From Callorhinchus milii (lineage: Eukaryota): DNA of 64,000 bases. Positions 1-64,000 of this stretch are shown here, one piece after another. The DNA is taken from contig NW_024704754.1 in assembly GCF_018977255.1 (NCBI RefSeq), positions 17,174,001 through 17,238,000 of the forward strand, written 5' to 3'. Made by a program: the position numbers and the translations under genes. Each line of letters starts with the position of its first letter. The first letter of the stretch is position 1. The notes below the pieces were generated by a model, which saw nothing but the letters and a program-made list of their open reading frames with translations, made no database searches and was not told the origin of the DNA.

Positions 1-19
1 CCTTCGTTATTCTGAGTCG

Positions 20-245
20 TGGTATGGGATAGTTAAAATCCACTTGAACTGGCAGACGCGACCTCAGTTTAATGTCTCATCTGAAGGACGGCACCTCTGA
101 CATAGCAGCGACCACACACCTAACCCTAACCCCGTGAACGGCACTAGAATTCAGCCTGAATTGTGAGCTCAAAAATCCCAAATGGGGCTTGAACCCCCAA
201 CCTTCTGCTTAAGCGGCGAGAGTGCTACCGACTGAGTCAGGCTGA
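20..245 (-). mobile_element. Deu-domain SINE (SacSINE1/AmnSINE-like) fragment
   Basis: Reverse strand has a tRNA-like head (GACTCAGTCGGTAGCACTCTCGCC..GGTTCAAGCCCC) and the Deu core GAGGTGCCGTCCTTCAGATGAGACATTAAAC. Confidence 0.7.
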
Positions 246-3200
246 CACCTGCCATCGATAGGCGAGTTGGTGGCTGGTTAAATGCATCCAAACATCTCCG
301 AACTCCACTCCAAACTGAAACATGATATCAAGAGCTGAAACGGACAATCTCACCTGCTCGACTGGAAGCAACGGGAACTTACAAGTCAAAGCGAGAATGT
401 TTGACAACATGCAAAGAATGATGTTTGTCATTGGGGTTTGTCATGGGATAACAATATAGCCTTGCGGGCATCCTTGTTAAATATTGATTTGTTGCCCCAC
501 AACCAAACATCCAAGTATTTGTAGAAGCACCGTCAGTAAATGCCCGTAGGAAGACATGTCACAAAACGGTGCATATTAGATGATAAATGTAACAGTAGCG
601 ATGGGTTGGCTAAGTGTAAAAGCTAAAAGCAGGATCGTACCACAAAGATTGAACCTCAGAAACATTCACACTGCCATTTTAGAGAGAAAAAGAGGCAGGA
701 TTAACCCCTTCCACTCCACTGATACCAGCAAATCATTCCAATTGGGCAACAAGGCAGAACTATGTGGCCTTTCACCTTGAGTGAGAGTTAAATGGCTTTG
801 GTATGAAATACCCTGTTTACACCTACAAGATAACGCAACACATAGAAATGCCGAGAGTCGAATCCTATCATTTAAGTGGCACAATTATTTTAATATACCG
901 GTTTCCAATGGTCTCATCTGAATCAATGGACTCAGTTAACGATTTGAGCACACTTAGACTGTCAGATCTAATAATAATAATAATACTGCTTGGTTTTTGA
1001 TATAACACCTCATCACGTCTTTGAGACATCTCAAAGCGCTTCACAGAATATACTGTAAAGCGAATTGACTGTGTATTTCGTGATCTGCTCATCAGCATAA
1101 GTCCAACCTAGGAACCCAGTGTATTGAGAGAGACTAAAGTATTCGAAAGCTCTACAGGCTTGAGATCTCTGGAGCATTGAACTGGATCCTGAACACGTAC
1201 AAGCATTTAACGCAACCACAATATACAGAGATCTTCTGCTCCGCACCAGCATATGATCAAACAAAAGGCACAGACGTTTTCTTATCAGAGCCCCTCATAT
1301 GTTAGTTGTTTATCACTGGTTCATCCAGGAACACAGCTCTACCAAATATCGGTGCATGGAAAGCAGAGGATTTGAATATTCATCAGATAGGGTAGATAGG
1401 TATCTTCTGACTTGCAAATTGATTCGCAAATGCTCAGTTCATAAAATAATTATGCAACGGTAACCTTTGCGTTTGATGTAGTGCCTTCAAGTTAGGAGGA
1501 CGTCTCAAAGTGTTTCGAGTGATTGACTGTAAATTGTAGTGACTGCGCAGTTTGTAACCTTTTAAATGTAGGGGATTGTTGGCCAGGACACTACGCAAGG
1601 ACACTTCTGGTTTTCGAACATTGCCACAGCACCTTTAATGTCCACCTGAACAGGCAGCCAGGACCTCTTAGACTGTGTAATCCCAAGTCCTGTTGTGACT
1701 CCGAGTCGAGAGTGCTACCAACCGAGCCGGGGCTGATAGCAATGGGGACCGAAAAAGACACAGTGCTTCACAGTGAAGCACAGGGAGCGTAGCTCCCATG
1801 AAGAGATAAAAATATAACAGTACGTACACAGAAACAGAGAGAGACGTCTACACAGACTCACGCAGAAAGGTAAACTTTGATGCGTCCAAAGAGGGAGAGG
1901 AATAGAGAGGTACGAGAGAGAGAATTAGGAAGGCTGGAGGCTTATGTGGAGTAGGAACAGCAGCACCCGAGCAGGTGGGCTGTCTTTGTGTTGTACCCAT
2001 ATATGTAGCTCTACATAAAACACATCACTGAGTCAAATCAAATCTACTTTCAACCTTGAATGATTCTTTGTGACTGCATTTCATTACTCAGAGAAGGCAC
2101 GGACTGAGTGTGAGATTCATTATTTATGGGCATCAATGTTTTACAAAGCCATTCTGTTGTAACTACTGACAAACTCAGTTCCTGTTGAACAAGAGGATTC
2201 AAGGTTTGTGGTTTGACAGAGATTTTGAGGAAAAAAGACATTATTTGGGGGGTGGGGGTGGGGAGGAGGAACAGAAAAAAAAGACGTAACGTTACACATC
2301 GACAACTTGCATTTATATAAGTGCCCTTTGTGTTGGGTAACATCTCAGCGAGCACATCCTGTGGCTCTACTCAAAAAAAAAAGAACAGCTATTCACTTCA
2401 AGGCTGTTTGTGGTACATTGTTGGGTCCAAATTGGCGGCAGTGTTCACCTGCAAAATATAGTCACTACACTTTGCTTTATATCCTGCAACGCGCTTGGAG
2501 AGATCCTCATCACGCGAAATGTAAGCTTTATTTATGGCACAAAGGCTCCGATTTAACAGAACTACTGATACATGGAAAGCAACACAAAAGGCTTCAGTGC
2601 ACAACAATGAGCAGAACATAGGTTGAACGTTAAACACAAGGATTATATTTTTATTAAGCTTAGTCTGGGCTGCCAGCCCTGAGCTTGACGACTGCCCACT
2701 CAGTCCTCCGTGTTGAGGTGGTACCAGTTTCATGCTGGCCTGTGTGCGCGTGCGGATACGTACATTACATGTCGAAACTACAAGGAGCAAAGCAAACTTT
2801 CGTGGTAAGGGGAGCTTCTGTTAAATAATTAACCCCGTGGTAAAGGATTACTGCTGGTGAATTAATTCCAATTAATCCAATTATTAACATCATCTCAATC
2901 TGACCTGACATCCCATCCCGTGTGCATTTTAGTGTTTATTTCACAGGATTTTTAATTAGTCCCACAGCAAGCTAGCAATTCCTTGAATTATGCTTTAAAA
3001 ATATTAAAAGAAATGTCCGTGCAAGTACTTAACATTTAGCGATGCATTGTAACTACCTTCCCATTCAACTTCTGGTTTGGTATCCTTCACCTCCGCATGT
3101 TTAGGGGGAATCTCTCAGGATTTACTGAGAAGTATAGCAATTGCGTATTTTGTAAGCAAATGTACAAAAAGTGTATTTTGTACGCAAACAGCCACGACGC

Positions 3201-3307
3201 GCGCCACAAACTTGACCAATCTTACCTGGAGCATTGTTAGCCAAGAAGCCCTGGGAGAAACTCTCTTCTCTTCTCGAAGAGTTCCAAGGGATCTTTAACA
3301 TCCACCT

Positions 3308-3630
3308 GGAGTCCTGTAGCTCAGTGGTTAGAGCACTCGCTTTGCGAGCGAGAGACCTGAGTTCAATTCCCGGCAGAGGGCGAAACCTTGGGCAAGTTTC
3401 CTTACTCCACACAGAGCCTAATAATAATCCCTTCAAAACAAAAACAACAATAAATTGGTCATTTTCAATCTACGACTGTTTGTGGGACATTGCTGTGCGC
3501 AATTGGCTGCTGCGTTCGCCCACAAATATACAGTCAATTCACTTTACAGTGTGTTCTGTGAAGCGCTTTGGGACGTCCTCCCGACGTGAAAAGCGCTATA
3601 TCAACTGCAAGGATTATTATTATTATTATT
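3308..3630 (+). mobile_element. tRNA-derived SINE with L2-type tail (dominant family in window)
   Basis: GGAGTCCTGTAGCTCAGTGGTTAGAGC A box, GAGTTCAATTCC B box, body TTGCTGTGCGCAATTGGCTGC, tail GTGAAGCGCTTTG..GCGCTATATCAA.TGCAAGGATTATT(ATT)n. Dozens of partial copies occur throughout the window. Confidence 0.85.
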
Positions 3631-6504
3631 ACCTGAACAGGTAGACGGGACTTGATGAACGTCTCATCCAAATGCAGCAGTCAATTTGTGTATAACCATA
3701 ACAAAATTTATGGGGGGTGGTGGGGGGGGGTGGGGAAAGAGAGAGGGGGTTATTTTTATACAGGACACTGGGATTATAGTATAAATCATTCACACCATGG
3801 CTGTTTGTGAGACGTTGCTGCGCTTGAATTGGCTGCTGCATTTGCCTGACATGAAAGGCGCTATATCAAATCAAAGTATTATTATTAATTATTAATGTGG
3901 GTAAAGACATCATTGCCCGAACCAGACTAGGAAACGTTTCAAAATAAAGCCGGGAGGAAGAAACTGCCGCAATATTTCAGATAATTTGCAATACAATTCC
4001 AATCATCCCCCCACTAAACAAAGCGCCTCGATTATGAAATTAACATCCCGGAAAAACATGTGAAATTATCCTTTCTGCCGCAAGCCAACGAGTTCGGAAT
4101 AGAACTTGCCAGTGTGTGTGTGACGTGATATTTCCATTTCACCATTAGGGTCAGGAGCCTGGGGGAAAATGTTGACAAACATCTGGCAGAAGGCATTCCA
4201 GATGTTTGCTTAAAGATTATCACCAAAAATCGACATCTACTCACATCACCGAGGGAGCATTTTGGATTAGTTACACTGTGTGATTATCTGCTAAGCAAAG
4301 AGGTTTTGCTCCCTCCCCATCTGAATGTTTTTTTTAAACTCCAGTCTGCAGTCTATTCAAGAGAAGTTCGCTCCGTTATAGTTTGTTGAGTTTTGAACGC
4401 AGTAGTGGTTCCCACTGGACAGTAATTGGCCAAATTGTGAATCATATCAAAGGTGGAAAGGCTTTGATATTGACTCATTTTGGTTCATACTGTATCTATA
4501 GTTGGATTCGTCTGTGAAGCGTCTCGACGATGAGTTAAGGCGCCATATCAAATGCACGGATCATTATTATTATCTGCAACACTTGAGAATGCCTCAAAAT
4601 TTCTCTAGTGTCGAGACTGTGTATTTGTAATCAAATGTTGCAGCCAATTTTGTACCTAGCCCTGTCTCACAAACAGCTGAGGTTAAATCATTTCACTGGA
4701 CCTCAGAAGTCACTGGGTAAAGTTCCAAACGCAAGACTTTGGGGGGAAAAAAAAGTCCACGGAACTAAAGACAAAATGAAACAAATGGATTTGGGCGAGT
4801 GGCTCGGCAAGGGGGCAGTGAGATTAAATCAGGAATCTTACCGGTTTCTGCTCTCGTTCTCACGGACACAACGCTCCCAGCACAATGTTACGCCTGATGT
4901 GACATCGTCGCTATTCGAAAAGCAGCAGGATTGACGCACTGACTGAAGGCAAGCGTTAATTCCTGGCCCACGAGGTCAGTTTTCTACACGACCGAGGACG
5001 TACGTTCCTAGCTCAAGAAATCAGTGACTGGATGTTCTTAAAACGGTAACGAATCTCCACAACGTTCCATTTGTCTGACAGTCCTTGTTGATCCGGGCCA
5101 TGAAAACTACACACTCACACGGACACACACGCGCACACACGCTTCCACATGTTGGCAATTGGTATTTTAATTCCATAAAAAGAATCGACAGCTTTACATA
5201 AAACACATATACAGATGCATCATTGTACATAAAATGGCTTGAGTATACAAACCTTATTGACCCACCTTCCTCCCCCCACCCAAAAAAATATTACCCTGGA
5301 TAGATAACCAGAGGAACAGGGGTTGCCCAGTTCCCATTGTCCTGAATAAAGCCATCAACTCCATAAAATACCCAACAATCATGTCAAATTAATACGTTCA
5401 ACATTAGCAGAAATGTTCAAGTATTGATACGCCCTTTTATCAGTTCTTTGCAATTTACCGCCCAAGACTATACATAGTTTTATTATACACATCGACAGGA
5501 TTACTGTAAACACTGAAGTCAGTACCAATTTAAGATTTATACTGATAAATATTTACAACATAGCTCAAGGGTACTTTGAACAAAGCTTCCAATACAGTAC
5601 TTTGTAAAGCAGTTTTGCTCGCGTTACAAACATAGAGATAAATACATTTACTCAAAGCAAGGTTATCCAGCACATTCATGTCACAAAGTAGTCACTGGCT
5701 TCAAACACTGGCCGTCGACACAAGTCAATAAGTCCTGGAAGGGTCACATTGGAAACCCACAATTGCACAAAAAATAAGCTCTTAAAACATTCCCTTAAAA
5801 GCGCAGTGTTAATCTCCAATTGACCACACACCACTCTAGCAGCTAGCTACCCCTCGGATACAATTCTTTTCTCCACGACCGCACAATTTCCATCCCAGGT
5901 TAATGCTGTAGAATACGATTGAAGTCCATAGGACCTCATAAACGGCTTTGCTCAAGCAGCATCCATTCCCCTCGTTTGAGAATTCTCGAGATTGCACTTT
6001 GCCACTGATATCATACAGGTAGACGTTTGTTCAAAGGTTTTGCTCAAACTCTTGCACTTTTCCAGACCTCTGCTGAATCAGAGCAATGAATCGCCCGCCA
6101 CCTCCACAACCAAACCCCGAAGGCAGGAACTTCTTAGTCATGATCCTGAATAACCCACATTGAACCGGACACGTTCGGTAGGAGTCACCGTTGAACAATT
6201 TTGTGTAAAAATAAATAAACACGTTAAAAATGCAGCGTCTCATTCCCTGCAGTCACCTCGCGACGTGAAGCTAAAAGCAAGACATGTGCTGAATGTACAG
6301 GAGTTGAATTGTTCACTGTTAGCGGAGAGTGGATTGGATGTCAATTGGGGGAAATGATGGTAGATCAAATAAGATTGTGTCAAAACTTACTATAGTACTA
6401 TAGTATCTAGGCCCACAAGGGAAGAGTGACTAAACTAGCGAAACGCCAGTGGCTGTCACTGCCCGTGGCCCCAGCACCAGTCGAGATAACGAGAAGAGGA
6501 AGGG

Positions 6505-6564
6505 AGAGAGAGAGAGAGGGGGGTGTGGGTGGTGGGGGAGGAGGAGAGAGAGAGAGAGAGAGGA

Positions 6565-6600
<36 letters not shown>
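6505..6600. repeat. (GA)n microsatellite
   Basis: Direct inspection. Confidence 0.9.
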
Positions 6601-6603
<3 letters not shown>

Positions 6604-8223
6604 TTTCATTGGGGGAGTCAGCACAGTGACAATGAGACAGTTCCATCTTCAGTGCTGAAAGTTTGATCTAAAAATACGGCTCGAGAAAGAGCAGCTAACA
6701 GGAAACCTTGTTCAGAGCTCTGTGGCACAGGCACAGATATTCGACAAATACCTCTCTCCTCTGAGCTTCAGGTTAATATTCAAAATCTGCACACGGAGGC
6801 CATTCGCGATGAGACAGGAATATAGGAAAAACAGGGACAGGAGGAGTCCATTCAGCCCACAGGGCCTGTTCCGCCAGTTTATCACATCTTGGCAGATGGT
6901 TATTTGGTCCTCTGAAGATTTCTTATATCCAACCCAGACTTCACTCCTAGGGAAACCATCTTTAGCAGCTATTTGTGTTGCCTTGTTACCGGGGTCATCA
7001 AGTCCTCTCAAACGACACTCGACGTTATGTAAAGCTTTCTCCCACCAATCTGTCTGGACTATAATCTCAGTGGAGCACCTGACTCTCTGGCTGAAACATC
7101 AATTGTGCCAAATTACCACCACTATATCGTGGGTCTATGATGAGTGCCGGGAACCGTGTGGAGATCATCCAGGCTGTGTTCACATTAGCAACCTTAAAAC
7201 AGCAGCAAAGGTTAACCTAAGCCCGCCAGCCTGCACCAGCTCTGAACCCAAGCCCTCGGAGCGAATGGACCTAAATCTACATTACTCTTTGGTTTTCAAT
7301 CCATTAAGATTTACAATGTTCCAATTGCCCAGAAGAGGTGACTCAAGTTACAATTTCTGTATTGATTAGTACTTCGCTACGTGCCAAGGCACTCGTCAAC
7401 AGTATTTCTGTTTGCAGGGTTCGAATGATGTTGGGTTGGGATCAAGTAGAGATGAATTGGGAATTTCACAAACGCATGTTATTCCCATGTACCCACAGCC
7501 TATGTAACCAGTCTTCCATTCCCCCCGTATCCTCTCCTCTCAGCTGCTTATTGTGAACATCTTCCACTGACGTTAACAAAGTCCCCCCAACTTAATTAAA
7601 AACACATAATCATACCACATGATCGGGGAAGCTTTAAAAACACACTAACCAAGCCTTAAACCCGCTCACTCCCTCCCATCTGTTACATTTACGTGTTATA
7701 CTGACTTATTCAGAGGAATGCTACTATACTACCTGCAACCAATCAGTGTTGTAAATCCCAGAGATCGTTCTTCATTAAATTACACGGTTCAATCGAGTGA
7801 TTCAACTTCCGAAAGGGGACGGAACACAAAACAGCAGCCTCTTTCCAGTGGGGGGGGGGGGGGGCGGGGGGAGAGGCATATGGAGGAGCTGTGTGTGGTG
7901 GGGGTGGCGGGAGAATAATATATTAATGCTTGGGTTCCCCCATGATAAAATTGGACAGGAAATATAAAACTGCTTAGGGGGGGGGGGGGGGGGGGAAGAG
8001 AGATTAAAAGCATGATCAACAGGGAGTTTTAGTCCCTGGCTTTAAACAGAAAGCATTTTGTACTATAAAGTGCTGGGGGGGGGGAGGCGGGGAGGAGTGG
8101 GGGGGAGAGGGGGGGGTTAAAGTGGAAGGAAACACAGGCCCCCCCACCCCCTCTTTCTCACACACACACGTACATATATATATATATATATACCTGCCAT
8201 TCTGTACATAATACACAAGAAAC

Positions 8224-24268
<16,045 letters not shown>

Positions 24269-25552
24269 GATGGCTCTGCCCTCTGCGGGTTTCAAGAGGC
24301 AAGCGGAACAGATGAACGACAGCGCGGGTGCCAAGTCAGGACTGTCTAGCGCCTTGAGATGTCCTTCCAAAGTGAAAGGCGCTATAGGTAAAGGTGCGTC
24401 AGCCTGGTTCAGTGTCACTTCAGGATCTGAACTCATACAGTTGAAGCGGGCACTCCAAAGCAGGGCTAGTGGTGTGACGCATAGCCAGATGTGCCGTGCT
24501 TTGCATCAATCTGTTACCCCGTGGAATTATTCAAAAAGCTGAGGGAGTTTTGGCCGGAGTCCAGGTCAACAATCTCCCAAGTAAAATTGATCATTCGCTT
24601 CACGGCTATTTGCGGGACATTACAGAGCGCAAAACTGTCTGCCACGTGAGCCCAAAAATACACTCCACAATCCGCAGCAAATCCGGTGGCGCTCTTTGGG
24701 ACGTCCTCCTGACGTGAAAGGCGCCACACCAAACGCAAGGATTATTACTCTACCTGTCGTGTAAAAAGGCCCGGAGGTGGATCGGGGATAGCGCGGTGGA
24801 ATAGACGGGTTGTTCCGAGAGCTGGTGCAGACTCGATGGGCCGAGCGACCTCCACCTGAAAAAAAATACTTCTAAGTTTGACTGAGGAAACAAAAGAGTT
24901 CACGGCAGGACATCGCGCTGTTCTTTGCCAACTGATTTGCCAGACGGGGGAGCGGAAAGGGGGAAAGGGGGCAAAGTAGAGAAGGTGGACGCCCCCTTGA
25001 TTATCAAAACGAAACTCAGCGCCGGCAACGGAGAGGAAGTCATCACGGGATTCCTACACCGACACCGCCAAACCTCACGAGTGAATCCACTCCCAGTTCT
25101 CAAGCACGTTTCTGCTGAGTTCCCCACCACACGCGACCAAAAGCAGAACCATTACATGTGGCTACATGACCGCCTTTGACCACCAAACACTTTCGCTTCC
25201 CGATGATTCAATTGAGATGGGGGGGGGGGGGTTATGTCATATGCTTTTGATTCCTTTCCAATTATTCTCAGCGATGAGGTGATTGCACCAAGTTAACCCC
25301 GAAGGCAAGAACGAGACGGTGGACGTCTCGAAGACGTCTCAGAAAGGGCAGCAAACGCAACGTCCCGTTCAATCGCGAGTCGTGCCCTCGGCTCTCGACG
25401 ACTCGGTCGGGGACTGAGACCGGCAACGGTCAACCGGTCGGGGTCTGAGCACTGACGGGAAGCCTTTGCGGATTGCGGAGACGCCACACCCTTCCCCCCC
25501 CCTTCGCTCACCCACCGGTCAAGACGCCTCATACCCATCCTCTCTCAGGGAC

Positions 25553-26150
25553 CCTCCCGTAGCTCAGCGGTGAGAGCACTCTCTCGCCTCGCAAGCGAGA
25601 GGACCTGGGTTCGATTCCTGGCTGGGGGTGGGGGGGGGGGGGGGTGCGAAACCTTGGGCAAGTTTCCTTACTCCACAGGTCTGATAATAACCGCCCCCCC
25701 ACCACCACCACCAGACAAAAGAAAATAATAATGTGGTCACTCGATCCACGACTGTTGGTGGGGACGCGGCGGTGTGCAATTGGCTGCGGCCGCGTTTACG
25801 CCCACAAATTATACAGTCAGTTGACGTCTCGACGTCCCCCCCCCCCCACCCCGCACACGCACTCCCTCCGCACACGCCCCCCCACCCCGCACACGCACTC
25901 CCTCCGCACACGCCCCCCCACCCCGCACACGCACCCCTCCCCCCCCCCACCCCGCACACGCACCCCCTCCGCACACGCCCCCCCCCACCCGCACACGCAC
26001 CCCCTCCGCACACGCCCCCCCCAACCCGCACCCCATCCGCACACGCCCCCCCACCCGCATGCGCACCCCCTCCGCACACGCCCCCCCCCACACTCCGCAC
26101 ACCTCCCCCCCCCACCCGCAGGCGCCGGGTCAAACACAAGGATTATTATC
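25553..26150 (+). mobile_element. tRNA-derived SINE interrupted by a C-rich minisatellite
   Basis: Head CGTAGCTCAGCGGTGAGAGC..GGTTCGATTCC; body runs to GACGTCTCGACGT (~25835); tail AGGCGCC..CAAACACAAGGATTATT resumes at ~26120. Confidence 0.75.
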
Positions 26151-26590
26151 GTCATCGTCATCATTGCCATTATATCTCTCTCTCTCTCTCCCTCGAGGAT
26201 TCTCGCAGTTATGACGACCGAAATCTTGCCAACCAGTTCCTGACGCAAAATAAAAGGACCGCCCCCCCCCACCACCGCCCCCCCGCACACGCAACCCCGC
26301 CCCGCACACGCAACCCCACCCCCGCACACGCAAACCGCCCCGCACACGCAACCCGCCCCGCACACGCAACCCCGCCCCGCACACGCAACCCCGCCCCGCA
26401 CACGCAACCCCGCCCGCACACGCAACCCCGCCCGCACACGCAACCCGCCCCGCACACGCAAACACCCCCTACCGCACACGCACACCCTCCGCACACCTCC
26501 CCCCACACCCGCAACCCCCCCGCACACGCACCCCCTCCCACACACGCACCCCCTCCACCCCGCACACGCAATGCCCCCGCACACCCCCCC
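25836..26590. repeat. CCCGCACACGCA-core minisatellite (two blocks: ~25836-26120 and ~26270-26590)
   Basis: Repeated CCCGCACACGC(A/C) cores with variable C spacers. Confidence 0.9.
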
Positions 26591-26712
26591 CCACTCCGCC
26601 GCCCTCCCTCCCTCCCTCTCAGGGTGACTGGTTCTCGGTGTCTCGGAAGTTTTCGGGAACAAAGGAATCTCTGGGAGTGAATCACTGCCCAAACCAAAGG
26701 CCCTGAATCCAT

Positions 26713-26815
26713 CCCCGGGGCTCCCCCCCCCCCACCGGGGGCTCCCCCCCCCACCGGGGGCTCCCCACCGGGGGCTCCCCCCCCCACACCGGGGGCTCCC
26801 CCCCCCACCGGGGGC
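26713..26815. repeat. CACCGGGGGCTCCCCCCC tandem repeat (~5 units)
   Basis: Direct inspection. Confidence 0.85.
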
Positions 26816-26844
26816 CATTCTCTACACAAAGCAGCTCCCAGATA

Positions 26845-27535
26845 AGCCCCACAGCCCCCCCACCCCACAGCCCCCCCACCCCCACAGCCCCCCCACAGCC
26901 CCCACAGCCCCCCCACAGACCCCACAGCCCCCCCCACAGACCCCACAGCCCCCCCCACAGACCCACAGCCCCCCCACAGACCCCACAGCCCCCCACAGAC
27001 CCCACAGACCCCCCACAGCCCCCACCCCACAGCCCCCCCACCCCACAGACCCCACCCCACAGCCCCCCCACCCCCACAGCCCCCCCACAGCCCCCACAAC
27101 CCCCCCCACCCCCCCACAGCCCCCCACCCCACCCCACAGCCCCACCCCCCCCCACAGCCCCCACCCCCCCCCAGCCCCCCCCACAGACCCCACCCCACAG
27201 CCCCCCCCACCCCCCACAGCCACCCCACAGCCCCCCACACCCCCACAGCCCCCCCACCCCCACAGCCCCCCCACCCCCCACAGCCCCCCCACCCCACAGA
27301 CCCCACAGCCCCCCCACCCCACCCCACAGCCCCCCCCACAGACCCCACCCCACAGCCCCCCCACCCCCCACAGCCCCCCACAGCCCCCACAGCCCCCACC
27401 CCCACAGCCCCCCCCACCCCCCCACAGCCCCCCCCCCACCCCCCCCACAGCCCCCCCCACCCCCCACAGCCCCCCCCACAGCCCCCACAACCCCAACACC
27501 CCCCCCACCAACAGCCCCCCTCACCCCACAGCCCC
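26845..27535. repeat. CCCCACAGCCCCC minisatellite (G-rich on minus strand)
   Basis: About 700 bp of degenerate CCCCACAG(C/A)CCC units. Confidence 0.9.
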
Positions 27536-27573
27536 TCCTCAGAGGGATCTCTCTCTCTCTCTCTCTCTCTCAC

Positions 27574-27630
27574 CTGTGTCTCTCACTCACTCTCTCCTGA
27601 GTGGCCCCGAACGCCCGCAGCTCGGCCGGT
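27574..27630 (-). other. Probable non-coding first exon of SLC36A1
   Basis: Minus-strand donor CAG|GTGAGA at 27574/27573 just downstream of the CLEAR/GC-box cluster. The first coding exon has an acceptor at 24283/24282, 14 nt before the ATG, so an upstream UTR exon is required. The 5' end is approximate. Confidence 0.5.
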
Positions 27631-27710
27631 CACGTGACCCGCATTGTCACGTGCCGATCAGCTGACCTGTCACTCCGACCCCGCCCCCAGTCCTCCAGCC
27701 CCGCCCCCAG
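27629..27710. promoter_or_regulatory. GC-rich promoter with CLEAR (TFEB/TFE3/MITF) E-boxes and Sp1 GC boxes
   Basis: Perfect GTCACGTGAC at 27629-27638, GTCACGTGCC at 27646-27655, ATCAGCTGAC at 27657-27666, CCCCGCCCC boxes near 27679 and 27699. Confidence 0.75.
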
Positions 27711-27784
27711 ACCTCCAGTCCCGCCTCCAGCCCCGCGCCCCCAGCGCTCCCCCTGCCGGCGGCTCCCGGCACTGCACCACTGCC

Positions 27785-28013
27785 AATAACACCACCAATA
27801 ACAACAATAATAACAACAATAATAACAATAAAACCAATAATAATAATATTAATAGCAATAACACCACCAATAACAATAACAGCAACACCGACAATAATAA
27901 TCACAATAAGACCAACAACAATAATAATAACAACAACACCAATAATAATAACAACAATAACACCAATAATAACAATAAAAATAACAACAATAACACCAAT
28001 AATAACAATAACG
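27785..28013. repeat. Degenerate (AAT/AAC)n microsatellite (expanded SINE tail)
   Basis: Direct inspection; abuts a reverse-oriented SINE tail at 28015. Confidence 0.9.
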
Positions 28014-28649
28014 ATTCTTGCAATTGATATCGCGCCTTATCACGTCTTCGAGACGGCTCAGTGGGACGTCTAGAAGACGTGAAAAGCGCTATATCAAATG
28101 CAAGGACTATTATTATTATTATGTGTTAATTTCTGGTTTGAGGTTATCAGGTCGCAAAGAGATTTGCAAACGACGCAAATAGAACGGTCGCTCCATCACG
28201 CGGTCACTCGCTCCAATCCACGGCTGTTTGTGGGGGGAACGCAGCTGTGCGCGATTGGCTGCCGCGTTTCGCCCAGAAAATATACGGTCACTTCACTTTC
28301 CCGTGTATCCCGTGAAGCGCTTTGTGACGGCTCGCGAAGCCAAGCAATGGGAAGTGGAAGATCGTCCTATTTCGATGATTCAGCGCCTCCCGGCGTGAAA
28401 GGCGCTTCGCAAATGTCATTTTTTGTTATTGCGGTTGTTGCATTCATCATTGTCCCGGAGCCAGACATGACTTCCTCTCTGCTGTTGTGATGCCTCAACG
28501 TTTGCCTCAACCACAAGCTCAGAAACAGTTCCTCCGAGACGCTTTGACATTTCACAATTCCCTATTACGTGGCAAAAAATGAAGACACTTCTCCGCTGCA
28601 GATCTGCCGCCACCGGAGAACGCAATCCAATGTACATTTATGCAGCATC

Positions 28650-28905
28650 TTATCTTTTCGAATGGCGCCTTGGGATCTTTAACGTCCACCTGAACCAACA
28701 GACGGGACCTCGGTTTAACATCTCATCCGAAGGACGGCACCTCCTCCAATACCACACACACCCCCCCCCCCACCCACCCCCACCCCAACACTGCATTGGT
28801 GTGTCAGCTTAGACTGTGCGATTCCAAGGCCTGACAACGTGGGAGCTTGAACCCACAACCTTCTGACTCAAAGGCGAGAGCGCGACCGACTGCCCCGGAC
28901 TGACA
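28650..28905 (-). mobile_element. Deu-domain SINE
   Basis: Reverse strand GGAGGTGCCGTCCTTCGGATGAGATGTTAAACCGAGGTCCCGTCTG..CAGGTGGACGTTAAAGATCCC. Confidence 0.75.
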
Positions 28906-29572
28906 CGCGCCGTATGAAAGCAACAACGAAATAACGTGAGATTCCTAACGAAAGGCTGGCACGAGTGTTTTCAAGGCTGAATTCGATTCTCCATTCCTTC
29001 CGCAGCGACAATTAGAGACCCTTGCATTTGACGTCGCCTCTTGTCCGCCTCTTCGCGACGTCTCGAAGAGCGCTTCACGGAATGTACTGCGAAGCGCAGT
29101 GACCGTGTAATCCCGTGGGCGAAACGCGGCAGCCGGTGTTGCGCACAGCAGCGTCCCCGCAAACAGTCGCGGATTTGAATGACAAAAATTATCATTATTT
29201 TTTTTTGGAGGTGTTGGGGGGAGGTAGGGATTATAACTCCCTTTCTGCGGAAGGTCACCTTGGGAAAACACTCATCGTAAAATAGGAAGTGCAGTGCAGT
29301 AAATTGATCATGTGGACTGTGGTTTGGTTTCAGCTGCCATCGCCACTGAGCTGAGTCGCATTTTTCTTGCGCGCAGCTGGAATTGTTTTGATCATTTATT
29401 TTTAAAAAAAACTACTTATTCAGCGTTAAATCGTTTCTTTTTTTTTGTGGGTGTGGGGGGTGGGGGGGTTTGCAATCCAGCGCTAGGAATACTCCCCGAT
29501 TTCCCCCCCCCCTTTTCGCTGCGCGCAGGGAACCCACTTCTTTTCCCAAACCCCTTTGGGTGAAAGGCAATC

Positions 29573-32500
29573 ATGTCCCTGTTCCCGTTCCTGGTGGTTC
29601 TGTGTCTCAGTCCGTGTGCAGTGCGGGGCAGCGCGAAACCAGCTCAGCAAAGGGTAAGTGCGTCTCAACCTCTGTGAAAAAAAATGCAACGAAACAGACC
29701 AATGTGTGTGTTCCTTTTAACTCTCGTCTGGTGGGTGGGTGGGTGGGTGAACGGGATGGGCTTCCTTCTAACCCCCTCCCACCACCACCCTTTAAAGCCA
29801 AGGTTTGCTGTTCTTTTACAATCCAAAGCGAATCCCCCAGCCCAGCCCCCCCCCCCAGTCCCGGCCCCATTCCCCCCCAAGCAAAAAAAATCTGCCAGAA
29901 GATAAAAGAGATTTCGAGTCGTTTTGCAGCAGAAGGGTTGAATCAGGGATTCGGTGGGTGTGCGGATTTACAACCACCATTGCTCACCAGGGGTTAAGTG
30001 AGCAACGCTGGTTTAACTCTCCCTGCAGTGTGCAATCCCGACCAAGCGCTGATTCCTTTTTAAAAGCACAAACCCCAAGAGATTCAGGTCATCTTAAACC
30101 AGGAACTAACCAGCAACTGCAGAATTAGTTTAAATGTATGTGTGTGTGTGTGTGTGTATACGTACCTCTGTGCGTGAGAAAACTTTTAACCAGCAAAGGG
30201 ATGCATTGCTAATCAGGTGTCCCACGTGCTTCCTGATAACTGGAATATGGAATAATAATATAAATGATATAATAATAATATTATAATGACGTAATAGAAA
30301 GCTGTTTAACTATGCCGACCGTGAAAAACAGAAGTGTTAAGGTCTCTGTGCAGTAATGTTTCAACGCCTTGGGATGTCCTCCCGACACGAAAGGCGCTAC
30401 ACAAGTGTAATTTGTTGTTGATTTTCTATCCATTGTAAATGTCTTGTGACGGTTACTGTGGTTGACGTTCGCTGAAGCTCCGTTGTTCAACCTTAACCCC
30501 GAGGAACCATATTGTTTCTCTCGGACGTCGATCTCCTGTCCACTGCCCCCCCACCGCACCGCACCGTCACACCCTCCAGCCTCGCTCACTCCTTCGATCC
30601 TCCCTTCCCCCCTCCCCCACCTCAGCCCCCACCTCGTGCCCAGCTCGGCCAAAACATCCGAGCTCCTCCGCTCGGCTGGCTCTGGCCTCCTGCTTGTCCC
30701 TCGCTCCCTCCGCTCCACCATCGGCGGCCGCACTTTTAGCCGCCACACCCCGAAGCTTTGGAATTCTCTCCCCAATCCCTCACCTTGCCCCCTCCTACCT
30801 CTCCTTTAGATCACGACTGAAGACCGTCCTCTTCAACCGTGCTGACGGTCACCTCCCACCTCCCTCCCCCACCCCCGGGACGGCGTAAGGCTCCGCCACT
30901 GTTGAGCGCTCCGAGACCCTGACCCGTCCGAAGGCCGCTGTGTAAATGCAAACTGCGGTTGTTGTAAAAGTTGTATTTTTCAGGTTGTCCGGGTTGGAGC
31001 CTTTTCCTGGAATAACTGCGGCGGTGGGAAGGATCCTGGTACAATTGCGTATCTTTCCATTCGTCCCGATCCGGTTAATATTCCAGGGGTTCTTCGAGTC
31101 AGTGCCATGGCATCGACCTCCGTTATCCTCTCGACCCCCCTGAAGGTATTTCAGAAACTTCAAATCACAACGTTCTCTATCGCAGCCCTCTCACTCGGTC
31201 ACTCACTTCACAGTGGCCTGTGGGACACTGCTGCGTGCGAAAGGGCTGCTGGCTTCACCAACAAATGCACAGTCACCGAATAATAATGATAATCCTTGCA
31301 TTTGATACAGCGCCTTATCACGTCGTTGAGACGTCTTAAAGCGCGGCACAGAATGTACTGTAAAGCTGTACATTTTGCAGACGAAACGTCACTCTGTCAA
31401 TACGCTTTTACAGTAAATTGAGACGCTGTACCAAATGCAAAGCTTCTTTATCTAATTATTTATTTAATCTGTCACCGCTTTGCTATGACCAGCGCTTCAG
31501 CATTTATCCTCCACTTACTCCACTGCATTCTCATCCCAGTTCCTCATAAGCAGCATTCAGAACCAATAATAATCCTTGCAATTGGTATCGTAATCTTTCC
31601 CATTGGGAGAATGTCTCAAAGCGCTTCACAGGATTAACTGTGAAGTGCAGTGACTGTGGTATTTTCTAAACAAACACAGCAGCCAATTTTGCACACAACA
31701 ATGTCCCCCACAAAATAGCCTCGAAGTGGGTTAGAAAGTTCAACCGGGTCTAGATTTAACTGATAGATATATTTACCTGATTTACTCATCTATATCTCTA
31801 AAAGCGTCCAGAATTTGGCAAATTGTGAACTTCAGTCTTAACTTTGAAGTGGGCTTTACTGTGGTGCTTAAAATCGCTCTGGGACGCTACCTGCATGGGG
31901 GGCACTGTGTAAATGCAAGTTGTTGTTGTAAAAGAATTCCTACACACGTTCCCAGATGAGACACGCCGGAGTCTCGTGTGACATCGCTTCTTCTCCCTCG
32001 CCTCCTTCAAGACCGGTTTCAAGACCCTCCTCTTCGATCGTGCCTTCAGTCGCCCTCCCACCTTCCTGCCTTCCCTCACCCCCTACCCCACCCCTCCCCC
32101 CCCTTGCTCGGGTCCTGCCCCCTGACTGTCCAGCGCCTTGGGACGTCCTCCCGACGTGAAAGGCGCTCTATGCATGTCATTTTGTTCTTGTTGTTGGTGG
32201 TGTTGATATTCAACCCTTCTCTTTAACCCCCAATGCAGGTCAACGTAACGTTGCAGAAGGAAGTGGCTGGAACTTGGGTGAAGATTCCGTGCGTGGAGCA
32301 GATCGGAAGCTGCACTTACGAAGACGTCTGTCGTCTGCTCTACCTGGCGATCCCCCCCGGACAGAGCTGTCCTGAGCCGCTGGCGACCTATGGAATTCCA
32401 TGTCACTGCCCTTTCCAAACAGTAAGAACCATTTGCCCTTCACCGCCAGCGAGAGGAATGGGAGTGCATCTGATTTACGTAGCAATGCTCAGCCCATCTG

Positions 32501-32832
32501 CTCTGTCCTGTAATGCCAATAAATGATCCCACTCCAGTCTATTACTCATATCCCTTTATTGGGGTGAAATTCCATCCAGGTCTATTTATGTAGCATTTCA
32601 TATAATAATAATAATAATAATAATCATTTTGCCTGCAAACAGCTAGCGGAATAACATTTGTCTTCTTGGTTTTCAGGGCAGCTATACTCTACCCGAAACA
32701 AGCTTTGACATCCCCAACTTGGATGTCCCTTACTGGCTAACCAACGGCGACTACAAGGGCAAAGCAGTGATGAGCAGCGGCAACCGAGAGCTGGCATGTG
32801 TCGAGCTCTCCTTCTCTTTCAAAACCACATGA
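29573..32832 (+). CDS. GM2A: Ganglioside GM2 activator (ML domain), 4 exons, 193 aa
   Basis: Exons 29573-29653 (signal peptide [19 protein letters not shown]), 30984-31145 ([16 protein letters not shown]), 32239-32421 ([35 protein letters not shown]), 32677-32832 (GSYTLP..WLTNGDY..LACVEL). All phase 0, GT-AG; all 8 canonical Cys present. Confidence 0.95.
30600..30965 (+). mobile_element. L2 LINE 3' end fragment
   Basis: Translates [44 protein letters not shown], a typical L2 ORF2 C-terminus. Similar fragments near 14630, 23130(-), 31990, 35460, 38530, 49920(-), 50650(-), 54220(-). Confidence 0.85.
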
Positions 32833-34835
32833 CGTTCAGTCGTTGTATTAAACACCAAAATGTACAGCTTTTGAATTGAAAGTAAATGCGAAGCGTTCAT
32901 TCGTTTCACTTGTTCTTTTTTACTGACTTACTGGTAGTTGGGTGAGGGCTGGGATTCTTCCCCGATATTCCTGGAAACCGAAGCAGGGAGGGGGTCCTAG
33001 TCGGACAAGCAGCGGGAAGCTTGCCAATGCTTAGCTCCAACATACACTCTGTGCTCTTAACCCATGGTGATGGGTTTCTGCACATGTTAGACACTTGACT
33101 GACCAAACAGAAGGTATTATCACTCTCATTGAGGTTCACTCACTCTCAAGGTAAAGATCATTTGACACTATCGAACCAATTCATTCGCCTGCAAAGTTTC
33201 TGAACTAACTGAGGTAACGGTATGCTACCCATTTAGATAAATAAATAGATTTTCGATGCAAAACATATGTGTTTATAGGCTCCAAAGCAATTTCGCTCAA
33301 GTGTTGGGCGAACGGAAGGAACAACTGCCGGACAGTTGATTCACACACAAGATGGCTTCACATCTCGAAAGCTTCACAGATCACAGCAAATTATAGTTTG
33401 TCTGCTTTAATTGGCCTCCAGCAACAATCACGTGCCTTAATTACTGTTTTCAATGATATGCGTGAGCGCAGTTATCAGTAACTTCATTCACTGGGGAAAA
33501 CCTTAGCTATATTTAGCAGGACTTTCTGTATCACTCAAAAACTTAATTTAATCTCTGTTGCTACTCATGCTGTGATTTCCCATCATGAGCAATGCTCATC
33601 CATCATGAAACCTAAGGCAAGTTTCCTTAGCAAGACGCTAAAAAACGCCTGTGTTGACTTAGCAAGACGTAGGAACCCAGTTGTTAGTCGACTGGCAGAT
33701 TGCTTTCTGGGGTTAATAAACCCTCCAAAATAAACAAATAAATAAAATTGCTCACTCACAAATATGGCCGTTTGTGAGACACTACTGTTAGAATTGGCTG
33801 CAGTGTTTCACCCACAAATTACACAGTCAATCCAGTTTAACAGTACAATCCGTGAGAAACTTTGAGCTGCCTCAATGATGTGATAAAGCGCTATATCAAA
33901 ATGCAAGGATTATTATTATTATCATCTCAGTAACAGAGCGTATAAGATGAATCCTTGCATTTTATGTAGTGCCTTATCAGAGGTTTCTGTGATGTGTAGT
34001 GACTGTGTATTTGTGGGCGAACGTCGCAGCCAATTTGAGCCTTGATACGTTTATAGGAAGCAACAGGAAAGAATGACAGAATCTCAAACTGTTGCTGAAT
34101 TCATTCATGTGACTCACACATAATATATATCTTCCTGAGGACTTTTGAGTTTCAGAGTTTAAAATTACAGACAAAATATCCCGGTATTACCCTTTAATAC
34201 ATACTCTTAGAGAAGGAAGTGGTGAGTTTGTACTTTATTTATCACAAGAATCACAGGTTTCAAATATAGAGACACCAAATTCCAACCGAGTAAATAATAA
34301 TAATAATAATCCTTGCATTTGGTACAAGCCAGGTCTGGATCAAGTTCAGCGTCATACAACCACTAATAACAATAATAATATAATAATAATTCTTGCATTT
34401 AATATAGCGCCTTATCGTGTGGTTGAGACGTCTCAAAGCGCTTCAGAGAATATACCGTAAAGTGGATGGACTGCATTTTGTGCGCGAAACACGGCAGCCA
34501 ATTGCGCACAGAGGCGTCCCCGCAAACAGTCAGGCATCGAGCGACCAGATTCTTATTTAANTTTTTTGGAAGGGATTATTACACCCGAAAGAGCAATCTG
34601 CCGATCGATTAGCAACCGGGTTCCTGCTTACTGCTCGGTAAACGGAGGTGTGTGGAGTAAGGAAACTCACCTGACAGAGATCTGTCAGCGCCTAACATGG
34701 AAAACAGAGCATTTCATGTTAAGGCTATAATCCAAGTGAAGTGGTTACACCCTATTACAGAAGGGTATTAAAAAAAAACTCTTACAAACCAAAGTTTTGT
34801 ATTCTTTTCGCCCGGAGATCGGAGTCGGACTGAAG

Positions 34836-37351
34836 ATGTCTTTTCCCACCCGTGTCCTTATCCTGATCTTGTGCCTTCTCCACCGATCCAGACCAGTAAG
34901 TAATCCATACACACTTGACCAGTGCGTCTGAAATTAACTGCGTCCGTGTTAAACTCTCCAAAGGAAGTGTGTTGCAACCGTTTCCTGTAAATTGAAACGG
35001 GTAACAACAGGTTGTGGGCATGCACATTTAATGGACCTATCTTATTCCATTGACGTTCATTTCCTTTATCAAGATTTTACTCTTTTTATCCTCTGTCGTG
35101 TTGGCTTAATGCTGCACGTGATTTCACAGTGAGGGTTTAAATTTCTTGCATAGTGTCTTATCAAAGCTCTTAACGTATAACTATTGTCAAGGGTGGTGAC
35201 TTAGGCAAACATTTTGCACAGCAAACAGCAATGAAGTGAATTATTGATTTACTGGAGGGATTGTTGACCAGGGCGCCAGGAGAGAGCAACTCCCTTCTCT
35301 TTCAAATAGACTCACTGGATCGTTAACATCCGCCTGAACAGGCAGATGGAACTCAGGGGTGTCTGCCTTGACCCTAGAAAATAAGGAAAAATTGTACTGT
35401 GTGCCAGAGGATTTGCCTCTCACCCTACGTATGGGGTTAGAGGGTGGATAGACCAGGTCTGCTCTGGCCTCCTGCTTGTCCCCCATCCCCTGCGTTCCAC
35501 CATTGACGGCCGCCCTTTCAGCCACCACGCCCCGAAGCTTTGGAACTCTCTCCCTCGATCCCTCCATCTTGCCCTCTCCTGCCCGTCTTTTAAGTCACGA
35601 CTGAAGACCTTCCTCTTCGACCGTGCTGACCGTCACCTCCTCCCTCTCCACCGGCTCGGTGTCAGGCTCCGCCACTAAGGGTGGGTTCCCAATCTCAGCC
35701 TGACACAGACAGGGGATGGGGCTTTAACTGGGTCCTCCATTAGCAGAGCAGATGAGGGTTTCAGTCACTTGCTCATCTCAATTGCTAAGGAAATGGCAGA
35801 GCATTTTACCCTTTGTGTGCATTGGGGGATAGATTAACACAATCTCATGACGGACAGTCACCTCTTTAGTTGTGAATCGAGTCAACATGCTGTACTACGC
35901 TTATATCTTTTACCCCTTTTATATTAGTCAGAAGGCTTCTCCTGGAAAAACTGCAAGACTAATAATCAGCCTATCACAATCCAAAGCCTCTCCATCAAAC
36001 CCGATCCCGTTAGAATGCCGGGTGGTATCTCAGTGAAAGGATCTGCCTTTTTAAGCCAAGCCATCTCATCACTAAAGGTGGGTAACTCTAACCATATCTA
36101 ACCGTAGAGACAGATTTATTTCCCTTGTTCTCCGAACACGAGAAAGAATCCACTCTGTGCCTCCTCCATGCAGGATGGACAATCCAGGGAGAACTTGACA
36201 TTTAAGAGCGTAACTTGTGCCATTTCACAACACATTCCTTGTGATAATAATATTAATAATAATAATAATAATGGATAATCGTTGTATTTAATACAGAGCC
36301 TTATCCTGCCGTTGAGACGTCTGAAAGCACTTCACAGAATATACTATGAAGGGGATTGCAATATATTCTGGGAAGTGCTTATTTTGCCACCTCATGAAAC
36401 ACTGCAGATTTCATCCTCTATTTTCAACCTGATTTGTGTGCCTGAGCAACGCTCCTTTTTCTTAAAAATCTGTTTCAGGCTGAAATAACATTGTACAGGA
36501 AGGTCCTTTTCTTCTGGTTGAAAATCCCCTGCGTGACTTTTGACTGCGTGTATGAAGTTTGCAAGTTACTGAAACGTGATCCGTCCTGTTCTTTCAAACA
36601 AGTGAGTCTCAAACCTGGCAGAGGGTAAATGGTGAAAAAAATTATTCCAGCCTTTTGGCAAATTGCACACATTCTCCAGCTGTTACTGAATTCAGGAGTA
36701 AGTTTTTTTTGGGGGGGTCTTGTCATCTACATTAGTTTGTCTCCATCTAACACCTACAACTGACCCGGAGGGTCAAGAGCAGAGTCTGTCATGATCAGTG
36801 CTGTACCGCTCAATTTTTACAGAGAGAAAAACAGGTGCCAAATATTGCTGCCATCTCTACTACTGCGGTTGATGTGACTCCACTATGTTCTCCTTCCTGT
36901 GAATCTGGGCTATGGCGAGCGGAAATTGCTGTAGAAAGAGATAGCTCCATTGGAAACGACTCTCATCAGAAACGACTCTTATGCTCTGTGTAGATGTGCA
37001 AGAGCCAACTGCGTAGTGCGTACTCTACAAGTTTCTTTTGAAAAGGAAACCTGGCCTTACCCTGGTTTGTTGGCAGCGTAGACGCAACTGTGATTGGTAT
37101 CTATCTCGTGTTTGATCTGTTGACATTTGCGGTCGCCTGCATTGGTTCACTGCCTCGGTTCGAAGGAGAAACGTGGCACTTATGCTGGTCTTCTATGTAT
37201 GTTTCAGGGATTTCACAAGTTCCCGGGAAAAGCGTTCGTCATTCCACGACTACCCATCCCAAATGGCCAATACAGCATAGCCATTGACCTGAAGAGTCAC
37301 AGAAGGAATGTTGGGTGTGTGCAGATGGACCTGACTGTTAAAAAGAATTAA
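34836..37351 (+). CDS. Divergent GM2 activator-like paralog (GM2A-like B), 4 exons, 158 aa, intact ORF
   Basis: Exons 34836-34895 (MSFPTRVLILILCLLHRSRP), 35928-36077 (SEGFSWKNCKTNNQPITIQSLSIKPDPVRMPGGISVKGSAFLSQAISSLK), 36479-36601 (AEITLYRKVLFFWLKIPCVTFDCVYEVCKLLKRDPSCSFKQ), 37208-37351 (GFHKFPGKAFVIPRLPIPNGQYSIAIDLKSHRRNVGCVQMDLTVKKN*). All phase 0, GT-AG, same exon layout as GM2A; AATAAA at 37654-37659. Confidence 0.85.
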
Positions 37352-37859
37352 CTTATGCCCGCATGGGGAACAAAATAACACCGTGTAACCTCAGATCTTT
37401 ATTAATAATAATAATAATAATCCTTGCATTTGATATAGAGCCACATCACATCATTGTGACATCTAGAGAACGCTTCACAGAGGATACTGTCAAGTGAATT
37501 GACTCTGTATTTTGTCGGCGAAACATATCTTACTTTCAATCACATGGAGTTGAATGTTAAATGTTATCCCTTAAATTAAAATGTGTCTCCTCATCTAGGC
37601 AATTGAAGGTGAAATCCACCTTTAATAGAATCTTGAAAATCTCCCGTCTGCTCAATAAAACAAAAAACATCAGAATTTGTCACAAATTCTTATCTGACAT
37701 TTTAGCCAATTTAGTCGTAAATTCTGTGACATTAACGATTGCAATGACACAGTCTATTCATTCATACAATCTTTCAGCGGATCAATAGAATCATTCACAA
37801 GGGAACCAGATAAGATCCTGACTCACACAAATGGAGGTTAATTCATGAACTGTTATAAT

Positions 37860-38155
37860 TATAATAATAATAATAATCCTTGCATTTGATACAGCGCCTT
37901 ATCACATCTTCGAGCCATCTCAAAGCGCTTCACAGAAAATACTGTAAAGTCAATTGACTGTTATATATTTTTTTAAACAATTATTGCCCCCAAAAAGCAA
38001 TCCGCCAATCAACTAACAACTGGGTTCCTACTTACTGCCAAGTAAACAGAGGTGTGTGGAGTGAGGAAACCTGTGCAACATTTCGCCCTGGCCGGGAATC
38101 GAACCCAGGTCTCTCGCTCGTGAGGCGAGTGCTCTAACCACTGAGCTGCAGGACA
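37860..38155 (-). mobile_element. tRNA-derived SINE, near full length
   Basis: Reverse complement of the 3308 family. Confidence 0.8.
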
Positions 38156-38344
38156 CCATGATCTACTTCATCAGCCAAGTTCTCGTGGGTTAATAGGAAT
38201 TCAACAGAGATATACCTTCCTCGCTACTCCATGAGCGATAGACCAGCAATCTCAGGTGACCTGTCCTGTTGCCTCAGGGGTCCCGTGCAGTTACCAGTCA
38301 CTTCCAATAGGGGGCGAGAGCGTAATGGAAACAAAGCATTTCTT

Positions 38345-39092
38345 GTCCGTTTTCACCTGATACGCAAGTGAGGGGTGAGAAGATTCAAACTCCGTCCCAG
38401 AAAGGGGTTGGAAGCTCCAGCTGCGAAACATCGTTGTGTAAAGTCGGGACCGTTCTCAACCAAATACCGTCCTTAAAGGGGAATGGTGATAACTGTCACA
38501 CCAAAGCTGTTCTCTCCCTCAATGACTCCGCCTTGGCCCCCTCCTTACCCCATCTTGAGATCGCACCTGAAGACCTTCCTCTTCGACCGTGCTTACGGTC
38601 ACAGCCCACACCCCCACCCCCGGCTCCGCCACGGTCAAGCAGTCCGAGACTCTACCCCGCGTGAGGGCCACTGTGTATAAACGCAAGTTGTTTTGGTTCT
38701 GTGCAGGCGTACACACGCGCAAGCAACAACAACAACAACTTGTATTTATTTAGCCACCCTCGCCAGGGTAGCGTCCCTGAGCGCACACACACGCACACAC
38801 ACACGCACACAGACACACACAACAGTCTATTTGCCTCTATTTGAAAGGCAAATACGTATTGAAATCACCGTTCGCCTGCCATCTCCCCACCCCCCGGCCT
38901 GGATTAAAGAAAGGTATTTCACTTTCTCAGGGCACGTACAGATTCCCACCAAGAACCGAACGCCATTCCCCAACTCCCAAGGGATTAATAGGGGTTGTGA
39001 TAAATGGCGAGTACAGAGTGGAAATCATCCCGAAGAGCTCCATTGAGAAGGTCGGCCGCGTTAAGGTGCACCTGCATCTTAAAGCCCATTAA
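38345..39092 (+). pseudogene. Third GM2A-like copy (C): decayed exon 3 plus open exon 4
   Basis: ~38345-38500 reads VRFHLIRK/(frameshift)VRGEKIQTPSQKGVGSSSCETSLCK..NCH (exon-3-like, Cys replaced by Ser, no clear splice sites, followed by an L2 fragment). 38931-39092 reads GTYRFPP..VINGEYRVEII..KVGRVKVHLHLKAH* after a good acceptor, with AATAAA near 39110. Confidence 0.6.
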
Positions 39093-39579
39093 TGGGTGTA
39101 AGAGACATTAATAAAGTTCCACCAAATCTTACTGATGGCACCTACTTAGCAAATAAGACAACAATGTTCAAAAGGCCGTGACACTGTCCAAAAGTCCATC
39201 CCTGTGTCAACAACCCTCCCCCAGCCCCCAACTCGCCTCCCCGGCAGGATTTTAGGCTGTTTACCGTTCACAAAGCTCTATTTGAAGAACGTTTCTATTT
39301 CCCCGTGGGCTGTGTGTCAAAGGCAGTTTCTTTCAGCCAGACAGGAGTCTTCAAATAGCACGGCCCAAATATTGATAATAAATGCTGCTTTAACAGGCAC
39401 TGCTCGAAAAGAGAAGGAAGGAAGTTTTTCCCCAGTGTCCCAGCCAACAATCTCTCGCATAAACCTCACCCACAAAATACACACAGTCACACTAATTTAC
39501 AGTATATCCAGTGAGGAGCGTTGAGATATCCTCCCCACTGTGAAAGGTGCTATATCGAATAGAAAAGATTATCGTAATC

Positions 39580-39611
<32 letters not shown>

Positions 39612-42351
39612 ATCAAAGCTTCTATTTATATTTGGGTCATTTGTGAATCGCTTCCAAATTAAACCCCTGAGCCCGAAGGCAATGAAGAAAGCCACGCGAT
39701 ATCACTCAAAGAGTTAAAGATTCCAAGCAGCCCATCACCTTGTCGGAATTGTACTGCTATCAGTAACATGTGGAAAATGTTAAAGGCCAACTCTCCCGCC
39801 AGCCTTTAAGTGAGACAGGAATTAGTGGCCGCACAAGTATAAGAGAGGGTGACTGTTGAGAGAGACTTTTTAAGGATGTAAGAGTCCTGTGTTGCTATTA
39901 GTGTTAACGGAAAGAATTTAATCGTGTTCCTCTCTCTCTCTCTCTTTCTCTGAGAGACAAAAACAGTTCCACTATCACTGATGCTCAGCTCTGCGGATAA
40001 AAGCAAGCAGCTGTCTGGGGAACTCAGTGCATCTGCAATGAGCCGATCTCGGGCTCATTTTATCTGCAGACCCACACCCAGTGCCGGCTGGAATGTGGGA
40101 ACGAATCTAAGTGGCTCAGAGGGCAAAAAGCTCTGGTGAATTGACACTGATTGATATGTTGGTGTGTGACAGCTCAAAGTGGCTACAGTTTGGAGTAGGG
40201 CTAAAGGCAGCCTTTATCAAAGTTAGCCCCGAACAGCAATTATCGTTATTATCATTATTAATATTAATAATTCTGTTATTTGGAATAGCACCTTTCGCAT
40301 CAGGAGGATGCGCTTCGATGTGCTTCGCATGATGCACAGTAAGGCGTAGAGACTGAGTTGCTTTGTGGGCAAACGCAGCAGGCGATCTCGCGCACGGTGA
40401 CTTCCCCGCAAACAGCCACGATGGCAATGGAGTGAAAGTCCGTCTGACGACGGTTGGGGAGAGTTAGACAGGGCGCACGCACAAGGTCACTGCTCCCTTT
40501 AAAGCACGACCTTGTCAAAGGCATTCGAGTCACCAGCACCGTTAGCTGGGCTCCCGGCTGACACATCGCACAGAGCATCAACCTCACAGACACAAGGGAC
40601 AGTGTCGGTCATGCAACGCCGATTTAATGTTTACCCTGCGCCCTCCCAGCATTGCGACAGAGCGTCTCGGAGCGAGATGTAACGAGAAATGGAGTGGAAG
40701 TCTCATGCTCAACCCGGACACTTTGGGACATCACATTCGCACGTGACTGCCAGGACGGTAAAAGGCGAAGTGGAAGGGGGCCGCGGTCTTCTTTCATCTT
40801 GGATTCCTATGTCGAGTTGCTGAGCTCGCTCACAGGACCGAGGGGCAGACCACGCGCAGTTCATAAAAACATTTTCCTTGTCCCGAATGCTCACAGATTG
40901 CACGACTCGCTGGGGAATGGTCATGGCTACCATTTGCTGAACAATAGTCGGACTGTTCCGTAAGAATGTGGACCAACTCGAACAGAGAACGTGATTGTGA
41001 CTCCAGCCCATTCCTCAGCAATAACTTACACTTACATAATGCCTTCCATCTTGGATGAAGGTCTCAAAGCGCTCACAGAGGCAATAAGCATAATAATAAT
41101 AATAATAATAATAATGATAATAATAATGCTTGTGTTTGGTATAACCCCCTATCACAAAGCACTTTGCATGATACATTCTAAACTGTAGTGACTGTGTTTC
41201 GTAGGATCACCGAACAAGGAGGAAAGGAGCAAGGAGAGGGTCGCGGACAAAGAGATAGGTTTCAAAAAGGTCTTGAAGAGTGGAGAGCGAAGGTAGAAAG
41301 TAAGAGATTTGGGGCGGGGGGGGGGGGAGGGGTGGAAAAAGGGAGCTGTTGATTTGGTGGGGTTGGAGGAGTGAGGAATTAACATTCAGAGAGGGAAGTT
41401 TAACAGTCTGGCTCAGTTGGTAACACCGTGGCCTCTGAATTTAGAAGGTTGTGGATTCAATCCCCAAGTAAAGGGTTTGATCCCATACCGTCTTGGCTAT
41501 TGCTCCAATGCAGTGCTGGGGGTGCGCTGATATAAAATTGGTCATTCACTCACAGCTGTTTGTGGGACGTCGCTGTGCGACATTTCCCTCCAAAATCCAC
41601 AGTCACTACACTCTGCAGCACATCTTGTGAAGCGCCTAATGGCGCTCTGACGTGAAAGGCGCCACATCAAATGCAGGGATTATCCTGAAGGATCACAAAA
41701 GGTTTCTGAGAAAATATGGAGCTTGGAAATTAACAACTACTTTTACTTTCTTTCTTCTTTTCTAATCCCCGAAGGTTCTGGGCTAAAACCAGCTTTAACT
41801 GAACCGCTCGGAGCTGAGCTGATTTTACGGGAATAACAGGGATCATGAGAACAGCCAGATCTCAATGAACAAAGGAGGTTGTTAAGGACATGGAAACATT
41901 CTTAAATAGATCTGTCGTCTTGGATAGTTTCTGGAAATAGAGGCCCAGATAGTACCTCGAACCTATGCATAATGTAATCTGCTCTCGTCCTGGCGTTGGT
42001 GTTCACTCCACCAGGGGATCAACTGAAATACAACAGAGCTCTGACAAGTTAATCACTTCAACATATTGTGCATGTCTCAGTCTGTGTGCGCGTATGTGTG
42101 TGTCTTATGTGCCATTGTGTGTATAGGTATGTCTTGTGTGTCGTAGTGTGTGTGCGTGAATCTCATGTGGCCATTTGCAACAATTAGCCTATATATTTCA
42201 CAGGTGTGATTGGTGTGATCTTGATCGTAATTCACCTTGAAAGTCCAATGTAAAGTACCGATGGAGGAGGGGGGGGGTGTTGAACGTAAATCTCACTGGA
42301 GCCTGAAGGACATAATAGTAGGAACAGTCGGATTCCCTCCTGATATATATA

Positions 42352-42630
42352 ATATAATAATCCTTGCATTTGATATAGCGCCTTATCACGTCGTTCAGAC
42401 GTCTCAAAGCGCTTCACAGAATGTACAGTCGTGGATTGAGTAAATTTTTTTTAGGGATTATTACACACCAGAAAGCGATCCGTCAATTGACTAACAACCG
42501 AGTTCCTACTTACCTCTCGGTAAAGAGAGGTGAGTGAGGAAACTTGGCTAAGGTTTCGCCCTGACGGGAATTGAACCCGGGGCCTCTCGCTTGCGAGGCG
42601 AGTGCTCTAACCACTACGCTACAGGACTCC
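42352..42630 (-). mobile_element. tRNA-derived SINE
   Basis: Reverse complement GGAGTCCTGTAGCGTAGTGGTTAGAGC head plus tail. Confidence 0.8.
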
Positions 42631-43859
42631 ACAACAGGTTGTCGAGTGAACCTTTGCTCCCCTGGTCCTGGACACCTCACAGTCAGGACAGTGAGAACAT
42701 TAAATTAATCGGGAGTTTTTCTGGGATTTAACTTCAACAGTATTAAGGAGTTGGTCGTGTGCCCAATTAGAATAGCTGAGCCCAGAGAAGCAGGGATTAG
42801 AAGTCATGCTCAGCACTAAATCATAGCCCGAAATATACACACACACACACATCGCTCTGTTGGACAGTGGGAAGAAATATTAACAGAACCGTTCGTGCAG
42901 ATGTAAACTGTTGTTCTTAAACCTGCCAAGTTACAGGCCTTTGGAATGAGATGCACCATTTCTTTTGAGGGGGGAAGGAGGGGAGAGCTGTGGGGGGGTT
43001 AGGGAGTTGGGCGACAGGAATGTAGCATTACCAGACAGTGGTGAGTTTCTCACAATAAGCGCAACAAACGGGACCCAGGTTCTGTTCGAGTCCCTCGTTC
43101 TCTCTGCGCTGACAAGATCTCGGCCACTTAATAAGGTGGTCGGTTGGCAATGGGCTTTGAGATGCAAACAGGCTGACAGACTGACTGCCAGCGCGCAATG
43201 GAGTACAGTACTTCCAACGTCGTGCCGCTCGCTTTGCGCCAGGATGCCATGCCCGAAGACTGACGCTGTGCCACCAAGATCCGAAATAATAATAATAATT
43301 TGGTCGCTCGATCCACGGCTGCGCAATGGGGCTGCCGCGTTTCGCCCACAAAATGCACAGTCACCACACTCTACGACGTATTCTGCGAAGCGCTTTGAGG
43401 CGTCTCAACGAGTCACAAGGATTATTCTCATTGTGTTATTATTATTCCACGGTTGGGAGTGCCACGCGCGACATTTCATAGCTGCCGCAAAATTGGGCAT
43501 CGACTTGGAAGGTTGAGGACCACAAGGCAATCGAAACACATCTTTTTTTGCACAACAGCGATGCTGATCCTCGACCGGGGAGGAAAGACCAGGAGAGTTT
43601 AAAGAGAGTTGCCATAGCACCGCACTTGCCTGCAATGGAAGCCGGACAATACATCGGCGTCAAATCAAATACAATCTGACACGCAGCAGACGCGAAGAGA
43701 TAAAAAGTACATTTCCTGTTCGAATAACAGGAAGCGTGACCTGAAAGATAAGCAACGTTCACACACACCCCCCTCCCACTCCCCCCCCCCACCACCACCA
43801 CCGCCGCCACACATGTTTAGGAAGTAAATCTATGTCGTGTAAAGAGACTGCAGTCGTGT

Positions 43860-44200
43860 CAGCCTGGCTCAGTCGCTAGCGTGCTCAGAAGGTTGTGGGT
43901 TCAGGCCTCACCTCGGGACCTTGAGCTCACAGTCTTGGGCCGACGCAATACAGTACTGGGAGGAACGCTCCATTGTCAGAGGCGCCGTCTTTCGGGTGGG
44001 TATTTAAACCGAGGTCCCGCCTGCCTGCTCAGGTGGATGTTAAAGATCCTATCGCGCTATTCAAAAAGAGAAGGGATTTCCTCTCTCCCGGTGTCCTGGC
44101 CCACAACCCCCCCCACCCCCCCTCACCCCCCCCACCCCGACATAAATTGGTCATTTACTTACGTCACAGCTGTTTTGGGACATTGCTGTACGCAAATTGG
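43860..44200 (+). mobile_element. Deu-domain SINE, near full length
   Basis: GCCTGGCTCAGT head; GAGGCGCCGTCTTTCGG..TAAACCGAGGTCCCG..CAGGTGGATGTTAAAGATCC..CCGGTGTCCTGGCC. Confidence 0.75.
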
Positions 44201-46863
44201 TTCCTCCAGTACATCAGAAAGGTAGAAAGGTGGTAAAGGCCAGGACATTGGACTCATTTAACAAGCAGAGAGATGCAGTGATGGGGGAGGTGATGGGGGC
44301 AGGCAGGCAGGCGTGGGGTGGGCTGGAGGTGCGGTGGGGGGGGGGCAAAGGGTCTGTAGGATGGATGTTCTGGAAGGATGAGATTTCTTTAGCTGAAGGA
44401 CCTTCTTCGTCCAGACCAACTTCTGCGATCTTGTGCTCATGCAATATGTGGATTGTGAGCTCGAGGCTGACACAGGACTTGAAGTAATCCAGACGTGAGA
44501 GTGATATCCTCCTCACACACCCATCTCAGGAATTGTGTTTGAAACAATCTCAGTCACAAACTACAAAGCCACAGAAACACAATAGCAGAAGCCAGGAGCC
44601 CGCAGGTCCACTAAACTGCTTTGCCGCAGTTCTTAAAGAAAAAGGAACCAGCTTCCAGCTTAAAACTGAATTTAAAAATGAATCCACAAATCAACTTTAT
44701 CTTTTGAGCGGTCTTACCGGCTTGCCTGGGTCGACCAAATAACTAGCATTCTGTAGGACCGTACAAGCACAGCAGAAGCTCGTTCAGCCCATCATGACTG
44801 CGCTGGCTCTTTGAGAGAGCAATCCACGATCTACCTTCACACACGCTACACTACTGCAAATGACTGCTTTCTCTTTTCTCTCGGTCGCTTAGCGGTTAGA
44901 GCGACTTCTCTAACCATTGAGCAACGGTCCTGTTGCTTAGCACTTGCCCCGCATGGAGCAAGAGGAGCCAGGTTTGATTCCTGAGCACAGCTAAACCTTA
45001 GGCAACTTTCCTTACTCCATACACCTCTGTTTACCTGGCAGTAAACAGGAACCCGCTTGTTAGTCGATTGACGTATCTCTTCCAGGGGGTAATAATCCCT
45101 CCCAGAAAATTAAAATTTGGACATGCAATCCACGACTGTTTATGGGGCTGCCACGTTTCACCCACAAAAGCACACAGTCAATTCAATTTACGATATATTC
45201 TTGTGAAGCACTTTAAGGCGTCTCAACGACGGGCTAAGGCACTGTATCGAATGCAAGGATTATTATTACACCGTATCTATCTATCCACCAGTTTGCTCAT
45301 CACAGTTAATGTGGATTCTGCCTTGACCACTGCAGGGCATTGCACATCGAAACAGCCCCTCTGTGTAGAAAGAAAATCCTCCTAATTTACGCAGTGTACA
45401 AAGAGAATATTCCTCAAGCGAATCAATGCCATTTCATTCACTTAACCATATTTGGGAACTCAGGAGGAAGCAATGGACGTAAGGAGGCACAGTGTTAGTT
45501 TTCCAATAGCGCCAGCCTCACGGTGACAACTGTTTCCATTATCTCTATTTAAGTCGGGTTAAAAATAACGCCCCTCTCTTCGTGTAACTTGTCTGCGTGA
45601 AGAACGAGCTGGCATTTTGGCAGGCTGAAACATTACACCGGCTGGTCCACATGACTTCAAAAGTTAATATGTGTAACACAAACCATCACTTGTCTTGAGG
45701 GTTGATAACAACGACAAATAGAAGCCTCACGATATGCAGTATTAGCAAGGCACCCTGTTGTCAATAAGGATACACTCCTACTGACCATAATTCTCGTAAT
45801 ATTGCAGCCAGCTAAACAGCACGCAGATTGTTTCTTCAGTGTTTGCGCTGGTTAAACCCCAAACGTTATCCCAAAGGTTAGCCCTGGAGTCCCCCAAGCC
45901 TTGGCTCTTGCCAACCTGTACCCAATACTTTCCCCACATTAGCTGCGCAGGGTGCGGCTTTCCGGAGGGAAAGAGAATGCACATGTTGGACCTTCAGTTT
46001 AGCTCGGACGCTATTAAACATGACCAAGATTTTCCACGTGTGTCAGACTGTCGGCTGATGAAAAATAATAACAGTAACAAATAATACTTACAATTGGCAT
46101 AGCGCCTTTTACATCGGCAGGACATCCCAAAGCGTTTCAACACCTTGCATTTATTTAGTGTAAAGTCGATATACTCCAAAGTGGAGCAACTGTGTCTTGT
46201 GTGAAATTCAGGAAGTTTAGAAACTTTAGAAATGAAAAATGTCAAGTTTCCTTAGTGATCTCTTTTCTCTTCTATCTTTGGGCTTGAATTGTGTGTGTGT
46301 GTGTGTGTATGTGTGGGTGTGAGGGTGTATGAGTGTGTAAGGGTGTGTGTGTGTGTGTGAGCGCATGTGTGTGTATATACACATGTGCATGTGCTTGTTC
46401 CCTCTTTGCAATCTCTCTCCCCTCCGTCCCCCACCAGAGTCTGTGTGGGTAAGTTCCCCTCGGCTGACCTCCATCAGTCTCCCACTTTTACTACCCTCCA
46501 CCTTCCTTCCCTCTCACAACAAGCAAAGCCCTTCCTCCTCCGAGTAACTCATGCATTACTCACTTGAACTTTTATTCTGACTGCACTGACCTCCGCAAGA
46601 GGATGACTGTGATGTGTTTAAGAGAAGTCCAAAAAAACTACGCGCACACTTGTCCTTTTTTAGACTTCTCTCAAACAATGTGCAACAGACTCATGTTATT
46701 ATAATTTCCTTACATGGGTGAGGGGGAGAAAAGCGTTTTGATCCAGCATAAACCTGCAACAACGCACGAAATGAGCTGCTGTAATAAATGCACAACCCAC
46801 CTCACCCCCTGCCAACGGGACTGTTCTTCCAGTAAGAAACACCTCTGCTCCCCTCCGACCTCC

Positions 46864-46897
<34 letters not shown>

Positions 46898-47042
46898 CCC
46901 ATCACTCCGCTCACCAACTCCTCCACCTGCCTCTTCCCTCTACACCCGCCCACAAATATACAGTCAATTCACTTTACAGTATATTCTGTGAAGCGCTTTG
47001 GGACGTCTAGAAGGCGACAAAAGTGCTATATCAAATGCAAGG

Positions 47043-47086
<44 letters not shown>

Positions 47087-47722
47087 ACCCACCCCCACCT
47101 CACTCTCCAACATTCAAACCTAAGGCAAGTTTCCTTACTCCGCACGCCTCTGGTTACCTAACAGTAAGTTGTTAGTCGATTGGCGGATCACTTTCTTAGG
47201 GTAATAATCTCTCCCCCTCAAAAAAAATGTGGTCACTCAATCCACGACTGTTTGTGGGGACGGCGCTGTGCGCAATTGGCTGCCGCGTTTCGCCCGCAAA
47301 ATATACAGTCAATTCACTTTACAGTATATTATTATTATTACTATTATTATCACTATCAAAAGTTCCCTGGTTGGTGGGGGTGAGGGTGGGGGGGGGGGGG
47401 GGGGGAGGGAGGGAGGTGTGGATCCTGGAACAAAAAGAGTTGGACTTTGTTGTTTCTTTCAATGTTAAGAGTGGCGGTGGCGGGGGTGTGGGGGGAGTGG
47501 TAAAGCAGCTGAAGTGGGGGTGGGAGGGGAAGGTTTATAAGCCGATTATTTTCCGAAGGCCGGCAGTTTACAGGAATTACGGTAACTCAGTATTAACCGC
47601 AAGTTCAAACAGCCGAGCCCTGGGCTCAGCTCAAAAAGACACTGGCGAAGTTGCCAAAGCGTTAGAGGAGTTCTGATGTTCCCACAGGGAGTGGGGAAGA
47701 GCTCTCTCAATCAGACTGGACG

Positions 47723-50700
47723 ATGGGCTGTAGCGGGAGCAGAGTGTGTCGTTGCTACAAGAAGCAGGTAAAAGCTTTGAGTCGCCTTGTTTCCGTCAAC
47801 TTTGCGTCTGTTCTGTCTCTCGCTCTTTCTCTCTCTCTCTCTCACTCACTCGCTTGGGGGGGAAGTTAGTTCGAAGGCAAGCATGTGTGCATGTGCGTGC
47901 GCGCGTGTGTGTCTCTCTCTCTCTCGCTCGCTCTGTGGGCGGCTAAATGCATCATTGAACGCCAGCTGCGCTGACTATGATCCAAACAAGGTTCTCTTCG
48001 ACTCGTAGTTCACTCGTCTGAAACTCCTCAACCTGGGGTCGAAACCGACTCTTATTTCGTGTCGAGTTTGAAAGAGTCCGGAAAAGTTAGTGAACTCTTA
48101 AATCTGAGCCTTAATTTCGAAGCTGTTGTGTGTTGTGTTGCGTGTGTGGTGTGTGTGTGTGTGTCTCTCTCTCTCTCGCTCGCTCTCTCTCTCTGCGAAT
48201 TTCCTTCAAAGACTTTAAAGGAAACCTACCTCAGAGGTAAGATTGCAAGACAACAACTTACCAAATTCTGGATGCTCCCCGAATGCTACGGTCGATCTAA
48301 GAGCCAGGTGGAAATTCTCCTGGACGGGGAGCTTCTGAGAGGGCATGGGTTACCGTAAGGGAGTGTTTGAGATGGAAAATACGTCGCCCTGTTACTGCTA
48401 ACGACAGAGCCACCTCAACACAGGATGTGTCAAAGTAGGTTGAAACGCAAGCGTTTTTTTAATCAGTTATGATCAAGTTCCCGGCAGTCGGGTGCAGAAG
48501 ATCACCACAGCTTTGTTTGAATGCGTTCCGAATTTTCGTGTATCTGTGAAGGCTTTGAGCGTAATAATAAGAATAATATTAATAATCCTTGCATTTGACA
48601 ATATAGTGCCCTTATCAAGTGGTTGTGACGTCTCAAAGCGCTTTGTGGGATGCAGCGTAAAGCTGCAGTGACTGTGTGTTTTTGCAGGTGAACATTATAG
48701 GACGTGTGAGTAAGGGTGGCATTAGTGAGACTAGCAGAGATTCACGCTCTCACACGCTAGATTGTAAAATTAAATTAAACTAAACTGGCTATCCCATTTC
48801 CCCTACAAAATATACAGTCGCTCCAGTTTGCAGTATATCCTGTGAAGCACTTTTGAGACGTCTCGACGCCGTGATAAGGCGCTGTATCAAGTGGAAGGAT
48901 TATTATTATTATTACTAGATGATAGAGTGACAGCACGGTATGCAAGAGAGACTATCAGTCTACAAATGAGGAGAATGTAGAAATGTCTCTAAGCACTTTG
49001 CAGAGAATTGCTGTCAGGTGCAGTGTCTATATTTGTAAGCGAACACACGGGGCAATTTGCACACAATTAGGTCCCACGAAAGGTACAGGATACACCGAAG
49101 AGGTTATAGAAACTTCTGTGCACACCAGAATTTTGAGTATTGATTCCCGGATGGAGCGAATTTCCCTTAGGCAAGTTTCCTTACTCCACACACCTCTGCT
49201 TACCGAGCAGTGAATAGGAACTGAGCTGTTAGTCGATTGGCGGATCGCTTTCCAGGGGTAATAATCCCTCCCCCGCACAAAAAAATATTTGGTCACTCAA
49301 TCCACGACTGTTTGCGGAACAATTCTGTGCGTAATTGGCTGCCGTGTTTCGCCCACAAAGTACACAGTCACTACACTTTGCAATATAACCTGTGCAGCAC
49401 TTTGAGACGTCTCAGCATTGTGATAAGACGCTATATCAAATGCAAGGGTTATTATTATTATTACTTTGTAGTGAAGAGATGCATTGCGTCACTCTCGCAA
49501 TCGCAGCTGAATTATTGCAAGCACGTACTTGCAGTGAGAGAAATTTGCCTTTAAGATGCGAATTGTGTGCCCCGAATCACTGAATAAATCACTCATTTTC
49601 TATTTTTTTTAAAAAAGAAACAGAAGGGAACCACATCAAAACAACATGAAGAACCGATTCAAGAATTAGTGACATTGCAAGGAGATGGTAAGAAATTGTC
49701 ATTGAACTCTGGATTGTGTGGCACTTTGAATAACACTTATAGTTAAATGTTTAGGACCTCCCCACCCCCTCGGCTTTGATTTAATGGACTGAACTGTGTC
49801 TCCAAGTTGAACGCTACCTTTCGCTTGACGATTCGACTTGTTACCAAGTTGATAGAAAGAGATTGTTACTGATTGCAAAGATCTCCACAGGGCTCACCCA
49901 CGCTCTGAAGCCCTTCGCAGGATATAACAACAACAACAATTTGCACGTATATAGCGCCCTTCGTGCGGGGTAGCATTAACAGTGCCTGACGCCGAGCTGG
50001 GGCGAAGGAGGAGGTGACGGTCGAAGAGGAAGGTCTTCAGGCGTGATCTGAAAACAGGGGAAGGAGGGGGCAGAGCGGAGGGATTGCGGGAGAGAGTTCC
50101 AAAGCTTCCGGGCGTAATGGCTGAAAGCACGGCCACTGACGTACTGTAATTTGTAGGCAAATGCAGTCAATTTGAACACGGCAATGCCCCACAGACAGTC
50201 ACAAAGTGAATGGCCAAATCTACCCGGAGAACCCTGCAATCTAACACCGTATCAAGCTGAAACGTTTCAAACGGATTTTACGCCCACTGAGATTTAGTTT
50301 GAAGTGTACCTACTCAGTGCCAGGAATGGGATCATTTGTTCGTCTCCCACAAGCAGCAGTGAGATGAATAACCAGTTAATCTGCTTGCAGTACATTTGGA
50401 TGTGGGAGGAACATTGGCTCCAGGACACGAGAAGAACTCGCTGCACTCCTCGAAATAGAATCAAGGAACATTGCCATTTAGGGTATAATTCCTTCCTTCA
50501 CTCGTTTTCCCCTAAAAAGTGCAACTTCCCATTTGGCGACACTGAACAACATCCGCCACCTGCCCGCCCACGATAAAAATAATGGAGACGGGATATTTAA
50601 GATCCACCTGAGTTACCGGGAAAGGCATACGATACAATACAAATTACATTTGTAAAGGGTCTTTCACGTCGGAAGGATATCCCAAGGTGCTGGACAGTCG

Positions 50701-53700
50701 GGGATTTGGAGGGTGGCCGAAGGCTCGGTCGAAGAGGAGGGTTTCAAGACGCGCCTTGAAGGAGGCAAGGGAGGGAGCGAGGCGAAGGGAATGTGGGATG
50801 GAGTTCCATAAGGTGGGGGCAGATAGGGCGAAGGCCCGGCCACCGATGATGGTGAGAGCATGAGTACTACCAAGCAAGCAAGACTAGCATTCTGCCTTAC
50901 TGGAGACACCTGGAGTATACATACTTCATGCGTGATCCCTTCGAACGCTAGTTAATGATTTTTTTGTTCGCTCCCTCACTCTCCTCCAGATGTATCGGTG
51001 GGTGCTTCCAATCAGCTGGAGAAGGCGAAAGCCACATTTTTGCAGGGACATGAGAAGGAGCTGCAGATAATCAGGGAGGAGCACGACAGAGAGCTCACAC
51101 AGCTCAAGGAGAATCTGTCTGCATCCCACGCCGCAGAAAAGCAACAGCTCCAGCTCAGGCACACAGAGGAGGTTAAAGGACTGAGACAAGAATTGCAGGA
51201 AAAGGTTTGTATTATAAATAAATAGGTGTTAGACACGCGAAAACATGGGTTATAGAGAGTCTAAAATGGGAGACGTGGGTTAGTTATCGAGACTATAACT
51301 GGGAGATATAATAATAATCCTTGCATTTGATATAGCGCCTCATCACGTTGTTGCGTTGAGACTTCTCAAAGCGCTTCACAGAATATACTGCAAAGTGAAT
51401 TGAAATACGGGTTATAAAATCTATTGATTGGGAGACAATGGGATAAAAGTTTTAAATAGTCCTGCATTACGTAACCCTCGGTTTACCACTTGCCCCATCT
51501 TCCTGCTGTATGTCAAATGGCACCACTAATTTCCGTGCCCTCAACAAACCCCCAAAAGTGAAGTGCATTAACCTCTTAGAGCTAAGATGATGGAGAAAGC
51601 TTCTGAATTCCAACAGAGATCTCAACATTAATGCTTCCTAAATCGGCCCTTTTAAGAGGGTTGTGGATCTGATCACTTGACTTGACTGTTTGTGCAATCT
51701 GATGGGCTGGTGTTGTCTTTGTAGGTTGGCAGCGCAAGTGTTTGTGCAAGAGGTAAATGATTGACAACGTGTGTTTTTTTTCCCTCTGTGTTGTTGTTAC
51801 CTCCAGAAAGAATCAAATGCCAAGATAGAAGAATTGGAAACCCGTCATTCTGAATACGTTCAGGCCCTCAGGGGAGACTGTGAGACGACGTTAATAGGTA
51901 ATAAAGACTCCACTGCAAACTTGGGTAGCGTCCTCAGAATGGGGTGCAAACCAACACAGCGAACGTTGGGGTGGGGGGGTTAGAGGGGCACACTGAAGGG
52001 GGTATTTCGACTGTCTTCTGCTCTGCTCACCCACCCCTTCATGATCTCCAGTCAAACACTGGACAATGATAATGCCCGAGGGAAATTGCAGTGTTTCATA
52101 ACGCATTTGATGTGATATTTATTCTGTGCTGAAAATGTAATGCTGCTGCTACTGCCATCGAATCTGTTGCAAAACATCACGTTTCACCCCATTCCTACAA
52201 ATCCCCCCCTGGCAAATCCCAACTCAACCCCTCGTAAGTGTCTTGCACTCAACGACCACGACTCTCGCAATCGCACATACGTCAACAGTCATGGGTGGGT
52301 GTGTGTGGTGTGGGGGGTGTGGGGAGGCGAAGTGGGGGGGGGAAGTATCACACAAGCGAAACTCTCTTCTCTTTTCCTATGAGGGCCTTTAACACTCACC
52401 TGAACAGCATTTGCAGAAGATCTTATTTCTCCCCTTGCCAACAGGGTAAATTTGGACCAGTCCAGGGATCGCTTGATCCAAATGCCAAAATACAGGAACT
52501 CGATTACTCAATTATAACCGCACTCTCCACAGCGAAAAAGTCCCCTGTTGCAGCGAGCCACTTCGGGTTGGTTGGAAAACCCCCCCCACCCCCCCCCCCC
52601 ACCCCACAGCAATAGTGCTGTAGCGTAGTGGTTACAGCAATCGCGAGCGAGAGGACCCGGGTTCAATTCCCGGGCAGGGTGAAACCTTAGGCAACCTTAC
52701 TCCACACGCCTGTGTTTATCCAGCAGTAAGTGGCAAACCCAGCGGTAGTAATCCTTTGAAAAAAAGAATAATAGTTGGATCAGTCACTCCACGACTGTTT
52801 GTAGGAGACTGCTGTGGGCAATTGGCTGCTGAGTTTCATCCAAAAACCGTACAGTTAATCCACTTTACAATATTCTGCCAATCACTTTGAGACGTCTCAA
52901 TGACGTGATAAGGCGCTGTATCAAATGCAAAGATTATCATTATCAACACTGCCAATTGCTGCTCCCATATCGGAAGTCCATATTAACAAGTTCTGAGTTG
53001 CCCACTTCTCTCTGATTCTGACTTCTTCAGGCGCTAAGCAATTTAAAGGAAAGGTGTGCATTACATTGAGAGCTTGAACCAACTCTGTTTTGCTAAGGAT
53101 TTGTTGCAGTTAAAACGCCTTCCCTCTGTACTGTGTATCTCAGTCTGACCAGACCTGTCACAGCATGTTATAGCTGTATGTTTGTATGTATATATATATG
53201 TATAAAAACTCTCCCCTTCTTCGAGTCCCACCTGAAAACCTACCTCTTCGACCGTGCTTAAGAGCCACCTCCCCCTCCACCCTTTGCTTTTTTTAAAGAA
53301 AATCGACGTGAAGTTTTAGACTCTTTTTCTTGTTGTTTTTCTTAGAGTTGATAAAATCGCATAAACAGGAGAAGAAATCACTGGCTGAATCCTTGGAGAA
53401 CAGGTGCTCATCCCTTCAGGTAAGTGTCTATAGCGTCAGATACGAGTAACTCACAGAAACCGGGAAGTATGCACAGGCCGGAGTTCTTTGAAATACAGGA
53501 AAAAATTGGGATGTAAAATGCGGTATTTCTTAACAACAACAACAAAATTGCCTTTGAATAGTGCCTTTCACATCAGGAGGACGTCCCAAGGCACTGGGCG
53601 CTAACAAGATCCCTTAATAAGAAGTCCCGCTAACCGAGGGTAACTTCCGTCTCCCAAACTTTGGTCATGTTAGCAGCTGGGCGATGTGTTATCTATCAGG

Positions 53701-55851
53701 TGCGGCATCAATTTACATGACTCTGATCCCTTGCTTAGAAATCCTGATAAGAAATAGCAAATGTTAGGTGCCCCCCAACTCCCCAACTCCGCAAATCTGC
53801 CCACCTGTGACAGTCCACGTGTTGCGCCAACCATTCACCCACCCCCAACCCCCACCACCCACCTCTGCGTTTGCTCACTTCTGATCTCGTGCAATATTCA
53901 TGCCTTTACCGAAGGAAACAATAGAGGAACTGACTGCCCAGATCAACTCGTTTCAAGAGAAGACGAAGAAAATCGAGGACGCAATCTTAAGAAGAGATCT
54001 CAGGCAAGATAACCAGGTATTTGCTGGTTCTGGGAGTTTCTCCCATGTCCTGTCCAACAATCAATACCCACCCCTACCCACCTCCCAAATAAAATCGCTC
54101 ATCCGTTTCAAGGCTATTGCTGTGCGCAATTGGGCTGCCTACAAACATAGAGTCACGCCACTTCACAATCAATTTGTCAAGCGCTTTGGGGTGTGAAAGG
54201 CACTGCACAACAGGAACAACAAGAGCTTGCATTTATACAGTGCCCTTCGCGTGGGTAGTGTCTCGGAGCGCTTAATGCCAAGCTGGGACGAAAGAGGAGG
54301 TGACCGGAGGCACGATCGACGAGGAAAGTCTTCAGGTGCGATTTGAAGATGGGCATCGAAGGGGTAAAGATGGAGGGATTGAGGCAGGGAGTTCCATAGA
54401 TTTGGCGGGTAGTGGCCGAAGGATTATTATGATGTGGGCTCAGCTGATTCACTTACTACTTTAGCATTAAAAAGTTGACCTGATAATAACAGACTCGTGG
54501 CAATGTCATGATAATTGTTGGAAGTCCCAGAACTAGTAGCAGCTGAGAAACGAGCACAGGGTGGGAAGACAAGCAATACCTAACTCACAGGCACTCTCTG
54601 CTGGCCAGTCACTGCCAATGATTTCTACTCACCAAATGTTCAGGTCAACTGTTTATATTAATAATAATAATAATCCTTGCATTTGATACACTCAAAGAGC
54701 TTCACAGGATTTAACTGCAATAGTGCAGTGACTCTGCCTGTGAGTTGGGCTTTACTGTTTGGCCGAATAACTCAACAAAATGCAAGGAACTGAGGTCCGA
54801 GCAGCTAACTCTTGTGAGCTCTGCTCTGCAGGACATGCGACCTCCCAGCCTGTTCTGGGAGCAGGAACTCGAGAGCTTACGGTTTGTGGTGGAGATGAAG
54901 AACGAACGGATCCACAAGCTGGACAAAAAGCTGTTGCGGATGGAAAACCTGGTAGGTTTCGCTTGGCGGAATGAAACCTTTGACTGGGGTCGAGGCCCGC
55001 TGACTCCGTAAACCGTGCTTGCTTCCCGTGGCTGATAAACGAGAGGTTATTCACACCAGTTTCCCTTCCATCTCAGGCCGAGCTGAACGCCTCGCTTGAG
55101 GAGAAGATAAAGTCCCTGCAGCAGGAGTGCGAGGACATGCAAGTCCGGCTGAAAAATCAAGTGGTTTACGCAAGGTACCTGAGGAACTCTTAACAATATA
55201 ATAACCATAATAAATAATAATAATAATCCTTGCATTTGATATAGCACCTTATCACGTCATTAGACGTCTCATCCTTCACCGAATAATAATAATAATAATA
55301 ATAATCCTTGCATTTGATATAGCGCTTTTTTTTTGGAGGGATTATTACCCCCACCACCCCCCCACCAAAAGCCATCCATCAATCGACTAACAACGGGGTT
55401 CCTGCTTACTTCTGGGTAAACCGAGGCGCGCGTGTGTGGAATAAAGAAACTTGTCCAACATTTCACCCCGTCTGGGTGAATCGAACAGGTTCCTCTCGCT
55501 CATCGAGGCGAGCGCTCTAACCACTGCCCTACAGGATTCCATTGTCGGATTTACCATAGTTAGTGTCAAGTAGATGGAGTCAACAAAATCACCTAATCTC
55601 CCATTAACCACTGTTAGAAAGATGGTGTGTGTGTGCGCGTAAAATCTTACCGTATCTCGTCTGCCGTTAGGCAACTCTCTGTTGAGCACGTGGCTCTACA
55701 GCAGACATTGGAGAAGGAGTCTGTGGCCAAGCAGCGGGTTTGCCAGAAGAACGAGGAGCTGCTCTGGAAGCTGGAGAACGGAGAGGTGTCTCCCACGGCG
55801 GGCAGCATGTGGAAACCGCAGCCAGAGTCGCTGGAAATCTCCGCCAGGTGA
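47723..55851 (+). CDS. CCDC69: Coiled-coil domain-containing protein 69, 9 exons, ~329 aa
   Basis: Exons 47723-47767 (MGCSGSRVCRCYKKQ), 49624(or 49618)-49687, 50990-51204, 51807-51897, 53346-53419, 53915-54016, 54832-54951 (PSLFWEQELESLRFVVEMKNERIH), 55077-55174 (LEEKIKSLQQECEDM), 55671-55851. GT-AG and phase-consistent. The MGC start and FWEQELESL motif match CCDC69, and it neighbours GM2A. Confidence 0.9.
52615..52945 (+). mobile_element. tRNA-derived SINE, near full length
   Basis: GTAGCGTAGTGGTTA head, GGTTCAATTCC B box, standard tail. Confidence 0.8.
55285..55540 (-). mobile_element. tRNA-derived SINE with internal deletion
   Basis: Reverse complement head and tail of the 3308 family. 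Confidence 0.75.
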
Positions 55852-56799
55852 CGGTGAGTGTCGGCACGACCGGAGCTTATCACCAGCGACCCGGCCTCCG
55901 ATGACTTGGGAGCCATTTTCCTCTTGCCGTTGGTTGCCGACAGGGGTTTTGGCAGCCGGGCTCGGACTGTGGTTCGAGTCTCACGCCAATGTACCAGCAT
56001 TGCCTTCAGAGAGGACCTTCAGGACTCCGCGGCAGAGCTGATACCCCTTACACGAAACGGTGGCAAAGCCAGCGGCGGGCACTGAGGAGAACTCACAAGA
56101 TCGGTTCGGATGAAGAAAGCCCTTTCGTCCCACCTGATCTCACCCCTTCACGAACACTCGTCCTCCCATCCCTACGTCGAGCTGTGTGGTTTTTTTTTAA
56201 ACGAGTCCGAGTGTCCCGGCCTCAACCCCCCTTCTAAGGAAAACTTGTTCCAGTCATCAGGTACCATCTGGGTTACCCTCTGGGTAACTAAAACCGGTCT
56301 CTGCTCTGAAATTAGACCTTTACAAACTCTGAACCCGTGTTCTCGTGTTCCCGGCTCTTATTTCATTAGAGACTGACACTCAGGGAAGGTGTTTCACTAG
56401 AAGCCGAGTAAGTGGTTAAGGCTGAGACAAGAGCGATACCTTTAAGGGGGCATTTGCTGTTTGTCGCTTCCATTTCCTGACAGTGCAACACCTCAACCAC
56501 CGCATTGGAGCATCAGTTACACTATGTGATTCCAATGTCCTGACGTGGGGGCTTAAACCCACAACCTTGTGACTCGGAGGTGAGAGAGAGCTCTACCACG
56601 GCCAAGAATGCAACAGGACTTCAAAAGGTTTCTACAAGAGACCATTGAAGAACAGGAGGCCACCACAGCTTGGCCCACTGAACAGTAGGAACAGGAAAGG
56701 TCACCTCTAATCCAATGGCTTCCAGCCAACTCACTGGGAAACCTTCAAAAAGACGCGTTGCAAACTAAAGGTGGTGTAAAAACCTTTCGAGAACTGAAC

Positions 56800-57200
56800 C
56801 GGGGGCAGCGAGTGATTCCACTCAGCTCCAGTTAACCCTGTTAGCCAAAGCCCTAACAAGGAGGATGGTCCGAGCTGGACAAGCAGCGGGAAAGCCTGAC
56901 ACACAGCGATACGCTGTTTTCGCTGGTTAGACTCCAGCAGTTACCTCAACGCACAAAATGGAGTCCCCAAGCCTGGCCTCTTGCCAACCTGCGCCTAATA
57001 CTTTCCGGAATTAGGTAAGCAGGATGCATCCCTCCAGGGAAAGAAAAAAGAGAGAGAGAGAGAGAGCACATTACAATCGAGCAATCTATAAATCTTTGGA
57101 ATACCCATGTGTAGGTGGGATGCATGGAATTCTCTCAGTGATACTCTTAAGGACGGCGATGCGTTTCCACTTCGCGCCCAACTGACCGAAAATAATCCGA
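56800..57200 (+). repeat. Unclassified dispersed repeat (related copies near 12060, 32940, 45840, 61090)
   Basis: Shared blocks GGACAAGCAGCGGGAAAGC, CCCCAAGCC.TGGC.CT.GCCAACCTG, CTCTTAAG.ACGG.GATG.GTTTCC. Functional orientation unknown. Confidence 0.7.
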
Positions 57201-58164
57201 TTGTTGACCCACCTGATACCACATGCAGGATAGCAGATGAAATGGTTAAATGCCGAGTGAACCTGGAACCTCCAGTCTCTCAACAAAGCAAACTGCAAGT
57301 GACCGGCTACGCAAAGCTGAACTTTGCTTACGAGTCAAAACGATGCAAATCCACAGGATGAAATAAAAGAGGACACTTTATTGTGTGTCGGGCTGTTTCA
57401 TTTTTCCAAGGTCATTTTCTTTTAGTAAAATTACCACTGATACGGATTTAAAAATACAACAACTTTCACTTATATAGCGCCCGCACACTGTCTCCTGCGC
57501 AGAAGGATTGTTAAATCCAGCTTTCATCTCGTATTTTCACCGCTAAGCAACCAATTTTGGGGGGAAAGGGTGAAAGGCAGTCGGTTAAATTTAAAAAAGA
57601 TTTTCACCTGAATCTTTTAAATTCCGAGGGACAGTGAGGTTTACCCTTTGCCATATCCCGCCAAGTTCTCTGGTGGGGGGGGGGGGGGGCTGTGAATTTT
57701 CGCTCACAGAATACGCATAGTCACACGACTTTACAGCGTGTCCCGTGGAACGCTTTGGCGCGACACAGGTCAACGAGTCCTGGGAATGCTTGGAATTCCT
57801 TGTCCGTGCCGTTAAATGGTTGTTCCAAATTATCGACAATAACTTGCATTTATATAACGTCTTTCACATAGGGTAGCGTCCCGGAGCGCTTAGATTTAAA
57901 TCCCGATTTTCACTCAATTTACCCGAATTTACCTTTTTTTGTGTGAATTTCCCCCTCCCCCCCCCCCCCACCCACCCTCGATTTTCAACGGAAACAAATC
58001 GATCCTGAAAAATACCAGGGTTTTAATATTTGTAAATAAAAGCTGACGTTAATGGGACTTGTGTAGCTAACACGCAGTGCCCTCTACTGTCCCGTTGTGC
58101 GACGCACATCTCAGTCTATCCTTGGTGTAAATACTGCAAATTCTGTAAATGTTGTAAATTTGCA

Positions 58165-58270
58165 CGGCTACGGGGGCGCGAGCGGGGGAAGTGGGATTGA
58201 CTCTTTTCAAAGAGCCGACACAGCCACGATGGGCCGAATGGCCTCCTTCTGTGCTGTATGATTCTATGGT
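58165..58270 (+). mobile_element. CR1 LINE 3' end
   Basis: GATGGGCCGAATGGCCTCCTTCTGTGCTGTATGATTCTATG terminal motif. Other CR1-like ends near 24780 and 44760(-). Confidence 0.8.
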
Positions 58271-58474
58271 GACTTACTCACAAGGTGAGAGTAAAATCTT
58301 GGATGAATAAAATATTTTTTTTAACAAAACTAAAAATAATAGGTAATAGATCTCTCTAACAATTACCATAGACTCAAGCTACTTCATGTCAACGATATAC
58401 TTTTCATATACTTTTTTTTTTAAAAAAAAACTTTTCGCAAAAGGTGCCTCGATTTTCAAACGCTCGGACTTCTC

Positions 58475-61348
58475 TTATGTTTGCCCCGGACTGGGGTGAG
58501 GAAGAACCTTGACGGTAGTGGACGCTGTGCTCTGTCCCTGCATATTCTGAGCCGTGCAGGAATACAGTCCCTCATCCACAGGTCGGCTCTCATCCACTAA
58601 AAGCACGCTCTGTGACAATTGCTGGATCTTTCTTCCGATGTACACTTGGCGTTGGGTCTCCCGGGTGTAGGTTGGTCTCCCCAACTGTTCACAGGAAACA
58701 GACACAAAAGACACAGACACAGAGAGTGAGAGAGAGAGAGACAGAATATATCAATTTCTCATCGGTGTTCAAGTGTAGAATTTTACCTCCCGGACGTTAA
58801 ACCTTTTGTCTCAAAGTTCGAAGATTCAGAATGGAAACGTGCCAAATTCTTAAGATTGGTCTTCATCTAATCGGACGTGGCTTTCTTTCGAACGACTGGG
58901 ATTGAATTTCAGGTGTTCCACATTAAATCACACGTGACCTTGAATTTTAAGACTAAAACGATAAAAGTCTAAAGACTTTGACCATTTACAATGCTCTAAC
59001 GATACTCTGAGCTCCTCCTTAACTCTTGCAATGACAATGATCATCTGATTACACCAGTTCAGGAGGGAGGGGATGAGGCAGAAGGAAATGGGATGGAGTT
59101 CGTGGTATTTGCCGAGCGGAGGGAGGGAGTGGATAGGTCAGTAGGGGTGCAGGAGGTCACAAGTAGGGGGAGTGGAAATAATGACCAGAAAGTGATGGGT
59201 TTCAACTCAACTCAATTATCGGACGAATACGATAATCAATAACATTTGTACCGAAAGCAAAGTGACCCTAACACGGAGCCGCTATTTAAACCCTTGAGAC
59301 TTAACAGCTTACCTTCTGCCCAGGAAACACCCAGGTAAAGTCCACCGGTATCTCGGGCTCTCCCAGAGCTGCACACGTCAAATTAAAGTTCTCACCCACA
59401 CGCGCTGAACTGACGGAGGCTTTGATAACAGCCGAGGGCCGAGCAGAGGGATCTGAACAAGTTTACGGAAAAAATGGTTAAACGTAATATCTTTAAATTC
59501 TCTCCAGAAAGAATAAAGAACCATCTCGCGGTGCTTCACAAGCAATTACCGTCAAGCGTAGTGACTGATTTTACAGAGACCATAAAGAAAAACCTGAAAT
59601 TGCCCTTTGCATCTCTTAAACCCATGTCCTCTTTGGTCTATTGACTTGTTGCATCCTTAAGTGCAATACTGATCTGGGTTTTTTTCCATCCCGTTTCGAA
59701 GTGTTGAAAGTGAACGTTATTTTAATAAAATAAAAACTGAGCGTCTAATATGTAAAAAAAAACATTGTCGCTTAATCCACGACTGTTTGTGACAGACGTC
59801 ACTGTGCGGAATTGGCTGCCGGTTTTCGCCCACAAAACATACAGTCAATTCTCTTTACAGTGAAGTGCTTCAACAAGGTGATAAAGCGCTATATCAAATG
59901 CAAGGAATATTATTATTATTATTAAACTTTACACCACGTTGAAAACGAACGTCATTTCAATCGAAATAAAAGCTGATAATCTTAACACTTACACCTGACA
60001 AATATCAGGAGGTACTTTGTTGAGCTCTGCCTCAATCCCTGGTAACTGGCCACGCAGTAAACCGTGCCAGCGAAGGACGGCACAGCCTTGTGGACAACAA
60101 AACCCTTCGTCACATCAAACGTGATCAGTGTCCCGTCCAGCGGGATCTCCTCCGGTGGGAATTCCCGGTGCAGGGTCACTTTGGCCATTGGGTTGGTCAC
60201 TCGGCAGGGAAGCCTGGTGGGCCTGTCTGTCCGCAGCTGGACTGCTTCGTAATAATCGTTCGATGGTATAAACAGCTCACGTGGATCTACGGGGAAAGGC
60301 ACCAGAGGCTTTGGTCACTTACGGCTACGAAACCTCACCGCGTCCAATCCTTTCCTGTCGTTTTTATCCTCCTCTTTTCTTCTCCCATCTCGTGATGGGT
60401 CGTTGTCTAAACCTCCCCCCCCCCAACTCCCATATACACACACACACACACCAGGGAAAACGCCTTTTTAAATTAAGAATTCCTCCACAAATCACCGTAA
60501 ACTTAAATGTTAAGACAAAATGGTTTCGCAGCAGAAGACCAGCACAGTAGCAACTTGGTGGGGTGTGGGGTGGGTGGGGTGGGGAGGGGGGGGGGGGGGG
60601 GGAGAAGGGAAACGGCAGTCAGGAGCGAGTGAACCCTGGCCAATGACAGACTGTGGGTCCCACCGGTGAAGAAGACATAGGTGCTGCCTGTCTTCGACTC
60701 GTCCTTCCTGCAGTTCTGCCCATCGCAGTGCAGAGCCCAGCAGCCGTACTCCCCGGTGTCAGCTCCGGTGGTGTTTGTTAGGATCAGTTGGCTGAACTTC
60801 TCTCGGTGGCTAATTCTGCAAGTGAAAAAGAGTACAATTATCGATTGCCTAGTACAAACACCCGCCACATTAATTAAAAAAAAAGACACCACCAATCTGT
60901 CCAACCCTCCCCACCCGTGAGATCAGTCGTGACTATTTTGGCGGCGTGTTTTTGGCCAGTGTGATAATTATCACCAGGTGATATCGTCACATGCCGCAAT
61001 TTGGATCACGGTCGATGTAGGCTCCCAGTGTAGGGTCAGGGATTAAGCCTGACTCATCAGCAGGACTATGGAAGAGCAGACCAGTCACTAGGGGCTGGGA
61101 ATCCTCCCCTTAAACTCTTGTTAACCCTGCAAACCAAAACCCTAACGGGTAGGGTGGTCCTTGCTGGACAAGCAGCGGGAAAGCTGGCCGGACAGGGCAC
61201 TCGATGGGCAAGCTATGTGATTCCAGTTGGTTAGAGTCCAGCAGTTACCCCAAAGCACACTCTTGGGTCCCCAAGCCTTGGCTCTCGCCAACCTGCGCCT
61301 AATAATTTCCGGAATTAGTTAAGCAGGAGGCGTCCCTCCAGGGAGAGA

Positions 61349-61381
<33 letters not shown>

Positions 61382-61880
61382 CATTTCATTCCAACAATCT
61401 ATCTCTGGGATTTCCACGTGTAGGTGTGGGATGAATGGAATTCTCAGTTGGATTTGGAGACTCTTAAGCAACGGTGATGGGTTTCCGCACGTGTCAGCTA
61501 AATAAATAATAACCGGCAGAACAGACTTGCCGGTCTGAACGTCACTAATCCAGGTCCTATATGTTCCTACCTGAACCTGCTGTCATCGTCCTCGTCCAGA
61601 TAGCTGGGGTAACGCCAGTTGATGGGCTTGCCTCTGCATCGCAGCTCAAACCTCCCTCCAGCGGGGACGGATAAGGTTTCCGGCGGTTTCTGAAACACTC
61701 CCTTCTTGATCGCCAGGCTCATGATAAACACCGGTGGAGACTCCTTGGCCATGGTTTTCTTCTCCTTCCTCGCTTTGATCTTCTTGACGCTGGGTTTGAG
61801 CTTCTTGCCGGGGGTTTGCTTCTCCCGGGCAACTTTGCCCACCGTTTCGGTGACTTTCTCCTCCTTTTTCTGGCATTCCC
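58475..61880 (-). CDS. PDGF receptor-like secreted Ig-domain protein (PDGFRL-like paralog), 5' partial
   Basis: Exons (minus strand): 61571-61880 (FQKPPETLS..ELRCRG..YPSYLD), 60664-60815 (ADTGEYGCW..CRKDESKTGSTYVFFT), 59993-60286 (PCRVT..KVTLHREFP), 59313-59452 (CAALGEPEIPVDFTWVFPGQK), 58475-58684 (SQSVL..YSCTAQNMQGQS). Phase-consistent. The signal-peptide exon was not found and is probably beyond the window. Confidence 0.9.
61090..61500 (+). repeat. Unclassified dispersed repeat, longest copy
   Basis: Collinear with 56800-57200 including the internal (GA)n. Confidence 0.7.
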
Positions 61881-64000
61881 CTGAAACGACCAACACAGTT
61901 TACTGAAACAAACGATTTTCCACGCACGTTGCAACGACAAAGACAACTTGCACACATATATATATATATATAGCGCCCCTCAAGCAGGGTAGCGTCCCAG
62001 AGCGCTTGAAGCTGGCCCAGAATTGTATGGTGAACTTCCGCTGCATTTCACGAACTAAAATAAAGAGGTGAAAAATAGGTCGTTGGATGTGCTAATCACC
62101 ACATCACATACCTCATGTTTAATCCCTGCAGCTTGTTTCCCTATCCCTGATCTTCTTAAGAGCTGCAGAAAAACAGCGCACAAATTAAGAGTGCTTTCAA
62201 GACTTTTCTCACAATTCTACGCGCACTTATACTGTAAGCCGAAACCTTATTAGTTTTATCGCTGTATGGGTGGGTGTGCGATCTTGGCAAGTGGCAAAAA
62301 ACACTGAGACAACAAACAAAAAAAAAAACGCCGAGTTAACCAAAAACTGCCGGGTCGATAAAACATAACACCAGTCTATTTAAACAGCAAGGCGGAATTA
62401 AGTTCCATTTCTGTGCTTGAGGATTGAGGAGAGGTGAATATTCTTGGTGAAATAATAATAACAATAATCCTTGCATTTGCATTTGATATAACGCCTTATC
62501 GCGTCATTGAGACGTCGCAATGCGCTTCACGGAATATATTGTAAAGTGGATTGACTGTGCATTTTGTCGGTGAAACACGGCAACCAGTTGCACATACAGA
62601 AGCTGCCCAGTTTGAACTGCTTTATCCCACTGATGGAAAGCTTGCCACCGTTATCGCTAACGTTACAGCCAGATGGTCCTTGCACTGAGCTACACAGGAA
62701 GTGGGTCATGGCTGATGTGCTCCACCGCCATTGAATCCACCCGACCCAGTTCAGTGCCGCAGTGAAACAGCGTCCAAACAAGACTCGGTAGGCACTAGGA
62801 CACGAGAATCGCATTCCTTCACGTCGCTTGCTTTTCATCATTATATAATCGCTTAAAATTTGACGGTTAAAACTTGACCGGTGACCGTTTTGTTAACGTG
62901 GATGGTTTGAGCTGGAAATATTGAATAGAGATGAGTTAAATGCATGGATTCCCGTGCACTCTCACCTCGGTTGACTTAACTTAACCCTAACTCGCTGGCG
63001 ATTTTACTTACCCAATTCCAGTAGAAAAAGGCAGGCTAAGCAAGCCAGAGGGAGAAAAAATCTCAGCTTCATCACGCGTAGAGAAAGTTTCTAAAAAGTT
63101 TTCGAGGGAGCTGAGCAGAAGTGAGCCCAAGCTCGGACTGAAGTTCACACTAAGGTGATGGTCTCAGAAACTTCACAGCGGAGTAGCGAAGGGGGTGGGT
63201 TCCAGGATTTACTTTTCTTTCAGCTATTTCTTGGTGAACAAAGTCTCCTCACAGCCGGCTGAGATTCAACGGGAAGAATTTAGCCAGCTGAGAAGGCAAA
63301 CTCAATGAGCCCATTCATCTGCTTAACCTGACATCCACTCTCCAATTAACATCCACATACTTGGCATACTTTTCAGCTCCTTGCTATATATATTATACAA
63401 CGGGGTGATGCGTATTGCAACCACATATGTTTAGCAATGATTGAAAAATATTTCGGAAGAGAGAAATAGCTTAATTTGACACAAATTCAACAATAAATAT
63501 GTAATCCATCCCCCCCTTTCCCTCTTCCCACCATCGCTGCAATAATATTTGCGGCGTTCATAACACATTCCTTGTGTTAGTTAACGCTGCAAACTTCACC
63601 CTCAATTTTTCTCTTTTCTCTTCTGTTTTGCTCCCATTCCCTGCTCCTCTCCCGACTCCTTCCCTTTAGGAAAAGGTCCCAGTCCAATCTCTGGGAGTTG
63701 TGGCTTTGTGAGCTTGACGTTAATTGTAGGGGGAAAAATCGTTGAGGTTCGCTGAAAAGGAAGTAATTGAGGGGATCTGGCGAGAGTTAAAGGCAATAAA
63801 TAGATGTCAATGTGGATCTATGGAAAATAGGTCATGCTGAACAAATTCATTGGAACTCTTTGAGGAAGTAACAGTGGTTGTTGTGTATGTTATATGCCTT
63901 GATTTTCACTGCGGTCACTCATAAAATACTTCCTATAGCAGCCATGCGATTAGGGAGTAAATTGTACACCCGGAAAATGAATGAGCTGGAAATAGATAAT

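What the first reader, a model, noticed from the sequence alone, without database searches (positions are those of the whole stretch)
35928..37351. GM2A-like B is strongly cationic and has no N-glycosylation site: candidate secreted binder of anionic lipid or LPS
Seen (hand count, exons 2-4): copy B has 21 K/R vs 8 D/E and no N-X-S/T sequon; copy A has 12 K/R vs 13 D/E and an NVT sequon. Known: soluble lysosomal proteins are mainly sorted through mannose-6-phosphate on N-glycans, and the ML-domain protein MD-2 uses basic residues to bind LPS. Inference: B may have left the lysosomal pathway to act as an extracellular lipid carrier or innate-immune/antimicrobial protein.
Basis: inference. Interest (0 to 1): 0.7.

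Follow-up and report, generated by a model that had tools for sequence, protein, structure and literature searches.

The report
Shortened GM2-activator subfamily of cartilaginous fishes
This is an intact, spliced second copy of the GM2-activator gene from a shortened lipid-carrier subfamily shared by sharks, rays and chimaeras; it likely no longer assists the lysosomal enzyme hexosaminidase A, and its strong positive charge was not seen in any relative and does not by itself show an antibacterial role.

Summary
The counts are right: B (exons 2-4) has 21 K/R, 8 D/E and no sequon; A has 12, 13 and one. B is an intact four-exon gene with spliced contigs in public runs. It is not a recent copy of A (AU test p=6e-5). 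It groups (99/99) with 13 shark, ray and skate proteins of about 160 aa. All 14 lack the second half of the GM2-activator helix, the following loop and two of eight cysteines, and all carry an aromatic loop flanked by basic residues. No sequon is expected by chance 46% of the time, and mammalian GM2AP also reaches lysosomes without mannose-6-phosphate. A stand-in model matches GM2AP (Z 16.4) better than MD-2 (Z 9.2). Best reading: a likely secreted, hexosaminidase-independent lipid shuttle (0.5). LPS or antimicrobial role: possible, unsupported (0.15), but of interest because MD-2 was not found in cartilaginous fishes. Three limited paper searches found no description of the subfamily; the scan's earlier notes held nothing like it.

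The parts
34836..34895 (+). Gene B exon 1: start codon and predicted signal peptide (hydrophobic stretch ends at residue 15; likely cleavage just before Phe24)
   Evidence: contig ends at 34895 and a joint 34895->35928 with 30 letters on the short side in run X1
35928..36077 (+). Gene B exon 2: first strands of the ML (beta-cup) domain, first Cys
   Evidence: Pfam PF02221 E 0.002, under the cut-off as a single exon; GM2AP structures E 5e-7 to 1e-6; covered by spliced contigs in X1 and X3
36479..36601 (+). Gene B exon 3: 41 codons against 61 in A; aromatic loop flanked by K/R, four Cys; lacks the half-helix and loop of canonical GM2A and two Cys
   Evidence: joint to exon 2 with 125 letters on the short side in X1
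37208..37351 (+). Gene B exon 4: last strands, last Cys, stop; a 4-residue loop deletion seen only in B
   Evidence: joint 36601->37208 (30 letters on the short side) in X1
29573..32832 (+). Gene A: canonical 8-Cys GM2 activator (four exons), upstream in tandem
   Evidence: exon 3 is 100% identical to P0001, named GM2 activator of Callorhinchus milii by its sources; all three introns spliced in 4 of 4 runs
38931..39092 (+). Orphan copy of exon 4 (likely pseudo-exon): good acceptor, last Cys lost, middle part out of frame relative to B, no exons 1-3 nearby
34786..37287 (-). Two exons (about 34786-34984 and 37060-37287) of a spliced antisense RNA that overlap B exon 1 and part of B exon 4
   Evidence: CT..AC joint in X1, X2, X5; splice dinucleotides

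Best explanation
Gene B is an intact, spliced member of an old cartilaginous-fish subfamily of shortened GM2-activator paralogues, and it likely works as a secreted lipid shuttle that no longer presents ganglioside to hexosaminidase A. Shown: gene structure, splicing, subfamily membership, loss of the half-helix/loop and two cysteines, no N-terminal spacer. Predicted from a stand-in: the beta-cup fold is kept. Inferred: a signal peptide takes it into the secretory pathway; the aromatic tip with its flanking lysines/arginines docks on a membrane; a lipid slides into the cup and is carried to another membrane or particle; the missing loop removes the enzyme-docking surface. B's extra positive charge is a lineage-specific addition that would let it bind anionic membranes at neutral pH, where acidic GM2A would not.
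For: Clade of B with elasmobranch short proteins 99/99 (11 rows) and 99 (14 rows); B+A as sisters rejected, p-AU 6.4e-5. Same deletion in 11 of 11 short proteins aligned; the 3 added have the same core length and 6 Cys. C125, P126, C136, G104, S105 are invariant in 22 other homologues and missing in the short group. Model of A: helix 111-118 then loop to 139; model of the short relative P0074: 4-residue helix, short link. P0074 model pLDDT 89, best matches all GM2AP (Foldseek E 1.4e-14; Z 16.4, rmsd 3.1, 142 aligned). 21-23 residues before the first conserved strand in 11 of 14 short proteins against 33-41 in 9 of 9 canonical ones. Canonical Lys-Glu before the tip is Lys-Lys or Arg-Lys in 14 of 14. 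Precedent: a nematode GM2AP lacking the hexosaminidase-binding domain is secreted and does not activate the enzyme (PMC6675134, passages and Discussion, citing a paper I did not see). A intact next door keeps the old job.
Against: No ligand, location or tissue was measured. That the lost segment is the hexosaminidase-docking region is recalled (Wendeler 2006, not held). B itself was not folded; P0074 (44% identical) stood in, and its alignment held many canonical GM2A rows. Secretion against lysosomal delivery is open: GM2AP uses glycan-independent sorting and 8 of 13 relatives have sequons. The aromatic, basic tip also occurs in invertebrate 8-Cys homologues, so it is likely ancestral and not a mark of a new role. 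Two of B's three splice joints have only 30 letters on the short side, one under the tool's bar, and the runs are only guessed to be RNA. The short clade sits on a long branch.
Confidence: 0.5

Rival explanations
1. B is an innate-immune protein that binds LPS or bacterial membranes through its positive surface, an MD-2-like sensor, scavenger or antimicrobial.
For: pI 9.8 and net +14; same fold superfamily as MD-2 and MD-1 (Z 9.2 and 9.0); basic residues flank the aromatic tip in all 14; MD-2 was not found in cartilaginous fishes (bioRxiv 10.1101/817528 passages), leaving room for a substitute; fast divergence of the subfamily (36-45% identity to B). A 'ganglioside GM2 activator' of unknown paralogue is listed from stingray barb tissue (PMC6315956 table).
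Against: Charge is not conserved: -3 to +5 in 13 relatives. 14 of 21 K/R are basic in at most 3 of 10 relatives, spread over residues 27-157. The model is much closer to GM2AP and NPC2 than to MD-2; the family profile finds no MD-2 or MD-1 chain at E up to 10. The same preprint places the origin of tlr4 after the split from cartilaginous fishes, so no receptor partner is known. The stingray list is mostly housekeeping proteins.
Confidence: 0.15
2. B is still an endolysosomal lipid-transfer cofactor, sorted by sortilin or recapture, that serves other hydrolases or substrates (or still hexosaminidase A) and uses its charge to bind BMP-rich internal membranes.
For: GM2AP is sorted by sortilin and retained without M6P; lysosomal lipid-binding proteins dock on anionic BMP by positive charge, and GM2AP also assists beta-galactosidase (PMC7178057 passages); 7 of 7 proteins of one elasmobranch sub-clade keep sequons; the fold is GM2AP-like.
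Against: Loss of residues invariant in all 22 other homologues; loss of the N-terminal spacer; a pI near 10 is not needed at lysosomal pH, where A is already positive (+4.9 at pH 4.5); B and 5 of 6 proteins of the other sub-clade have no sequon.
Confidence: 0.25
3. In this lineage B is a duplicate under relaxed constraint; its charge and extra deletion are drift and have no function.
For: End branch 0.44-0.45 against 0.21-0.27 for A; a 4-residue deletion private to B; a neighbouring exon-4 copy has already decayed; intron-retaining and antisense contigs over the locus; B's exon 2 found no protein in the 5.8-billion set.
Against: Four open exons with canonical splice sites and all six core Cys kept since the split from sharks and rays (about 400 million years, recalled); spliced contigs in two studies; orthologues kept in 12 named elasmobranch species.
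Confidence: 0.1

Closest known systems
Vertebrate GM2 activator protein (GM2A; PDB 1G13, 1PU5, 2AGC)
   Same: Four-exon, phase-0 layout like A; 40% identical to A over 136 positions; six of eight Cys; predicted beta-cup; best sequence and structure match.
   Different: About 20 residues shorter in exon 3; half-helix, loop, C125 and C136 gone; no N-terminal spacer; tip aromatic and basic; B alone is strongly cationic, sequon-free and has a further 4-residue loop deletion.
Elasmobranch 'ganglioside GM2 activator(-like)' predicted proteins (e.g. XP_067899140, XP_048399008, XP_072924063, XP_055498642)
   Same: Same length (cores of 136-141 aa), deletion, Cys pattern, tip motif and N-terminus; one clade with B.
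   Different: Net charge -3 to +5; 8 of 13 have sequons; they form two sub-clades, both present in two catshark species; automatic names only.
Secreted nematode GM2AP (Trichinella, Onchocerca Ov28CRP)
   Same: GM2AP fold family, secreted, six Cys shared with the human protein, no help for hexosaminidase A (PMC6675134).
   Different: Separate origin and larger (259 aa, 10 Cys, glycosylated in Onchocerca); B's secretion and activity are untested.
MD-2 / MD-1 and NPC2 (ML superfamily)
   Same: Shared beta-cup fold (Z 9.0-11.9); small secreted-pathway lipid binders.
   Different: 13-16% identity; no MD-2 or MD-1 sequence match; B descends from GM2A; an NPC2-like gene lies elsewhere in the genome (L001; identity recalled).

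Membership tests
ML domain superfamily (PF02221) | Match to the ML profile | tested here: met
   Relatives P0074 and P0017 pass the cut-off (37.6 and 35.2 bits against 22.7), P0014 and P0076 do not; B exon 2 alone gives 18.8 bits.
ML domain superfamily (PF02221) | Beta-cup fold | tested here: met
   Model of stand-in P0074, pLDDT 89, matches GM2AP, NPC2, MD-1, MD-2; B itself not folded.
GM2 activator family by descent | Closest sequence and structure match is GM2AP; shared exon layout | tested here: met
Canonical GM2 activator (hexosaminidase A cofactor) | Eight cysteines, four disulfides | tested here: not met
   Six in B's core; positions 125 and 136 of A absent.
Canonical GM2 activator (hexosaminidase A cofactor) | Full helix and following loop (enzyme-binding region; assignment recalled) | tested here: not met
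   17-residue gap against human GM2AP in P0074 and a like gap in B; helix 8 residues in A, 4 in the short model.
Canonical GM2 activator (hexosaminidase A cofactor) | N-glycan site | tested here: not met
   None in B; one in 9 of 9 canonical orthologues.
Canonical GM2 activator (hexosaminidase A cofactor) | Stimulates GM2 hydrolysis; lysosomal location | not testable with these tools
   Needs a liposome assay and cell imaging.
Short chondrichthyan GM2A-like subfamily (defined here) | Loop deletion, six core Cys, aromatic tip after two basic residues, no spacer; one clade | tested here: met
MD-2 / MD-1 (LY96/LY86) | Sequence orthology to MD-2 or MD-1 | tested here: not met
   B descends from GM2A by tree and by every best hit; 13-16% identity in structure alignments; no MD chain among 6 PDB hits at E up to 10.
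MD-2 / MD-1 (LY96/LY86) | Basic cluster at the pocket mouth | tested here: inconclusive
   Three invariant basic residues flank the tip; surface electrostatics could not be computed.
MD-2 / MD-1 (LY96/LY86) | Binds lipid A and a TLR4/CD180 receptor | not testable with these tools
   No binding data; I did not search this genome for TLR4.

The most novel reading that the evidence does not exclude
Cartilaginous fishes, in which MD-2 has not been found, evolved their own secreted lipid-A or microbial-lipid binder from GM2A by cutting out the enzyme-docking loop; the fast-evolving short subfamily is that innate-immune lipid sensor or scavenger, and B is its cationic, antimicrobial form.
Probability: 0.13. 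Interest if true: 0.8.

Novelty: new variant of a known kind. Interest (0 to 1): 0.42.

Why it matters
GM2A is treated as a single-purpose lysosomal cofactor in vertebrates. A natural, long-kept variant without the enzyme-docking loop separates lipid carrying from enzyme presentation and points to an unstudied lipid-handling function in sharks, rays and chimaeras. Databases name these proteins 'GM2 activator(-like)', and B's exon 2 found no record at all. If the subfamily binds lipid A, it would bear on how the oldest jawed vertebrates handle endotoxin without MD-2.

Tried and rejected
Exon 2 of B against the 5.8-billion protein set: 0 hits among 6 candidates, weak evidence that B is unannotated. 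No RNA holder listed on record; contig depth cannot rank A against B and tissues are not given, so no expression claim is made. B as a recent duplicate of A: rejected. Further copies in the genome: none with A exon 3, P0017 or the orphan exon; weak hits L003 and L007 read as noise; searches are exon by exon and give lower bounds. A third complete gene at 37.4-39.1 kb: no exon 1-3 match by profile or DNA against shuffles. The orphan exon as alternative last exon of B: no joint among those shown (239 not shown), last Cys lost, frame-shifted middle; not excluded. The aromatic tip as a subfamily invention: rejected, it is in Limulus and other invertebrate homologues. Atlas search gave only ML-family clusters; the second did not complete. 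Primary papers on the enzyme-binding region, loop dynamics and sortilin sorting were not held; searches gave no residue-level source; PMC7226365, PMC7503724, PMC12083987, PMC8198874 (passages) added nothing on it. The catshark expression supplement (PMC11979771) could not be read and may show tissue patterns. No complex was predicted. Earlier scan notes: nothing near, nothing by sequence, one unrelated note by words. Limulus was dropped from the second tree as a truncated long branch.

Full report
Observation. Gene B has four exons on the plus strand (34836-34895, 35928-36077, 36479-36601, 37208-37351), GT..AG introns in phase 0, and an open frame of 158 aa. Exons 2-4 hold 21 K/R and 8 D/E, pI 9.8, no sequon. 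Gene A (29573-32832) gives 193 aa with 12 K/R, 13 D/E and one sequon. A's exon 3 is identical to a protein its sources name GM2 activator of Callorhinchus milii, so the window is from a chimaera. The charge is unusual: core net +14, against -11 to +5 in the 22 other proteins. The missing sequon is not: 46% of 20,000 shuffles of B lack one, although 9 of 9 canonical orthologues keep one.

Splicing. Five of 12 listed runs were laid; all are contigs and only guessed to be RNA. A is spliced at all three introns in 4 of 4 runs. For B, one contig of X1 joins all four exons at the predicted GT..AG sites; the exon 2-3 joint has 125 letters on its short side, the other two have 30, one under the tool's bar. 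X3, from another study, shows the exon 2-3 joint with 23 letters. X2 and X5 show no B joint. A minus-strand spliced RNA overlaps B's exons 1 and 4 in X1, X2 and X5, so unstranded counts over B would mislead. Level and tissue cannot be read from these data.

What B is. A search of 1.84 billion representatives with exon 2 gave 58 hits, among them proteins of about 160 aa from a stingray and a zebra shark. A profile of three of them found 8 proteins among 1,776 candidates, all from sharks, rays and skates; cluster look-ups and one further hit brought the set to 13 proteins from 12 species. B is 36-45% identical to the ten aligned and 40% to A. B and these proteins form one side of a branch with 99/99 support (26 rows) and 99 (28 rows, quick tree, Limulus, Rotaria and one oyster domain left out). 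B is sister to two elasmobranch sub-clades, both present in two catshark species. Forcing B and A together is rejected (p-AU 6.4e-5). The short clade sits on a long branch, but the shared deletion supports it independently of the tree. So the duplication predates the chimaera-shark split (about 400 million years, recalled). No such short form turned up outside cartilaginous fishes among the proteins fetched; the searches are not exhaustive.

Conserved changes. (1) Exon 3 is 41 codons against 61. Against human GM2AP the shark protein P0074 has a 17-residue gap after the third Cys of that exon. Five of 11 residues invariant in 22 other homologues (G104, S105, C125, P126, C136 in A's numbering) are gone, leaving six core Cys. 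A's model has a helix at 111-118 and a loop to 139; P0074's has a 4-residue helix and a short link. From recall this helix region is where GM2AP meets hexosaminidase A; the primary paper was not held. (2) The first conserved strand begins 21-23 residues after the start in 11 of 14 short proteins (the other three have doubtful N-termini) against 33-41 in 9 of 9 canonical ones: a signal peptide with no spacer. This rests on hydropathy, not SignalP. (3) The tip loop is aromatic and preceded by two basic residues in 14 of 14, where canonical proteins have Lys-Glu; invertebrate homologues show a like tip, so it is likely ancestral. The P0074 model (pLDDT 89, pTM 0.78; alignment of 29 rows, many canonical) matches GM2AP best: Foldseek E 1.4e-14, Z 16.4, rmsd 3.1, 142 aligned, ahead of yeast NPC2 (11.9), MD-2 (9.2) and MD-1 (9.0).

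Net charge in the 13 relatives is -3 to +5, pI 4.9-8.9; 8 of 13 have sequons (7 of 7 in one sub-clade, 1 of 6 in the other). Of B's 21 K/R, 4 are basic in 10 of 10 relatives, 3 in 5-7, and 14 in at most 3, spread over residues 27-157. Three-dimensional clustering was not tested. B also has a private 4-residue deletion in the exon 4 loop.

Literature seen. PMC5297682 (passages): sortilin carries GM2AP, and GM2AP is retained when M6P sorting fails. PMC7178057 (passages): GM2AP binds anionic BMP membranes by charge. PMC6675134 (passages and Discussion): nematode GM2APs are secreted and do not activate hexosaminidase A, one for lack of the binding domain. bioRxiv 10.1101/817528 (passages): no MD-2 found in cartilaginous fishes, with a caveat on sparse data. 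PMC6315956 (one table): a GM2 activator of unknown paralogue in stingray barb extract. Searches for a description of the subfamily: 25 of 4,211 listed, none holds 'GM2 activator'; 25 of 123, none holds 'GM2A'; 25 of 464, one mention. These were loose searches of an open-access library and do not prove absence from print; a catshark expression supplement was unreadable.

How it likely works. Signal peptide, then a three-disulfide beta-cup. The aromatic, basic tip would dock on a membrane, take a lipid into the cup and move it, without the loop that presents ganglioside to the enzyme; A keeps that job. I put 0.5 on a secreted shuttle of this kind, 0.25 on a lysosomal cofactor with changed partners, 0.15 on an LPS-binding or antimicrobial role and 0.1 on relaxed drift in this lineage. 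Gene structure, splicing, descent and the deletions are shown; fold is predicted on a stand-in; location, ligand and loss of enzyme activation are inferred.

Verdict. B works like a GM2AP-type lipid carrier and descends from GM2A, but fails three tested features of the canonical activator and is not an MD-2. It is a new variant of a known kind. Interest 0.42; 0.8 if the subfamily proves to be the endotoxin binder of cartilaginous fishes (probability about 0.13).

Noticed in passing
window minus strand, about 48263 -> 37287-37060 -> 34984-34786 -> 28689 or 24855: Spliced antisense RNA across both GM2A genes; the 34984/37060 joint is in three runs of two studies, loose ends match unique places with minus-strand splice sites. 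May be a far 5' leader of the minus-strand transporter gene or a long non-coding RNA starting near 48.3 kb.
   Followed up: partly
window 38931-39092 (+): Orphan exon-4 copy, closer to B (DNA score 98) than to A (70; shuffles about 44), with polyA signal at 39110, last Cys lost and a locally shifted frame: likely remnant of a third copy.
   Followed up: yes
window 22432-24268 (-): Exons of an amino-acid transporter gene (Aa_trans, weak, E 0.04); SLC36A-like by recall, the usual neighbour of GM2A.
   Followed up: partly
window 50992-55850 (+) and 58475-61899 (-): Coiled-coil exons (CCDC69/MTUS-like by recall; no telling Pfam hit) facing a gene with a VEGFR-like Ig exon at 59985-60314 (E 2e-14), PDGFRL-like by recall.
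   Followed up: no
window 34845, 34860, 34868: Variant letters in B exon 1 among runs: P4S, I9V (4 of 4 runs) and one silent change.
   Followed up: no
P0027 (bird) and P0067 (axolotl): Divergent 8-Cys 'GM2 activator-like' proteins in tetrapods, unresolved in the trees; P0027 has an aromatic tip like the short subfamily. There may be an older second vertebrate GM2A lineage.
   Followed up: no
L001 (G000:C9:264917-265102): The only ML-domain hit over the cut-off in the genome search; reads as an NPC2-like exon (recall). No MD-1 or MD-2 exon was picked up, but the search also missed A and B.
   Followed up: no
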